Assembly (NCBI GenBank): GCA_963799775.1
Contig: CAWCYD010000003.1
Location: forward strand, 832,001 to 896,000
Reading direction: 5' to 3'
Source: an uncultured archaeon
GTDB lineage: Archaea; Thermoproteota; Nitrososphaeria; Nitrososphaerales; Gagatemarchaeaceae
DNA length: 64,000 nt
Under the pieces are notes generated by a model. That model was not told the origin of the DNA. It was given only the letters and a program-made list of their open reading frames with translations, and did not search any database. Both the position numbers and the translations under genes were made by a program. Of the stretch, positions 1 to 64,000 are shown in pieces. Positions within the stretch are counted from its first letter, which is position 1; each line of letters opens with the position of its first letter.

Positions 1-603
1 CTTGGCCTCCCTCTCGAATATGTGGAGGATGTCGCCTTTGAGGGAGGCGTCGAGCATAGAGACGGGCTCGTCTGCGACGACGACCGCCGGATTGAAGATC
101 AGGCCCTAGCTATTCCGATCCTCTGTCTTTGGCCGCCAGACAATTGGAAGACGTAGCGGGTGAGGAGCTCCTCAGGAAGGCCGACACGCGTGAACACCTC
201 GTGGATAAGACGGGAGATCTCCTCCGCCTTCTTCACTCCCTGAGACTGGAGCGGTATGCGTAGGGTGTCGTACACCCTCATGTTGGGGTCGATGGAGGAG
301 AATGGGTCTTGGAAGATCATCTGGAGCCGCCTGCGGAGCTGCTTCCATTGTTTGCCCTTGGCCTTGCCCACGTCAATCTCCTGACCGCCGTCGAAGAGGG
401 TGATCTTGCCAGAGGACAGCGCAGAGAGCCCGATCGCCGTCCTGCCAAGAGTGGTCTTGCCCGACCCGCTCTCACCGACGAGAGCGACGATCTCGCCCTT
501 CCCCACCTCCAAAGAGACGCCGTCCACCGCCTTGACGACTTTAGCCTCCTCGAGGAGCCTCTTCTTTGTGAAGAAGACTTTCGCGTCCTCGATCTTCAGC
601 ACT
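1..603 (-). CDS. oppF: Oligopeptide/dipeptide ABC transporter ATPase (OppF/DppF-like); runs off window edge, 1-nt frameshift near 103
   Basis: Walker A GESGSGKTT, FQDP Q-loop, LSGGQRQR signature. After the apparent stop at 99 the shifted frame continues LIFNPAVVVADEPVSMLD (Walker B). Likely GTG start at 603. Confidence 0.9.
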
Positions 604-609
604 GTCTCC

Positions 610-1573
610 CTAGTATAGCCAGCAAGCAACTCTCTCTCGTCCTACCCCCTTCAATTCGGGCATCTGTTTGCAGACCTCCATCGCGAACGGACATCGAGGC
701 ATGAACCTGCACCCCGGGGGGAGGTTCGCCAAGTCCGGAAGGAACCCGGGGATGCCCTTGATCTCGTTACTGGTGAGCGTCGGGGTCGATCCCGAGCAGG
801 CCCTGGCTGTAGGGATGCTTGGGTTTGGCGAAGAAGTCAGACGACGCCCCCTCCTCGACGACACCGCCCGCGTACATCACGTAGAGCCTGTCGACCGCCT
901 CGGAGATCAGGGCCAGGTCGTGGGTGATGAGCAGGATCGAGATACCCAGGTCTTTCCTCAGCGCCTTCAGGAGGTTCATGATGTGGACCTGAGTGATCAC
1001 GTCCAGCGCCGTGGTGGGCTCGTCTGCGACCAGCACCTCGGGCTCTAGGGCGAGGGCCATCGCGATGAACGCTCTCTGCTTCTGACCTCCCGAGAGCTCG
1101 TGAGGATACCTCCTCGCGATCGTCTCGTCCAGCTCGACGAGCTCTAGCTGTTCGCGCACCACCTTGTCCGTCCCCTCCTTCCCGTGGAGGTTCAAGACCT
1201 CCTTGATCTGCGAGCCTATCGTGAAGACCGGGGTGAAGCCGTTCATGGACCCCTGGAAGACCATGGCCATCTTCTTCCACCGATACTCTCGCCTGAACTT
1301 GTCCTCGTCTAGCTTCAAGATGTCCGTCCCCTGGAAGAGAGCCTGGCCGGCGACCACCTTCCCTGGCGGTGTCAGGAGGCGGAGAAGGCCCAGGGCGAGG
1401 GTGCTCTTCCCCGCGCCGCTCTCTCCGACGATTCCGACTATCTCGTGCTCGTCCAAGCTTAGGTCGACGTTGTCGACGGCCTTGACATCGCCCCGGGAGG
1501 TCGGAAAGTAGATGCTGAGGCCTTTGGCTTCTAAGAGGATGGTTTCTCGGACCTCGATGTGTTCATTTCGCAT
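610..1573 (-). CDS. oppD: Oligopeptide/dipeptide ABC transporter ATPase (OppD/DppD-like), frameshift near 790
   Basis: GESGAGKST, LSGGQKQR, ADEPTTALD, HPYSQGLL. The C-terminal Cys domain PPGCRFMPRCPFAMEVC lies in the 610..864 frame. Confidence 0.92.
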
Positions 1574-2933
1574 TGACCCGCGGGGCAACTATCCTGTCCA
1601 GGGCGAACCCCACAAGGACGAACGGGACGGCGACGACCACTATCATGAGTCCGGGGAAAAGCACCCACCACCACCAACCGAATAAGGCTGCCTCCTGGAT
1701 GAACGCGTCGTCAAGGATCCCGCCCCATGTGACGACGTTCGCGGGGGCGATGCCTAGGAACGCCAGCGTCTGGGCGAGCAGGATCCCAGCAGGGATCCCG
1801 AGGACCGTGTACGCGATCGAGACGGGCGTGAGCCTGGGCATGAAGTGCGTGAAGAACGTGCGGAAGGAGGAGATGCCCATCGCCTTGTCGGCCTCCACGT
1901 AGGTCTGCGACTTTACCGACAATGCCACAGACCGGGCGATGATGGCGTAGAACGGCCAAGAGAGTGCCGCGATGAGGAGCGCCTCGACAAGGAGAGACAG
2001 GGACACGCTGTAGGAGAGGGCGACGATGAATGGAAGGGCCGGAAGGGCCAGGAAGACGAGTGTCACCCATTGCATGACGCCATCCTTCCTTCCTCCTATG
2101 AACCCTGAGATGCCTCCGAAGACGACGCCGAAGAGCACCCCGACCACGGAGGTCACGGCGCCCAGCTCCAGGGCGTAAGGTAGGCCCAGGAGCATGCCAA
2201 GCTGGATCGGCCTGCCATAGAGGTCCGTCCCCATCAGGCCGAAAGAGTCTCCGTTTATCGTCACGGTGGTCGCCTTTGCGTTGACGGTCACAGGGGCGCT
2301 GCTGACCAGGTCGATCCTGACGTGGTAGGTCCCGTGTAGTACAGGGTTGGTCAGAAGTTGAGGGCCGTCTTGGTTGAACAACGCCCTGAGCTCTTGCAGC
2401 GACGAGACCGTCGCGAGAGGATAGCCCTGCTGGGATTGGATGAACTGTTGCACCCACTGCAGGATGGTCGGGTCCGAGACGTCGTAGCCGGTCCCAGACG
2501 AGGGATCCGATATGTAGATGACCGCTCGGACGCCGTCGGGTTTGGCCCAGGTGACCTCGGCCTCGAGCAGCGACCCCGAGAACTGCGGGACGAACCGTAG
2601 GTCAGTGGGAATCTTTGCCGACGACCACTGGAAGGTGTAACTCCCGCTGTAGTTGTAGGTCGAGGACCCCTGCGGGGAGGCGTTAGTCCAAGTCGTGCTA
2701 GGGAGGTCTATCGTTGGAGAGACGTCCTCGCCAAGGTAGGCGACCCAGGTCGGGGGGGCCTTCGCAGGGTTGGCCTGCCACGACTTTGGATTGTTCCAGG
2801 TGCTTGAGATGTTGGGTGGATAGGAGACGAGGGCGAAGACGGAGAGGCCTATGAGTATGACAAGGAGGACGAGGCCGGCCATGCCCGATCTGGACTTTGA
2901 GAACTCTCTGAGATAGCTGGTCTTTCCACTCAA
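1563..2933 (-). CDS. oppC: Peptide ABC transporter permease (OppC/DppC-like)
   Basis: MGTDLYGR motif, EAA-like YVEADKAMG, WWWVLFPG, several TM segments; probable TTG start at 2933. Confidence 0.88.
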   Translation of the reverse strand: MSGKTSYLREFSKSRSGMAGLVLLVILIGLSVFALVSYPPNISSTWNNPKSWQANPAKAPPTWVAYLGEDVSPTIDLPSTTWTNASPQGSSTYNYSGSYTFQWSSAKIPTDLRFVPQFSGSLLEAEVTWAKPDGVRAVIYISDPSSGTGYDVSDPTILQWVQQFIQSQQGYPLATVSSLQELRALFNQDGPQLLTNPVLHGTYHVRIDLVSSAPVTVNAKATTVTINGDSFGLMGTDLYGRPIQLGMLLGLPYALELGAVTSVVGVLFGVVFGGISGFIGGRKDGVMQWVTLVFLALPALPFIVALSYSVSLSLLVEALLIAALSWPFYAIIARSVALSVKSQTYVEADKAMGISSFRTFFTHFMPRLTPVSIAYTVLGIPAGILLAQTLAFLGIAPANVVTWGGILDDAFIQEAALFGWWWWVLFPGLMIVVVAVPFVLVGFALDRIVAPRVNAK

Positions 2934-2941
2934 CCAATGCC

Positions 2942-3994
2942 TCACCCTGACTTTATGCGCGGATCCAGGAGACCATACATCATCTCCCCGAGATACAGCC
3001 CGAGCAGCAGTATTATCGTGAGAACGAACGTAGACGCTATGATGACCGGCAGGTCGTTCACGAGTATCGAGTCGTAGGTCAGGAGACCGAGCCCGGGCCA
3101 TCTGAAGACGACCTCGACGGTGATCGCGCCGCCGAAGGACCCAGCGACAGCGAGGACAGCCTGCGTAGCGATGCTGGGCGAGACGGTCCTAAGCACGTGC
3201 CCGAAGAGGAGCCTGTTCTCCGAGATACCCCGAGCCCTTGCGGTGAGGACAAAGTCCTCGCCCATCGTGGAGACTACGAGGCTCCGGATCACGTACGCGA
3301 ATCCGCCGACATTGACGACGAAGAAAGCGGCAAGAGGGAGGGCAAGGTGGTCCAGAAAGTCACCGAAGTGCCCCAAGAGCCCCGGCGGAGGAGGGACAGA
3401 TATTATCCCTCCCGAGGGGAAGAGGTTGAGCGAGTACGCAAAGAAGGCTATGAAGAGGAAACCTACCCACCAAATAGGGAGGCTCGAGTGGAACACTGCG
3501 ATGAAGGGGATCGACCTGTCAAGCTTGCCGCCGGTCGACTTGGCAGCGAAGAGCCCTATGACGCTCCCTGCGAAGACCACCAGGAGCGTCCCGGTGGTGA
3601 AGAGCAAGATGGTGTTCGGTAGATAGGCCGCGATGATGTTCGAGACGACGTTTGACCCGTTGGGGGCGAGCTCGAAGAAAGAGTTTCCAAACTGGAACGT
3701 GAACAGGTGATACAGCTGGAGGACGAACTTAACTGGGAGCGGCTGGCTGAACCCAAACTGCCCGAGGAAGTTGGCCTTGTACGAGGCCACCAGCCCCTGC
3801 ACCTGAGCCTGGCTGAGGCTTCCGTGGGAAGCCTTCACGAGCGACTGCTGATAGGTCTGTGCCAGGCTCGCGGCCTGGTCAATGATCACCTTCTGCAGCG
3901 CTGGGTAGATCCCAACGTAGAGGATCGACACGGTGGCGACTAGGGCCGCGGCGTATGAAATCGACTTTACGAGGACGAACCTCTTGTAAGTCAA
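2942..3994 (-). CDS. oppB: Peptide ABC transporter permease (OppB/DppB-like)
   Basis: DFVLTARARG EAA loop, VEVVFRWPGLG, C-terminal LLDPRI. Confidence 0.92.
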   Translation of the reverse strand: MTYKRFVLVKSISYAAALVATVSILYVGIYPALQKVIIDQAASLAQTYQQSLVKASHGSLSQAQVQGLVASYKANFLGQFGFSQPLPVKFVLQLYHLFTFQFGNSFFELAPNGSNVVSNIIAAYLPNTILLFTTGTLLVVFAGSVIGLFAAKSTGGKLDRSIPFIAVFHSSLPIWWVGFLFIAFFAYSLNLFPSGGIISVPPPPGLLGHFGDFLDHLALPLAAFFVVNVGGFAYVIRSLVVSTMGEDFVLTARARGISENRLLFGHVLRTVSPSIATQAVLAVAGSFGGAITVEVVFRWPGLGLLTYDSILVNDLPVIIASTFVLTIILLLGLYLGEMMYGLLDPRIKSG

Positions 3995-4130
3995 CCAAGA
4001 TTCTGAAGGCCTGGGCGGGATTTAATCGTATCTCATGGAGAAATACGATGGAGCGGGAGCGCGTGGATCAGAAAATCGTAGGATGGGACCGGCTCTATTG
4101 GGCCTGGTCCCCTGCTGCGCTTTGAGGCCT

Positions 4131-6839
4131 CTAGACCTTTCGGCGCCGGCTGAACAGGAAGCCCGCGGCCACGATGACGATGAGTACGACCACTCCGATT
4201 CCGATGTATAGGGTCGTGTTGCTGCTACTCGTTGTCGTGGATGTCGTGCTGGTCGTCGATGAGCTCCCTGTCGAGCTGCTCGTCGACGAGCCACTCGAGG
4301 AAGTGGACGAGCCCGCCGTGATGGTGATCGAGGTCACGTACGGCTTTATCAGCTTCGAGGTCGGAGAGTCCGCCAAGACGGAGAGCGTGTATTGCGCTGC
4401 CGCCAGACTGTTCGGCAACTTGACCGTCGTCACTCCGTTGGATCCGGTGAGGTACGAGTTGCTGAAGACGACCTTTCCACCTGCTACCAACTGGACGAAG
4501 ATCGTCGCGTTGTTCGCCGGGACGGACTTCGTCGGCTGTCCGTCGGGGGCCTGGAGCGCGGTCACGTTGAACGAGCCGCCTGCGGTCAGGGTTGGCGGTG
4601 GTGTAGCCAGCGCTGTGATGACGACAGGAGAGGCCCATACGTCGGGATTCCCGATGCTACCCGCGTTGAAGCCAGGGTTCGGCTTCATGACGAGGTAGGC
4701 GGGTGAGGAGGACGCAGAGTACTGCGAGATGTAGAACGCCCCGTCGCTCATGACACCCACGCCGTTCGTGTTGATGAAGTTGATCGCCGCTTGGTATCCA
4801 GCGGATGCGGTCGAGGCGGTCACCCAGCTCTGTCCGGTCATCGACTGTAGCTGTGTGATCTCCACCGGCACCGTCGAGCCAGCAGCTGTGAGCGCCGCTT
4901 TCACGTTAGCGACGTCGGTCGGGTTCAAGAGGCTCAGCCAGGAGATCTTGTTCGTGGTCGCCGTCCCGGTCGAGAAGGCAGCCTGCCCGCTTGTGACGAC
5001 CTGGTTCATCGCGACATACAGCTGCCAAGGCTCCATCCCGGCGCCGTCCACCTGGCCCGAGAAGCCAAGAGGCGAGAGGACGTCGGCTATCACTCCGTAG
5101 GCAGCGAAGTTGGCGTCGGGGAAGTAGGTCCCGGTGGTGTAGATCTCGAGCGATGTCGAGTTCAGCACCTTGAAGCCTACCACCTGCGATGACTCTACCG
5201 AGTAGAGACCGTGCTCCTGGCCAGTGTCGTATAATGGACTGCCCTTCGTGACCACGCGCTGCATCTCGATGTATTGCCACAGCATGTCGGCCAGCGTGAC
5301 CGGCTGGCCGTCAGCCCAAGTCGTGTGGCTGAGGTAGGGCGCCATGTTGACCGTCACGTCGTTCTGTGCCATTGCGCCAGAGGCGACTGTCGCCCAGCTG
5401 TCGGAGCTCCCGTTGAACCATATGGCGCTGGAAGGCACGGGGACATTGCCGCTGAAGGAGTTCGCGTTGTCAGTGAATTTCATCCCTGTCGAGTAGGGGT
5501 ATCCTGTAGACGGACCGTAGGCAAAGATCGGGAGCTGACCCGCTGCCTGCATAGAGTCAGAATATGCGTCGTTGTCTCCGCCTACCGGGTTCACCGCCCC
5601 GTTCGTGATGTGCCGGACGCCCATCTTCAGGGCGTTCGCCGTCCCTGAGGCGTCAGAACTTGAGGTCGACATTGTGATGTAGTTCTGGTAGTTGCCGAAC
5701 GGGTCGGTAAGGAAGTTCGTCGTCACGCCGGAGACGGCTGAAGACGCCGCGTATGGCGCCAAGGACGTCCCGAGTGTGATGTAGGTCGCTCCGAGGACGC
5801 CGTAATAGGTCAGGTTGCTCAAGAGAGCGTTCCTCTGGGCGAGCGAGCTGAAGTTCGACTGGAGGAGGGGAATCGCGTATGTGTCGGCCTTGTTGTAAAG
5901 GTTGGTCGATGCCTGCTCCTGGGTAGTGTTGTCCCATCCGCCGATCCAGTTCGGACCGTAAGAGTCGGAGGCCGGCAGGTCGTCGTAGTAGCCTGCTGAA
6001 TAGAAGTTCAGCGCGTTGCTGTCAAAGTATCCCCAGATCTGGGAATTCGACGCAGGGTAGATGTCCCATGTCGCGTTCGCGGGGTCACCGCCGAACACGA
6101 CACTCTCCGCCGTCGAGAGCGTCCCCGTTATCTGGTTGGTCGCGAAGCCCAATTTTTGGAGCTGGGTCTGCAGATACTGCATGAAGGCCTGCCTGATCGG
6201 GTCGTCAGTCCTGATGAACAGGTTTACCGTGACAGGCTTACCTTCCCACGTGTATCCGCCGGTGTGGCTGTAGGTTACGCCGTTCTTCGTCAGCGTGTTA
6301 TAGATGGTCTGGTTCGCGTACGCGAAGTTCAGGGTCACGTTAGAGAAAGGCGCTACTCCCGCCGCCACTACGGAGCTGTCTGGCTCTGCGCATACGGCGG
6401 CCACGCACTGGATGAAGTTGCCACCGTTGATAGTCTGACCAAAGTAGTTCCTATCGATCACGTAGTTGAGGGCGAACCTCACCGACTGGTAGTAAAACGG
6501 ATTGTAACAATGGCACGCTCCTCCTGTGGTGTTCTGCGGGTTGACGTAGATACCATAGATTGAGGCGGGCGCCACGTACTGACTGTAGCTCGACGGTAGT
6601 CCCGTGCTTGCCGCCGGAGTCAGGGCAAAGTCGTAAGCATCGATCTTGTTGGCCTGCAAGTCAGCCACGCCAGATGCGTCGTTACCACCATAGTCGATGA
6701 AAGTAATGGAATTAAGAGTGGGCTTTGCGGGACCACTCGCCGAGTAAGCCATCTTCACCAGCGGGAGTGCGCTGAGCAGGAAGAGGAGGACTAAAACTAT
6801 AGGCAGTACCTTCTTGGTCCTTCCGGATGCCTTGAACAT
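4131..6839 (-). CDS. oppA: ABC peptide substrate-binding protein (family 5, archaeal type) with Ser/Thr linker and C-terminal TM anchor
   Basis: Signal peptide, NPFYYQSVRFALNYVIDR, TWADGQPVTLAD, S/T-rich linker, TM helix plus RRRK tail; heads the opp operon. Confidence 0.85.
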   Translation of the reverse strand: MFKASGRTKKVLPIVLVLLFLLSALPLVKMAYSASGPAKPTLNSITFIDYGGNDASGVADLQANKIDAYDFALTPAASTGLPSSYSQYVAPASIYGIYVNPQNTTGGACHCYNPFYYQSVRFALNYVIDRNYFGQTINGGNFIQCVAAVCAEPDSSVVAAGVAPFSNVTLNFAYANQTIYNTLTKNGVTYSHTGGYTWEGKPVTVNLFIRTDDPIRQAFMQYLQTQLQKLGFATNQITGTLSTAESVVFGGDPANATWDIYPASNSQIWGYFDSNALNFYSAGYYDDLPASDSYGPNWIGGWDNTTQEQASTNLYNKADTYAIPLLQSNFSSLAQRNALLSNLTYYGVLGATYITLGTSLAPYAASSAVSGVTTNFLTDPFGNYQNYITMSTSSSDASGTANALKMGVRHITNGAVNPVGGDNDAYSDSMQAAGQLPIFAYGPSTGYPYSTGMKFTDNANSFSGNVPVPSSAIWFNGSSDSWATVASGAMAQNDVTVNMAPYLSHTTWADGQPVTLADMLWQYIEMQRVVTKGSPLYDTGQEHGLYSVESSQVVGFKVLNSTSLEIYTTGTYFPDANFAAYGVIADVLSPLGFSGQVDGAGMEPWQLYVAMNQVVTSGQAAFSTGTATTNKISWLSLLNPTDVANVKAALTAAGSTVPVEITQLQSMTGQSWVTASTASAGYQAAINFINTNGVGVMSDGAFYISQYSASSSPAYLVMKPNPGFNAGSIGNPDVWASPVVITALATPPPTLTAGGSFNVTALQAPDGQPTKSVPANNATIFVQLVAGGKVVFSNSYLTGSNGVTTVKLPNSLAAAQYTLSVLADSPTSKLIKPYVTSITITAGSSTSSSGSSTSSSTGSSSTTSTTSTTTSSSNTTLYIGIGVVVLIVIVAAGFLFSRRRKV

Positions 6840-6932
6840 TGCCCGTCCTTTTGGAAAACGGCTATTTTAACTTGACATTCTCTGGGCACTATAGCGCACT
6901 GTAGGAGACATTGAGGGAGGGCAGCGCTCGAC

Positions 6933-7289
6933 CTATGCCTCGGGCCACGTCGACTGTCTTGGGCCTTTGAGGATGCTCAACGCATAGACTCCATCGACGA
7001 CGATGAGGACCAGGAGGACGACCTGCTGCCAGTCGACGCTCAGTATCCCGGGGATGTGGGTGGTCCCGTTGGTCGCAGAGGTGATGAAGAATAGAGGGTA
7101 GCGGACCATGTCGGGCGCGAAACCCTCGTGCTGCAAGTAGGCGATCCGCAGGCCGTAGTTCTCGGTTATCAGCACGAAGATCGCGATGAGGAACACGTTC
7201 GCGACGACGGCCTCCAGCAGGGGAAGCAGCTTCATCCGCGAAGCCGGCCACCGAACCCCTTCTAAAGAGTTAGGCGGATGGAGCCCCAA
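6933..7289 (-). CDS. Small hypothetical membrane protein (2 TM)
   Basis: Two hydrophobic segments; fills the gap between oppA and the divergent signal peptidase. Confidence 0.6.
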   Translation of the reverse strand: MGLHPPNSLEGVRWPASRMKLLPLLEAVVANVFLIAIFVLITENYGLRIAYLQHEGFAPDMVRYPLFFITSATNGTTHIPGILSVDWQQVVLLVLIVVDGVYALSILKGPRQSTWPEA

Positions 7290-7326
7290 CCCTTAACAAT
7301 CTCAGACAGGCGACCCAGCGAATCTC

Positions 7327-7959
7327 TTGCAGCTCTCGAAGAACGCCAGCAGGGGGCTCACCTACGTCCTGGTGGTCGTCGTGATCGTGGTCGCGGCGCA
7401 GCTCGTCGTGGGGAGCGCTCTCGGCTCGTCGCCGGTCTACGTGGTCGTGAGCAAGAGCATGGTGCCCACGCTCCAGATCGGCGATCTGGTCATCACGCAG
7501 AGCGTCAAGTTCAGCGACATCCATGTCGGTCAGGTCATAGTCTTCGTAAACCCGACCCCCGAGGGGAACTGCCCGAACCCCTCGGGCCTCACCGTCGTCC
7601 ACAGGGTGGTCGAGATAACGGGCAGCGGGCTGATCACGCAGGGAGACGACAGGGTCACCAATCCACGACCTGACGAGCCCGACTCGTGGCCCCCTATACC
7701 GCCGCAGTGCGTCAAGGGGGTCGTGGTCCTCGCCGTCCCGTACCTGGGATTGATCTCGATGCTAATCCCATACCCGTGGAACTACGCCCTCGTAGGGCTG
7801 ATACTCATTTTCGTGTTCCTCTCTGAGCTTAGGCCTGCCCCAGGGCAAGAGAGACAGGGAACCGAACAGGGCGCCGGCGCGAAGGCTGAGTCTAGTGGGA
7901 GTGGGCTACAGGGGCCTGGGGAGCTGTCTCCGCGTCGCGGGACCTCTCCGCTTCCATGA
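7327..7959 (+). CDS. sec11: Signal peptidase I, archaeal Sec11/S26B type
   Basis: VVVSKSMVPTLQIGDL (catalytic Ser), VVHRVV (His), ITQGD, VPYLG. Confidence 0.92.
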   Translation: MQLSKNASRGLTYVLVVVVIVVAAQLVVGSALGSSPVYVVVSKSMVPTLQIGDLVITQSVKFSDIHVGQVIVFVNPTPEGNCPNPSGLTVVHRVVEITGSGLITQGDDRVTNPRPDEPDSWPPIPPQCVKGVVVLAVPYLGLISMLIPYPWNYALVGLILIFVFLSELRPAPGQERQGTEQGAGAKAESSGSGLQGPGELSPRRGTSPLP

Positions 7960-8257
7960 GCCTCTTTGCGAACCACATGCTTATCACCACTGTCGCGATG
8001 GTGAGGGTGACCCAAGCGGGGATGAAGACCCAGGCGAAGGACGTCGACGTGCTCGCGACGATGGTCCCTCCCCGGGCGAACAGAGCGACCCCCCAGGTCA
8101 AGACAGCGAAACCGATCATCACGAGCGTTAACAGCAATAGCCTCTTTGGAGAGGACTTGTACGAGATTCCGTGCATCCCGGATTGGCTTTGAGAGTCTGA
8201 CAAGGACTTCCTTTCTCCTCTCTCGAACCCCCAGCCGTTGTCGGATTTAATGTTCAC
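7892..8257 (-). CDS. Hypothetical membrane protein (2 TM)
   Basis: Two TM helices; TATA-like TATATAA on the minus strand at 8291-8297. Confidence 0.55.
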   Translation of the reverse strand: MNIKSDNGWGFERGERKSLSDSQSQSGMHGISYKSSPKRLLLLTLVMIGFAVLTWGVALFARGGTIVASTSTSFAWVFIPAWVTLTIATVVISMWFAKRLMEAERSRDAETAPQAPVAHSH

Positions 8258-8308
8258 GCTCAGAAATCGACGACGGTGCTTTTATACCCATTATATAGTC
8301 CAGCCGCT

Positions 8309-8481
8309 CGGCCGGACCAGTTCCCCGGCCTTGTCTTCAGGCTGAAGACCCCCAAGACAGCGACGCTGATATTCAGCTCGGGGAAGATGGTCTGCACGGG
8401 AGCGAAGAGGGAGAGCGAGGTTTCAGGGCCGTGAACAACCTCCACGTGCTTCTCGAAGAGAAGAACCTGATGATCTACTAG
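8309..8481 (+). pseudogene. tbp: TATA-binding protein remnant (one hybrid repeat, no N-terminus); missed by the ORF track
   Basis: Reads RPDQFPGLVFRLKTPKTATLIFSSGKMVCTGAKRESEV, then after a 1-nt shift FRAVNNLHVLLEEKNLMIY*. These match the TBP repeat-1 core and the thaumarchaeal TBP C-terminus. Confidence 0.88.
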
Positions 8482-8491
8482 ATCCGCCTAT

Positions 8492-9825
8492 CACATACGA
8501 GCGAGAAAACCCACGTGCTTCAGCCGTGGGATGAAAGCGAGCGTGGGGGCTTAAATATGGTAAGACGACAGTATGATGTGCCCGTAGCTCTCCGCTTCCG
8601 ACTCTATCCGACGGGCAAGGAGGAGAGGAAGATGCTTTGCACCCTCGAAGCGACGAGACATCTCTGGAACGATGCGCTCGCGCACAGAAAGGCGAGATGG
8701 GAATCAAACAAGAGATCGACGTCATACAACATGCAGGCGGCAGTACTCACATCGGAACGCAAGGAAATCGCAGAGCTAGGTGGCCTGCACTCCCAGGTCG
8801 GTCAGGACGTCCTGAGGAGGCTCGACAAGGCCTTCAGATCGTTCTTCGCGCAGCGCGCTGGCTATCCGAGGTTCAAGAAGCGCTCGACTGCTGGCTCCTT
8901 CACGTATCCCCAGGCCTACAACCGGTCAGCGAAGCCCGATGTTCCGAGACGGAGGCTCTATCTCTCAAAGATCGGCAACATCAGGACCGTCTTTCACCGG
9001 CCGCTCCCGAAGGACGCGCTCCTGAAGACGTGCACCGTGGTGAGGGAGCCAGACGGCAAGTGGTTTGCATCGCTCGTCTTCGAGGACATCCTGCCGTTGC
9101 AGAACATCATGACGAGATTCGTCTCGCCGGTCGGCATCGACCTCGGCCTAAAGTCGCTGATAGTCACGAGCGACGGCACGGAGGTAGAGCACCCACGATT
9201 TCTCAGAAGAGCGGAGAAGAGACTCAAACACCTTCAGCGAGCATTCTCTCGCAAGAAGAAGGGCTCGAAGAACAGGTTCAAGGCCAGAAAGAGGGTCGCG
9301 GCGCAGCACGCCAAGGTCAGGAGGCAGCGTACGGACTTGAACCACAAGCTCTCGACGGCGCTCGTGAGACGGCACGACCTCCTCGCCTTCGAGGACCATT
9401 CGCATCAGGAACCTGGTGCGGAACCACAAGCTGGCAAAGTCCATCCATGACGCTGGATGGGGTCAGCTCGTGAGGCTCGCGGAGTACAAGGCGCTCTCAA
9501 AGGGGAAGCGCGTAGTCAGAGTCGATTCCGCGTACTCGACCCAGGAGTGCTTCCATTGCGGCGCGCTCAACAAGATCGATCTCGACGTACGAGAGTTCGA
9601 CTGCATCGGTTGTCGTCGCCATCTCAGACGCGACCACAACGCGTCGTGCATCGTGCTGAAGCGAGGACTCGCAATGGTAGGGCAGGGCATGCCCGAACTC
9701 AAGCCTGTGGAGATGGAACCTCTACTCGTCCAGACAACTGGGCGAGCAAGCTCTATCTGTGAAGCAGGAACTACACGCCCGCAAGGGCTGGAATCCCACG
9801 GCCAAATGCCGTGGGAGGATGTCAC
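8492..9825 (+). mobile_element. IS200/IS605-family non-autonomous (TnpB-only) element
   Basis: Left hairpin CCCACG-tgcttcagc-CGTGGG (8510-8530); right end GAATCCCACGGCCAAATGCCGTGGGAGGATGTCAC (9791-9825); no tnpA. Joining the flanks restores a pyrE stop codon. Confidence 0.85.
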
Positions 9826-9847
9826 CTCTTGTTTACCTGAGAAGTGA
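8578..9847 (+). CDS. tnpB: RNA-guided endonuclease TnpB (IS605 OrfB type), 1-nt frameshift near 9398
   Basis: N-terminal FRLYPT HTH_OrfB, GYPRFKK, RuvC-I GIDLGL, RuvC-II AFED, Zn finger CFHC..CIGC, RuvC-III RDHNA. Confidence 0.93.
9680..9845 (+). ncRNA. Predicted TnpB omegaRNA (scaffold overlapping the tnpB 3' end/right end, guide from the flank at 9826-9845)
   Basis: Established TnpB biology plus the right-end hairpin and TCAC terminus; 5' boundary approximate. Confidence 0.6.
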
Positions 9848-10449
9848 CGGCGTGCGCTTCCTCGGCGGAGAGCAGGGCCTTTCCCCTGAGTATCTTCACG
9901 AGCTCTAGGATGTCGGTCATCGCGTGCAGCTTGACGCCCTGCTTCTTCATCGCCGAAGAGCCTCCCTCCAGCCTGTCGATCACTACAGAGGCGCTCTCGA
10001 CGTCGCACCCCTCCGCCCTTATCGCATCTATCGCGGCGAGGATGGAGCCCCCGGTGGTCACGACGTCGTCTATTACGATGGACCTTCCATCCAGGCCTCG
10101 TCACCCCTTCCACGAGCTTGCCCTTCCCGTGGTCCTTCTCGTCCTTTCGCACGTAGATCATCGGCTTCTCGAGCGTGAGCGCTATCGGAGAGGAGAGCGT
10201 CAGGCCCACGGTCGGGATGCCCGCGATCGCGTCGTAGCTCGTCTCCTTGAACTCGTGCTTCAGGAACTCGGCGTACGCGCTCGTGAGCGTCTTGTACGCG
10301 CCAGGATAGCTTGGGATCGTCCGCAGGTCGATGTAATACGAGCTTATCCTGCCGCTGGAGAGCGTGAAGGTCCCGAACTGGATGGCCTTGACCTTGACGA
10401 GGACCATGGCCAGCTCCTCCAAGAGCTCCTTTCTGCGCTTCCACGCCAT
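9822..10449 (-). CDS. pyrE: Orotate phosphoribosyltransferase, frameshift near 10080
   Basis: FGTFTLSSGRISSYYIDLR, YVRKDEKDHG; PRPP motif VIDDVVTTGGS in the shifted frame. Confidence 0.93.
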
Positions 10450-10555
10450 GGGACGAGGTCTCCGGAGGCGATACTAAAAGTTGCTATCGGCGGGCGCAGA
10501 ATTGGGACAACCTTGATAGACGAGGGGCTGATGGGTCTCGCGACCGAAGACCTCC

Positions 10556-11656
10556 ATGGAAATCTGGGTCCCCTACGGCGACGTCGAGTCACTTGTCACC
10601 CTCATGCAGGAGAACCTCGCCGAGACTTTCGACCCAAAGCCCGAGTCCCACCTTGACGAGATAGTCGTCCCGCTCTCGGAGAAGATGAAGACCGCTGAGT
10701 GCGTGCTCATCTGCGACGACAAGCCCGCCACGCTGAAGGTGGTGAAGGCGCTGCTCGCGAAGGTCCCGAGGGACGGGAAGAGGTTCCTCGCGCCCAACCC
10801 GCGGAAGGTTGAGGCGGCGGTCCCGGAACTCAAGGATGGTGTGGAGAGGCTCCGAGCGCCCGGAGAGCCCGCGTCTGAGGACGGCGAGGGTGGGAAGCTC
10901 TCGCCTGACGTCTCCGGGACGGCAAGGAAGCTGGCGATATCTACCGGCGAGCCCGATCCGTTGCTGGGGTTCATCGATGCACCTGTCTCCCTCGCGCTCG
11001 CGTGCATAGACGGCGCGAGGAGGACCGCATACAGGAGGCGAGACGGAGACGGCCCGCAGCCTCTGCGGGAGGACTCCCCGAGCCACGCGGCTGTCCGTGA
11101 AAAGGCCGAGGCGGTCCAGGGGGCCGATTACGCCACGATAATCACCCGCGGAGGAGAGCCTTACTCCATCATCGAGGGCGACGCGCTGAAACAGGCGCGG
11201 GCCCACTACATGGTGGCGGAGGCTCCGCAGGCCAAGGGCATCATAGTCGGCGCCGGGGGAAAGGGGTACGACGACACGCTCTCACACGCGATCAGGCTCT
11301 CTCTGGACGCGTTGAAGGGCGTGAGGAAGGGAGGGGAGATCGTGATCGTGGCGGAGTGCAGAGAAGGCATAGGCTCCGAGGCGCTGCAGACGTACTTGAT
11401 GGGTAGGATGACAGAGAGCTTCCTGAAGAAGGGCGCCTACGTCGAGGGGCTAGAGGAGATCTCCTACGTCACCGAGCTCAGCGACAAGTACTCCGTCACT
11501 CTCATCTCTTCGCTGCCAGAGCTTTACGCGGGAGGGAGGCTGAAGTTCAGGACGGCCCGCGGGTCCGTCGAGGCCCTGGGCAAGGTCTTCTCCTCGATAG
11601 GCCGCGGGGCCAAGCTCAACGTCGTAACGCGCGCCTGTGAGACCGTGCTCCCCTAG
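10556..11656 (+). CDS. LarA/DUF2088 (lactate racemase-like) family protein, divergent
   Basis: N-terminal WVPYG, GAGGKGYDDTL, GGEIVIVAECREGIGS typical of the LarA C-domain. Confidence 0.7.
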   Translation: MEIWVPYGDVESLVTLMQENLAETFDPKPESHLDEIVVPLSEKMKTAECVLICDDKPATLKVVKALLAKVPRDGKRFLAPNPRKVEAAVPELKDGVERLRAPGEPASEDGEGGKLSPDVSGTARKLAISTGEPDPLLGFIDAPVSLALACIDGARRTAYRRRDGDGPQPLREDSPSHAAVREKAEAVQGADYATIITRGGEPYSIIEGDALKQARAHYMVAEAPQAKGIIVGAGGKGYDDTLSHAIRLSLDALKGVRKGGEIVIVAECREGIGSEALQTYLMGRMTESFLKKGAYVEGLEEISYVTELSDKYSVTLISSLPELYAGGRLKFRTARGSVEALGKVFSSIGRGAKLNVVTRACETVLP

Positions 11657-12834
11657 AGGGGGAAGGTGGCGAAGCTCTGCGGCACCGGGACGCAGAGCAG
11701 GCCGATGACCACGACGAGGACGAAGGCGAGCCTCCTCGAAGCTGAGAGCCCCGTGATCGAGTCGAGCGTCTCGCCCTGGACCTGGAACGCCGCCATCAGG
11801 AAGACGAGGAGGAAGACGACCCAGTAGTTCGGGAGGTCCGTGAGCAGCAACAGGATGCCGGCGACCCAAGTCGCTGACCTCCTGCCCCTCTCCCCCATGG
11901 CGAGCCTCGCCATCCTCCCTCCGTCGAAGAGCCCGGCCGGCATGAGGTTGAAGAACGCGAGAAGGAGCCCCAGCCAGGCCGCGATCTCGATCGGCGAGAA
12001 GATCAGCGTCCCGCCTGGAGGTATCTGCGGCATCATCCCCAGGCTCTGCGCGAGCGACAGTGTCCCCTGCTGGAGGATGCTGGGGTTAGTCTGGATCGTG
12101 GAGGTCTGGTTTGCGCTTATGAGGGCGCTGTACTGGGCCTGCGTCAGGACCGCGGACGTCCCTGCCGCGAGGAAGGAGACGACCACGGCGACGACGAGCA
12201 TCGCGATGGCTCCTATGAGATAGAAGTCGAAGAGCTTGTCCTTGTTGGCGGGCGCGGTCCCCGGGAAGCTCACCGAGCCGAAGGTCGGGAGGAAGTACAT
12301 CGTGGGGAGAGGGATGAAGATGGGGAGGTTCGGTATGTAATAGGAGAAGAAAGAGAAGTGCCCCTTCTCGGATGCGAGCCTCTGGGCAAAGTATCTCACG
12401 GCGAAGACCACCGCGAGCGCGACGACGAACCCGGTCGCCATCTCCAGCGTGGAGGCCCCCGGCGCCACCTGGGGGAAGATGAGCGCCACGACGTATCCCG
12501 TGACGAGCACGGAGAGGATGGCGAGGAGGAAGAGGAAGGTTGGCGTGCTGAGCGTGATCGCCGGCGGTCGCTTCACCGGCGCTGGGTTCTTTATCACGAC
12601 CAGGGTCGCGTTCTCCCTGTCGCCGTAGAGCTGGGCGGAGTAGTCCGGCTTCCTCAGCTCCTCGAGGAGCTTCAGGAAGTTCTGGCCTGACTTTGCATCG
12701 TAGACGACCTTGTACTCCGCGGCCCCCTCCTCGGTCACGAAGTAGTCCTTGACGGAGAAGAGCGACCTCACAGCGGCGTCGACGTCCGTGTTGATCGACA
12801 AGTGCCTGCTGCGCGTCGCCCCTTGGAACCGCAT
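11653..12834 (-). CDS. Site-2 protease (M50) family membrane protein lacking HExxH
   Basis: PTFGS loop, FNLMPAGLFDGG motif and multi-TM layout; the HExxH position reads VRYFAQ. Confidence 0.8.
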   Translation of the reverse strand: MRFQGATRSRHLSINTDVDAAVRSLFSVKDYFVTEEGAAEYKVVYDAKSGQNFLKLLEELRKPDYSAQLYGDRENATLVVIKNPAPVKRPPAITLSTPTFLFLLAILSVLVTGYVVALIFPQVAPGASTLEMATGFVVALAVVFAVRYFAQRLASEKGHFSFFSYYIPNLPIFIPLPTMYFLPTFGSVSFPGTAPANKDKLFDFYLIGAIAMLVVAVVVSFLAAGTSAVLTQAQYSALISANQTSTIQTNPSILQQGTLSLAQSLGMMPQIPPGGTLIFSPIEIAAWLGLLLAFFNLMPAGLFDGGRMARLAMGERGRRSATWVAGILLLLTDLPNYWVVFLLVFLMAAFQVQGETLDSITGLSASRRLAFVLVVVIGLLCVPVPQSFATFPL

Positions 12835-12908
12835 TAAAGGTTAGGGAAGTAGAAGTTCGGGAAGCGACCAACCTTATTTAGGACGGGGGCCGCGCGCGGA
12901 GAGGCGGA

Positions 12909-13415
12909 ATGCAAAAGTCGATCCTAGGGAGCACGGGGGATTATACTCTGAGATACGCCGAAGGCTCCGACGTCCCTAGCGTCATCAAGGTCAACGCAGA
13001 GACGCTACCCGAGCACTACTCGGAGTACTTCTACTACGAGGTCCTGAACGAGTTCCCTGAGACGTTCATCGTCGCGCAGCTGGGCAACGAGATAGTCAGC
13101 TACATCATGTGCAGGATAGAGTACGGGCTCTCCGTGATGAAGAGGTTCGGGCTTGCGAGGAAGGGGCACATCATCTCCATCGCCACGATGCCCCCGCACA
13201 GAGGGAAGGGCGTGGGGACGGCGCTTATCCAGAGGACGATGGAAGAGATGAAGAAAGGAGGGTGCAGGGAGGTGTTCCTGGAGGTCAGAGTCACGAACGA
13301 CGACGCCGTGAGGCTCTACGGTAAGCTGGGGTTCCAGGTGACCGGGACGATGCAGGGCTACTACAAGGACGGCGAGTCCGCCTACCTCATGGCGCAGCAG
13401 CTCGGTTCTACATAG
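12909..13415 (+). CDS. ard1: N-terminal protein acetyltransferase Ard1 (GNAT, RimI-like)
   Basis: TLPEHYS, YIMCRIEYG, KGHIISIA, HRGKGVG, FLEVRVTN, YYKDGESAYLM. Confidence 0.92.
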   Translation: MQKSILGSTGDYTLRYAEGSDVPSVIKVNAETLPEHYSEYFYYEVLNEFPETFIVAQLGNEIVSYIMCRIEYGLSVMKRFGLARKGHIISIATMPPHRGKGVGTALIQRTMEEMKKGGCREVFLEVRVTNDDAVRLYGKLGFQVTGTMQGYYKDGESAYLMAQQLGST

Positions 13416-14692
13416 TCTCCCTAGGGAGACGCAGCTTCGAGGCATCGACTCGGAGGATTAGCGGCTCCCCTTCGTGTTCCACGTTCCCCTTCATTGCTTC
13501 ACTTGCCTCGCCTTTCTTCCTCGAACGGTCGAACCTCAACCGCCCCCTCTGGGAGATATTCATGACCGCGACCACATCACGGTCTTGCCATCTCCCGCAG
13601 ACACGACACCACAAGTGGCGATAGTGATCGCCATCGTCACGTCTTGCCGCTTGGAGTCTCTCCCCGCATCGCGGACAATCCATTGTAGTGCCGCTCGTTT
13701 CACTTCTGGAAAGAGTGAGGGTCGGAATCCCCGCCCACCCTGCCTTGTATTCAATCTGCGTTTTCAATTCTCCGAAAGGCCACGAATTCATTTCGGCCCT
13801 GTATCTTCTGCCTCGCGGGTTCCTCTTCGAGTAGAGTCCCCTGATTCCCCTAAGATCCTCGAAGACGATTGCCCCCCTTTCCTCTGTGGCTAATTCGACA
13901 ATCCTTCTTGAGATGAGGTGCAAGAACTGCTTCACCCGGTTAGCCCTGCGGCGGCCGTACTTTGAGCGAATTTGTTGTCCTATCCTGGCATCGTTTCGTC
14001 TGAAAGAGCGAACTATCGCCCGTGTGTTTTCCCCGATGTCGACGATGGGCCCCATCTCGAAGCGAAACACCTTCCTATGATTACCGACCGTCACGTTGCG
14101 AAGGTTTCGGTCGATTCCGATGCAATCGTTGACGTCTAGGGCGGGGATTTCACTGGTTTCTTTGGCAATCGTTATGCAAAGAGACTCGGGTGTCAAGGCG
14201 AACGAACGGATTTTCGTTGACGGGTCGGACAGCGCTGAAATTGTGTGGGGGCTCAAAGATATCGATTCAAATTTGTCGGAATCAACATGAAAGATGAGAG
14301 CCTGACCCTCGACCTTGAAGCCGAAGCACGAGACAAGCAGAGGTCTCTTGACATAAGGACTTGAGGTCGGGAAGCCTCTCCTGATTGACTTCTTTCGTGA
14401 GGCCAGGATTCCGGCTGCCATTGATGAAGCGCAAGAGGCGTAACTGGCATATCCACCATACCGGCTCCGAATTTGTCTGTACGAAAGAGACGAGAGTTTT
14501 TTCATCGAAGGGGTCTGATTATCAGCAGATGTCTTTTCACATTCCAACCCGATCCGAATGCAGTCATTGACCATCTGCCGAAAGTCCTCCATGAGTCGAA
14601 GGCTTTCGGCGGTCGGTAGGAACCTCTGTTTGATTCCCTTTAGAACACGGGCCACAGGATTAAAATCGGCATTGCCCTATAAGCGCCCACAC
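13404..14692 (-). mobile_element. Solo TnpB element inserted between ard1 and lig
   Basis: Lower GC than flanks; GCTC at both junctions (13400-13403, 14693-14696); terminal hairpin GTCTCCCTAGGGAGAC (13415-13430). Removing it restores an ard1-lig stop/start overlap. Confidence 0.75.
13408..14655 (-). CDS. tnpB: Archaeal TnpB (Cas12f-like RuvC nuclease), intact
   Basis: RuvC-I GIDRN, RuvC-II IVFEDL, WPFGELKTQIEYKA, CPRC..CRVC, RuvC-III DRDVVA. Confidence 0.9.
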   Translation of the reverse strand: MARVLKGIKQRFLPTAESLRLMEDFRQMVNDCIRIGLECEKTSADNQTPSMKKLSSLSYRQIRSRYGGYASYASCASSMAAGILASRKKSIRRGFPTSSPYVKRPLLVSCFGFKVEGQALIFHVDSDKFESISLSPHTISALSDPSTKIRSFALTPESLCITIAKETSEIPALDVNDCIGIDRNLRNVTVGNHRKVFRFEMGPIVDIGENTRAIVRSFRRNDARIGQQIRSKYGRRRANRVKQFLHLISRRIVELATEERGAIVFEDLRGIRGLYSKRNPRGRRYRAEMNSWPFGELKTQIEYKAGWAGIPTLTLSRSETSGTTMDCPRCGERLQAARRDDGDHYRHLWCRVCGRWQDRDVVAVMNISQRGRLRFDRSRKKGEASEAMKGNVEHEGEPLILRVDASKLRLPRETM

Positions 14693-14713
14693 GCTCCGAG
14701 AATTGACGACCTT

Positions 14714-16402
14714 TTGAATTCGAGTACCCCGTTCCTCGAGCTCGCGGAGGCCCTCGAGAAGGTCAGGCTGACGAGGGGAAAGAACGACAAGGTCTCGACG
14801 CTGGCGGCGCTACTCGCGAAGCTCAAGGGCGAAGACGAGGTCGAGTTCACCGCCCGCTTCGCCGCCGGGAGGTCGACGCGAAAGGGGAGCGAGGACGAGA
14901 CCCAGGTGGGATACTCGACGCTGGTCGACGTGCTGCGGGAGACGACGGGGGTCACCGAGTCAGAGCTGGGCAAGAGCTACCTCAAGCACGGTGGCCTCAG
15001 CGAGACCTTCGCGGAGTTCATCGGGAGGAGGAAGGAGGCGACCCTCTTCGACGGCCAGGGGGCGGGCCTGAGCATTCTGGACGTGGCGTCGACGTTCGAG
15101 AGGATCACGGCCGCGCACGGGAAGGGGTCGAGCGGGCTGAAGAAGGAGCTGGTGAAGTCGCTCATCCTGAGGAGCCAGACGCCCCTGGAGGCGAAGTACA
15201 TCGTCAAGATCCTGAGCAAGGAGATGAGGATAGGGCTGGTCGAGGGACTGGTCGAAGAGGCCGTCGCCCAGGCCTTCGGCGGGGAGCTGGGGAGGGAGAA
15301 GGTGAAGGAGGCGTACCTCATGCTGGGGGACATCGGCCTCCTCGCCCGGGAGGCGAAGGGGGGCCGTCTCGCGGATGTCAGGATAGAGCCGATGCGCCCG
15401 ACCAACTTCATGCTCGCCGAGCCGATGGCCTCCCCCGAGGAGATCGCGGAGTACTTCAAGGAGAGCGAGCTCTACGCCGAGTACAAATACGACGGCGTGA
15501 GGGCACAGGTCCACAAGAAAGGGGGAGAGGTGAGGGTCTTCTCGAGGCGTCTCGAGGACATCACCTCCAGCTTCCCGGAGGTGGTCGAGGCCGTCAAGGC
15601 CTCGGTGCACGACCTGATACTCGACGGCGAGATAGTGGCGTTCGACGAGGAGAAGGGGCCGCTCTCGTTCCAACTCTTGCAGCGGAGGCTGAGGCGCGCG
15701 GACACGGGAGAGTCCATGCGCATCGCACCGGTGAGCTACTTTTGCTTCGACGTCCTCTACATCGACGGGAAGAGGGTCACGGACGAGCCGTTCCACAAGA
15801 GGCGCGCGATGCTCTGGAAGGTGCTGGAGGGGACGAGCATCAAGCGCGCGGACACCACGACCGTCAGGACGGCCGAGGAGATTGCCGACTACTTCAGACA
15901 GAGCAGGTCCCTCGGCTACGAGGGTCTGGTCCTCAAGGAGGCCTCGAGCCCCTACACGCCAGGGAGGCGGGGCAGGTACTGGGCGAAGCTCAAGGAGGAG
16001 CTGGACACCCTCGACGTGGTGATAGTCGCCGCCGAGTTCGGGCACGGGAAGAGGGCCGGGAAGATCAGCGACTACACCTTCGCTGTGAGGGACGGCGCCT
16101 CCCTCAAGGTCATCGGGAAGGCCTACTCGGGCCTCACCGACAAGGAGATCGACGAGATGATGGTCAGGATAAAGAGGCTCACGGAGGGGAAGGTGGACTA
16201 CAGGATGGCCGTGAGGCCCGAGCTGGTCCTGGAGGTCGCGTTCGACAGCATCCAGAAGAGCGACAGGCACGACAGCGGCTACGCGCTCAGGTTTCCGAGG
16301 ATAAAGCGGATCAGGGACGACAAGAGCGTCGCAGAGATAGACACGCTGGAGAGGGTCAGGGAGATCTACGAGGGTCAGAAGGTCAAGGCCGACGCCGCGT
16401 AG
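14714..16402 (+). CDS. lig: ATP-dependent DNA ligase
   Basis: EYKYDGVR adenylation motif, ILDGEIV, EGLVLK, WAKLK, ALRFPRI; probable TTG start at 14714. Confidence 0.96.
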   Translation: MNSSTPFLELAEALEKVRLTRGKNDKVSTLAALLAKLKGEDEVEFTARFAAGRSTRKGSEDETQVGYSTLVDVLRETTGVTESELGKSYLKHGGLSETFAEFIGRRKEATLFDGQGAGLSILDVASTFERITAAHGKGSSGLKKELVKSLILRSQTPLEAKYIVKILSKEMRIGLVEGLVEEAVAQAFGGELGREKVKEAYLMLGDIGLLAREAKGGRLADVRIEPMRPTNFMLAEPMASPEEIAEYFKESELYAEYKYDGVRAQVHKKGGEVRVFSRRLEDITSSFPEVVEAVKASVHDLILDGEIVAFDEEKGPLSFQLLQRRLRRADTGESMRIAPVSYFCFDVLYIDGKRVTDEPFHKRRAMLWKVLEGTSIKRADTTTVRTAEEIADYFRQSRSLGYEGLVLKEASSPYTPGRRGRYWAKLKEELDTLDVVIVAAEFGHGKRAGKISDYTFAVRDGASLKVIGKAYSGLTDKEIDEMMVRIKRLTEGKVDYRMAVRPELVLEVAFDSIQKSDRHDSGYALRFPRIKRIRDDKSVAEIDTLERVREIYEGQKVKADAA

Positions 16403-17952
16403 AAGGCCCTCAGCTCCTTCGCCAGGGCCTCGTAGTCGCTCACGCCGCGCCCCACCAAGCCGTCGAGGAACGCCGTCCTCCTCTCCAGCTCCGATGATAT
16501 CCTCTTCGAAGAGTGGCCGAACCCTTCCGCCCTCCTCCCCAAGCTCGCCGAGCCGTCTCTCTGGGCGGTCGCCCCATCGCGAGAGTAGACGCCCGCCCAG
16601 GTGAGGCCGGGGCCTTCCCCTATGGGCTCGATGACGCTCTGGACGAACCGGTGCCCTCCGTTCCCCCTCACCATGAACACGACCGCGTCGATGAGTCCAA
16701 GGGAGGCGTGCGATATCGAGAGCGGAGGCTGGGTCAACCTTGCCGTGAGCCCTTCCGCGTTCGAGGCGTGGAAGGTCGTCAGGCATCCCGTCCCCGTGGC
16801 CGCCGCCTGGAACAGGGCCTGCACCTCCTCTCCTCTGGACTCGCCCAGCACCACAAAGTCGGGCCTCTCCCGAAGGCTGAGCTTGACCAGGTCGAAGAGG
16901 GTGACGTCGACGCCGCTGGCCCGCCGCGTGTAGCGGGTGTGCAGGGGCTTCCATCCTCCCTGTGGGAGAGTGATCTCCCGGGTGTCCTCTATCGAGATGA
17001 CCTTCCAGTTTGGGTTGAGGACCGTCGCGAGTGCGTTCAGGAGAGTGGTCTTGCCAGAGGCCGTCACGCCGGCGAGCATCACGAAACCCTTCATCTCGAG
17101 GAGGAGCCAGAGGTAGGCCGTGACCGCGGCGTCGATGGTCCCCGAGCGGATGAGCTCAGAGACCGTGTACGGGGTGGCGCGGAGCTTCCTGATGCTGAAG
17201 GAGCTCCCGAGCGAGGTGACCTCCTTGCCCCACGTCGCGGCGAGGCGGTAGCCCTCAGGCAGGACGCAGTCCACCACGGGAGAGGATACCGAGAGCGACC
17301 TTCCGGAGCGCTGGACTAGCCGCGCGACTGCGCTGTTGAGCTGCTCCTGGTCGTGGAAGACGACGTTGCTCTCCAGCCAGCCCTGCGAGTTGTAGCGCTT
17401 GTGCCAGACCTTGACGGGCCTGCCCGGGCCTTCGCAGGAGACGTCCTCGAGCTCCGGGTCCCTCAGGAGAGGGTCGACGAGGGAGTAACCAAGGATCTCG
17501 CGCATGAGGTAGTGGGTCACGGCCTTCGCCTCCTCCTTCTGGTCGGCAGAGCTCCCGACCAGGTAACCCGCTCGCCTGAGCTCGGCCAGGAGATAGCCCA
17601 GGGGGTCGACTGAGATGACGGGCGAAGGGGCGAGCCAGGTAGAGAGGCAGTCGATGGCCTCGGCTACGGTCGACGACACCTCGGGCGTCAGGTAGGGCTC
17701 CTTGAGGAGGTAGAGGCCCTTGCCCCGGTCGTCATAGATGTAGACCGCGAAGCTCGACTTGTAGCGCGCGCCGGCCGGGGTCCGCAGCTCGTATTCCACC
17801 ATGTAGTTCTCGATGAGGCGGCCTCCGTGAGGCGGGTCGAAGGACTGTGCATCGAGCCCCTGGCTGTGGGCGAAGCCCAGCTCACGCCGGGGCCTGGCCA
17901 GACGGGCGAGCCCGCTAAACCGAGACGTCCAAGCTCTTGGAACCAAAGACAA
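16375..17952 (-). CDS. Type IV pilus assembly ATPase (VirB11/FlaI family)
   Basis: DPELEDVSC, FSIRK, Walker A GVTASGKTT, SIEDTRE, RERPDFVVLGE, TTFHA. Confidence 0.92.
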   Translation of the reverse strand: MSLVPRAWTSRFSGLARLARPRRELGFAHSQGLDAQSFDPPHGGRLIENYMVEYELRTPAGARYKSSFAVYIYDDRGKGLYLLKEPYLTPEVSSTVAEAIDCLSTWLAPSPVISVDPLGYLLAELRRAGYLVGSSADQKEEAKAVTHYLMREILGYSLVDPLLRDPELEDVSCEGPGRPVKVWHKRYNSQGWLESNVVFHDQEQLNSAVARLVQRSGRSLSVSSPVVDCVLPEGYRLAATWGKEVTSLGSSFSIRKLRATPYTVSELIRSGTIDAAVTAYLWLLLEMKGFVMLAGVTASGKTTLLNALATVLNPNWKVISIEDTREITLPQGGWKPLHTRYTRRASGVDVTLFDLVKLSLRERPDFVVLGESRGEEVQALFQAAATGTGCLTTFHASNAEGLTARLTQPPLSISHASLGLIDAVVFMVRGNGGHRFVQSVIEPIGEGPGLTWAGVYSRDGATAQRDGSASLGRRAEGFGHSSKRISSELERRTAFLDGLVGRGVSDYEALAKELRAFYAASALTF

Positions 17953-18301
17953 GGCTCATCTCCCCGTGCTGTCCAGCGGCGATCGACACCGCGCAGATGT
18001 TGCCGGGTTGGAGCGTCCCTGCGCAGTTGGTGGCATACTGGACCGTCCCGCCGTTCAAGTAGGTGGCCGAGATCTTCCCCTGCACCCACCCGTAGTCGTA
18101 GACCCAGACGTAGGAACCGCTCGAGTTCGACTGCACCGAGACCAGGGCGAGCAGGAGCCCGGATTCGTTTGCCTGACTCTGCGAGTTCGAGGAGAGGAGG
18201 TCACCGGAGCTCTTCACCGACCCGAACGCCACCGCCGAGATGCCCCCGAGCAACGCTATCGTTACGATGAGTACCGCGAGGGAAGAGACTAGCTCGCTCA
18301 C
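17915..18301 (-). CDS. Minor type IV pilin-like protein
   Basis: Hydrophobic N-terminal helix preceded in frame by RKRRG|V, a class III signal peptide motif; true start uncertain. Confidence 0.7.
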   Translation of the reverse strand: MSELVSSLAVLIVTIALLGGISAVAFGSVKSSGDLLSSNSQSQANESGLLLALVSVQSNSSGSYVWVYDYGWVQGKISATYLNGGTVQYATNCAGTLQPGNICAVSIAAGQHGEMSLVFGSKSLDVSV

Positions 18302-18317
18302 TCCCCGCCGCTTCCTC

Positions 18318-18956
18318 TCAAAGCGAGACGTCGTCGAAACCCCCGCTTGATGTGATGAGGATGCTTCCGCCAGCGCCGCTCGAGGGGACGTAGAACGCGA
18401 AGGATGTCCCGGAGAGCGGGCCTTGAGACGGGATCGAGGACAGGTCAGGAGACGACGCCGACCAGTGGGACGGGACCGTCTGTCCCCCGGGCAGCGTTAT
18501 CGTGCACTGGTGCCCGCCGTCGATCATTATCTCCTGCCAGCCTGGCGCTACGGCCTTCGAGGTCGCCCAGGTCCCGGAGATCCATGACTGACCGTCAGTG
18601 GAGACCTGGACGGAACCTGATTGGGATGCTAGGACCGAGAAGAACGTCGTGTCCCCGGGGGCGCAGAGGGAGCTCGACGTCGTGTAGCTCGAGCCGCTCG
18701 CGGCGATGATCCCTGAAACCGAACTGACGGAGTCGATGCTGAAGGAGGAGAGGGAGGTCGCCTCCGACGAGTTCACATCGACGAGCTCCACGACAGGGGA
18801 ACCGCCTATGGACATCGTGTGGTTCGCGAAGACGGGCTGTGGGGCGACGGTCGACTCCTTCCTCATCCCGTCGTAGATTATGGAGACCAATGCGAGGGAT
18901 ATCACGATGAGGATGACGGTGGCCTGGAACTGAGCCACGGCGCGGCGGATCTTCAT
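18318..18956 (-). CDS. Type IV pilin-like protein
   Basis: MKIRRA|VAQFQATVILIVISLAL class III signal peptide; Ser-rich beta domain. Confidence 0.75.
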   Translation of the reverse strand: MKIRRAVAQFQATVILIVISLALVSIIYDGMRKESTVAPQPVFANHTMSIGGSPVVELVDVNSSEATSLSSFSIDSVSSVSGIIAASGSSYTTSSSLCAPGDTTFFSVLASQSGSVQVSTDGQSWISGTWATSKAVAPGWQEIMIDGGHQCTITLPGGQTVPSHWSASSPDLSSIPSQGPLSGTSFAFYVPSSGAGGSILITSSGGFDDVSL

Positions 18957-18964
18957 CCCTAGGC

Positions 18965-19420
18965 TCAGGCCTGGATGTTGAACGCCTTGGCCACCTGGTC
19001 GCCCACCACCGTCACGGTGAACGTCGAGAACGTGGGGACCTGGAAGTTCGTCTTCACCTTCGCCGCGAGGAGGTCGCCGGGCTGCATGAGCGCCCCGCCT
19101 GAGGTCGTCGAGATCAGCGTGATGTTGGCGCCTGCGCCGGTCTCCTTGAACTGGTTCGTCGTCGAGCCATAGGTGATGTCTATCGCCTGCAGGGTGACCG
19201 GGACGTTGCCGTCGTTCTTGATGTCGAGCGTCATCGTCTCCCCGTCCATCGCGACGTTGCTGTCGAGGATCGTGACGGACGGGTTCTTCACCTCCGCTAC
19301 GACCATCTGGCGGAAGGTCGTGTAGAGTATGCCGCCCAGCATCAGCGTTATCACGACCAAGATCACGGTCGCGAGGAACGGGCTGATCCCCGCCCTCCTT
19401 GAGTTCGTTCTGAAGTTCAA
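18965..19420 (-). CDS. Archaeal type IV pilin (probable major pilin)
   Basis: RRAG|ISPFLATVILVVIT class III signal peptide; IKNDG motif. Confidence 0.85.
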   Translation of the reverse strand: MNFRTNSRRAGISPFLATVILVVITLMLGGILYTTFRQMVVAEVKNPSVTILDSNVAMDGETMTLDIKNDGNVPVTLQAIDITYGSTTNQFKETGAGANITLISTTSGGALMQPGDLLAAKVKTNFQVPTFSTFTVTVVGDQVAKAFNIQA

Positions 19421-19463
19421 CGCCCTAGTACGCCCCGACCGTATTTAATCGCCCACAGCCTCC

Positions 19464-21080
19464 TCAGACCACGCCGAACGCCAGGAGAGAGACAAGGGTC
19501 GAGGCCATGAGGATCGGCAACGCGGCCTCGTGCCTCACGGTCTGAGTGAGCATCTTCGAGAGGAGCAACCCAGAGAGGAGCGAGACGGTTGAGACGGACA
19601 GGATGAGCGAGGACTCTGACGCATGGACCGCAAGCAGCGGGATGCCGACAGGGACGTTCTGCTGGGCGAACCCCGCAAGAAGCGAGATCGAGGCGACGGA
19701 GATGACGGGGACGATCGCCCCCACGAGCAAGAACGTGATCATGGACTGGGAGACGCTCTTCCTTGCGTCGACGACGCGCCTGAAGAGAGAGGACAACTCC
19801 TCCAGGTGCTCGAAACCCGCCCCCGTGTCGAACGCGACAGAGAGCATCGCGAAACCCATCCTTACGAGCCATGACGGGTGGGAGACCCTTCTCTGGGCCT
19901 CAGTCGGGACGAGCCCCAGCCTGATCGACTGGTAGAATCTCAGCAGCGGCTCCTTCACCGAGGTGTAGCCGTCCGCAGCGGAGCTCAGCCTCGACAGGGC
20001 CTCGGGGAGACTGACGCCAGCCTTGCTCTCCTCGGAGATGTCGTGCAGCATGGTCGCCACCTCTTCCTCGCCCTTTCGAATGATGGCGTGGTGTTTCCTG
20101 GTCTGGTAGAATCCGATGACGGAGACCGAGAGCGGGACGACGACGTATCCTACGGCGTCGAGCAGCCGGGCCTGGAACGCGACCGTCGCGATCGCCCACG
20201 CGGCGATGGATGCCAGCAGCCAGAGCGTCCGCGGAGGCCGGTCGTAGGCGACGGGTTGGATGGAGTCGGTCAGAAACAGGAAGAACACGGCCATCATCCC
20301 CAGCACGCCGAAGGCGGCGAAGAACAGGTAAGAGGAGGAGAAGCCCGGGACCGAGGCGCCGATCATCTCCAGGCCCACGGGGAAGAGGGCGAGAAGTATG
20401 AACGTCACCTCGGCGAGCGAGCCCATCGACGCGCCGAACGAGGACCACGACTGCTCGAGCTTCTGGAGCTGGAACGAGGTCTCGTGCTGCACGAACTCCG
20501 AGACGTCCTTGCCCGTGCTCAGCGTCTTCAAGAACCCGTGGACGAAGGTCGTTAGCCTCGCGCTGGGGTGCCTCTCGAAGGAGCTCTCCGCGACGGCGAC
20601 CGGGGCTCCCGGCACGAACGCGTCGTCCCTCGCGAGGATCTCGCCCTCTTTCGAGAAGGCCGGGAAGACCTTCGCCCCCATCGCGGCTACCCGCTTGAGA
20701 CCGTCCTGGAGGGTGGGGTTGGCCTCGTGCGAGAAGACGGAGAGGGTCATCAGGAGGAATGGGAGTTCCGCGTCGACGGCCCGTCGCCTCGCGTTCGACC
20801 TGGAGAGCAACCAGACCACCGGCATGAGCTGCATCAACGCCAGTCCGCAGACGATGAGCCCGGCCTGCTCGAGCGGGACACAGACGAGCGCCAGCAGCTC
20901 GAGAGGCGCTGCGAGAACGAGGAGCGAGACGACGAACCTGGAGTACGTCCTGGGCGACATGAAGACCGACGCGGCCGAGAGCATCGGGCCTAACCTGGCC
21001 TGGAGTCGCCCGGCGAGGGCCGGGAGCGGGCAGATGGAAGCCAGGCGGTTCACCACGGCCTCCGTGGTTGCGGATTGCAC
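19464..21080 (-). CDS. Type IV pilus membrane platform (TadC/FlaJ, T2SS F family)
   Basis: VDAELPFLL, ESKAGVSLPEAL; two T2SSF-like domains separated by TM helices; in operon with pilins and ATPase. Confidence 0.85.
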   Translation of the reverse strand: MQSATTEAVVNRLASICPLPALAGRLQARLGPMLSAASVFMSPRTYSRFVVSLLVLAAPLELLALVCVPLEQAGLIVCGLALMQLMPVVWLLSRSNARRRAVDAELPFLLMTLSVFSHEANPTLQDGLKRVAAMGAKVFPAFSKEGEILARDDAFVPGAPVAVAESSFERHPSARLTTFVHGFLKTLSTGKDVSEFVQHETSFQLQKLEQSWSSFGASMGSLAEVTFILLALFPVGLEMIGASVPGFSSSYLFFAAFGVLGMMAVFFLFLTDSIQPVAYDRPPRTLWLLASIAAWAIATVAFQARLLDAVGYVVVPLSVSVIGFYQTRKHHAIIRKGEEEVATMLHDISEESKAGVSLPEALSRLSSAADGYTSVKEPLLRFYQSIRLGLVPTEAQRRVSHPSWLVRMGFAMLSVAFDTGAGFEHLEELSSLFRRVVDARKSVSQSMITFLLVGAIVPVISVASISLLAGFAQQNVPVGIPLLAVHASESSLILSVSTVSLLSGLLLSKMLTQTVRHEAALPILMASTLVSLLAFGVV

Positions 21081-21131
21081 TACCCCTAAGGAAGGTTTCG
21101 CTTAAAAGCGGCAACGCAGTCGCGGGGCGGC

Positions 21132-21752
21132 GTGTATTACCAGCTGCTGATGCTGGCCTCGTTCCTACTCGCTGGCTACCAGGACGCACGCGAGCGGCTG
21201 GTCTCGGACTACTACTGGATCCCCGGGATAATCGCCGTCGTCCTCGTCGTCGTCTTCCTGCCCTCGATGGACTTCCTCCTCGTCGCGAGGATAACCCTGA
21301 TAGGGGTCATCGCCTTCGCCTTCACCTGGTTCGGGTTCATCGGTCAGGCGGACGCGATAGCGCTGGCCTTGATCTCCTCAGACCCCACCCCTTACGCCCC
21401 CATCCCCGTCCTCCTTGCCACCGGAGCGGTCGCGATAGCCCACATCGGGTATCTCTACGTTTCCGGCACTGCTAGGAAGGCTCACCTCATTACGCTCGAG
21501 GAGTTCAGGACCCAGGCGAAGTGGATACCAAAGGCGCTCGTCATCAACGGCGAGCGCCGCGAGATAACGAACGACGTGAACGTCTCCAGGGAGCTGGCCG
21601 AGGAGCACGCGGATTCGGGCCCGAAGGACTCCACCACGATGGTGGAGGTGCAGTACGGCGTGCCTCAGGTGACCTACATCACGGCGGGGGTCGTCATCTA
21701 CTACGTCTACCTTTTGATCTTCCAGCCGCACATGTTCTTCGCCTTCCCCTAG
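21132..21752 (+). CDS. A24 prepilin peptidase (PibD/FlaK-like)
   Basis: YQDARERLVSD and FIGQAD aspartate motifs, C-terminal VQYGVPQV; divergent from the pilus operon. Confidence 0.8.
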   Translation: MYYQLLMLASFLLAGYQDARERLVSDYYWIPGIIAVVLVVVFLPSMDFLLVARITLIGVIAFAFTWFGFIGQADAIALALISSDPTPYAPIPVLLATGAVAIAHIGYLYVSGTARKAHLITLEEFRTQAKWIPKALVINGERREITNDVNVSRELAEEHADSGPKDSTTMVEVQYGVPQVTYITAGVVIYYVYLLIFQPHMFFAFP

Positions 21753-21772
21753 GCGAAGCCCCGACCTCGCGT

Positions 21773-22574
21773 TCACGCGTCGAGCTTGATGAGCTCGAAC
21801 TCGCAGTATTTGCCGCCCATCGCGATGCACTGGGTCTCGGTGCACCTCATGGGGACGCCGAGCCCGAAAGGTGCCCTCTGATCCACTCGCTGTTCGGCAT
21901 CTTTGTGTGCTTGCCCTGGCACTCTATGTTGTCATATATCGTGACGATGAAATGGAGCGAGTCGAAGTCCGCGATCACCAATTCGGCTCGGCCTATCCCG
22001 TTGGCGCTGTAGAGCTTCAGCGCCTCGTTGATGAAGCGCTTGAGGTCGCCTTTGATTATCGCCTGAATGGATCCGGCTGCCAATGCGCCCATCGCGAAGC
22101 CTTCCTGGTACGAAATGACCGTCCCGCCAGAGCCGAACTGCTCGCCCATCGCTGAGAGCATCCTCTGGAGCACGTCCTGGCCGATGAGCAGGGCTTACTC
22201 CTCGCGGTTGTCACGATCGGGAAGAAGAGATCGTCGACAATGAAGTCGCTCCCGCCTGCGATCCGCAGGTCTTCGAGGAAGTCGAGCTCGGACAGAAAGA
22301 GTCTGAGCCCTTCTCTGGTGACAGCGTAGTCGGGACAATCGAGAAAGACGTTCCATTTGCCGCCCTTCTGGTCGATGTCAGTCACGTTGCAGCTGAGGAT
22401 GAGGATCCCCTTCTTCTTCAGAACCGAAAAGAGCTTCGACAAGGCGGCCTTTGCCAACTCCGCCTTGAAGGCCACCTGGAAGAGCCTATGGCCGGGCTTG
22501 TAGATCACCGTGACAAGTTCTCTTGCCCCGAAAGGCACGGTCGGACCCGCAAGCTCTGCACTCGTCTTTGCCAT
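21773..22574 (-). CDS. ACT-like plus V4R domain protein, two frameshifts (about 22195 and 21865)
   Basis: ILILSCNV N-domain, GIGRAEL, DNIEC..WIRGHLSG, C-terminal CTETQCIAMGGKYCEF V4R Cys motif. Confidence 0.8.
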
Positions 22575-22701
22575 TCTTGCAAAGAAAATCGCGCAGGGCC
22601 AGTATTTGTGTGATTGGGCGTTTTCCATAGATGAGAATGGCAAGTTCGCTCGAGGCAGAACAGTAAAATGCTCAGCCCAGTCGCGGTCGTGCCAGAAAGC
22701 A

Positions 22702-23520
22702 ATGACAAACTGGGAGTCCATCCTGAAGGAGGCAGGCGAGCAGGTGCAGAGCATCGCGGACCAGTACAAGGGAAGGAAGAGCGGCCTAGAGGCGATGGGC
22801 CAAGGGGCGGGAGGCGACATCACGATGAAGGTGGATGCTGACGCGGAGAAGGCGATCATGGACATCATCAAGGGCCAAGTCGAGGACGTGAGGTTCGTCA
22901 CCGAGGAGGCGGGGGTTGTCGGTCCCGCGGGCGCTTCTTGGATTGTGATCATCGACCCGATCGATGGCTCAGGCAATTACGCAAGGAGGCTGCCCTTCTA
23001 CTGCACCTCGATAGCGGTCCTTGACGGGCCGACGCTGAACGAGGCGAAGCACGGGCTGGTCCGCGACCTCGTCAGCGAGGAGACGTATTACGCGGAGCGG
23101 GGAGCCGGAGCTGAGAGGGACGGGACGCCGATTAGCACGTCGAAGGCGAAGAACCTCAAGGACTCCTGCGTCGGGATCGACATGTCCAAGGCCCCGAGGG
23201 CGACCGTGGAGAGGCTCGTCCCGCTGATAGCGGCGGTGAGGAAGCCGGCGCACCTTGGAGCGAACGCGCTGGAGATGGCCTTCCTGGCGGACGCGAGGAT
23301 AGACGCGTTCGTGGACATGCGCGACAGGATGAGAGTGGTGGACTTCGCCGCAGGCTACCTGATCGCGAAGGAGGCGGGGGCCGTCATGTCCGACCCGCAG
23401 GGAGGGCCGATCAACACGAAGATCTCGCTCGAGGAGAAGTTCAACGTCGTCGCCTCGTGCAACGCCACGCTGCACGAGAAGATCCTGAACCTGATCAGCC
23501 AAGCAAGCGAGCACGCCTAA
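22702..23520 (+). CDS. suhB: Inositol monophosphatase / FBPase (SuhB family)
   Basis: VTEE, IDPIDGS, LGANALE, VDFAAG motifs. Confidence 0.92.
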   Translation: MTNWESILKEAGEQVQSIADQYKGRKSGLEAMGQGAGGDITMKVDADAEKAIMDIIKGQVEDVRFVTEEAGVVGPAGASWIVIIDPIDGSGNYARRLPFYCTSIAVLDGPTLNEAKHGLVRDLVSEETYYAERGAGAERDGTPISTSKAKNLKDSCVGIDMSKAPRATVERLVPLIAAVRKPAHLGANALEMAFLADARIDAFVDMRDRMRVVDFAAGYLIAKEAGAVMSDPQGGPINTKISLEEKFNVVASCNATLHEKILNLISQASEHA

Positions 23521-23597
23521 TCCTTAGGCGGCTTACGTTCGAGGCGGACGAGAAGAGATCGCGGAATCAAACGTATAACTCGCCCTCTTCGATTGAC

Positions 23598-24209
23598 TTG
23601 CGCTTGAATCCGCGACCTGAAACCTCTAAGGTAAGGGGCAGGGCATTGGTCATTATTGGAATAGTGGTCGTTGTATTGGTGATAGCCGTGGCCTACAGTG
23701 GGTTCGGCTTCAGCTCAACTCGAGCGAGCTTCTCCAGCTCGTCGACCCTCTCGTCAAGCTCGCCCATCCCCGCGACGGCCTCATATGAGGAATCCGCGTC
23801 CAACTCCACCGTGCCTTCCGGCGGTCTCAACATATCCAACATGTTCGCCGACGTGATAGCCTACAGTCTCTCCACGCCCACTAGCAACTCGTCATCGATA
23901 GCCGACGGGAGCACCTTCCATGGGTCTCCGGGAGAGACGATCTCGGTCCTTTTCGTGGTTGTCTACCAGGACTGCTCCCTCCAATGCCCAAGCGAGATCA
24001 CCTCTGTGACTGCCTCTACGCCAGGTTTCACGGTCACTGGAACCGCTCCCTCACTTCCGGTCCCCTTCCAAGGGTGCGGGTACATCTGCTCAGACGCCTC
24101 GCCTTCGATGGTGGCCCCGGAAGGCAAGCAAGTCGCGGTCACTGTGAATGTCCTGACCCCTTCAACACCCTACGAGGGCACTCTAACGCTCGTTGCTCAA
24201 ACGGCCTAG
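23598..24209 (+). CDS. Hypothetical membrane-anchored extracellular protein
   Basis: N-terminal TM, Ser-rich linker, beta-rich domain with two Cys pairs. Confidence 0.65.
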   Translation: MRLNPRPETSKVRGRALVIIGIVVVVLVIAVAYSGFGFSSTRASFSSSSTLSSSSPIPATASYEESASNSTVPSGGLNISNMFADVIAYSLSTPTSNSSSIADGSTFHGSPGETISVLFVVVYQDCSLQCPSEITSVTASTPGFTVTGTAPSLPVPFQGCGYICSDASPSMVAPEGKQVAVTVNVLTPSTPYEGTLTLVAQTA

Positions 24210-24220
24210 CAGAGTTGTGC

Positions 24221-24814
24221 TCAACCTCTCACCCAGTCGGATCTCGCGAAGTCCTGCAGGCTCCGGAAGAGAGCGTCGGCGGCTGGATGGTCCGGCTTGT
24301 TCCTGATCATCACGAACCTTACGCCTACCGCCCTAGCAGCGTTCAGATCGTTTATCCTGTCCCCGACAAAGTACGCCTCCTCGTCCCGCGACTCGAGCTT
24401 CTCGAGCGCCATCCTGAGCTGGGTCGGCCTGTCCATCGAGTCCTCGCGGGTGAAAGTGGAACCAAAGTAGCGGTGGATGTCCAACCTGTCGAGAATCTGA
24501 TCGCAGGCGAGTCTTCCCTGCATCGTGACAAGTGAGAGCTTCGCCTTCTTGGATAGAGTCACCAGAGCCTCCACCGCTCCCTCAGCTAGCTTTGCCCGCG
24601 GGATCGCCTTTGCCTCGTAGTCGTCGATGGTCCGCATGATGGGACCGAGCAGAATGGGATCCTTGGCGACCAAGGTCTGCACGTCCAAGAAGAACGGGCT
24701 GAACTTGAGGTCGGTCCCGGTGAGCTTCCGGAGCTCTTGACGCACCTCGTGCCACTCTACCGGGAGGCTGATGAGCGTCTCATCAAGGTCGAAGACGACG
24801 TACCTGCCGCCCAC
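24221..24814 (-). CDS. HAD-superfamily phosphatase
   Basis: FDLDETL motif I, VT motif II, VGDRIND motif IV. Confidence 0.9.
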   Translation of the reverse strand: MGGRYVVFDLDETLISLPVEWHEVRQELRKLTGTDLKFSPFFLDVQTLVAKDPILLGPIMRTIDDYEAKAIPRAKLAEGAVEALVTLSKKAKLSLVTMQGRLACDQILDRLDIHRYFGSTFTREDSMDRPTQLRMALEKLESRDEEAYFVGDRINDLNAARAVGVRFVMIRNKPDHPAADALFRSLQDFARSDWVRG

Positions 24815-24826
24815 GTTCGGGCCCGA

Positions 24827-25912
24827 CTACAACACCTTCTGCTTTGACCCGTCGTCTTCCCGCCACAGGTAGGCGCCCACGTCCATGTCCCTCAGGAGGT
24901 AGTAGCCCTCCGGGATGAGGTCAGTCTGCGGGGGCATGTCCTTCACGTCCTCGCCCATCCCGAGCCTCACGTAGAGGTCCGCGAGGTTCGCGTACTGGGG
25001 GAGGCCTAGGTGCGTGACCGCGATGTAGCCCCACAGGGGCATCGTGGAGTGGAACTTGCCGGCGTCGACCTCTGTGATGCAGGGCTTGCCGGTCGAGGAC
25101 TCCTTGACGTCGACCGAGTAGGCGCCGTTGGGCCTGGGGTCGATCGCTTTCACCGCTCTCTGACCGAGTTCGTTCAGGCCCGGATAGCGGATTGTCCTCG
25201 AGACCGAGGGGGTCCCGGTTATCCCTGACGGCGAGATGTGCTTGAAGGGATACTCGAGCCTCTCGCGCGAGAACGAGGTCACGAGGTCGCCGTCCTTCCA
25301 GATGCTGTCCCATGCGATGTTCCTCCCGGGCAGGAATTCCTGGAGGATGAACTCGTCGTAGCCCGCCGCCCCCCTCTTCACCCAGAGCTCCACCCAGAGG
25401 CTGGCTTCTGCAGCGTTTTGGCAGAGCAGGCTCAGCCTTCCTCCCGCCCCGCGCCTCGCGCGCACCCAGAGGGGCCTTCCGAGCTTGGAGAAGGCCTTTC
25501 GGATGTCGCCCTTGCTGGTGATGAAGACCGTCTTCGCCACTGGCACCGCCTTCGCCTCCAGCTTCTTCTGGGAGAGGAGCTTGTCCTGCCCTACCCGCAT
25601 CACGCTCGCGGGGGGCAGAAAGACCTTGCACGGGACGCGCTCCCTCTTGCTCGAGATGACGTAGGCCTCGCTCGACGGCTGGGGGTGGAGGAAGTCGGCG
25701 TTCTCCTTCTTCGCGATCTCGGCCACCCGCGAGACGAAGTCGCGGTCGCTGTGCCGAGGAGTGAGATACCTGGCGTCGACGTCGGGATAGAGCAGGTGGT
25801 ACTTGTTGAAGTCCGTCCCGACGATGTAGTAGTCCCTGTGCGAGGCCCTGAGAGCGCGGACAAAGTTGACGCCCGCAAGCCCCCCCGACCCGGTCACCAC
25901 GACGCGCGTCAT
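24827..25912 (-). CDS. ATP-grasp domain protein (CarB-like carboxylate-amine ligase)
   Basis: MTRVVVTGSGG N-domain, QDK, RRGAGGR loop, LQEFLPG, CITEVDAG. Confidence 0.85.
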   Translation of the reverse strand: MTRVVVTGSGGLAGVNFVRALRASHRDYYIVGTDFNKYHLLYPDVDARYLTPRHSDRDFVSRVAEIAKKENADFLHPQPSSEAYVISSKRERVPCKVFLPPASVMRVGQDKLLSQKKLEAKAVPVAKTVFITSKGDIRKAFSKLGRPLWVRARRGAGGRLSLLCQNAAEASLWVELWVKRGAAGYDEFILQEFLPGRNIAWDSIWKDGDLVTSFSRERLEYPFKHISPSGITGTPSVSRTIRYPGLNELGQRAVKAIDPRPNGAYSVDVKESSTGKPCITEVDAGKFHSTMPLWGYIAVTHLGLPQYANLADLYVRLGMGEDVKDMPPQTDLIPEGYYLLRDMDVGAYLWREDDGSKQKVL

Positions 25913-27161
25913 CTTCCTCGCTTGCCTCCCGAGAACCCCAGCTTGAACCCTGCGCCCGAGGGCGACACCAGGGTGACCCCTCCCCTCTTCGTGGTGGTTC
26001 CAGACGCCACCTGCATGCGCACCCCGGCTTCCGTCTTTGCCACCAGCGTGAGTCTCTTCGGCGGAACTCGGGAGAACCTGAATCCTCTCCCATCTCCGTC
26101 GAACCTCAGCGGGGCAGCTCGCGGGCCCTCCACCAGGTCGCGATGTCCTCTCCGCTCCCCACGAAGACATCTTTCCTCCGACCCAGCTCCTTCAGGATGT
26201 CCCAGTAGATCCTCCCGCCCCTCATCCGCACGGCCTCTTGGTGCCAGAGCAGAGTGAATAGACCTTCGACCTCTTTCACCATCCCCATCGCCTTTCGGAC
26301 GTCCTCGTGCCCCTCCTCCTCGCTCTTCTTCAGGTATCCCCACAGCGTGGTGTCCATCAGCGACAACGGGAGCTCGAGCAGCCTCATCGGCCTCCATTGC
26401 TCGTCGGGAGGGTGGAACGGCGTGGCGAGCCCGAGCTTGAACCCTAGCTTGTCGTTGTTGCCCACCGTGGTGTCGTAATCGAAGCCGCAGTCTTCGAATA
26501 TCTTCCATGACTTCGCCCAGTCGAACCTGAGGTAGTGCTCCCTCAAGCCTACGGGGCGGATTCCCAAGCCCTTGGTCAGCCTCTCGACGGCTTTCTTCAT
26601 CTCCCGCTCCGAGTCGTGCGTCCCAAAGTCGCCGTGCAGCCCGATCTCCCACCCCTTGGAGCGAAGCCTCGAGGCCGGCTTCCTCACCTTCTCGAGCGAG
26701 TACTCTGCCGAGAGGAAGTAGAAGCTGGAACGGAGGCCTTGGGCCGCTTCCTTCTCCCCGATGAGCTCGATGTTGTCGTAGAGCGAAAGTTGCCCCTTCT
26801 CAGCCTTTGCAAAGTCGGCAGGGCTGAATCGCTCCCGCGTCTTCAGGGCATGTTCCCACGGATGCTCGATGTTGTCCACGTCGTGGGTGAGGCAGACGGC
26901 GAAGCTCTTCGCGTCGGGCCACCGGGCCTTGCGGACGAAGAAGCCTTCGTCCTCGAGTCGCGCATCCTCGAGCTCGCGGAGGAAGGCGAGGGTCCGGGTC
27001 TCGATCGAAGGAGTCGCCGAGTCCTTCGGAGGGGCGCCCCTCATCACGGATGACAGCTCGTCCACGATGTCGCTTGGGACTTCATCTGGGCGGAGCGACC
27101 TGGAGACCAGGCCCAAGCTGCTCTCGAGAAAGTCTGCGGCGAATTGCGATCGGGCGGTCAA
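25909..27161 (-). CDS. Polysaccharide deacetylase (CE4/NodB-like), frameshift near 26115
   Basis: CLTHDVD, EIGLHG, REHYLRF, YDTT, LWHQ. The shifted C-terminus ends at 25909 in an ATGA overlap with the ATP-grasp gene. Confidence 0.85.
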
Positions 27162-28126
27162 CTTGCCTCGGTCCCCTGTCGAACGGGGGGGAAGATGTGG
27201 GCCAGGTGCGCCTCTATCTTTCGCTGCACGCCCTCGAACGGGGCCGTCGCGTCGACCACGGGATAGCCCCTCTTCTTGGCCAGGCTGAGATATTCTTGTC
27301 TCTCAGACTCGAGCACCTCTCTTGGATAGTGGATGTGGGCCACCCTCTCGTCGATGACCTGCAGTGACCTCTCGACCGGGACGTCGAGTATGATGGCGAA
27401 GGCAGGCCTGGGCGAGAGGTAGAGGCCCGAGATGGGCCGGACGGGATACCCCAAGGCCTTGTACTTGACGTAGGTGCTCCAGATGAACCTGTCGTAGATG
27501 ACGACCTTGCCCTCGACCCTGCAGCCTAGCGAGCTGGAGATCTGTAGTATCAGGTTGTCAAGCAAAGAGGCGACGGGCCTGAGCGGGTTCCCGCCGCGCC
27601 TGAAGCGGAATCGCTCGGGGACGCCCTGGCTGACGCTGCTTGGTGACTTTTCAGGGGGCGGAGCGAGGCGCTCGACGAATAGATACCTGTGAAACGGCAT
27701 GACGCTGCAGGAGTATCCCCTCGCCTCGAGCCACTCTCCCGTGGCCGTGGAGTGCGAGGACTTGCCTGCGCCGTCGATCCCTAGCAGGGCCACGGAGCCG
27801 CCTTTTTGCCCTGTCGAGAGCGCGTGGAGTGCCCTCCTTTGCGACTCGTCGTTGAGGTAGACGCCCGCGAAGAGGAGAAGGATTCCCGAGGCGGGGAAGA
27901 TGAAGGCGTGGACGAGGGTCACCAGATATCCTCCGAGCGACGCGAGGAAGACGCGAAGCGCGTTCGGGAGGTCGTTGAGCGGGTCGAGGTGCTTCGCGAA
28001 GCTCATCGCTATCCCATAAGCCGCGAACGCTGCTCCGAAGAATAGGGGAAGGAATATTCCAGCAGGCCGGAGGAGAAGCGAGAGCGCAAGGGACGCCAAG
28101 AAGAAGATGAACGAAATCAGCTTCAT
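27158..28126 (-). CDS. Thymidylate-kinase-like P-loop protein with N-terminal 4-TM domain
   Basis: GIDGAGKSS P-loop, IYDRF, IILDVP, VVDAT; four hydrophobic helices at the N-terminus. Confidence 0.8.
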   Translation of the reverse strand: MKLISFIFFLASLALSLLLRPAGIFLPLFFGAAFAAYGIAMSFAKHLDPLNDLPNALRVFLASLGGYLVTLVHAFIFPASGILLLFAGVYLNDESQRRALHALSTGQKGGSVALLGIDGAGKSSHSTATGEWLEARGYSCSVMPFHRYLFVERLAPPPEKSPSSVSQGVPERFRFRRGGNPLRPVASLLDNLILQISSSLGCRVEGKVVIYDRFIWSTYVKYKALGYPVRPISGLYLSPRPAFAIILDVPVERSLQVIDERVAHIHYPREVLESERQEYLSLAKKRGYPVVDATAPFEGVQRKIEAHLAHIFPPVRQGTEAS

Positions 28127-28230
28127 CTTCAAGGAGCGATATCCATCTCTCGTGCTGTCCCTGCAAGACGCCCTAATTATCTCCACGCGCGCAGCGTATA
28201 CGCTAAAATATCGCCTTGACATCATGTTTC

Positions 28231-28422
28231 ATGAGCGAAAGAGTGCCACTCTCCAAAACCGAGGAGCAACTGCTCGACTACATCCGGACCAACACCGAGT
28301 CAGGAAGGACAGTCTGGCTCAGCGAGGCCATTGAGGCGCTCGGATTGAACCCTCCAGAGGCCGTCCACGGTGCAAAGAGACTGGAAACTCTCGGACTTTT
28401 GAAACCAAAGCCGAGTGAGTAG
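28231..28422 (+). CDS. Small winged-helix-like hypothetical protein
   Basis: 63 aa, LLDYI..LSEAIEALGL..AKRLETLGLL wHTH pattern; TATA-like sequence upstream. Confidence 0.6.
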   Translation: MSERVPLSKTEEQLLDYIRTNTESGRTVWLSEAIEALGLNPPEAVHGAKRLETLGLLKPKPSE

Positions 28423-28425
28423 GTC

Positions 28426-28599
28426 GTGTCCGTCGCAGGACGCACTTTTGCCATCGACATAGAGGGCCGGAAGATCGTATGCTACTCGGGCCGAGAACCT
28501 CAGGTGAACAATTTTGACAGACTGCGGCGAATAGAATATGAGTTTTCGGTTGTCTTGGACGGCGACCTGAACTACTGCTTTGTGGACATCCCATATTGA
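28426..28599 (+). CDS. Small hypothetical protein (57 aa), below the ORF-track cutoff
   Basis: GTG-start ORF VSVAGRTFAIDIEGRKIVCY...FVDIPY* directly after the wHTH gene. Confidence 0.4.
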   Translation: MSVAGRTFAIDIEGRKIVCYSGREPQVNNFDRLRRIEYEFSVVLDGDLNYCFVDIPY

Positions 28600-28680
28600 G
28601 GAAGCTCATAAGCGCCAAAGCGTAACGGAAGGAGTCACGCCAAAATTCTTATCCACTAACGCCAAAGCCAACACGACCGA

Positions 28681-30183
28681 GTGACCGCCTCCATCTCCCT
28701 TCGAAGGACCGGCCTCGTCGTGTTCGCGGCGAGGATAGCCAGCATCTTCTCGGGGCTAGTCTTCCTGGTGATGATGACGCGGTCGCTCTCCGACCAGCAG
28801 TTCGGGCTGTATGAGGTTATCACGGACATCGTGACCTTCGCCGCTTACCCCGCGGGCCTCGCCGCCTTCTGGGCGACGCGAGACATCGCCCGCGGCAAGA
28901 TGTCGGGGAGGACGGCGGTCGTCCTCAACCTCGCTCTCAGCTCGCTCGGTATTGTGTTCTACCTCGCCCTCTCCTACTTCAGCGCCGCGAAGATCTCGTC
29001 GGCGAGCATCGACACCCTCCTCTTCGCCGTCATCCTCGTCCCCGTGGCGTACTTCAACCAGGCCGCGAACGCGGTCGTGCAGGGGCACAGGCCCGTGGTC
29101 CTAGGATACGCGGTGATCTTCTCGGAGGCGGCGAAGCTCCTGGTGGCGTATCCGCTCCTCATCGTCTACAAGGTGGGAATCGAAGGCGTGATCGTGGCCG
29201 TGCTGGTCGCGAACATCGCGCAGGGGGTCTCCTCGGTAGCCCTGGCGGGCGACGCCCTCGCGGACCCTCTGAGCGCGCAGCAGGCGAAGAGGTGGCTGGG
29301 GAACTCGTGGCTCCCCCTCCTCACGTCCCTCCCGATAGTCCTAGGCATCGCCGACACCTACGTCGCGTCGCTCGCCGAGTCGAGCACGGTCCTTGTCGGC
29401 CACTATCAGGCCGCATATTCTGTCGCCAGCTTGGCGGGCTACTCGCTATATCTCGCGGCTGCCATGTATCCTCTTCTGCTGAAAGGAGGCAGCGACGAGG
29501 TCACATCGATGACCCTGGACCTGGCTCTCGCGTTCGGGATCCCCATGGCCGTCGGGGCCGCGGTCCTCGCGCGCCCGGTCCTCCGCCTGCTCAACCCGCT
29601 CTCCCTCTACGTCGACGCGAGCACCGCCCTGGGCTTGCTCGCGATAGCGTCTTTGGTGAACACGGTCTCCGTGCTCTTCGACTGGACGCTCCTCGGCAGG
29701 GACAGGGTTGACGTGGACGAGTCGGCCACCTTCCGTGACTTTTTGCGTAGCAACATCTTCTTCGTCGCGAAGGTGGACCTGACGATCAGCGCGGTCTATC
29801 TCGCGGCCGTCTACCTGACCGTCACCTATTCGAGGATGGCGGGCCTCGCGATCGGGCCTACCCTCGACATCTGGGCATCGGCCCAGCTCGCGGTCTTCAC
29901 CTTCTTCATCTTCGTCAAGATGGCAAGGATCAAGAGCATGGGGAAGCTCGCCATCCCTCGCTCCATCGGCTACTACGTGGCCGGGGCCGGGATAATGGCG
30001 GTGGTCCTCTATGCGCTCGAGCCTCTGGTCGACCTCCACCATGGCGCCTTCTTCCTCGCTGGAGAGCTGGTGGCGGCCAGCGTGGTGGGCGTCTCCGTCT
30101 ACGGGGCCTTTGTCCTCGCGCTCGACAAGGAGATGAGAGGCTTCATCCGCAGGGCCTTGAGAGAGACCCTCGCAGGGCCTTAG
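28681..30183 (+). CDS. Polysaccharide flippase (Wzx/MOP superfamily)
   Basis: About 12-14 TM, TRSLSDQQFGLY, VGHYQAAY. Confidence 0.85.
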   Translation: MTASISLRRTGLVVFAARIASIFSGLVFLVMMTRSLSDQQFGLYEVITDIVTFAAYPAGLAAFWATRDIARGKMSGRTAVVLNLALSSLGIVFYLALSYFSAAKISSASIDTLLFAVILVPVAYFNQAANAVVQGHRPVVLGYAVIFSEAAKLLVAYPLLIVYKVGIEGVIVAVLVANIAQGVSSVALAGDALADPLSAQQAKRWLGNSWLPLLTSLPIVLGIADTYVASLAESSTVLVGHYQAAYSVASLAGYSLYLAAAMYPLLLKGGSDEVTSMTLDLALAFGIPMAVGAAVLARPVLRLLNPLSLYVDASTALGLLAIASLVNTVSVLFDWTLLGRDRVDVDESATFRDFLRSNIFFVAKVDLTISAVYLAAVYLTVTYSRMAGLAIGPTLDIWASAQLAVFTFFIFVKMARIKSMGKLAIPRSIGYYVAGAGIMAVVLYALEPLVDLHHGAFFLAGELVAASVVGVSVYGAFVLALDKEMRGFIRRALRETLAGP

Positions 30184-31238
30184 GCGGACCCGGAGACCAG
30201 CCACCTCAGGGCGGTGACCTCGTCCTCGTGCATGGCCGTGAGCTCCTCGTGCTTCTCCTTCACCTTTGCGACCCACAGTGCCCTCTCCGATTCTGAGAAG
30301 AGTATCTTGATCCTCGTGCGGACCGCCTCGACGGTGGAGTCGCAGTAGAGGAACGCCTCGCCGAATATCTCCTCGACCACAGGCTGCCTGGAAGAGACGA
30401 CGGGGAGGGAGCTCGCGGCGAACTCGAAGAGCACGTGCGATAGCGTGTAAGGCTCGTCCGTGATGTTGAGCGCAAAGTCCGCGGTGGCCTTCAGGGTCTC
30501 GTAGACCTCCTTCTCGAGGAAGCCGGCGTATCTCACGTTGGGGGCCAGCCGGACCCTCGCCAGCCTGCCCTCCAGCTTCGCCCTCGGGCCGCTGATGACG
30601 AGGGAGATGCCGGAAGTTATCTCCTTGCCCACGGCCTCTGCCTCGACCTCTATCCTCTCGAGAGGGTGGCCGCCGTGGGAGGCGATGGCGAGGAGGGGGC
30701 CTTCCGCCATCTTCCGCTTGAGGGCGGGGTCCGGGCTCCTCGGGTTCTTGGGCACGTAGTCGTGGTAGACAAGCACCTTCCTCGCTCCCATCTTCTCCAG
30801 CATCCGCGCCCAGAGCCCGTGAGGGGCCGTGTTGGCGTCCGCGGACTGAGAGACCATCCTCTCGAGAAGAGCGATGGCACGAGAGAGGGGGTCCCTCCCG
30901 CCCAGCGTCTTCACGCTCCAGATGGAGTGGTGGTCGACGACGAGCTTCGCGCCTGAGAGCTGGCAGTAGAGGAGGCAGGTCAGCGGGCAGAAGACCGGGG
31001 GGTTCTGGGCGTAGACGACTTTTGGGCGCTTCGCCGAGAGCAAAACGAGAGTTCGAAAGAAGAGAACAAGGTAGCGGATAGGAGCAAAATACCGGGGCCC
31101 ATAGAGGAAGGTGATGCTCGCGCGCTCCGCGCCAAGAATCTGCGCAATCTCGTCAGCGCGGTCCCCAAACGGAGACCAACTCAAAAAAATCATCCTGGGC
31201 AAAGAAACCTGAACGTCACTGCGGTGCAATCTTGCCAC
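30180..31238 (-). CDS. GT-B glycosyltransferase (GT4-like)
   Basis: QNPP, VVDHH, YAGFL, FEFAASSLPVVSS. Confidence 0.82.
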   Translation of the reverse strand: MARLHRSDVQVSLPRMIFLSWSPFGDRADEIAQILGAERASITFLYGPRYFAPIRYLVLFFRTLVLLSAKRPKVVYAQNPPVFCPLTCLLYCQLSGAKLVVDHHSIWSVKTLGGRDPLSRAIALLERMVSQSADANTAPHGLWARMLEKMGARKVLVYHDYVPKNPRSPDPALKRKMAEGPLLAIASHGGHPLERIEVEAEAVGKEITSGISLVISGPRAKLEGRLARVRLAPNVRYAGFLEKEVYETLKATADFALNITDEPYTLSHVLFEFAASSLPVVSSRQPVVEEIFGEAFLYCDSTVEAVRTRIKILFSESERALWVAKVKEKHEELTAMHEDEVTALRWLVSGSA

Positions 31239-31480
31239 TGAAAAAGCATCCTAGAGAATGCTCTCGCGGCATGAGTGCATAGTGATTTAGCACATTTGAG
31301 TTCTCGACCGGAAGAAAGTTGTCAGGTTGCAGGGCTCATCATGCCAGGCTCGAGTCCTAGTCCGCTCGAGCGGAACAAGCTCGGACCGGCCCGAAGCTAA
31401 GTGCAGACAGAGGTCCCCGTGCTGAAGGCTCAGTCACTGACACAATCGGCTGGGACCTTGCCGGCGACCCTCTGAAAAAG

Positions 31481-31816
31481 TCAGTTGCGGCTTTTCTCGA
31501 GCACCGAAAGGCGTGCCTTGATATCGGCGAGGTCCTGAATGAAGGGCAGCCTCTGCTCCAATGCGTCGATCTTCACTTCTAGGGTCTCGAACCGGGCATC
31601 GAGCTTCTCGTCAAGGGAATCTAGTCGCCTGTCTGTCGAATCCGACCTTTCGTCGAGCTTCTGGTCCAGCGCCCGAAGGCGAGAATCGAAGAGTTGCTCC
31701 AAATGGTTGGATTCTTCCTTCATGATGGAACGCACCCTCGACTCCATGGTCGGAATCAAGAGCCTCTCAACCCACCCTGGAACTTTCTGGCTCTCAAATC
31801 TACGGGACGTGACCAT
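31481..31816 (-). CDS. Small coiled-coil protein
   Basis: Heptad LDQKLDER..LDEKLDARF repeats; ATG at 31816. Confidence 0.65.
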   Translation of the reverse strand: MVTSRRFESQKVPGWVERLLIPTMESRVRSIMKEESNHLEQLFDSRLRALDQKLDERSDSTDRRLDSLDEKLDARFETLEVKIDALEQRLPFIQDLADIKARLSVLEKSRN

Positions 31817-31843
31817 TTTCCCTGCCTCGACCGACCTCTCTGG

Positions 31844-33073
31844 GAGGCGTGGGTGCTTATATAGAAATCTCAGCCGATAGTGTATGAAGGCGGTTAAGGG
31901 AGTCAAGTTCGCGTACCAGCCCACTCCTCAGACTCTCGAAGTCCTAACGGCGTTCAGAAGCATGGTCAACGATGCCATCCGGATTTGCCTCGACGAGGAC
32001 ATCAGAGGACGGTTGAGGCTGAGAGACAGGATCTACAAGGTATTCCAAGAGCGCTACGGCGTCTTGTCCTGCTTTCCGTACTCCGTTGCGGAGGTCGCCT
32101 GGTCCATCGTGAAGAAGCACAGACGCTGGCGTCGAAGACCCTATGCGAAGCGATCGATGTTCAAGATGGATGCTGCCAGCTACTCGCTCAACTACTCGAT
32201 ACTTTCACTGCCGTTCAAGAGAGGCGGAGGGCGAATCCTGATACCATTGCGATACGGCGAATACCAGCGCTCGTTCCTGATGGACAAGAGTCTGAAGCGA
32301 GGCTCCGTCACAGTGACTGAGTCGTGCATCGTCATCACCTTCTCGAAGCAGACGCCAACTGTAGAGCCTTCCAGGAAGGTCGGCTACGACCTCAACGAGA
32401 AATCAGTCGTCGGGAGCGATGGGCATCTCCTACGACCTCTCAGAGGTAGCCCGACTGCACACGCTCTACGGGGTCAGGCGCTCCCGCTTCTATGAGAGAC
32501 ATTCTAATGATAGGCGACTCAGGAAGAAGTTCGCGTCATCCAGAAGAGAGAAGGAACGGGTCAGACAGGAACTCCACAGGGTCTCGACGCTGATAGTGGA
32601 GAAAGCCAGAGCGAACAACCAGGCCATCGTCCTCGAGAGGCTCAAGGGAATCAGATACGTTCACCAGAAAGGGAACGGAGAAGGAAAGGAGAGGAGGCGC
32701 AGGATCGCTCTCTGGCCGTTCAGGCAACTGCAAGCATACGTCGACTACAAGGCCAAATGGGCTGGAGTACCCATCGAGTACGTCTCCGCGGCCTACACGT
32801 CAAAGACGTGCCACGTCTGCGGGAACATCAACAGGCAACTCAAGCTGACCGAGAGGAGCTGGCTATGCCCCCATTGTGGTGCCAAGCTCGAACGCGACCC
32901 GAACTCCTCGATCAACATCGAGCGTCGCGGCAAGATACGATGTCTGGGTGAGGCTCGCCCAGGAGCGCGAGGCATGGATGAAGCGATGAAGGGGAACGAG
33001 ACGACGACGGCTCCAATCCTCCGAGCAGAAGCCTCGAAGCTAGGTCTAGAAGTCCGGTAGACTTGGCGGAGCC
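31844..33073 (+). mobile_element. Solo TnpB element (same end family as 13404..14692)
   Basis: 3' segment GAAGCGATGAAGGGGAAC..AATCCTCCGAG..GCCTCGAAGCT shared with the minus-strand element; terminal stem GTCTA..TAGAC; boundaries approximate. Confidence 0.65.
31884..33060 (+). CDS. tnpB: Archaeal TnpB (Cas12f-like), frameshift near 32425
   Basis: RuvC-I GYDLN, RuvC-II IVLERL, WPFRQLQAYVDYKA, CHVC..CPHC, RuvC-III ERDPNS. Confidence 0.9.
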
Positions 33074-33131
33074 AACCTTCTCCCCTATCTTCAAGGCCAC
33101 CGGTTGTCCTGATAATAGCAAGGGACGCTAT

Positions 33132-34541
33132 TTAACCATCCCTCACCTTAAGTTGAGAATTCAGATTGTCTACAGACCTTCTCAGCGCCTCGACGGGGTT
33201 GAGGCGCGAGGCCCTCCAGGCGGGGATGAGCCCGCCGAAGGTGCCCACTGCCACGGCCAGGAGGATGGCCAGGACGATGATCTCAGGAGTGATCGCCGGG
33301 GTGATGCTCAGTGTCGATGAGGCCGAGGCCGTCGGCCCGCCGAAGGCGAGAGACGTTGCTCCGCGGGCGCTCGAGGCAGCGCGGGCGCCTCCGCCTCCGA
33401 AGTTGGGTAAGCTCAGCGTGCCGCTGAGGGCGCCTATCACCACGAAGGAGAGAGCGTATCCTGCGCCCACGCCGATGAACCCGCCCACAAGGCCCGTGAC
33501 CACGGCCTCCGTGAGAAAGACGAGCATGATTCCCTTGCTGCTCGAGCCAAGGGCCTTCAGGACGCCGATCTCCTTCGTGCGCTCGAGGACCGAGGTCAGC
33601 ATCGTCGTCATGATCCCGATGAAAGCAACAAGGACCGAAGTGCCCGCTACCGCCTCAAGGAGCGTGGTGGTCCCAGAGGTCACCGACTGGATGGACGAGA
33701 GGAGCGAGCTCACCGAGGTCGTCCTGATGTTGGAGCCGTACTGGGCCGTGAGCTCGTTGGTCACCTCGTTGACGTCGCTCGGATTGTCTGCGACCACCAT
33801 TATCCCGGTGTAGGTAGTGCTGTGGAGCACCTGCTCTCCAGAGGCGAGAGGGATGAAGATTGTGTTGTCGGGTGTTATGTTGAACCCCTGCCCGAACTCA
33901 TCGTATATCCCCCGAACTATGAATGAGTGACTCCCAGACGAGGATGAGGAAGACGCCGGGGCCGCTCCGATGGAAATTCCCGACTGTCCAAAGCCGATCG
34001 AGGAGCCTTTGAATGTGAATGCGGAGAATCGTTGGGCGCTAGACACGCTCACGACCTGGTTGAGCGTGAAGTTCGATGCGCCCTGGAGACCCGGGAAGGC
34101 GATCGAGTAGCCGATGGCCGCCCCCAACGTGTCCGTGCTCGTCGGGACCGCGCCGACCCCGAGCTTCAGGGTCGGGAAGGCGGCTGAGAGCTGGGAGAAG
34201 TCGACCGCAACTATCGAGGCGCTAATCTGGTAGCTGCCGTCTATGACCTGCCCGTTCGCCTGCTGATAGGGGATTGCCGCCTTGACCCCGGAGAGGTTCT
34301 GCATGAGGGAGGCATCGGAGGCGGTGAGGGTGGTCGACCTGCCTACGGGCGAGACGAACAACGTGGTAGCGCCGAGGCTAGAGAACTGGGCCGTGCTCGC
34401 GTTGCTGTATCCTTGGGTCGCGCTCACGAGCGAGACGATCGTCGCGGGGCCTATCACGATGCCGAGGATTGTGAGGACGGCTCGCAGCTTTCGCTCGGTG
34501 AGGGCGCGCATCGCGTACTTGATGAGCCCGCCAGGACGCAT
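33132..34541 (-). CDS. MacB/FtsX-family ABC transporter permease
   Basis: RKLRAVLTILGIVIG, SVLERTKEIGVLKALG, PAWRASRLNPVEALR. Confidence 0.93.
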   Translation of the reverse strand: MRPGGLIKYAMRALTERKLRAVLTILGIVIGPATIVSLVSATQGYSNASTAQFSSLGATTLFVSPVGRSTTLTASDASLMQNLSGVKAAIPYQQANGQVIDGSYQISASIVAVDFSQLSAAFPTLKLGVGAVPTSTDTLGAAIGYSIAFPGLQGASNFTLNQVVSVSSAQRFSAFTFKGSSIGFGQSGISIGAAPASSSSSSGSHSFIVRGIYDEFGQGFNITPDNTIFIPLASGEQVLHSTTYTGIMVVADNPSDVNEVTNELTAQYGSNIRTTSVSSLLSSIQSVTSGTTTLLEAVAGTSVLVAFIGIMTTMLTSVLERTKEIGVLKALGSSSKGIMLVFLTEAVVTGLVGGFIGVGAGYALSFVVIGALSGTLSLPNFGGGGARAASSARGATSLAFGGPTASASSTLSITPAITPEIIVLAILLAVAVGTFGGLIPAWRASRLNPVEALRRSVDNLNSQLKVRDG

Positions 34542-34576
34542 CTAGGATCAGGCCTTCCCTGGAGACCGCGCGCGCG

Positions 34577-37247
34577 TCAAATGACCGACTGGTCTCCTCT
34601 GCTCTCCTGTGGGAGCTCGGCGAGCCTCTTTGTCCTATACCTCCTGAGAAGCACCGCGCCGACCACCGCCGTCAGCACGACGGCACCCACCACGCCGTAT
34701 GCGAGGTCCAGCAGGCCGTTGTCGCCGGTCGAGGGAGTGGTCTGGATGTTCGAGACCCCGCTCCCCAGCTGGCTTGCGGTCTTTATCGTCGTTGTCACCC
34801 CGAAGCTCTGGAGCTGGTTGTTCCCGAACGTGTCCTTGTAGGTCAGTGTGAGAGCGATGCGCGCAGAGCCTGCCGCCCCGTTCCTCGACGTCACGTTGCC
34901 CAGGCCGGAGAAGCCGGTGAAGGTCGCCGTTGCCGATGATGCGAGTGAAGTTACCCGCCCCGCCTGGCGGGACACCGGTGAAGCTCCCCGTCCCCCTCGT
35001 GCGCGAGACCGTGAAGGAGGTGGCGTTGGAGTTGGAGACGGTCGAGTTGCCTGAGGCCGCGGTGGAGTTCACGGTGACGGGAGCAGTGTAGGGTATCGTG
35101 ACGCTGAACGGCAGAGGCGTGTTGGGGTCGATCTCTCCCAGATACACGGCGGTGCCCGAGTTCGTCCCCAGCAGGCCGTTGATCGACGCGTAGTAAGCGG
35201 CGACGCTCCCCTCGTTGAGGAGAGACCCTGTGACCGTGAAGCCGCTGAGCGACTGCGAGACGCTTGTGTCCTGGAGTATCAGGATGACCGTGCCCTCGAG
35301 TGTGAAGCTGATCGGGAAGCTCTGCGTGTGGGAGACGCTGCTAGAGTCGGTGAACGAGACCGTCAGAGTCCCACCATAGATCCCGGGCGTCGCGCTCGGA
35401 CCGCTCGTGAGTTGGGCCGTGAAGGTCGTGCTGGCTCCGGGAGCGAGTTCGTCCGTAGGGACCGCGGAGCCGATCGAGGAGAGGAGCACGGGATTGTCAG
35501 CCAAGAGAGAAAAGGTCGGCGAGTATATCGTCGAGGCCCCGCCGTTTGTCAGCTTGAAGCCAGCGGAGTTCTCCTGTCCCACAGTCATCGTGGAGTTCGT
35601 CTGGGCCAGTGTGAGCTGGAACGTCGTCGTCGAAGCTGGCGCAGCGACAGGAGGAGGGGAGAGGCTGGTGCTCTGCGAGAGTGTCACCGAGTTCGTGGTC
35701 CACGAGAGGTCAAGCGGGAAGGAGTAGCTCCCGGGGGCAACTGAGCTCTCGATGTCAAGGTTGAAAGTGAGAGTGATTACCTGGTTGGGCGTCGCCGTGG
35801 CCGCATAGGCCGTCGCGGTGGTCTGCCCGTTGAGGTCCGTGATCCCCGCGGGAAGTGTCAGCTTCCCCTCGAGGCTCGTTATGGAAGCAGTCCCGACGTA
35901 TTGCAGGCTGATCACGAGCGGGACGTCCGTCGACCCGGGCTCCGGCGAGACCGCCGAGGAGCTTGAAGTGCTGTTCGACGACGCGGCCTTTTGCCAGACG
36001 GAGCTCTCTACGATGAAAGACGACTGCAGGGCCGTGATTGGAGGCGGGGTCACGATGGCGCTCTGGGTGAGCCCGACCGATTGGGAGGTCATCCAAGAGA
36101 GGACAAGCGTGAAGTTGTAGTTTCCGGGCCTGACCGTGCTCGCCAGGTCGAGATTGAAGGTAAGTGTGACAGACCCGTATTGGTTGGTCGACGTGCTCGA
36201 GAACGCGGTGGCCGAGCCGTGGCCGTTTAGGTCGGTCACACCGGTGGGAAGGAGCAGCGTCCCCTGGAGGCTGGTTATCGCGGTCGCCCCGAGATATTGC
36301 AAAGTCACGACGAGTGGCTCGTTCTGGGAGCCGGGGAGCGCGGAGGCCGTCGAAGAGGCGCTGCCCCAATTCGCGCCCTCCACAAGGAACGAGGACGAGG
36401 TGGTGACGGTCGTCGTCGTCGACACCAGGAAACCGAGTGTGTTGGTGACTGATTGGCTGTTGGAATAGGCATCAAGATACTTCGATGTGAAGGTGAGGTC
36501 GAACGCCGTCCCGCTCATCGACGAGGGGACGAAGAGCTGCAACAATGCGCTCGCACTAGCTCCAGGGGCTAGCGACGATGTCGGTGCGAGCTGGTTGAGG
36601 ACCACGACCCCCGAGGGAGCAGCGACCGTCGTCGAGACGGGGCCGGATGTCCCAGTACCGGAGTTGGAAATAGTGATCGTTACGTTGTCGGCCACACCCG
36701 AAGTCAGGTGGGTCGTCGCGGCGGTCAGGCTTAGTTGGACAGGGCCGTAGAGCTCTATCGGCGCCTGCGTGAACTGCGTGAAGATGTTTGAGGTTGAGCT
36801 ATCCACATACTGAATCGCCATCGGGATGGTGTAGATTATTCCCGTCGCAGCGCTCTGGGGCACCGTCAGGTAGAACGTCTCGGCGAGCAAGGTGTTCGGC
36901 CCGGTGTTGACCGCGACGTCCTTGAGCTGCGTCAGCCCGTTAGGGCCTGTGAACGGAGTTACGTAGGTGCCGTTCTGGAGGTAGAGGTAGAAGACCGTTT
37001 GAGCAGCAGTGCAAGGGCCTGAAAAGTCCAGTGATATTGTAAGCGGAACGTTTTGTTCTCCAGGGTAAACGCTGAGAGTCGATCCCGATGTCCCCCAGGC
37101 AACATCAATGACGTTGAATGGATTAGTTGCTGCCGTGCAAGAACTGCTTACGGCTGAAGCGGGGCGGGCAGTAATGGGCAAACCGAAGACAGTCGCTCCT
37201 ATGAGGATGGCGACAATTGCAAGCGAAGAGGCGCGCGGGGCTTTCAT
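34577..37247 (-). CDS. Large S-layer-domain (COG1361-like) surface protein, frameshift near 34930
   Basis: Signal peptide, repeated Ig-like modules (PG..PLVxxLQY, ITSLxGxLxLPxGxTDLNG), C-terminal TM in the 34577..34975 frame; lies between ABC ATPase and permease. Confidence 0.8.
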
Positions 37248-37256
37248 CTTCTCAAC

Positions 37257-37988
37257 TCAATTCGTCTTGATATCCACGATAAGCCCGTCGCGGATTGAGA
37301 TGATACGCTGGGCGTGAGCGGCGACCTCAGGGTTGTGCGTGATCACCACGAGCGTCTTGCCAAAGTCCTTGTTGAGCTGCTTCATCAGGCCCATCATCAT
37401 CTCGGTGTTTCTGGTGTCGAGGTTCCCCGTCGGCTCGTCCGCGAGCACTATCTTCGGGTCGTTGGCCAAGGCCCGCGCGACTGCGACGCGCTGCCTCTCG
37501 CCTCCGCTGATGTTGTTGACGTTCTTGTTTGCCTTGTGAGCGATCCCTAGCCTGCCGAGCAACGCTAGAGCGCGCTTTCTCGAGTAGACCGGGTCAGCGC
37601 CGGCGATGAAGAGCGGGAGCTCCACGTTCTCCACCACCGACATCCTGGAGAGGAGGTTGAAGTCCTGGAAGACGAAGCCCAGCTTCCTGCTCCTGACCAG
37701 CGCGAGCTCCTTGTTGTCCAGCTTCGAGATGTCCAGCCCGTCGAGGAAGACCTGTCCAGATGTCGGGCGGTCGAGCGCCCCGAGGATGTTGAGGAGAGTG
37801 GTCTTGCCGCATCCCGAGGGGCCGACTATGGCGATGAACTCGCCGCTCTCGACCGTGAAGCTGAGGCCACGAAGGGCCATCACCTCGTCGTCTCCGGTCC
37901 CGTAACGCTTCTTGAGGTCGACGACCTTGACGGCGTACTCGCTCGGTGACGGCGCAGAGGTGACCTGCACGGTGGTCGAGCCGCTCAC
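37257..37988 (-). CDS. ABC transporter ATPase (LolD/MacB-like)
   Basis: GPSGCGKTT, GFVFQ, ISGGERQRV, ADEPTGNLD, ITHN. Confidence 0.95.
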   Translation of the reverse strand: MSGSTTVQVTSAPSPSEYAVKVVDLKKRYGTGDDEVMALRGLSFTVESGEFIAIVGPSGCGKTTLLNILGALDRPTSGQVFLDGLDISKLDNKELALVRSRKLGFVFQDFNLLSRMSVVENVELPLFIAGADPVYSRKRALALLGRLGIAHKANKNVNNISGGERQRVAVARALANDPKIVLADEPTGNLDTRNTEMMMGLMKQLNKDFGKTLVVITHNPEVAAHAQRIISIRDGLIVDIKTN

Positions 37989-38278
37989 GGTTTCCGCTCC
38001 TGAGCGACTTCCGAGGTTGACGCGGACTGAGCGGGCATGGCCGTCCCGACGTCCGTGAACAAGGAGAAGATCTCGAGGACCAGTCCAACGGAGATCCCGG
38101 CGAACCCGATGAGAGACTCTATCGTCGAGGTGTTGTCGGTGCCCGAGGCAAAGCTGAGGAACGCCGAAGAGCTCGATGCGGACCCTGAGGTGATCAGGCT
38201 CCAGAGCTGGCTCGAGGGAAGAAGCAGGAGAAGGCCAACGAAGGTGAAAATAGCGCTGATGACGACAAGACGCCTCAA
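37985..38278 (-). CDS. Small 2-TM hypothetical protein
   Basis: Two TM helices; stop overlaps the ATPase start. Confidence 0.65.
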   Translation of the reverse strand: MRRLVVISAIFTFVGLLLLLPSSQLWSLITSGSASSSSAFLSFASGTDNTSTIESLIGFAGISVGLVLEIFSLFTDVGTAMPAQSASTSEVAQERKP

Positions 38279-38573
38279 TTCAATCCCTTTCTGCTGAGTT
38301 TGGACGAGTTATAGCGGTTTTCCGGAATGGTTCCCGAATCGCTAGTGAATCTCTCGTAGAATGAGAGAGATGGACGAAAACCGGTCCAGACTGTGCCCAT
38401 TCTTTGTTTTGGGCCTAGTTGCTAGGTTAAGACCATGATGAATTTCTGATACAGGAACTCCCGAATAGATGAAAATCATGCGAATAAGGAGGCGGACGAT
38501 GAGGTGCTAAGCTGGAGCGGGAGCGAAGGGCTGCTCCGATAGCTTAAGAACGGACGGAAGAACTTCAAGCCTC

Positions 38574-39608
38574 ATGAGGGTGGCCATCCTCACCAGGGAC
38601 TATCCTCCCGCCATCGGCGGAGTCGCCACCCATGTCGAGGGCCTGGTGAATGCGCTGAGGCGAAGAGGGATAGAGGCGGACGTGTTCGTCGGGTCGAACG
38701 ACGTGAAGACGCTGCTGCTTCCATTCGACATCCCGCTCAAGAAGTACGATGTCGTCCATGTGCAGAGTTCGCCCTACGGAGCCTTTGTGGTTGGGGTGCC
38801 GCTCGTCGTCACGGTCCACTCGCCGGTGCTCGAGGAAATGCCTCACTACAAGAGGTCCCTCCAGCTCATCTCGCTCCCTGCGATCCCCTTGGAGAGGATT
38901 TCGCTGTCAAGGGCCGCGGCCGTGCTGGCCGTTAGCGACGAGAGCAGGTCTGAGCTCCTCCGCGAATACGGGCTAGACTCTTCCAAGGTAGAGGTCATTG
39001 GAAACGGCGTTGAATACGAGAGATTTTCAGCGAGCAGGAGCGGACGAGCGCGACTGAAGCCCCCAAGGATCCTCGTGGTCTCTAGGCTTGAGCCGAGGAA
39101 GAACGTCGCGGAGGCGATCGAGGCCTTCGCGGAGCTCCCCAAGGGAAGCTGTCAGCTGGACATAGCCGGGGATGGGTCCGAACGGCACGCGCTTGTGGAG
39201 TTGGCGAAGAAACTAGGAGTAGAGGACCGAGTGCACTTCCTGGGGAGGGTCAGCAGCGATGCTCTCCCCGAGATTTACGGGGATGCGTCGATCTTCCTGA
39301 CCACCAGCAGCTCTGAGGGGTTCGGGCTCTCTCTGCTCGAAGCTATGTCGAGTAGTTGCGCGTGCATCGCGTCGAACCTCCCCACACACCGCGCGCTGAT
39401 AGAGCGAGGAGTGACAGGAATGATCTACTCGAGCCGCGCGGCTCTCGTCTCGATGATGAGGGAGCTGTGCGAATCGCCAGACAAGGCCGAGCGCCTGGGA
39501 GCCGCCGCGCGCGAGGCTGCGAAGCGCCATTCGTGGGACAACGTGGCGCAGATCGTGATTGAGGCCTACGAAAAAGTGACGTCAGGCTCGAAAGTTAGGC
39601 CGTCCTGA
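38574..39608 (+). CDS. GT4 glycosyltransferase
   Basis: YPPAIGG, VTVH, RLEPRKN, EGFGLSLLEAMS. Confidence 0.93.
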   Translation: MRVAILTRDYPPAIGGVATHVEGLVNALRRRGIEADVFVGSNDVKTLLLPFDIPLKKYDVVHVQSSPYGAFVVGVPLVVTVHSPVLEEMPHYKRSLQLISLPAIPLERISLSRAAAVLAVSDESRSELLREYGLDSSKVEVIGNGVEYERFSASRSGRARLKPPRILVVSRLEPRKNVAEAIEAFAELPKGSCQLDIAGDGSERHALVELAKKLGVEDRVHFLGRVSSDALPEIYGDASIFLTTSSSEGFGLSLLEAMSSSCACIASNLPTHRALIERGVTGMIYSSRAALVSMMRELCESPDKAERLGAAAREAAKRHSWDNVAQIVIEAYEKVTSGSKVRPS

Positions 39609-39761
39609 AGCCCAGAAAACCTCGCAAATAATGCGCGCTGAGCAGTTCGAATACAAAATATTTGCATCCTTTTTACAAACACCGCTTCCGTAGATGAGAC
39701 CAGCGTGCCACGCCATAGCATGTCTACGTAGCAGCTCTTCACAGCATTTTTAGATGGAGAA

Positions 39762-41159
39762 TTGTTCCAGTACTCCGTGCTAGGACAGCAGACCCGAAGA
39801 AACGCCGCTAAGATAGCGACGGCAGCAACTATAGTATTGATATCACTAGGCCTCGTTTCATATCCTGGTGCTAGACTCGTCTCAGCGACGACGACTCCAG
39901 CTGGCGTGATGATACCCCTCTACGTCTACCCGGGCAGCGCGTGGACGGCCATCATCCAAGCGAAGCAGGCCAACCCCTCGGTCCCGGTGATAGCGATAAT
40001 CAACCCCAATAGCGGGCCTGGGAGCGCCTCTGACCCCGCCTATGTCTCCGGCATCCAGCAGCTCCAGGCCGCGGGGATCATGGTCTTGGGATACGACCAC
40101 ACGAGCTACGGGGCCAGGTCGGTGACCGACGTGGAGGCCGACGCTGCGCACTACAACTCCTGGTATCACGTCAACGGCCTCTTCTTCGACGAGATGGCTG
40201 CCACGACTGGATACGAGGGCTACTACTCGACGATAAACGCGTACGCAAAGTCGCTCGGGATGACCTACACAGTCGGGAACCCCGGGACGACGCTCCCCTC
40301 GAGCTACATGGGGATACTCAACAACCTCGTGATATACGAGGACTCGGGACTCACAGCGACCTCGAGCCTCCCCTCGAGCTACCCTGGATCTTCCGCGGGG
40401 GAGTTCTCCGTGATCTCATACGCCGACCCAGAGCCGACGACCGCCCAAGTCCAGGGCATCGCCGCCAACGTGGGCTACGTCTACTTCACCGACGCAAACC
40501 TCCCGAACCCCTACGGCGCGCTCCCGAGCTACCTTGCAGCGGAGGTCTCGATGCTCGCGTCACCGAGCACGCCCAGCACGACCACGGCGACCACGACCTC
40601 CAATCCGCCGGTCACCACCACGACCTCGAACCCGCCCTCGACCACGACGACCACGGTGACCCAGGTCCAGTACACGACGGTGACCTCCACAGCGACCGCC
40701 TACGCCACCACGACGGCGACCGCCCAGGCGACGGTCACCTCCACCCACACGGCCAACACCACGACCACGAGCACCCAGACGCTGACCGCGAACGCGACCA
40801 CCACGGACACGACGACCGAGACCGCGACGGCGGTGACGACCGGGACTCAGACCGTCAACTCGACGCTCACTGACACTGCGACCACCACTCAGACGGAGAC
40901 GGAGACCGCGACCACGACGACGACCATGACGCTCACGGCGCAGGCGCCTGTCGCTCCGCCCGCCCTTGCGGCGCCGGCGTTCTTCTCAGGGGTTGTGATG
41001 AACTCGACGTCCCCGATCGCGAAGCCGACACCGGCTCCGAGCGCGATAGCCTCCATCAGGAATGCGGTGGTGGACGCCGCGCAGGCGGTGAGGGCGGCCT
41101 TCGCGGACGTGCTGCAGCACTTGGGACATGCGCTGCAGCTGCTGACATCGGTCTTCTAG
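39762..41159 (+). CDS. Secreted spherulin-4 family (GH135-like) glycan hydrolase with Thr-rich stalk
   Basis: Signal peptide, IPLYVYP, IINPNSGPG, GYDHTSY, GLFFDE, GNPGT, VIYED, VYFTD; long Thr-rich region; amphipathic C-terminal helix. Confidence 0.85.
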   Translation: MFQYSVLGQQTRRNAAKIATAATIVLISLGLVSYPGARLVSATTTPAGVMIPLYVYPGSAWTAIIQAKQANPSVPVIAIINPNSGPGSASDPAYVSGIQQLQAAGIMVLGYDHTSYGARSVTDVEADAAHYNSWYHVNGLFFDEMAATTGYEGYYSTINAYAKSLGMTYTVGNPGTTLPSSYMGILNNLVIYEDSGLTATSSLPSSYPGSSAGEFSVISYADPEPTTAQVQGIAANVGYVYFTDANLPNPYGALPSYLAAEVSMLASPSTPSTTTATTTSNPPVTTTTSNPPSTTTTTVTQVQYTTVTSTATAYATTTATAQATVTSTHTANTTTTSTQTLTANATTTDTTTETATAVTTGTQTVNSTLTDTATTTQTETETATTTTTMTLTAQAPVAPPALAAPAFFSGVVMNSTSPIAKPTPAPSAIASIRNAVVDAAQAVRAAFADVLQHLGHALQLLTSVF

Positions 41160-41207
41160 GCCGGGCCTTAGCAAATCATGATGGCCCATATGGGGCCAAG
41201 TATGAGC

Positions 41208-41634
41208 TTAGGACTTTTTCTCGCTCTCAACGAGGCAAGCTCTCCCTGATGCGCCGAGCAACGCGACGTCGATCGAGTTCAGGATGCGTCGCCCGAGCAG
41301 AAGCTTCCCGCCGCCGTGGAGCGGCGTCTCCACTAGCGACTCCATGCGTCGGCCATGGATGTCCAGCTCGACTCTGGCACGCCGCATGACGACATGAACC
41401 TGCGAGCGTCGAATAGGTCCCAAAGCTTTCCCTCGGGACCTCCATCGAAGAAAGGCGGTCATACTCCCGGTCTGGCACCATGAGGTATCCGCCGAAGCCC
41501 GTGTCCAGTGGAGCGGTGAACGTCTCGGTGTGGCCATGGACCGGCTCCCTTGCTCGCAGGACGATTGCCGGCATGGGAGGGTCGGTGGACAGGAAGTCTA
41601 AGCAGCGAACAGCTCTAAGGAGCTCCACAGCCAC
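41208..41634 (-). CDS. Clan AA (retropepsin-like) aspartic protease, frameshift near 41395
   Basis: LDTGFGGYL catalytic motif, flap STLAG, C-terminal LLLGRRIL. Confidence 0.85.
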
Positions 41635-41975
41635 TCCCCGCCTTTGGGTATTTCTTCGCCCATCTTCATCACCAGGGCCTTCGGCTCGCCCGACTCCCTC
41701 ACGAGGCTCGCCGCGCCCTCTAGATCATCTGCTGCACCCCTGAAGCGACCGTCGCTAAAGACGACGAACTTGCCTTTGTACTTCTTGAGAAGCTCACGTT
41801 TTGAGGCGGCGTAGGCAGCGTTGTTCGCGTCCATCTCGGTCGCCACCTGGTTCTCTGAGAGCAGCCGCTCGGTCGCTTCAGACAGGGCCTCGCCTATCTT
41901 CTCGCCCTTGGCGGCGGCCCTCGCCTTCAGCCGTTTGTAGAGTTCGGGGTCGAAGTTCCGCACGAGCACGTCCAT
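41598..41975 (-). CDS. RHH (FitA-like) plus DUF5678-like putative antitoxin
   Basis: MDVLVRNFDPELYKRLKARAA RHH N-terminus; KYKGKFVVFSDG DUF5678-like C-domain; overlaps the protease start. Confidence 0.7.
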   Translation of the reverse strand: MDVLVRNFDPELYKRLKARAAAKGEKIGEALSEATERLLSENQVATEMDANNAAYAASKRELLKKYKGKFVVFSDGRFRGAADDLEGAASLVRESGEPKALVMKMGEEIPKGGEWLWSSLELFAA

Positions 41976-41985
41976 ACCTCAGAGG

Positions 41986-42027
41986 ATTTGATATCGCTTG
42001 TATATTAGTTTATCAATGATATCAAAT
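41986..42027. promoter_or_regulatory. Inverted-repeat operator spanning the promoter of the RHH-protease pair
   Basis: ATTTGATATC (41986-41995) and GATATCAAAT (42018-42027) are perfect 10-bp inverted repeats around an AT-rich core. Confidence 0.65.
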
Positions 42028-42053
42028 GGCCTATTCAATGCGACGAAGGAGCA

Positions 42054-42497
42054 CTAGCGCCACACGTGGATAGCGCCAGTCGGACCCGTGCGAGCGGAAG
42101 CTCGCCTAGAGATTCTCGTAAGGCCTTCGACGTGGTCGAAATCGCTATCGAAGGACACAATTTCCTTGACTTTCATGTCATGCATGATCCGGACGGTAAC
42201 CGAGTCTGCGAACGAGAGTCTTCCCCCGTACTTCGTAAAGATTGAAACGGATCTTTCGTAGAGACGCTTGCTGCCGAATACCGTCTTCGTGTCCGCGCCA
42301 TACAGGACATTCTCGAAGCCCTGTCTAGCCGCCTTGGCTCCCAATCTGGCCCCAACGGAAGTGACGCTCTCGGAGATGACTAGGTCCGAGACCAAGCGCC
42401 CACCCTTCAAGGTGGGAAGAACTGCTGCCGCTTTCTCATGATATTGGTCGTCAATGACAGCAAGGGCGATGACGAACGACGAATCGATGAAGATCAA
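42054..42497 (-). CDS. vapC: VapC PIN-domain toxin
   Basis: IFIDSS, ISES, LSFADS, SFDSDF; TTG start overlaps the antitoxin stop. Confidence 0.9.
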   Translation of the reverse strand: MIFIDSSFVIALAVIDDQYHEKAAAVLPTLKGGRLVSDLVISESVTSVGARLGAKAARQGFENVLYGADTKTVFGSKRLYERSVSIFTKYGGRLSFADSVTVRIMHDMKVKEIVSFDSDFDHVEGLTRISRRASARTGPTGAIHVWR

Positions 42498-42751
42498 AGC
42501 TCTCCTCGCTGCGCCTTCTTCTTCCATTCCACGGCGTTCTCACCCTTCTTTCCACTCGAGCCGAGACCGACGATGTTTTCAAGACCAGGCCTCTTCCTGA
42601 AATCTGTCCTCACCTCGTCGTCCTTCAGGATCCAGACCACCTCGTCCCCGACGTCGACGCCGAACTTCCTTCTGAGCTCTGAGGGGACTGAGATCTGGAA
42701 CCCAGGCGAGATTCTGCTCCGCATGTTCTTCTCCTCAGTCATGGCGCTCAT
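42494..42751 (-). CDS. vapB: AbrB/MazE/SpoVT-type VapB antitoxin
   Basis: FQISVPSELRRKFGVDVGDEVVW. Confidence 0.88.
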   Translation of the reverse strand: MSAMTEEKNMRSRISPGFQISVPSELRRKFGVDVGDEVVWILKDDEVRTDFRKRPGLENIVGLGSSGKKGENAVEWKKKAQRGEL

Positions 42752-42823
42752 GACGGTTGATGCGTGCTATCTATTTAAGCGGCACTGTGAAGTCCGTCGG
42801 AATTGTGAACTGGACAAAGATTG

Positions 42824-44890
42824 TTAACGCCACTCGCGAGGGTATCGCCAGTCTGACCCGTGCGACCGGAAGCTCACCCTGAATATCTCGGGCGGGTAGC
42901 GCTTGTGCTGGGTCTTCTTTACGAGACCCACAATCCGCTCTACCCGCTCTCGCGGCACCCCGAGCTCTTTCGCGACCTGCTCCTCGCTCTCCCAGAGGTC
43001 GAACCTGTGGTAGAGTATCCTGTCGAGCAAGAAGTAGTCGATGCCGAGCTCCCCCTCCGCCGACTGGCCCTCCCACAGCCCGGGCGTGGGGGGCTTGAGG
43101 TAGACGGTCTTTGGGAGGCCAAGGTGGGCGGCGAGCTGCCTCACCTGCGTCTTGAAGAGGTCGCCCAGGGGCAGGACGTCCACCCCGCCGTCGCCGAACT
43201 TTGTATTGCCGCAAAAAGCGTAGTTGCCATTCCGCTCGACAAGCATGTTTTCGAATGGAGGAACCGAGGGGCACCAGACTTTGCCCTTGTAGGGTATCCT
43301 CCTCGCTTTTGAATTATCCAGCTTTCGGGTCCTCATAACGGCCCTAGCATAAGTTATCGCGTAACTAGTCGACGACCTGATTACCTTGCCACTCTTCAAT
43401 CTCGAAACCTTGGGTGGCTTCGTGCTGACCTTCGGTATTCTCCCGAGCTTGACGCACAATTCTACAAAGTCGTCCCGCAGGCGTAGTGAGCTAGTGTAGT
43501 AGACTTCCGGCCCCGCTTGGTTACCGTCGCTAGCTCTTAGTCCTCGGGCTAGAAACACGAGATACTCAGATGGATAGTCCAGTACCCATGGTGGAATGCG
43601 TTTTTGGATTGCGCCGAACCCACATTGCGAAAAGAGGTCGAATAGGCCTTTTGAGGGAATTCTGACCAAGTCTTTCGTCAAGGAATAGCCGATCCCATAC
43701 TTTTCAAGCACAGCAACCAATTGCGTTCTGGCTTCGTTCTTGGTATAGCTCGGGAGCGCAAAATCCGTCTCGTAAGTGTCATAGACCTTCATTGACGGTT
43801 TTGAGACGCCAGGAGAGAGTTGGACGAATTTCCCGCGCCGATCGCGAGCAAGAGCCTGGTACTCCGCCCTAGTAAGATTCGACTTGGCTGGGACCTTTGC
43901 TGTGCCTCTAATTGCAGAGCCATCACCAATGAAAAGTCCGAAAACGAAGAACAAGTCCTCGATCTCAATTGAAATCGTTCTCTCGATGTGCCTCTGGCTG
44001 AAGGTCACTGGGAATTTTGTGAGGAGACCTTTCTTCCCATCCCAACCCGCTGGCACCGGAAGGATCGTGTTCCTGCGGCGTAAGCATTCTTCTGCTGTTC
44101 GGAAAGCCGGTTTCAGATGCTTGGAACGGCCTGGCCACGAGGGGTGAACCAACATTCGATGGTTGGGTGTGACCAAGAGATCGGTGTTCACAGACTTGAA
44201 ATTAATCATGTCGCCATCGTAGTCAAATATGAAGATGTCACCAATGTTGGACTCAACGAGCTTGCCCGAGTTCATATCATACGAGAACACAACATCGTCT
44301 CTCTGCAATTCTTCCAGGCCTCTCGGACCTGATTTTGTCACTACTCGCGTCTTCTCATCATAACAGAAGTAGCCGATGGTGAGCTCCGACTTGTCCCCCG
44401 TGCCCACCACCAGGGCCTTGTGGCTCTGGGCGAACGCGTGGAGGAGGACCATCCTGACGCGGGCCTTTACGTTGCCCACGACCAGCCTGTCCTTCGCGGC
44501 TCCGCCTATCGCCCCCGTGAACGCCCTCACGAGAGGGTCTATCGGCATCTCCTGGAAGTTCCGCTTCGGGACGTTCAGGGCCTTGAGGACCGCGGCGACG
44601 TCCTCTTGGTCCTGCCGGGAGGTCGAATCGCTCGGGAGGTAGTAGAGGTGCACTCGCGATGGGCCGACCGCCTTGACGGCGATCGACGCCGCCACGGAGG
44701 AGTCGACGCCGCCGCTCAGCCCGAGGACGGCCGCCTTTCCCTGGGAGTATTGCTCGAGATACTTCCGCAGGCGCTTTACGAGGTATCCGACGACCTCGTC
44801 CCCGTCGACCTTGAGCTCCTCGGGTATCTTGTCATCGAAGTCCGATCCGGATTCGAGGGACCTCGCAACCAGACTTTCGGCTCTCTTCAT
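42824..44890 (-). CDS. nadE: NAD+ synthetase (synthetase subunit) interrupted by an intein
   Basis: LGLSGGVDS, GNVKARVRM, GTGDKSE, GYF|TKFGDGG, GDLFKTQV, KPPTPGLWEGQ, QHKR; start could be as far up as 44974. Confidence 0.95.
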   Translation of the reverse strand: MKRAESLVARSLESGSDFDDKIPEELKVDGDEVVGYLVKRLRKYLEQYSQGKAAVLGLSGGVDSSVAASIAVKAVGPSRVHLYYLPSDSTSRQDQEDVAAVLKALNVPKRNFQEMPIDPLVRAFTGAIGGAAKDRLVVGNVKARVRMVLLHAFAQSHKALVVGTGDKSELTIGYFCYDEKTRVVTKSGPRGLEELQRDDVVFSYDMNSGKLVESNIGDIFIFDYDGDMINFKSVNTDLLVTPNHRMLVHPSWPGRSKHLKPAFRTAEECLRRRNTILPVPAGWDGKKGLLTKFPVTFSQRHIERTISIEIEDLFFVFGLFIGDGSAIRGTAKVPAKSNLTRAEYQALARDRRGKFVQLSPGVSKPSMKVYDTYETDFALPSYTKNEARTQLVAVLEKYGIGYSLTKDLVRIPSKGLFDLFSQCGFGAIQKRIPPWVLDYPSEYLVFLARGLRASDGNQAGPEVYYTSSLRLRDDFVELCVKLGRIPKVSTKPPKVSRLKSGKVIRSSTSYAITYARAVMRTRKLDNSKARRIPYKGKVWCPSVPPFENMLVERNGNYAFCGNTKFGDGGVDVLPLGDLFKTQVRQLAAHLGLPKTVYLKPPTPGLWEGQSAEGELGIDYFLLDRILYHRFDLWESEEQVAKELGVPRERVERIVGLVKKTQHKRYPPEIFRVSFRSHGSDWRYPREWR
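43205..44365 (-). mobile_element. Intein (387 aa) with LAGLIDADG homing endonuclease in nadE
   Basis: Block A CYDEKTRV, block B VTPNHRM, LAGLIDADG FGLFIGDG and ARGLRASDG, block F/G VWCPSVP..FCGN followed by Thr; lower GC than the exteins. Confidence 0.93.
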
Positions 44891-44994
44891 GGGCAAACCT
44901 TGGAACGCGTTCCTGCGGGCTGCGTGGTCGGTCTCCCTCATAATGCTATGGTGGCGCTTATTTGCCAGTCCCACAATATCGGCTACTAGCCGTT

Positions 44995-45162
44995 ATGCCG
45001 AGACGAAAGGAAAGACCCCTAAGGCCTCAACAGCCGGAAGAGCCCGGTCACCCTGATGTGGTCGAGGCGGTAATCCTCAACGATGAGGTGAGGCGCATGG
45101 CGCCAAAGGGGTGGAGCAACCTCGAAGTAATCAAATACTGGCGAAGAAAGACGAGTACCTAG
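44995..45162 (+). CDS. Small hypothetical protein with a VapB-like C-terminal tail
   Basis: 55 aa ending SNLEVIKYWR, resembling archaeal VapB tails; directly upstream of wHTH copy 1. Confidence 0.45.
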   Translation: MPRRKERPLRPQQPEEPGHPDVVEAVILNDEVRRMAPKGWSNLEVIKYWRRKTST

Positions 45163-45171
45163 CGATCTTTG

Positions 45172-45525
45172 ATGGCATGCAGGCCCGACGAAACATTGCT
45201 GCTCAGATATCTCGGCGCCAGCCCGACATTGAGAATCATAGACTTCTTCATGGACAATCCGCTGTCAGACTACTCGAAGAACGAAATCGCGAAGAATCTG
45301 GCCATGAGCCGCGTGACCTTCTTCAAGTACTGGAAGGAACTTGAGACTTCGGGCGCGGTAAAAGCCACAAGGCACATCGGACGAGCAACGATGTACAAGC
45401 TCGACAGGGCCAACGACGTCGTGAAGCAGCTGATCAAGCTGGACATGACCATTTCGAGAAAGACGATGCAGAAAGCGGTCGAAGAGTATCAGAAACCGAT
45501 CACTGTGAAATCAACGTCTCGCTAG
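45172..45525 (+). CDS. Winged-helix DNA-binding protein, copy 1
   Basis: LGASPTLRIIDFF, YSKNEIAKNLAMSRVTF HTH, TRHIGRATMYKL wing. Confidence 0.85.
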   Translation: MACRPDETLLLRYLGASPTLRIIDFFMDNPLSDYSKNEIAKNLAMSRVTFFKYWKELETSGAVKATRHIGRATMYKLDRANDVVKQLIKLDMTISRKTMQKAVEEYQKPITVKSTSR

Positions 45526-45654
45526 GACCAATCAATGGGCCTCGACGCCCCCAAACCCCCCAAGTCTACTGACTCATTGCGAGCCTCTCAGTGATATAAT
45601 AAACTCAAAATGATCTGTGATGGGCCTGAAGGGATTTCGTTCGATCTTGGGAGC

Positions 45655-46541
45655 TCACAGGGACTCTAAAACTCTGTGAAACTTCTGCCTGTGGTCCTTG
45701 AACGAGCTGAGGCGCCTCGCCCTCTCGACCTCGGACATGTCGAGGCTCACCGTGAGGAGGTCCGGCTCGTATCTCTTGGCGCTGGCGACCACCTCGCCGC
45801 TGGGGGAGACGACCATCGACCCGCCCCAGAAGTACTCCTCCTCTTCCGCGCCCGCGCGGTTTACGAAGACCATGAAGACGCTGCTCATCAGGGCGTGGGC
45901 CGAGAGCAGGCTCCTCCACTGCCTCTCGATGAGGGGCTCGCCTTTGGCGTTGGGCCTGTGTATCCCCCTAGCGGGGGACGAGGCGATGCAGAAGACGACG
46001 TCGGCGCCTTTTCTCGCCAGGGCCTCTGTGGGCTCCGGGTGCCACGCGTCCTCGCAGATGATGACCCCGAACCTCACGCCGGCAGAGGTGAAGGTGCGGA
46101 CGTCGCGCTGGGGGTCGCCAGGGGTGAAGTATCGCTGCTCCTCGAAGAGCCCGTAGGTGGGGAGGTAGAACTTGGGGACCGAGCCGACCAGCTTCCCCTT
46201 GCTGAGGACCGCGGCTGCGTTCTGGACCAGGCCAGCCCTCTTCTCCTTGACGTATCCGACCACGCAAGTGCGGCGTCCTGCGGCCCTTGCGATGCCCTTC
46301 AGCGCGGCCTCGCACTTTCCCGGGCCTCGTAGGCCAGGTCTTTGAGCATGTAGCCCGTGAGGGAGAGCTCCGGGAAGGCCACGACGTCGGTCTTCTCGCC
46401 GCCGAGCTTGTCCAAGATGGCTGCGTGCTCCCTCTCGTTGCTCTGGACGTCGCCGATCCTGGAGGAGAGCTGGGCCAGGGACACTTTCAGGCTTGAACCT
46501 CTTGACCTTCCTGCGCCTCCTTCTCGTGCTTGAGGATTCAT
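45655..46541 (-). CDS. Nitrilase-superfamily amidase; probable stand-alone glutaminase subunit of NAD synthetase; frameshift near 46320
   Basis: VSLAQL, FPELSLTGY (Glu), KFYLPTYGLFEEQRYF (Lys), ICEDAWH (Cys), FWGGS; same strand just upstream of nadE. Confidence 0.88.
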
Positions 46542-46801
46542 CTGGCGGCACCTAGTCTCATGGGGCGTCTCGCGGCCATAAGTTTCCGCTCCCCTAACCG
46601 ACGCCAGCCTTCTGCAAGCTCTCTTCCGATCCGCGCCTCCTTTACATCAATCAACTGCCAAGCGCCATAGCAGGCCGAAAGCCTTCGAGTCTCGCGGGTG
46701 AGGCGAAGAACCACGTCTGTGAAGCTCTCGCCCTCCGCCCTCTCACACCGAAGCGCCTCGTAAGCCTCTCTCGTTATCGAGACGCTCTTGTTTGGCATCA
46801 T
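46538..46801 (-). CDS. Orphan VapB-type antitoxin (COG1753/DUF217-like)
   Basis: KSVSITREAYEAL..GESFTDVVLRL..GAW; stop overlaps the nitrilase ATG; palindromes ATGCGCGCAT and CTATGCATAG at and just upstream of the start. Confidence 0.8.
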   Translation of the reverse strand: MMPNKSVSITREAYEALRCERAEGESFTDVVLRLTRETRRLSACYGAWQLIDVKEARIGRELAEGWRRLGERKLMAARRPMRLGAAR

Positions 46802-46906
46802 GCGCGCATGGTTGCCTATGCATAGATGAAGTTTTCACGATAATTTCTGGCTGGCCCGGGGGCCACGATGTTGGTTTCTTCGCGATCCGCTGTGTCCTGT
46901 TCGAAG

Positions 46907-47188
46907 TCACACATCAGGAAAGAATCTCCGCATGGATGCCATTATCGCCTCGCTCTGCCGTGGATTGAGCGAGACCTGCAGGCCGTAGGAAGTAGGCTTT
47001 GGAATCATCGCACCCTGGCGGATCAGCTCTCTCGTCATCTGGTCGACCCGCTTCAGCCCATGCTTTCCGAGCTCGGACTGATTCCAGCCCTTGATGAGGT
47101 TGTCGAGGGCGGTGTGGCTCGCACCCCAGTTTCCTCTCTTGTGAAGCTTGAACATCAACGTCGCCTTGATCTCATCGTCGGAGAACAT
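46907..47188 (-). CDS. Hypothetical basic protein (93 aa), divergent from wHTH copy 2
   Basis: Clean ORF with WGASHT and KPTSYGLQVSLNP; AT-rich shared promoter with imperfect direct repeats. Confidence 0.7.
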   Translation of the reverse strand: MFSDDEIKATLMFKLHKRGNWGASHTALDNLIKGWNQSELGKHGLKRVDQMTRELIRQGAMIPKPTSYGLQVSLNPRQSEAIMASMRRFFPDV

Positions 47189-47252
47189 GAGTTCACTTAT
47201 GATACTTTGAACGATTAATCTTATATACTTTCAAACCTAACAAAATATCTTG

Positions 47253-47615
47253 ATGGGATACAAGCCCGACGAAACACTCCTGCTTCGATATCTCGGCGCC
47301 AGCCCGACGCTGAGAATCATAGACTTCTTCTTGGACAATCCGCTGTCAGACTACTCGAAGAACGAAATCGCGAAGAACCTTGCCATGAGCCGCGTGACCT
47401 TCTTCAAGTACTGGAAGGAACTTGAGACTTCGGGCGCGGTAAAAGCCACAAGGCACATCGGACGAGCAACGATGTACAAGCTCGACAGGGCCAACGACGT
47501 CGTGAAGCAGCTAATCAAGCTGGACATGACCATTTCGAGAAAGACGATGGAACGAGCGGTCGAAGAGTATCAGAGACCGATCACAGTGAAGTCAAGGCCT
47601 TCTAGGGCCGGCTAG
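47253..47615 (+). CDS. Winged-helix DNA-binding protein, copy 2
   Basis: About 94% nt identical (manual count) to 45172..45525. Confidence 0.88.
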   Translation: MGYKPDETLLLRYLGASPTLRIIDFFLDNPLSDYSKNEIAKNLAMSRVTFFKYWKELETSGAVKATRHIGRATMYKLDRANDVVKQLIKLDMTISRKTMERAVEEYQRPITVKSRPSRAG

Positions 47616-47644
47616 TCGTGCTCCAAGGCGCCCCAGATCTGGGA
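47592..47644 (+). repeat. Inter-cassette direct repeat R1
   Basis: TCAAGGCCTTCTAGGGCCGGCTAGTCGTGCTCCAAGGCGCCCCAGATCTGGGA, aligns with R2 and R3. Confidence 0.85.
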
Positions 47645-47763
47645 CTAGGCTGAGACCCCCCGTGTCTTACTATGGGCGTGGTGACTCCGAGGCCAAACAC
47701 CATCTTATGAGAAATATGGCATTAGATTTATATTCTGGTGATGCATCGTTTGAGGGAAGCGAG

Positions 47764-48015
47764 ATGAGCAACGTGGAGGTAAAGGAGATTGACGAGCAGG
47801 GGCGCCTAATAATCCCGAAGAAATGGAGGAGCATGGTCCTCAAGGGGGACAAGGTGGTCCTGAGACTAAAAGAGAACTCGATTGAGATCGAGCCCTGGAA
47901 GAAGCCCGACCTCACCCGCTTCTTCGACAGCGTGGAAGCCGACGTGAAGAGCGACCTGTCGGACTGGCGCGCCGTGAGGAGGGAGCTCAGGAGGCGTCCC
48001 GATGAGGTTCGCTGA
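47764..48015 (+). CDS. vapB: AbrB/MazE/SpoVT-type VapB antitoxin
   Basis: IDEQGRLIIPKKWR, GDKVVL; overlaps the PIN gene. Confidence 0.88.
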   Translation: MSNVEVKEIDEQGRLIIPKKWRSMVLKGDKVVLRLKENSIEIEPWKKPDLTRFFDSVEADVKSDLSDWRAVRRELRRRPDEVR

Positions 48016-48421
48016 CAGCAACGTCTTCGTCCATGCGTTTCTAAAGCCGAGGCGAGACCTCTCAGAGTCGGAGAAAAAGCTGAAGGAGGACGCGAAGAAG
48101 ATAGTCTCCCGGGTCAACTCAGGCGAGAAGGTCATGACCTCGGTGGTGCACATCGCCGAGATAGCCAACATCCTCGAGGACAACCTCGAGGCGGGGGCCT
48201 CACAAGAGATACTCAGGTCCCTCTTGATGAACGAGCATCTGGAGATAGACAGCGTCTCTAGAGAGGACTGTCTGTCGGCGATGGGCGAGATGGAGGAGCA
48301 CTCGCTCGGGCTCAACGACTCGATAGCGCACGCCGTTATGAGGAGAAACGGCCTCGTCGAGATCTACTCGTTCGACAAGGACTTTGACAGGCTCGACGAC
48401 GTCACAAGGGTCAGCCGGTGA
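48002..48421 (+). CDS. vapC: VapC PIN-domain toxin
   Basis: RFADSNVF, HIAE, LGLND, YSFDKDFD. Confidence 0.92.
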   Translation: MRFADSNVFVHAFLKPRRDLSESEKKLKEDAKKIVSRVNSGEKVMTSVVHIAEIANILEDNLEAGASQEILRSLLMNEHLEIDSVSREDCLSAMGEMEEHSLGLNDSIAHAVMRRNGLVEIYSFDKDFDRLDDVTRVSR

Positions 48422-48492
48422 AGTTTGAGCTCGAGATAGATGTCAAAAGGGATCAATGGAACCCCCTCGCTGATGAAGCTGAAATGGAACTT

Positions 48493-48584
48493 TCTCTGTC
48501 CTTCTCTCAAGGGCCTTCTAAGGCCGGCTAGTTGTGCTCGAAAGGAGCCCAACGTCTGGATTCGGAAAAAGACCTGTGAGTCGT
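48493..48584 (+). repeat. Inter-cassette direct repeat R2
   Basis: TCAAGGGCCTTCTAAGGCCGGCTAGTTGTGCTCG...TGGATTCGGAAAAAGACCTGTGAGT, closely matching R3. Confidence 0.88.
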
Positions 48585-48698
48585 CAACAAGTTTCAGCCA
48601 ACTGAAAAGCGGCGGGCTGGACCGACTGTGACTTTGCAGGCAGGGACGGTGGAGGAAGTTAAATTGGAATTCGAAGACATGGATAGTCGCATAGCGAA

Positions 48699-49091
48699 AT
48701 GGAATACCCAACTCACGATGCTGTCATCAGATTGCACGAGAAAATAATCAAACAATCGGGCGGCCATCAAGGCTTCGTGAGCGTTTCGAATCTGGATTAC
48801 CTACTTGAGACGGCCAGAGACATTGGAGAAGCGTCCCAGGAGGAAAAGGCCGTCGTTCAGAAAGTCGGGTATATTCTCTTCAATTTGGTGAACCTTCATC
48901 CGTTCTTGGACGGCAACAAGAGGACGGCATACGAGGTAGCGAAAGCCTTCCTCAACTTGAACGGCTGGGATATCAAACCCTCAGAAGACGATGCCTATTC
49001 TACGCTAAAATCGATCGCTTCGGGCGAACTGGATGCCCAAGCCACCGAACGCTGGGTAGGAAGGAATTTAAGGAGAAGGCGGAAAGAGTAG
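48699..49091 (+). CDS. doc: Fic/Doc (death-on-curing) family toxin
   Basis: HPFLDGNKRTA motif; 130 aa Doc-like size. Confidence 0.92.
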   Translation: MEYPTHDAVIRLHEKIIKQSGGHQGFVSVSNLDYLLETARDIGEASQEEKAVVQKVGYILFNLVNLHPFLDGNKRTAYEVAKAFLNLNGWDIKPSEDDAYSTLKSIASGELDAQATERWVGRNLRRRRKE

Positions 49092-49099
49092 AAAGTAAC

Positions 49100-49216
49100 A
49101 TGGCGAAGCAAGTTCAGGCCAGGAATCAGAAAGAGATAGACAGGGATTTCCTAGCCTTGGCTGACGAGAATCTCAAGAAAGACGCGAAGCTTCTCAAGAA
49201 GCTTGCCGAAGTCTAA
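49100..49216 (+). CDS. 38-aa peptide downstream of doc, candidate antitoxin (below ORF cutoff)
   Basis: MAKQVQARNQKEIDRDFLALADENLKKDAKLLKKLAEV*, 8 nt after the doc stop; amphipathic LLKKLA tail. Confidence 0.65.
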   Translation: MAKQVQARNQKEIDRDFLALADENLKKDAKLLKKLAEV

Positions 49217-49230
49217 GTCACGTTAGAACA

Positions 49231-49324
49231 TCTCTGCCCGCTGCTTTCAATGGCCTTTTAGGGCCGGCTAGTTGTGCTCGGAGGCGCCCAAGATTTGGAT
49301 TCGGAAAAAGATCTGTGAGTTGTG
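49231..49324 (+). repeat. Inter-cassette direct repeat R3 (distal part of the putative ncRNA)
   Basis: TCAATGGCCTTTTAGGGCCGGCTAGTTGTGCTCGGAGGCGCCCAAGATTTGGATTCGGAAAAAGATCTGTGAGT. Confidence 0.88.
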
Positions 49325-49449
49325 AGCTCTGATTGTCTTGCGAACGTGAGCTGTGAGCTTTGAGCTGTGATTCCGGATTTCTCAGTTCCCAGCTGAATCG
49401 CATTCCTCTTCCACCCCTCGGCTTCCTCTTCCACTCTATTCCGGCTATC
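49250..49449 (-). ncRNA. Putative structured RNA / 3' element with heptamer repeats downstream of the DIP1984-like gene
   Basis: Seven 7-nt units (CTCACAG consensus on the minus strand) in blocks of 4 and 3 at 49313-49371, a doubled GTGGAAGAGGAA, a possible enclosing stem and a terminal GGCC hairpin; no convincing ORF. Confidence 0.45.
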
Positions 49450-49930
49450 CTAGGCCGTGATCTCTATCTTGTGGTTCGCCTCTTGAATCGCCGAGTCCAG
49501 AAGGTTCACTCCGCTTCCTATAGAGCAACTGCATCTCGAGAAGCTCGGGTTTTGATTTCTGTGCTCTTTGCGGGCACTCGTCCTTGGACCTCCGTTCCTG
49601 AGCAAACAGACCACCCCTTCTGTTCACCTCGACCATAGAGGAGAGCGACGTAAGTTTGGAACGGATTGCGCTGAGTTCCAATATGGCACGCGCAAGCGTC
49701 ATTTCCTTCTCACCTGCCTTCACCCTGTTCTCCAGGTTCGCGAGCTGGATCGCTATCTTGAGGTCGGCTATTCGCTCCATGGTCTTGTCGATCTGCTCGG
49801 AGAGCTGGTCGAACTTGAAGTCCGGCTCTGTGTCTGAATCGTATGCCAGGCTCGACTCCCGGAACTTTGAGAGTTCGTCCGTGGTGGTCTTGAGCGTCTT
49901 TACCTCCGCGAGAGCTTCGTAGATTTTCAT
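49450..49930 (-). CDS. DIP1984-like (DUF6847-like) coiled-coil protein, 1-nt frameshift near 49510
   Basis: Two-fold internal pattern MKIYEAL..AIQLAN / MTLARAI..; corrected C-terminus VNLLDSAIQEANHKIEITA*. Confidence 0.8.
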
Positions 49931-49956
49931 TGGCTTCAACCCCTTGCAGACGGGGC

Positions 49957-50032
49957 TTTATATTCCTTACAAGTAAAGAATCCTTGGGCTTGGCTTAAGA
50001 ATCCTTTACTTTCTGGGAAAGTAGGAATCCTT
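49957..50032. promoter_or_regulatory. Divergent promoter/operator between the DIP1984-like and AbrB genes
   Basis: Minus-strand TATA (ATATAAAG) near 49956-49963; near-palindromes ATTCCTTAC-AA-GTAAAGAAT and TACTTTC-TGG-GAAAGTA; GAATCCTT three times. Confidence 0.65.
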
Positions 50033-50194
50033 TTGGCCGTCGAAATCTTGGGTACGAGCCGTCTCAGTGCGAAATTCCAGATCACAGTCTCCAAAGATGT
50101 GAGAGAGAGATTCAATCTCTCCTCCGATGACCTGATCGTCTTCTGGGACGACAATGGCAGACTGGTGCTTCGCAAGAGCACAGACAAACAGTGA
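50033..50194 (+). CDS. Stand-alone AbrB/SpoVT-family regulator (53 aa, below ORF cutoff)
   Basis: MAVEILGTSRLSAKFQITVSKDVRERFNLSSDDLIVFWDDNGRLVLRK; no toxin follows. Confidence 0.85.
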   Translation: MAVEILGTSRLSAKFQITVSKDVRERFNLSSDDLIVFWDDNGRLVLRKSTDKQ

Positions 50195-50531
50195 CTCTCT
50201 GGCAAGTCGGGTTGCATTACTAACTCATGTCGGGACATATATTAGCGCCCATGCGGGCTTGCACGGCCCCTCGCCGTATGTCTCGCGGTTTGCGCTACTT
50301 CCCGATGGCCCGAACCAAGGAGAGAACGCTCTCAGGAACCATTTCTTTCCTTTCACCGTCCGCCAAGATCTCGCGGCGAATATCAAACGCCGTCTGAGAT
50401 GACGTTCGAAGATCCCGGTATGGAGACGTGCAGGGAATGCAGCGCCTTGATGTTTTCCGTAGCGGTCTTCCGGAGGTCGAACCTATCGAGGAAGTCGTTG
50501 ACTTGCCTCCAGACCTTCCTACCCCTCATCT

Positions 50532-51360
50532 CTAGACTCCGCCGCACCCGTTTGTGCAGGTGTACCAGGCATCCACGCTTGTGCCGTCGGCGACTACAGC
50601 CAACGGTCGCGTGTTGCCACCTGTGCCCCAGTGGTCGAAGAGAACATCGTGGGTTGAGCCATGGCACAGATCGCAGTCACTAGGATAGATGTAGTACGTG
50701 GCACCCACAGTCAGACCGGTGAAGGTGTGCCCGCCTTCGTCTGCGAATCCTGTAGCGACCACGTTACTACAGCCGGGGTCGGAACAGAGGCTGACCCACA
50801 TCGACGCCCCGGGGCCGGAGCAGCTCGTGGTGCACCACGCGGTCGGGTTGGCGCAGGCCGTCGCGAAACATGGGGCCCAGTAAGTAGCGTAGACCCTGTG
50901 GTCATAGATCGTTATCGTTCCCGTCCCGCTTCCAACGCTGGTCGATGTAGTGGTTGTGGTACTAGTTGTTGTAGTGGCAGTAGTGCTGGTAGTCGTAGTG
51001 GTGGTGGTCGGCGTCCCGGGGGTGACTTCGCCGTAGGATCCGTACGTAGTCTGTGAGCCGTACGGGCCGGCAAGGATGTACGAGGTCCCTGATGGGTAGT
51101 ACGCGCCGGCGGCGTTATTGGCAGCCCCTGGACTCGCAAAGTTGCATTGGACCACGCTGACTCCGCCCGGTACGCTATCGCCAAAGGCCCAGGGGTTCGA
51201 AGGCGGAAGAGGCGTCGACCCGGTGATGGTCTGAGGGCAAGAGCTCGACGAGGTGGTCGAAGCGGTGGAAAACGAAGTGGCGCCTGCGTTAGCGAAAGAT
51301 AAGGTGATCATAAGAATAGAGGCTAGAATGGCCAGTGGCGTCCTAAGGGCCCGTTTCATG
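50532..51360 (-). CDS. Secreted Cys-rich protein with Thr-rich linker
   Basis: Signal peptide, poly-Thr linker, C-terminal beta-rich domain (TFTGL..YYIYP..FDHW) with many Cys including CDLCH. Confidence 0.75.
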
Positions 51361-51569
51361 AATGCATTACAGCGGAATCTTCGAAATGGATATCCCACTA
51401 ATCTTAGGTAATCATCTTATGGGAGCTAAGTGCGTCAAAGGGACAGGGTCGGCCTCCCCGCGAGGAGGATTGCCATTACAGAGTTGGCAGACCTTTGGCC
51501 AATTCGGCTATTTATGGTAGAAACAGGCAGCAAAAACACAATTAACGGCTCGCCAGCCATGCGGCTGAG

Positions 51570-52315
51570 ATGGGGACCGCGAGTGTTGCAGGTAATCTTG
51601 TTCGCGACCCCGTGGCCGCGCTTCGCTTTCTAGGCGGAGGAAAGGAGGGAATCCATCGCTTGGCGGTCGCACGGCTGCTAGGCATTGGTTCTCAAAGATT
51701 GGACGGGCTCTATCTGGAGCTTCAGAGAAGAACGCGATTCGCAGAACACGTGAAGGCTGCTGCAGCCTCAGCCGGCAGGCCGCTCGGCGGCTTTGTGAGA
51801 CCTTCTGACCTTTATGTGATATGCAGGTATCTGAGACCGAAAACCGTCGTCGAGACCGGTGTCGCCAGCGGGCTGTCGTCTGCCTATATTCTTCAAGCTC
51901 TTGACGATAACGGTATCGGGAGACTCTACTCCATCGACCTACCAAACGCCGATACCGAGGAGCTGCTCGGGAAGGTCATGACCAACTTGCCGGAGGGGAG
52001 TGAGCCAGGATGGATGGTTCCAGAGTGGTTGAGATCAAGGTGGGGCACATTCGGCTCGGTAAGACGCTCAATCTACTACCTCCCCTGGTCAAGGAGCTGG
52101 ACACGATCGACGTCTTCCTCCACGACAGCGAGCACACTCGCGAAAACATGACCTTCGAGTTCGAGGAAACGTGGCCAAAGATACCGAGTGGAGGCCTGCT
52201 GTTGTCTGACGACGTGAACTTGGCCGTAACCGGAGGAGCATTCTACGAATTCGCAGCTAGAGCAGGAAGAAGACCTGCGCGCATCTATGCCGGCTACGGC
52301 GCCATCAGGAAGTGA
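51570..52315 (+). CDS. Class I SAM methyltransferase (Methyltransf_24-like), frameshift near 52045
   Basis: VVETGVASGLSS, LYSIDLP, FLHDSEHT, GGLLLSDDV. Confidence 0.88.
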
Positions 52316-53565
52316 AGGATCGGCTGATCATGCCGGAGCCGAAAAAAGGCCGCGCCAGACAAAAGGCAGTCATACTTCTTTCCAACGACTTGTCGCATCC
52401 CTCACTCTCGAAGCAGCAGTACGCATTCTCTTGGAGAATAAACAGGCTCAGGCCTCTGCTCAGGCAAGGCTATGCGGTGGTCATCGTCGCCGCAGGTGGG
52501 AGAGTCAACCGACGAGGCTTGCCCAGCATCTCCGGCCTCAAGCCTAGCATAAGGACAGATGGGAACACGATCCTCATTTCGCCGCCTGTAATCCGCATCC
52601 CGATGCTTTGGCTCTTCCAGAGCCTTTTCCTCACTCCGCTCTGTGTCTTTCTCTATTGTAGGGCCAGGGGTCTGCAGGTCGAGGCCATATTCGCAGCCTC
52701 CGTTCCCTATGGCGCGGTTGCCAAGGTGCTCAACCGTCTTCTCAGGACTGTGCTCATAGTGGATTACGGAGATCCTGACTTTTCAAGAGAGAGGTCTCTC
52801 GGACTAGCGGTCCTGCTGTTCCTGGAGCGATACGTGCTCGCCAGGAAGGGGGTGGACGCCGTGACCTGCATCGACCCCAACATCGGGAGGTACATGGAGC
52901 GGTACGGAGTGCGAGCCACTTTTCTCCCTCCGGGAGGATTCTGGAAGGAGCCTCCGGGGCCGGAGCAAGAGAAGACGCTCAAGCGCGAAGAGGAGCCCGA
53001 TGGCTATGTCGTTTACGCGGGCCACGTCGCTCCGCCTCCAGCGTACAGGCTCGATTTGCTGGCAGAGGCTGCGCCTGAGATATTGAAGCAAAGACCTGAA
53101 TCTGCGATCACAGTGGTCGGGGATGGGGCATATTTGCCAGCGCTCAAGAAGAAGGTGAGGGAGCTCAAGCTTGAGAAAAGATTCCAATTCTTGGGGTCCG
53201 TGTCATACGAGAAAGCGAAGGAAAAGATCGCCGGGGCAGCCGTCGCTGTCCAACTCCTTAACGACATGTGCCTTGGGACCAAGGTCGTGGACTACTTCGC
53301 GGCGGGGAAGGCTGTGGTCTCCTGCGGCGCCTGGCACGCCTCCTATGATGAGTTTCTCATCGATGGAGTAAACTGCCTCCTCGTTCCCCCAGACGCGAGC
53401 AAGCTTGGGGAGGCAATCATCGAGCTTCTCTCCAGGCCCGATCTCAGGGAAGCACTCGGGAGAAAAGCGTTCGACACCGTATCAAGGTACGACTACGATT
53501 CTCAGGCGAAGGTCATCCTCGGGTTGATTGCTCAAGCTCGGTCCAAGAAAGCGGTCTCGCTATAG
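52312..53565 (+). CDS. GT4 glycosyltransferase
   Basis: VVGDG, FLGSVSY, TKVVDYFAAGKAVV, DGVNCLLVPP. Confidence 0.88.
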   Translation: MKDRLIMPEPKKGRARQKAVILLSNDLSHPSLSKQQYAFSWRINRLRPLLRQGYAVVIVAAGGRVNRRGLPSISGLKPSIRTDGNTILISPPVIRIPMLWLFQSLFLTPLCVFLYCRARGLQVEAIFAASVPYGAVAKVLNRLLRTVLIVDYGDPDFSRERSLGLAVLLFLERYVLARKGVDAVTCIDPNIGRYMERYGVRATFLPPGGFWKEPPGPEQEKTLKREEEPDGYVVYAGHVAPPPAYRLDLLAEAAPEILKQRPESAITVVGDGAYLPALKKKVRELKLEKRFQFLGSVSYEKAKEKIAGAAVAVQLLNDMCLGTKVVDYFAAGKAVVSCGAWHASYDEFLIDGVNCLLVPPDASKLGEAIIELLSRPDLREALGRKAFDTVSRYDYDSQAKVILGLIAQARSKKAVSL

Positions 53566-53569
53566 CAGC

Positions 53570-54829
53570 TCAGCGCTGCGCTATGACTTCCGTGTAGATC
53601 TCCTCCAACCTGCGGCCAGCGTACCCAATCGTAAATCGGTCCGAGAGCTCTCTGCCCTCCCTCCCTTTTTGTTCGAGAACCTCAGGCCTTTGAAGATATT
53701 CCAGAAGGGTGCGCCCCGCGACTCCGGGGTTCTGGTCTACGAGAAAACCGCCTACTTGATCTATCTCATCGCGCGGATTTCGCTTGAAGGCAGCGACAGG
53801 TCTGCCGCAGGCGAAGGCCTCGATGGTGACCGAGCCCTCGTTCAGCTTCTCAAGTGGGTAAGGGACGAAGACCAATTCGACCGCAGCGTAGAAGGTAGCC
53901 AATCGGTCGTGGTCGACGCGCCCATAGATCTTTACCCGGTCTGAGAGCCGTCTTTCCCTCACATACTGGGCTAAGTCTTCCTCGCCGGGTCCCCATCCAA
54001 TGATGTGGAGAATGCAATCTGAGAGCCCCTGACTACCGGCCTCAGCGAAGACATCGACCAGGAGATACGGGTTCTTCGCAAACCCGATCGAATGTCGAAG
54101 CGGGATAAAAGTCACGGAGAGAATGTTGGTCTTGGTCGGATCCATTCCCACCTGGGCCTGGGACTTTGACTTGTCGAGTTGATGAAAGACATCTGGGTCG
54201 ATTATGGGGGCGTCGAAGTGTTTCTGCTTGGCTCGCTTCACACCGAGGAAGGTCGTTAGGGCTCGAATCTCAGACTCGTAGTCCCCAACGAGGACACCAT
54301 CGCAGGCCTTCATGCTCGGAGACAAAAGCACTTTCCAGACGGAAGCGGGCAAGGCCCCGCTGGGGAGTGAACCTCCGGTATACTGGCAAACTGTAGCAAA
54401 CCGGGACGCTGTCAGGAATGCGGGGAGAAAGAACAGGGAATAGTAGCTGGAGTAGTGCAGGACGTCGATCTCGTCCGCGGAGGCCTGCCGAAACAACCCA
54501 AGGGTGAAGGGAGTGCCCTGCAGGAGCCTCAACTCTGTGGTGTAGCCGCCCTCGTATCTCTTAGGCCTGAGAAGGGACCTGGGGGCAAGAATTCGATCGT
54601 AGACGGGGATTCGTTTCACAAGGTGTCCGAACTTGTGAGTGTAGGTGACCGGCTTGTCTACGCCGATGGAGGGGACGTATTTGATGCACTCGTGCCCCCT
54701 CCGGGCGAGAGAGAGGCAATAGTAATCGAGGTACGAGCCCCACCCGAGAGATTTATCCCAGGGGACGAACCTCCCCTCGAGAAGCTCGGTAACGACCATC
54801 CCGACCCTCAAGTCTGTCAGACGGGGCAT
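53570..54829 (-). CDS. GT4 glycosyltransferase
   Basis: IIGWGP, YGRVDH, IEAFACGRPV. Confidence 0.88.
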   Translation of the reverse strand: MPRLTDLRVGMVVTELLEGRFVPWDKSLGWGSYLDYYCLSLARRGHECIKYVPSIGVDKPVTYTHKFGHLVKRIPVYDRILAPRSLLRPKRYEGGYTTELRLLQGTPFTLGLFRQASADEIDVLHYSSYYSLFFLPAFLTASRFATVCQYTGGSLPSGALPASVWKVLLSPSMKACDGVLVGDYESEIRALTTFLGVKRAKQKHFDAPIIDPDVFHQLDKSKSQAQVGMDPTKTNILSVTFIPLRHSIGFAKNPYLLVDVFAEAGSQGLSDCILHIIGWGPGEEDLAQYVRERRLSDRVKIYGRVDHDRLATFYAAVELVFVPYPLEKLNEGSVTIEAFACGRPVAAFKRNPRDEIDQVGGFLVDQNPGVAGRTLLEYLQRPEVLEQKGREGRELSDRFTIGYAGRRLEEIYTEVIAQR

Positions 54830-54909
54830 CGACTCCGCTTATTAGGAATGAGGGGGTCGAGTGCTCTCTGGCCAGAGCTGGTTCTATCGGAAAGCACTAA
54901 AGCAGTTTC

Positions 54910-55911
54910 ATGTTAGGGTCTGACAAATTGGCGAAGAGGAGCCTGGCCGGCCAGAATGTAATGGTGACTGGAGGTGCCGGGTTCATCGGGAGCCACCTAG
55001 CAGATAGAATCATGGAGGAAGAACCCGCGAAGCTCGTCGTCCTCGACGACTTTTCCCTCGGAAAGATGAGGAACCTAGCATCGCTCAGGAGCCACCACGA
55101 GACAAAGGTCAAGGCGCAAGACGCCAACGATTATCCAAAGCTGCGAAAAGTACTGGACGAGGAGAAAATCGACGTGGTTTTCAACCTCGCCGTGATACCC
55201 CTTCCCAAGTCGCTGGAGCTTCCTTTGGAAACGGTGCTCACAAACGTGACAATAACCACGAACCTCTGCGAGCTGCTAAGGAAAGGGACATTCGATGTGC
55301 TTGTTCACTGCTCTTCTTCAGAGGCGTACGGAACTGCTCTCTATGTTCCCATGGACGAAGAGCACCCTGAGAACCCCCTCACGCCCTATGCAGCGAGCAA
55401 GATCGCGTCGGACCAGGTCGCCGTTTCCTACTTCAAGACCTTCGACCTTGACATATCGATCGCGAGGCCCTTCAACTGCTATGGACCACGACAAAACGAG
55501 AAGTCGTACGCCGGCGTCATCCCTCTGACCATAGAGAGAATTTTGAGGGGGAAGGCCCCGGTGGTCTTCGGAGACGGCAAGCAGACCAGAGATTACACTT
55601 TTGTCGAAGACACAGTCGAAGGCATCGTCGGGGTCTTCGGCTGCGAAGGGGCGAGAGGAAGGATTGTGAACATCGCCAGTGGAAAGGAAGTGAGGATAGG
55701 CCTACTGGTTGAAAAAATCGCAAAGATAATGGGTTGGAAGGGGAAGGTCGTCCACAGGCCCGCTAGGGCGGGAGACGTCTTGCGGCACAAGGGCGACATT
55801 TCTCTAGCCAAGAAGCTCTTTGGATACATGCCGAAGACGAATTTCGATGAGGGCTTGAAAGAGACGGTAGCCTGGTACTCACGCGAGCTTAAATCCCCGC
55901 AGAACTCCTGA
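54910..55911 (+). CDS. NAD-dependent NDP-sugar epimerase/dehydratase (extended SDR)
   Basis: TGGAGFIGSH, SSSEAYG, YAASK, RPFNCYGPRQ, GDGKQTRDYTFVED. Confidence 0.93.
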   Translation: MLGSDKLAKRSLAGQNVMVTGGAGFIGSHLADRIMEEEPAKLVVLDDFSLGKMRNLASLRSHHETKVKAQDANDYPKLRKVLDEEKIDVVFNLAVIPLPKSLELPLETVLTNVTITTNLCELLRKGTFDVLVHCSSSEAYGTALYVPMDEEHPENPLTPYAASKIASDQVAVSYFKTFDLDISIARPFNCYGPRQNEKSYAGVIPLTIERILRGKAPVVFGDGKQTRDYTFVEDTVEGIVGVFGCEGARGRIVNIASGKEVRIGLLVEKIAKIMGWKGKVVHRPARAGDVLRHKGDISLAKKLFGYMPKTNFDEGLKETVAWYSRELKSPQNS

Positions 55912-55920
55912 CCAAGGCGT

Positions 55921-56328
55921 TTGGCCAAGGCAAACATGGCCAGGTTCGTGGCGCCGAACGCGACATTGCTAGGGAAGAAGCTTCGGGTCGGAGAAGGAAC
56001 TTGGATAGGCTTCTACTGTCTCATCGACTCGCAGTTAGCCTCCCTGAGGATAGGAAAATGGTGCGACATCTCGTCCGGAGCTCACATCTACACTCATTCG
56101 ACACATCTCCGCTGCACTGAGAGGGGGAAAAAGATCATAGGGCCTGTGACTATCGGTGACCATGTGTTCATCGGCGCCAATTCGGTGATACTGCCCGGTA
56201 CCAAGATAGGGCATCATTCGCTTGTTGGGGCACTTTCAGTTGTGAAAGGCGAGTTCCCACCGCATTCTCTCATCGTCGGGGCGCCGGCCAAACTCAAAGC
56301 TTCATTGGAAAAAGCAGGCACCGGGTAG
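55921..56328 (+). CDS. Hexapeptide-repeat (LbH) acyltransferase
   Basis: VGEGTWIG, IGDHVFIGANSVILPG, VGAPAK. Confidence 0.9.
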   Translation: MAKANMARFVAPNATLLGKKLRVGEGTWIGFYCLIDSQLASLRIGKWCDISSGAHIYTHSTHLRCTERGKKIIGPVTIGDHVFIGANSVILPGTKIGHHSLVGALSVVKGEFPPHSLIVGAPAKLKASLEKAGTG

Positions 56329-56369
56329 ACACCTGATAGTCCTTGCGGCCAATTCCCTAGAGTAGAGAC

Positions 56370-57334
56370 TTACGAACTTCGGATCAATTCGAGGACTTGG
56401 TCTCTTACGGCATATCTCTGGATGGGACTGTCGCCGATGAACTCTCGCATTATCTTTGGATGGTCGCCTTCGGGTATGGTAACCATCCCTTGAGGATAGT
56501 TTGCCGTCGCGACGCTGGAATTTGCATAAGCATCTCGAAGCATCTTCATCGCGCTCCTCCAGAAATCCTGCGGCTCGCCGTTGGCCATAGATTCTAGAGC
56601 CTTCATCATGTTCTGGGGTTCGTCCGTCTCAGCGCCGAAGAGCTGCGCGTGCCCCTTCATCTTCTCCAGGAAGTTCGCGGGAAATAGCGAGTAATACCTG
56701 AAGACGGGCCTCGGGAGGTCGATGGCCCTCGTGAACTCGCCGAAAGATGGGTCCGCGTACACCCTTTCCATGCCTCTGTATAGGTAGACGATGAGCATCA
56801 TGGGATGAAGTAGGTTTCTGAACGTCTCACGGCGCACGAATGACCGATTTATGCCCAGCGTCCAAGCGTCGTCCACGGCCTCAACGTAATCCAGGTTCTT
56901 GCTGAACCTCAACCTGAAACCCTCAAGGAACCTCAAGTTGTTGAGTAGATACATGAAGGGGAAACTGAAGGTACCTTACCGTCGGCAACATCTCGGGGAG
57001 CTCAGATATGTATTTGGTGCTCTCCTCATGCACGATTTCGTTTGCCTGCAAGTAGAAAATGTAGTCGGACTTGCAGCGTCGCCTGACAGCGTTCGTCACC
57101 TCCTTGTAGACTGCACCCCCCTTTTTCTTGTTGATGGGCCATTCGTCTTTGAAGAGTCTTATCTTTCGGTTTAGTGCGCTGGCCTTCTCGAGGGCTTCAT
57201 AGGTTCCCGTCCGTGGAATACCCGTCCGAAACGAGAAACTCGTCGCAGATGGGCAGGGCGGATGCTATCGTCTCCAGAAACGGATACCCTTGGACTATCC
57301 CATTCCTGATAGTTGTGAAACCCGTTATCCCCAT
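56370..57334 (-). CDS. GT2-like glycosyltransferase broken by about 4 frameshifts
   Basis: Manual re-framing gives MGITGFTTIRNG..YPFLE..CDEFLVSDGYSTDGT..YIFYLQANEIVHE, joining the 56370..56954 ORF. Confidence 0.75.
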
Positions 57335-57346
57335 CTTCGTGCCTTC

Positions 57347-58501
57347 CTAGAGCGAGATCTTCGCTAAAGAGTCGACCACGTAGGCCTGTTGCTCCTCGCG
57401 TAGCGATTCGAAGAGGGGAAGCGTAAGCGAGCGCGCATAGAGCTTCATGCTGTTCTTTAGATCGCTGGCGGCTCTGACCCCCTTGAACGCGGGTTGACTC
57501 TTGAGAGAATACGTCCCCACCTGGGTTTCAATGCTGAACTTTTCTCTCATCAAGCGCATGCATCGGATGGTATCGGGGAATGACTTTCCCAGCACCAAGA
57601 CGAAGGACTGGTACGTGTGATACGCCCAACTCTCCTCGGTGGGTGCTTTGACATCTAGCCTTCTAGACCTAAGCAGTTCCTGGTACACCTTCGCCTGTCT
57701 CCTTCTGGAACTGATGATCGCATCCAACTTTGCAAGTTGCGCGATTCCGATGGCCGCGTGCACGTCGCTCATTCGATAGTTTAGCCCGTTGTAACGGAAC
57801 TCAATGTTCTCTTTCTTGTTCTTGACCTGACCGTGACTCCGCATCGCGACCGCCTTGTCATAGACATCCCCGTCATCGGTTGCCAGGCATCCTCCCTCCG
57901 CAGTCGTCAGCAACTTTCGGGGATGGAAACTGAAACAGACCGCCCTGCCCGAGCTTCCGACGAGCCTCCGTCTATACCGAGTCCCGATGGCGGTAGCGGC
58001 GTCCTCTATCACTTCAATGCCCGCTTTCTCTGCCATCTCGTAGATTTCGTCCATCTCAAAGGGATGCCCAAACGGATGGACCGGCATTATAGCGCTCGTT
58101 CTATTTCTGATTGCCCTCGAAGTCTCTGAGGGGCTTATCGCATAAGTCCTGTCGCTGACATCTACGAAGACGGGTTTGCACCCACCCCTGATCACCACAT
58201 TGGCTGTAGCGGGGAACGTGAAATCCGGAACGATTATCCCGCTGCCTTTTTTCAGTCCCAGCGACTCGATCGCGAGGCTGAGCGCCGTAGTGCAAGATGA
58301 GGTCGCAACAACATACTTGGCGCCGAGGAACCGAGCGAGTCCCGTCTCGAATTCTTTGACTTTGGGGCCTTGCGCCAACCAGCCAGATTCGAGGACGCTC
58401 TGGATTTCTCGGAGCTCTTCTTCCCCCACAGATGGACGGATAAGAGGGATGAACTTGCTCGTCGCCTTATGGGTGGGCTTCGTAGCACTCGCTTCTTGCA
58501 T
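57347..58501 (-). CDS. DegT/DnrJ/EryC1/StrS PLP-dependent sugar aminotransferase
   Basis: SSCTTAL, IEDAA, FSFHPRK (PLP Lys), GLNYRMSD, LTLPLF. Confidence 0.95.
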   Translation of the reverse strand: MQEASATKPTHKATSKFIPLIRPSVGEEELREIQSVLESGWLAQGPKVKEFETGLARFLGAKYVVATSSCTTALSLAIESLGLKKGSGIIVPDFTFPATANVVIRGGCKPVFVDVSDRTYAISPSETSRAIRNRTSAIMPVHPFGHPFEMDEIYEMAEKAGIEVIEDAATAIGTRYRRRLVGSSGRAVCFSFHPRKLLTTAEGGCLATDDGDVYDKAVAMRSHGQVKNKKENIEFRYNGLNYRMSDVHAAIGIAQLAKLDAIISSRRRQAKVYQELLRSRRLDVKAPTEESWAYHTYQSFVLVLGKSFPDTIRCMRLMREKFSIETQVGTYSLKSQPAFKGVRAASDLKNSMKLYARSLTLPLFESLREEQQAYVVDSLAKISL

Positions 58502-58505
58502 TAGC

Positions 58506-60411
58506 CTACGCCACGATCCCTAGGCCTTTTGCTGGAGACTCTGAACGTCCCTCCTCCACATACATCCTATACCAAATCACAAATGTAATCAACGCGAAGA
58601 GCTTGCTTGAGTTGAGGTACGGGTCCGCCACCAATGATTTCACAGCCTGGCCGTCGAAAAGACCGGTATAGCCTCTGGCTACGACAGGATCTAAGACTTG
58701 GGGAACAATATCCTTCCAATCCTTCTTCATCCATGACTCGATTGGGGCGCCAAAGCCGTGCTTTTTCCTCATGACTATTTCTGACGGCACGAGTCCCTTC
58801 TTCACGGCCATCTTCTTCAGGATGTATTTCGTCTCCCTTCCTCTCATCTTCATGTGGGAAGGAATCCTCTCAATCAAGGTAACGAGGTCCTGATCCAGTA
58901 GAGGGCATCTAGCTTCGAGAGAGACGGCCATGCTCATCCTGTCCACTTTTACCAGAATGTCCTCCTCCAAATAGCTACGGACAGTCGCGTAGTCCACAGA
59001 GTCGAGCGGATTCTTCGAAGAGCTATCCTTCACCAGTTCCTCCATGTAAGAGTATGTGTCTATTGGAGCGTGAGCCTTGAGATGGCCTTGTGAATAAAGC
59101 CCCCTTAGTCCATCGGAATCGTAAAGGGACATCCTCATCGCGAATCTCTCGCCATATGTCTGGTTGCCGTAACCCTTCTCATACGCGTGTTTCGCTAACC
59201 GCTTGAGCTGCGTATCGACCGGGAAGTTGGTCATAGCCTTCAAAGCCGGTTTTCTAATGACCTTGGGCACCTTCGAGTAGAGCGCGTAAGAGGCAGGGTC
59301 GACGAGAAAAGGATAGCCCATGAACAACTCGTCACCCCCATCGCCGCTCAGGGCGACAGTGACCTCTCGTCGCGTGACCTCAGAGAGATAGTAAGTGGGA
59401 ATCATCGAATGGTCCGCGAATGGCTCATCAAAGTGCCAGATCAAGGTCGGAATGGACCTTGTAGGCGTCCGGAGTGACAAAGTACTCGTGGTGGTCCGTC
59501 TTCAAAAAGTCGGCAACCTTCCGGGCGAAACCGGTCTCGCTCACTCCTTCGTTGAAGCCGATTGACACCGTCTTGATCGGTTGGTCGGACAGCCTGGTCA
59601 TGAAGGCAACCACTGTGCTCGAGTCTATCCCTCCTGACAAGAAGGCGCCGAGGGGAACGTCGCTTCGCATGCGTACTCTGACCGCGCTCTCAATCGACTC
59701 ATAGAGCAAGTCCACAAGGGTGTCTTCGGTAAGAGAGTCGTCGGGTCGAAGCGCAAAGTCCCAATACCGAGTTATCTGGAGATTCCCGCTCTCGTAGGTC
59801 GCGTGGCTGCCTGGTGGCAATTTGCGGACTGCCTTGAAAATAGAAAGCGGGGAAGGCACATACATGTAGGTAAGAAAGTGGTCAATCGCGTCGTAGTCCA
59901 GTTCTTTCCTGAGACCCTCATAACGGAGAATCGACTTTAGCTCGGAAGCGAAGAGCAGGACGCCGTCTGCCAGCGCGTAATAGAGAGGCTTCTTGCCGAA
60001 TCGGTCCCTTGCTAGGAACAGTCTCTTCCTCCTGGTGTCCCAAATCGCGAAAGCGAACATGCCCCTGAAGTGCTTGACACAGTCGAGCCCCCAGGTTTCG
60101 TAAGCGTGCACGAGAGTCTCCGTGTCAGACGACGTGTAGAATCTGTGTCCGAGTTTCTCTAGTTCCTTCCTGAGCTCCTGGTAGTTGTAGATCTCGCCGT
60201 TGAAGACAGTCCAGATTGAGCCGTCCTCGTTGTGGATTGGCTGGTCTCCCGTCGCGAGGTCTATGATGCTGAGCCGGTCAATCCCAAGGCCCACGTCCGA
60301 GTCTAGGTAGTAGTCGGTATCGTCGGGGCCCCTGTGCCTTATCGCCTCGCACATGGATTTCAGAAGCGGCTTGTCGGAGAGCCCCACAAATCCACAGATG
60401 CCGCAACCCAT
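58506..60411 (-). CDS. asnB: Asparagine-synthetase-like glutamine amidotransferase (AsnB/WbpS type), frameshift near 59460
   Basis: CGICG, HRGPD, RLSIID, FNGEIYN, DRFGKKPLYY, LSGGIDSS, SGDGGDELF, KVDRMSMAVSLE. Confidence 0.93.
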
Positions 60412-60451
60412 CCTGCTTTCTGAGCCTTCAGTCGTTTATGAAGATGCTGGC
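60306..60451 (-). repeat. asnB promoter plus 5' end, copy A (functional)
   Basis: Aligns over about 145 bp with 61883..62027. Confidence 0.88.
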
Positions 60452-60690
60452 GCTTTTTGGTGGCTTTCGAGTTAGCGCCTCCCTTGAGAGCATCACGGTG
60501 AACCTCTGATATTCCGGTCTCCCATCGAACTGCATCGTTGCCCTCCCCATCTTTCCGTTCGTCCTTACGTGGTTTGTGGAAGAACCTGAAGACCCACATC
60601 CAGAGGCTGACGTGCTCTTCCGCAATCCTGCCTCCAGCCGGCTCTTGGCGTAGGGGCATCCGTATTGCGCCGCTAGGGGCGAATCCACAT

Positions 60691-60719
60691 ATACCGGTAT
60701 TAGTAACTAATAGGGGTAT
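60691..60719. promoter_or_regulatory. Palindromic operator upstream of the archaeal ATPase
   Basis: ATACC-GG-TATTAGT-A-ACTAATA-GG-GGTAT, ending 7 nt before the ATG. Confidence 0.65.
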
Positions 60720-60726
60720 TAGCACA

Positions 60727-61875
60727 ATGCTATTCGACGAAGCGCCCAAGACAAACCGTTCAGACCTCTACGACTTTCGGGAGGAACAAGATGGCTTTCT
60801 TCGCGCCCTCAAAGAGGGAGCGAGACTCGTGACGATAGTAGGCCTTCGAAGGACCGGCAAGTCATCTCTGCTTCTGACCGGTCTGAGCGAGACGGACCAG
60901 CCTTCACTCATCATTGACGCGAGAGGTTTTGCCCAGTCACCGGTGATTTCGAGAGCAGATTTCTTTTCAGCATTCGAGAGAACCCTCAACGAGTTCATCG
61001 TTTCCCAGACAAGGTGGAGCGGACGCATTCTGGACGCCCTCAAGTCGATAAGGGGTGTAGAGGTGAGCTCTGGGCCGCCGCCCGCCATCTCTCTTTCTTG
61101 GGGGAGATCCCGTAAGGAGACGGCTGACCTGCCCGGGCTGCTCGCATCGCTCGGCAAAGTGGCAGAAAGTCATAAGACCAGATTCGTGATCGCGTTTGAT
61201 GAGGCTCAAGAGTTCAGGAGGCTGGCTGGCTACGACCTCGCCAAGATCTTGGCCCACGTGTACGACTACGTCCCCTCGGTGCAGCTGGTGCTGACCGGCT
61301 CACAGGTCGGTTTCCTGCACGAGTTCCTCGGGGTTGAAGATGCGAAGGCTCCGCTCTATGGACGAGTCCGTGTCGAGATACGCACCCCGCGGCTCACGAA
61401 AGACCAGGGGCGTAGCTTCCTCGAGACGGGATTCGCGCAAATCAAGGTCAAGCCCAACCCGAAGCAGCTTGACTCCGCCATCGAGAAGCTGGATGGGATA
61501 ATAGGATGGCTCGCGTTCCTCGGGGCGACGGCGAGGAGAAGTCGCAAGTTCACGGACGAGACCATCGACCAGACGCTGGAAGAGGCGTCCAGACTTGCGG
61601 CCTCTGAAGTCATGAACTTCCTAGAAATCCGGCAAATCGCGAAGGTCAGATACCTCGCCATTCTGACCCGACTCGCTTTGGGGACCGCCAGGTGGTCCGA
61701 CCTCAAGAGAAGCGTCCAGGCTGAGGAGGGCAGGTCGGTCTCCGACTATGTCTTCAGTTCGCTGCTATCGAATCTGGTCAAAGCAACTCTCGTATCAAAG
61801 AATCGGGATGGGTCATACGGCATCGAAGATCCCGTCCTGATTCACGCACTGAATTCGGGAGCCCTCCGCGCGTAA
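60727..61875 (+). CDS. Archaeal AAA+/STAND-like ATPase (COG1672 type) with C-terminal wHTH
   Basis: DLYDFREE, GLRRTGKSS, AFDEAQE, LTGS, PLYGR, DGIIGWL, Y.IEDP. Confidence 0.9.
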   Translation: MLFDEAPKTNRSDLYDFREEQDGFLRALKEGARLVTIVGLRRTGKSSLLLTGLSETDQPSLIIDARGFAQSPVISRADFFSAFERTLNEFIVSQTRWSGRILDALKSIRGVEVSSGPPPAISLSWGRSRKETADLPGLLASLGKVAESHKTRFVIAFDEAQEFRRLAGYDLAKILAHVYDYVPSVQLVLTGSQVGFLHEFLGVEDAKAPLYGRVRVEIRTPRLTKDQGRSFLETGFAQIKVKPNPKQLDSAIEKLDGIIGWLAFLGATARRSRKFTDETIDQTLEEASRLAASEVMNFLEIRQIAKVRYLAILTRLALGTARWSDLKRSVQAEEGRSVSDYVFSSLLSNLVKATLVSKNRDGSYGIEDPVLIHALNSGALRA

Positions 61876-61882
61876 GCTCCAG

Positions 61883-62027
61883 GGTACGAATCGGTCTGGT
61901 CGGGGCCGCGGCGCCTTGTCGCCTCGGACATGAACCTCAGCAGAGGCTTGTCGGAAGCCCCACGAATCCGCAGATGCCGCAGCCCATCCTGGCCTCTGGG
62001 CCTCCAGTCGTTTTTGAAGATGCTGGC
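61883..62027 (-). pseudogene. Decayed duplicate of the asnB promoter and first ~35 codons (copy B)
   Basis: Reads MGCGICGFVGL, then frameshifts; the shifted frame gives RRRGPDQTD versus RHRGPDDTD in copy A. Confidence 0.85.
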
Positions 62028-62033
62028 TTCTTT

Positions 62034-63779
62034 CTAAGACCAGCTAAGATGTATTTCGTAGAGCGTGAAGTCCTGGCCTTGCAGCACAGGTCGCTCTCCA
62101 AGGACGGTGAATGAGGGGCCATTGCTCACACTGAATGTCCCGTTGACATCGAAGACCTGAGAGAGGAAGCTGTCCTCAGACGGAAAGGCCGACCCATGAG
62201 CGTCGTAGAGGTAGAAGACAGACCATTTGACATAGGAGAATTCGGCCAATGTGATTTCTGGGGCGAGGGGGTTCTGGCCAATCGCGTAGGCTTGCGCGCG
62301 CAAGACCTGCACGCCCGGCGTGAACGTCCAGCCGTACGGGACTCCGACGAGGTTGAAGGCTTGATTGCTGTCGTTGGTGGCGAAGTAGTCCCTCAAGATG
62401 ACCGCGTCTGACCGGTAGCCCAAGTCGAAGGGGTTCTGGCTGGTGTAGTTGAAGTTGGAGGCCGCATAGACCTGGTAGACCGGCACCGCGATCAGGAGAA
62501 AGGCGATGCAGACTGCAGCGAGCCCGAGCATCCGCTTGCGGCTCTTGGCGAGTAACGAAAGGAAGAGCGGGGCGAGGAGGAAGTATGCGGGCAACGCGGT
62601 ATCCGAGAACCTGATGACGGTCGAATAGTCCTGGAAGGAGAAGTAGTATGGGTCGGGAGCGTAGATGAAGGAGACGATCAGGTATGACCCCAGGGCAGTC
62701 AGGGAGGTGAGAAGCACGAACCTGGCGTTCACATCTGAGCGACGAACAGCCCTCTGAAACACGATCAGGAACCCGGCGAGGCCTATCGCGAAGCAAATCG
62801 GACCCCACCCGAGGACGAGCCCTCCGAAGAAGATGAGGAGAGTATTGGTAAGAACGAACTCCCTGTAGAAAGGAACCGATGAGGTCGACACCCGTGTTAT
62901 CGTGGACACCGTGCTGCTAACGGTGGTTGTGCCGCTGACTGTGACCGTGTTGCTGACTGTGACCGTGCTGGTGACGGTGGTCGCGGGCGGTGGAGACGTC
63001 ACGGGATTGGACGTGATGCTCTGGAGGATCTGCCCCGAAATCGGCGCGACCTGTTGGGAATAGGCGTGGCTCGGGACGACGAGGAAGAAGACTGCAGGAA
63101 TGACGAACGCCAGAACTGAGATGGCCAGCACCGCCCTCCCTCCGAATCTCCTAGTTCGGATGGCATCCTTGCGCTTTGAAATCGCGATCGCCAGAACCAC
63201 CAACCCTCCCGCGATGAGAAACGCTTCGTACGGCTCGCGCGTGCCCGATGCGAACCCGAAGAAACAGCACGCCAGGAACGCGAAGCCGATCAGTCCGGCG
63301 GCGCTCCTCGTCTTAAGGAGCCTAGCGAGGAAGTAGACTCCCGACATCGCCATGCACAGGCCCACCGGCTCGGTGAGGAACCCCAGAGAGAGTAGGACGA
63401 ACGATATCAGGATGAACGATGAGGCCAGCGAAAGCGCGATGGTGGTCTCGTTGAACTCGAAGAGCTTCAGGAGCTTGTAGAAGACGATGAAGGTGACGGC
63501 AGTCCAAAAGAAAATGTAGAAAGGCAAGAGATACGAGAAAGCGTCGACGTTCGTTATGCCGAGCACCTTGAATAGGATGATGTTCACCCAGCCGACGAAC
63601 CACCGGTCCGAGTACAGGTTGCCATGGAGAGCGTCGTAGAAATAGCCGAACTCATCCGAGACGAAGAATCCGGTCGTCCAAAAATTGTAGAACCGGTAGG
63701 CGCACAAGATCGCGAGAGATGCCAAACAACCTGCTAGGGCTTTCGCGTCAAGCGTGCGCAGACGAACAATAGAAACCAT
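62034..63779 (-). CDS. Multi-TM membrane protein, probable GT-C glycosyltransferase
   Basis: First-loop SDE motif (FVSDEFGY), LTEP, TRE, about 11 TM, C-terminal extracellular domain; glycan-cluster context. Confidence 0.65.
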   Translation of the reverse strand: MVSIVRLRTLDAKALAGCLASLAILCAYRFYNFWTTGFFVSDEFGYFYDALHGNLYSDRWFVGWVNIILFKVLGITNVDAFSYLLPFYIFFWTAVTFIVFYKLLKLFEFNETTIALSLASSFILISFVLLSLGFLTEPVGLCMAMSGVYFLARLLKTRSAAGLIGFAFLACCFFGFASGTREPYEAFLIAGGLVVLAIAISKRKDAIRTRRFGGRAVLAISVLAFVIPAVFFLVVPSHAYSQQVAPISGQILQSITSNPVTSPPPATTVTSTVTVSNTVTVSGTTTVSSTVSTITRVSTSSVPFYREFVLTNTLLIFFGGLVLGWGPICFAIGLAGFLIVFQRAVRRSDVNARFVLLTSLTALGSYLIVSFIYAPDPYYFSFQDYSTVIRFSDTALPAYFLLAPLFLSLLAKSRKRMLGLAAVCIAFLLIAVPVYQVYAASNFNYTSQNPFDLGYRSDAVILRDYFATNDSNQAFNLVGVPYGWTFTPGVQVLRAQAYAIGQNPLAPEITLAEFSYVKWSVFYLYDAHGSAFPSEDSFLSQVFDVNGTFSVSNGPSFTVLGERPVLQGQDFTLYEIHLSWS

Positions 63780-64000
63780 TCGTGACCTAATGATTTCAAA
63801 AGCCTCGCGTCTCCCGTTCAGCATCTGGACGCCTCGACCGAATTGTGAAGATAAGTATTCCCGGTAGACACAAGACATTGTTCGATGGGGCAATAGCCAA
63901 GCGAAACTTGATTACCGCAAACTGGCCGACAGTCTGGCTGGAAAGACATGCGGAGTAGAATTTCCTTCCTTGGAGTCAAAAGTTGAAACTCCGCAGCGTC

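What the first reader, a model, noticed from the sequence alone, without database searches (positions are those of the whole stretch)
49250..50194. AbrB regulator, DIP1984-like coiled-coil protein and heptamer-repeat RNA: candidate ribonucleoprotein system
Seen, on the minus strand right after the corrected stop (49450): GTGGAAGAGGAA twice, then ATCACAG CTCAAAG CTCACAG CTCACGT, a 10-nt spacer, then ATCAGAG CTCACAA CTCACAG. A possible long-range stem (GGAT..CGGAA with TTCCG.ATCC) encloses these, followed by a GGCC hairpin. A toxin-less AbrB gene is divergent, with palindromic operators over both promoters. Established: DIP1984-type proteins are uncharacterised helical coiled coils; type III TA systems and TRAP bind tandem RNA repeats. 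Inference: the protein oligomerises on its own 3' repeat RNA, either as an RNA-antitoxin-controlled effector or an RNA-templated assembly, under AbrB control. I recall similar 7-mer tracts after homologous genes elsewhere but cannot verify this here.
Basis: partly seen in the sequence, partly recalled or inferred. Interest (0 to 1): 0.82.

Follow-up and report, generated by a model that had tools for sequence, protein, structure and literature searches.

The report
Conserved heptad-repeat RNA beside DIP1984 gene
The roughly 205 bases that follow a small gene of unknown function look like a conserved folded RNA carrying two rows of 7-base repeats, and the same gene-plus-RNA pairing recurs in three groups of archaea, which points to an undescribed protein-RNA partnership.

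Summary
The duplicated GTGGAAGAGGAA, the 4+3 heptamers and the GGCC hairpin lie where stated.

The tract belongs to a ~205-nt element (49249-49455, minus strand) that starts at the true stop codon of a DIP1984/DUF6847 gene.
- A covariance model finds it after all 14 testable close homologues in Nitrososphaerota.
- It is as conserved as the coding sequence, 0.71 nt identity for both, against 0.52 beyond it.
- Its helices covary: 91% of cells paired against 27-52% when slid, and G-U outnumbers A-C 42 to 11, which points to a sense-strand RNA.
- Bathyarchaeia homologues (about 36% identity) carry an analogous element.
- Asgard homologues carry downstream 7-nt periodic tracts. Acinetobacter homologues do not.
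- No Rfam family matches.

AbrB accompanies only 5 of 16 loci.

The window's gene carries a 1-nt frameshift. Two partial copies of the element's 3' end lie beside neighbouring toxin-antitoxin cassettes.

My inference is that the heptads are a single-stranded platform for a protein multimer, probably the predicted DIP1984-like dimer. Binding and transcription are untested.

The parts
49249..49455 (-). Conserved ~205-nt element (candidate structured 3'-UTR RNA), running from the true stop codon to ..CTAGCCGGCCCTAA
   Evidence: Covariance model R1 scores 181.3 bits, E 3e-41, over model positions 1-214. Conservation equals that of the CDS.
49436..49452 (-). 5' strand of closing helix P1: UAGG (includes stop codon TAG 49452-49450), 3-nt bulge, GCCGGA, A, UAG
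   Evidence: Pairs at columns 4-20 with 205-217 of A6. Column pair 12/212 reads CG:7, UA:4, UG:1. The single-sequence fold also forms it.
49259..49271 (-). 3' strand of P1 (CUA-GCCGGC-CCUA). Homology with all relatives ends just after it.
   Evidence: Contigs of relatives lose likeness at 49252 or 49241.
49403..49434 (-). GTGGAAGAGGAA x2, a window-specific duplication in the purine-rich 5' part of the element
   Evidence: family D4. Other loci have one GAGGAA here plus a small hairpin.
49381..49397 (-). Hairpin P3: UUCAG-CUGGGAA-CUGAG
   Evidence: The closing pair switches between G-C (6 sequences) and C-G (5 sequences) across loci (helix 6).
49344..49371 (-). Heptad array 1: ATCACAG CTCAAAG CTCACAG CTCACGT
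   Evidence: Homologous arrays are seen.
49334..49343 (-). 10-nt spacer, at the place where relatives carry a short hairpin (CUUCC-GNRA-GGAAG in one clade)
   Evidence: helix 7: 64% paired overall, and intact only in one clade.
49313..49333 (-). Heptad array 2: ATCAGAG CTCACAA CTCACAG
   Evidence: The last heptad, AATCACAG, is nearly invariant among the 13 elements.
49303..49311 (-). UCUUUUUCC tract. The UUCC can pair with the conserved GGAA at 49407-49404. It is also a possible archaeal oligo-T terminator.
   Evidence: Helix 5 is 100% paired but shows only one-sided changes. The terminator reading is my inference.
49252..49265 (-). GGCC-CTAAAA-GGCC hairpin, overlapping the 3' strand of P1
   Evidence: It is not conserved in the G007-like clade.
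49450..49930 (-). DIP1984/DUF6847-like gene broken by one extra base near 49507-49510. As written, the frame runs on to a stop at 49445-49447.
   Evidence: PF20935 scores 27 bits and NF038048 36.4 bits, on the N-terminal two thirds only. The C-terminus lies in a second frame. Relatives lack one base at 49506 or 49508.
49931..50032 (.). Divergent promoter region with three direct AAGGATTC copies (49978-85, 49999-50006, 50025-32), an imperfect inverted repeat and a TATA-like ATATAAAG
   Evidence: It is 75% conserved among the four AbrB-carrying loci aligned.
50033..50194 (+). AbrB/SpoVT-type regulator, 53 aa, with no toxin partner
   Evidence: TIGR01439 scores 29.7 bits against a cut-off of 28.3. 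The same divergent pair occurs in G007.
49252..50217 (.). Extent of the mobile module (AbrB + DIP1984-like gene + element) shared with relatives
   Evidence: Contigs of two ~90%-identical relatives lose likeness at 49252/49241 and at 50217. G007 carries the module between different genes.
48493..48584 (-). Partial copy B: the last ~70 nt of the element plus ~20 nt beyond it, upstream of the Fic/Doc cassette
   Evidence: 83% identity to 49231-49323. Also. A weak model hit lies at 48568-48610.
47592..47642 (-). Partial copy A: the last ~50 nt of the element, overlapping the 3' end of a wHTH gene
   Evidence: 87% identity to 49247-49298. The genome has only these 3 copies.

Best explanation
The heptamer tract is the core of a conserved, folded RNA of about 205 nt. 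It forms the 3' untranslated end of the DIP1984/DUF6847-like mRNA.

Architecture:
- A long irregular closing helix joins the stop-codon region (UAGG, a 3-nt bulge, GCCGGC, UAG) to the last 13 nt (CUA-GCCGGC-CCUA).
- Inside lie a purine-rich segment, a small hairpin with a CUGGGAA loop, and two unpaired arrays of 3-4 heptads (consensus about NUCAMAG) on either side of a short hairpin or spacer.

Shown here: the conservation, the co-inheritance with the gene, the base-pair covariation and the strand bias.

Inferred: the heptads, spaced 7 nt apart in two clusters, are a binding platform for a symmetric protein multimer. The most economical candidate is the DIP1984-like protein encoded immediately upstream, which is predicted to form a dimer. 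Gene and RNA would then be a two-part module, either an autoregulatory ribonucleoprotein or an RNA-neutralised effector. It travels as a unit among toxin-antitoxin islands.

In this window the module is decaying. The gene is frameshifted, the purine-rich part is duplicated, and two fragments of the RNA's 3' end sit beside neighbouring cassettes.
For: Co-occurrence:
- Model R1 hits all 14 close-homologue loci that have at least 200 nt downstream: the window, G007, L009, L010, L013-L017, L019-L021, L023 and L026. Scores are 131-219 bits.
- There is one copy per genome in 4 of 23 genomes of the genus.

Selection:
- Over 55 pairs, mean nucleotide identity is 0.709 for the element and 0.713 for the CDS. 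It is 0.52 for the next 200 nt.

Structure:
- Of 37 pairs, 91.0% of cells are paired, against 27-52% when the partners are slid.
- Ten pairs change on both sides, and 0 of 500 shuffles reach the covariation score.

Strand:
- G-U pairs number 42 and A-C pairs 11.

Not coding:
- Element lengths fall in all three classes mod 3, and close relatives differ by 1-nt indels.

Second lineage:
- Five Bathyarchaeia loci have GGGG-AGA-UCRGG paired with CCYGA-CCCC, a covarying central hairpin and three heptads after it.
- There, 25 pairs are 91.9% paired against 25-43% when slid.

Third lineage and controls:
- Lag 7 is the sole best lag downstream in 14 of 27 archaeal loci, with p<=0.05 in 13 of 27.
- The same test upstream gives 0 of 26 and 1 of 26. 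In the CDS it gives 0 of 27 and 0 of 27.

Protein:
- The homodimer prediction scores 0.77 against a best control of 0.01. The three runs agree in at least 96% of contacts, and partner pLDDT is at least 87.
- That mark was reached by 20 of 30 known homodimers and 1 of 23 monomers. The related 3KDQ entry holds several chains, so this pass may come from memory.

Precedent:
- HutP binds two clusters of three NAG motifs with a 7-nt period (contacts at A4, A11 and A18), separated by a 17-nt linker. I read passages of PMC2425495.
Against: - There is no transcript evidence. No RNA run is listed, so ends, strand and abundance are all unmeasured.
- The conserved U5 tract inside the element could terminate archaeal transcription before the 3' strand of the closing helix is made.
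- The proteins are near neutral, with median pI 6.6 over 70 family members. PADLOC gives no hit, and no RNA-binding fold relative stands out beyond 3KDQ.
- By the crude lag-7 test, 13 of 27 archaeal loci do not have lag 7 as the sole best lag. L010, L026, L031 and L033 are among them.
- The 12 Acinetobacter loci examined, which are nearly identical and so count as one lineage, have no heptads.
- The alignments are small (13 and 5 sequences), the sequences are related, and A6 was fitted to the model.
- The MFE z-score of the window's copy alone is only -0.81.
Confidence: 0.55

Rival explanations
1. The element is a real structured RNA, but it does not work with the DIP1984-like protein. It might stabilise or terminate the mRNA. 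It might also be processed into a small RNA that titrates a host RNA-binding protein or pairs with other transcripts.
For: The structure and conservation evidence is the same as for the main reading. The protein is not basic. The purine-rich 5' half has several GGAGG-like runs and the heptads are C/A-rich, so other partners are conceivable; this is my own reading.
Against: The element is strictly co-inherited with one gene family in three lineages, and the heptad sequence changes along with the protein subfamily: CUCACAG, GAUCAAR, GAUUAAA, AAUCAAA. No orphan full-length copy was found in 23 genomes of the genus.
Confidence: 0.2
2. The heptads act as double-stranded DNA. They would be iterons for a small DNA-binding protein (AbrB or the DIP1984-like protein), serving as operator or centromere-like sites, as the omega/ParB heptads of pSM19035 do.
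For: The omega protein binds 7-10 consecutive 7-bp repeats, 5'-WATCACW-3' (passages of PMC9499535). The near-invariant last heptad here reads AATCACA. An AbrB regulator sits beside the module in 5 loci.
Against: This reading does not explain compensatory changes between arms about 190 nt apart, nor the excess of G-U over A-C pairs, 42 to 11. All heptads lie on one strand and downstream of the gene rather than at its promoter. AbrB is absent from most loci. I did not look for a ParA-type partner.
Confidence: 0.12
3. The element is a recombination site that marks the end of a mobile gene cassette, comparable to a folded attC site. The two partial copies would be scars of cassette exchange.
For: Homology with relatives ends exactly at the element's 3' end, 49252. 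The module sits in different contexts in G007. Three same-orientation copies of the terminal 50-90 nt separate single cassettes within 2 kb. The closing helix is an imperfect inverted repeat with a conserved bulge.
Against: - The five tyrosine-recombinase matches in the genome all lie more than 340 kb from the window or on another contig.
- The whole 205 nt is conserved in sequence rather than only in its ends.
- There is one copy per genome, always with the same gene family.
- Partial copies occur in 0 of 17 other loci.
- I saw no R''/R' core pair; the GTTRRRY consensus is recalled, not tested.
Confidence: 0.1
4. The tract is a chance low-complexity expansion in a decaying intergenic region, with no function.
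For: The window's copy has the most regular heptads and a neighbouring duplication, and its gene is frameshifted.
Against: The element is as conserved as the CDS across 55 pairs. It covaries. It recurs in three archaeal lineages.
Confidence: 0.02

Closest known systems
HutP and the hut terminator RNA of Bacillus subtilis (passages of PMC2425495 read)
   Same: Both have two clusters of about three short single-stranded motifs with a 7-nt period, separated by a structured or G-C-rich linker. In HutP they are read by the two faces of a symmetric multimer. The RNA lies next to the regulator's own gene.
   Different: HutP is a different protein family, and here only DUF6847 is detected. The HutP motif is NAG within a 5' terminator, whereas here it is NUCAMAG in a 3' element closed by a long helix. 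No antitermination target lies downstream.
Type III toxin-antitoxin systems such as ToxIN (recalled, not read here)
   Same: Both are a small mobile protein-plus-repeat-RNA module found among toxin-antitoxin and defence genes, with the RNA repeats encoded in cis.
   Different: By my recollection, type III antitoxin repeats are about 34-36 nt, lie upstream of the toxin and are cut by the toxin RNase. Here the repeats are 7 nt, lie downstream and sit inside one folded RNA. PADLOC gives no hit and no toxicity is shown.
Omega (ParB) heptad repeats of plasmid pSM19035 (passages of PMC9499535 read)
   Same: Both have contiguous 7-unit repeats with a very similar core: WATCACW there, AATCACA/CTCACAG here. 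At least four contiguous repeats are needed for full activity there, and arrays of 3-4 occur here.
   Different: Those are double-stranded DNA sites at promoters, bound by a ribbon-helix-helix dimer and used with a ParA ATPase. The helices here covary like RNA.
DIP1984 / DUF6847 proteins, including PDB 3KDQ and Acinetobacter plasmid proteins annotated 'septicolysin'
   Same: The fold is the same. For the orthologue model, Foldseek gives TM 0.82-0.85 and VIA-align gives Z 13.7 over 149 residues against 3KDQ. Pfam PF20935 is recorded for 27 of the 29 close homologues.
   Different: No function is known for the family. No paper in the library holds DIP1984, DUF6847 or PF20935 among the 20 listed. 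The Acinetobacter members examined lack the downstream element.
Integron attC sites (recalled)
   Same: Both sit at the 3' end of a cassette gene, fold back on themselves with bulged bases, and end exactly at the cassette boundary.
   Different: No integrase is nearby. The sequence is conserved throughout. The element is tied to one gene family and is single-copy apart from two fragments in this window.

Membership tests
DIP1984 / DUF6847 protein family | Profile match (Pfam PF20935, NCBIfam NF038048) | tested here: met
   For the window ORF, PF20935 scores 27.0 bits against a cut-off of 27, and NF038048 scores 36.4 bits, below its subfamily cut-off of 70. Both cover only profile positions 1-98 because of the frameshift. 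PF20935 is recorded for 27 of the 29 close homologues.
DIP1984 / DUF6847 protein family | Four-helix bundle with a beta-hairpin, as in PDB 3KDQ | tested here: met
   The model of the intact G007 orthologue has pLDDT 85.6. Against 3KDQ, Foldseek gives TM 0.82/0.85 and VIA-align gives Z 13.7, rmsd 3.3 over 149 residues.
DIP1984 / DUF6847 protein family | Intact reading frame through the C-terminal helix (..LD..IQEANH..) | tested here: not met
   One extra base near 49507-49510 moves the C-terminus into another frame. Two relatives lack that base. No read of this exact strain crosses the site, so a sequencing error is not excluded.
AbrB/SpoVT-type regulators | Looped-hinge-helix AbrB domain profile | tested here: met
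   TIGR01439 scores 29.7 bits against a cut-off of 28.3. PF04014 scores 20.2 bits, below its cut-off of 24.7.
Type III toxin-antitoxin system | Tandem antitoxin RNA repeats of tens of nucleotides upstream of the toxin gene (recalled definition) | tested here: not met
   The repeats are 7 nt and lie downstream of the gene, inside one folded element.
Type III toxin-antitoxin system | Toxin of a known type III family, or a defence-system model hit | tested here: inconclusive
   PADLOC gives 0 families for the orthologue, the window ORF and AbrB. That library dates from 2023.
Type III toxin-antitoxin system | Protein toxic when expressed alone and neutralised by the RNA | not testable with these tools
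   This needs expression experiments.
HutP/TRAP-type repeat-RNA binding regulators | Protein belongs to the HutP or TRAP family | tested here: not met
   Pfam and NCBIfam report only DUF6847/DIP1984. The resemblance is one of RNA architecture, not of family.
Integron gene cassette with attC | Integron-type tyrosine recombinase next to the array | tested here: not met
   PF00589 matches in the genome lie at C3:9052, C3:121276, C3:490561, C3:1384949 and C2:20665. The window is C3:832001-896000.
Integron gene cassette with attC | Each of several unrelated cassettes ends in a folded site of variable sequence | tested here: inconclusive
   Three same-orientation copies bound three cassettes in this window. 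Two of them are 50-90-nt fragments of one conserved element, and 0 of 17 other loci have extra copies.
Any described RNA family (Rfam 15) | Covariance-model match at or near the gathering score | tested here: not met
   There are 0 matches at gathering score in the 64-kb window. The best E-values in 49150-49550 are 0.9-3.9, at 11-12 bits, to unrelated eukaryotic or snoRNA models. L020, L013, L031 and L022 give 0 matches at E<=1.
Omega/ParB-type heptad centromere | Ribbon-helix-helix ParB and ParA ATPase partners | not tested
   I did not search for ParA or RHH partners. The neighbours seen are toxin-antitoxin-type genes.

The most novel reading that the evidence does not exclude
DIP1984/DUF6847 proteins of archaea and their 3' heptad RNAs form a previously unrecognised class of two-component protein-RNA module. 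Dimers of the helical protein would line up on the two heptad arrays, one unit per 7 nt, of the RNA made from their own gene. The result would be a defined ribonucleoprotein that keeps the protein inactive or assembled until the RNA is lost or displaced. That would be an RNA-held effector, distinct from type III toxin-antitoxin systems in repeat size, position and protein fold. It would also give the first functional handle on a family whose structure was solved in 2009 and which is mislabelled 'septicolysin' in bacterial plasmids.
Probability: 0.25. Interest if true: 0.85.

Novelty: new variant of a known kind. Interest (0 to 1): 0.68.

Why it matters
- DUF6847/DIP1984 is a widespread family: 152 clusters at 50% identity match the profile. 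It has a solved structure and no known function.
- A covarying RNA that is as conserved as the gene and always attached to it suggests the family works with nucleic acid. That is directly testable with one protein and one 205-nt transcript.
- Few cis-encoded structured RNAs are described for Nitrososphaerota, Bathyarchaeia and Asgard archaea, as far as I recall. This would be one shared across all three.
- The heptad motif changes along with the protein subfamily, which offers a natural specificity series.
- If the module is an RNA-held effector in toxin-antitoxin islands, it would add a new layout to the repertoire of selfish or defence modules.

Tried and rejected
Explanations considered and rejected:
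- Small protein. 56-60-codon ORFs ending ..TSRP* cross the element in several loci. I rejected this because element lengths fall in all three classes mod 3, and L015 and L020 differ by a 1-nt indel.
- tRNA or a tRNA fragment as an integration site. ARAGORN finds none in the window or in 12 loci.
- C/D-box, hammerhead-like (CUGAUGAG in some loci) and K-turn readings. I looked by eye only, the motifs are not conserved across loci, and Rfam is silent.
- MITE. There is one full copy per genome and it is always gene-linked.

Analyses that gave nothing:
- Local RNAalifold on sub-windows returned no helices. I therefore added the P3 hairpin and the central hairpin by hand and then counted them.
- Expression. 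No RNA holder is listed. The three DNA runs laid held only relatives or short pieces, and the one identical contig stops at 49503, just short of the frameshift.

Searches for bacterial and viral homologue loci:
- Alignments A7, A8 and A10 were too diverse for the search for related loci.
- A11 found no relatives in genome contigs or viral contigs.
- tblastn of P0080 against plasmids and of P0045 against phages found nothing.
- GQ904227 and GQ377752 are not in the collections.
- I finally reached Acinetobacter loci with a published primer.

Other:
- phmmer of the orthologue against PDB sequences gave only a chance hit at E 0.056.
- The BFVD fold search gave only uncharacterised phage proteins. 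PHROGs gave a 'tail fiber protein' family at E 3.8e-7 over the N-terminal half, which I did not follow up.
- Supplementary files of papers were not consulted, and none bears on the claims made here.
Full report
**What is in the window**

On the minus strand, a DIP1984/DUF6847-like gene starts at ATG 49930. Pfam PF20935 and NCBIfam NF038048 match only its first two thirds. The conserved C-terminus (..NLLDSAIQEANHKIEITA, stop TAG 49452-49450) lies in another frame.

Three lines of evidence show one extra base near 49507-49510:
- comparison with an intact 159-aa orthologue in a genome of the same genus, G007;
- comparison with 26 aligned homologues;
- contigs of two ~90%-identical relatives, which lack one base at 49506 or 49508.

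The only 100%-identical contig laid stops at 49503, so an assembly error is not excluded.

- GTGGAAGAGGAA twice (49434-23 and 49414-03);
- four heptamers (49371-49344), a 10-nt spacer, then three heptamers (49333-49313);
- the GGCC hairpin (49265-49252).

The AbrB gene (50033-50194, +; TIGR01439 29.7 bits against a cut-off of 28.3) is divergent from the DIP1984-like gene.

**The tract is part of a larger conserved element**

I first noticed that the last 50-90 nt before 49252 recur at 47592-47642 and 48493-48584, in the same orientation. These three are the only copies in the 2.47-Mb genome. That suggested a cassette-boundary repeat.

The picture changed once I fetched the homologues' loci. 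The 195-215 nt after the stop codon align throughout in every close homologue with enough downstream sequence. A covariance model built on 12 of them scores 131-219 bits on 14 loci. These are the window (49249-49455, 181 bits), G007, L009, L010, L013-L017, L019-L021, L023 and L026. In L026 the gene sits directly upstream of the element. L018 has only 5 nt downstream and cannot be judged.

Distribution:
- 4 of 23 genomes of the genus have the element, one copy each.
- The protein subfamily is rare. It appears in 2 of 401 genomes sampled from the class, and Pfam detects it in 1 of 401 sampled from the phylum, both counts including this genome.
- In G007 the module lies between different genes.

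Over 55 pairs, the element's nucleotide identity (0.709) equals that of the coding sequence (0.713). The next 200 nt are at 0.52.

**It behaves like a folded sense-strand RNA**

RNAalifold proposes a long closing helix that joins the stop-codon region to the last 13 nt, plus a GGAA/UUCC helix. I added a hairpin (UUCAG-CUGGGAA-CUGAA) and a central hairpin by hand.

Counts on the 13-sequence alignment:
- 37 pairs, with 91.0% of cells paired, against 27-52% when the partners are slid by 1-3 columns.
- 10 pairs change on both sides. Examples are column pair 12/212 (CG:7, UA:4, UG:1) and the hairpin-closing pair (GC:6, CG:5).
- 0 of 500 shuffles reach the covariation score.

G-U pairs outnumber A-C pairs 42 to 11, which points to the strand of the mRNA.

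Caveats:
- The alignment was fitted to the model.
- The sequences are related.
- The central hairpin holds in only one clade (64% paired).
- The window's copy folded alone has an unremarkable energy (z = -0.81), although it does form the closing helix.

A coding reading is rejected. Element lengths fall in all three classes mod 3, and near relatives differ by single-base indels. Rfam 15 has no match, and there is no tRNA.

**The architecture recurs in distant homologues**

Bathyarchaeia. Five homologue loci (36% identity for L022) carry a ~200-nt downstream element with these features:
- a closing helix, GGGG-AGA-UCRGG with CCYGA-CCCC, which has the same AGA bulge;
- a central hairpin that covaries (CUGCGU/ACGCAG, CUCCGC/GCGGAG, GCGCC/GGCGC);
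- three heptads after the hairpin (for example ATTACAG ATCAAAG ATCAACC).

In that set, 25 pairs are 91.9% paired, against 25-43% when slid.

Asgard archaea. A Heimdallarchaeota homologue has CTCAACG CTCAAGG ATGAAAG ATGAAGG ATCATCT. In the phylum of that genome, 9 of 301 sampled genomes have homologues. Several of these show long heptad runs, such as GATTAAA GATTACA GATTAAT.. and AAATCAA AAATCAA AAATTAA...

A uniform test with internal controls:

| Region tested | Loci | Lag 7 the sole best lag (of lags 3-12) | p<=0.05 | p<=0.01 |
|---|---|---|---|---|
| 300 nt downstream | 27 | 14 | 13 | 7 |
| 300 nt upstream | 26 | 0 | 1 | 0 |
| First 300 nt of CDS | 27 | 0 | 0 | 0 |

The periodicity is therefore a downstream-specific family trait. 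It is not detectable by this crude measure in every member: L010, L026, L031, L033, L070 and others fail.

Bacteria. The bacterial members I could reach were 12 Acinetobacter loci. They are nearly identical, so they count as one lineage. They show no heptads, only a terminator-like hairpin.

**The protein**

- The model of the intact orthologue (pLDDT 85.6) matches only PDB 3KDQ, an uncharacterised Corynebacterium diphtheriae protein. Foldseek gives TM 0.82-0.85 and VIA-align gives Z 13.7. Other rows are generic helical hairpins.
- A symmetric homodimer is predicted, with score 0.77 against a best control of 0.01. The runs agree in at least 96% of contacts and partner pLDDT is at least 87. Because 3KDQ holds several chains, this pass may come from memory.
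- The interface includes the conserved basic loop at residues 119-125.
- The family is near neutral in charge, with median pI 6.6 (n=70).
- PADLOC has no hit.
- The library search listed no paper holding DIP1984, DUF6847 or PF20935.
- The ESM Atlas links PF20935 to the label 'putative Septicolysin'. The papers that use that name for Acinetobacter plasmid genes rest on annotation (passages of PMC3358182 and PMC5559437).

**How it most likely works**

Shown: a gene-linked, selected, covarying, sense-strand element with two arrays of unpaired 7-nt repeats around a hairpin, all closed by a long helix that includes the stop codon.

Inferred:
- The arrays are a binding platform for a symmetric multimer.
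- The closest precedent I could check is HutP. It reads two clusters of three NAG motifs at a 7-nt period (contacts at A4, A11 and A18) across a 17-nt linker.
- The heptad sequence changes with the protein subfamily, and the two are never found apart in the archaeal loci examined. I therefore take the cognate DIP1984-like dimer as the likeliest partner.
- Because the closing helix contains the stop codon, terminating ribosomes would open it. That would couple translation to the fold. This last point is my inference only.

Whether the complex is autoregulatory or an RNA-held effector cannot be told from sequence.

Rivals:
- an RNA that works without this protein;
- double-stranded heptad iterons like the omega sites, WATCACW, which do not explain the long-range covariation or the G-U bias;
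- a cassette recombination site, which fits the sharp module ends (49252 and 50217) and the two fragments. Against it, no recombinase is nearby, and 0 of 17 other loci have extra copies.

**AbrB**

The divergent AbrB gene and its promoter region travel with the module in the window, G007, L010 and L017, and in part in L020. That is 5 of 16 loci searched. The promoter region is 75% identical over four loci and holds three direct AAGGATTC copies. Other loci have RelE/RHH-type, HicAB-type or wHTH-type neighbours instead (read by eye). AbrB is thus an optional regulator and not a defining part of the module.

**Verdict**

The details need correcting, namely the stem, the role of AbrB and the generality to bacteria. 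The window's own copy looks degenerate. I could not test protein-RNA binding, transcription or phenotype.

Noticed in passing
window 45169-45529 and 47250-47609: Two copies of a ~120-aa winged-helix gene are 93% identical over 361 nt. The likeness ends within a few bases of where partial copy A of the RNA element begins (47592). This suggests a recombination joint there.
   Followed up: partly
window 47662-48421 and 48699-49216: Two toxin-antitoxin-type cassettes lie between the element fragments. One is an AbrB/MraZ-like gene plus a PIN gene. The other is a Fic/Doc gene followed by a 38-aa ORF (49100-49216) with no family match.
   Followed up: partly
window 42824-44974 (-): A 716-aa ORF looks like an NAD synthetase interrupted by a large insert with intein-like features. 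I judged this by eye from the translation and did not run it against any library.
   Followed up: no
L064, L066, L067, L070 (downstream of Asgard DIP1984 homologues): Hairpins resembling a tRNA T-arm (for example a 4-5-bp stem with loop UUCGAAU or UUCGACU) lie just before the heptad runs. ARAGORN finds no tRNA in these loci.
   Followed up: partly
L035-L061 (Acinetobacter contigs): The 153-aa DUF6847 gene that papers call 'septicolysin-like' and describe as a pore-forming cytolysin belongs to the helical 3KDQ-type family. Nothing seen here supports the cytolysin label, which appears to rest on annotation.
   Followed up: partly
window 39762-41159 (+) and 50532-51398 (-): Two predicted secreted proteins have long Thr/Ser-rich stretches. 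The second has no Pfam match.
   Followed up: no
window 49978-50032: Three exact direct AAGGATTC copies lie within 55 nt of the AbrB/DIP1984 divergent promoter. Only one other exact copy exists in the 64-kb window. The region is conserved in four AbrB-carrying loci, so these are probably the AbrB operator.
   Followed up: partly
window 46500-50500: G+C is 0.51-0.55 here against 0.588 for the genome, which fits an acquired island of small cassettes.
   Followed up: no
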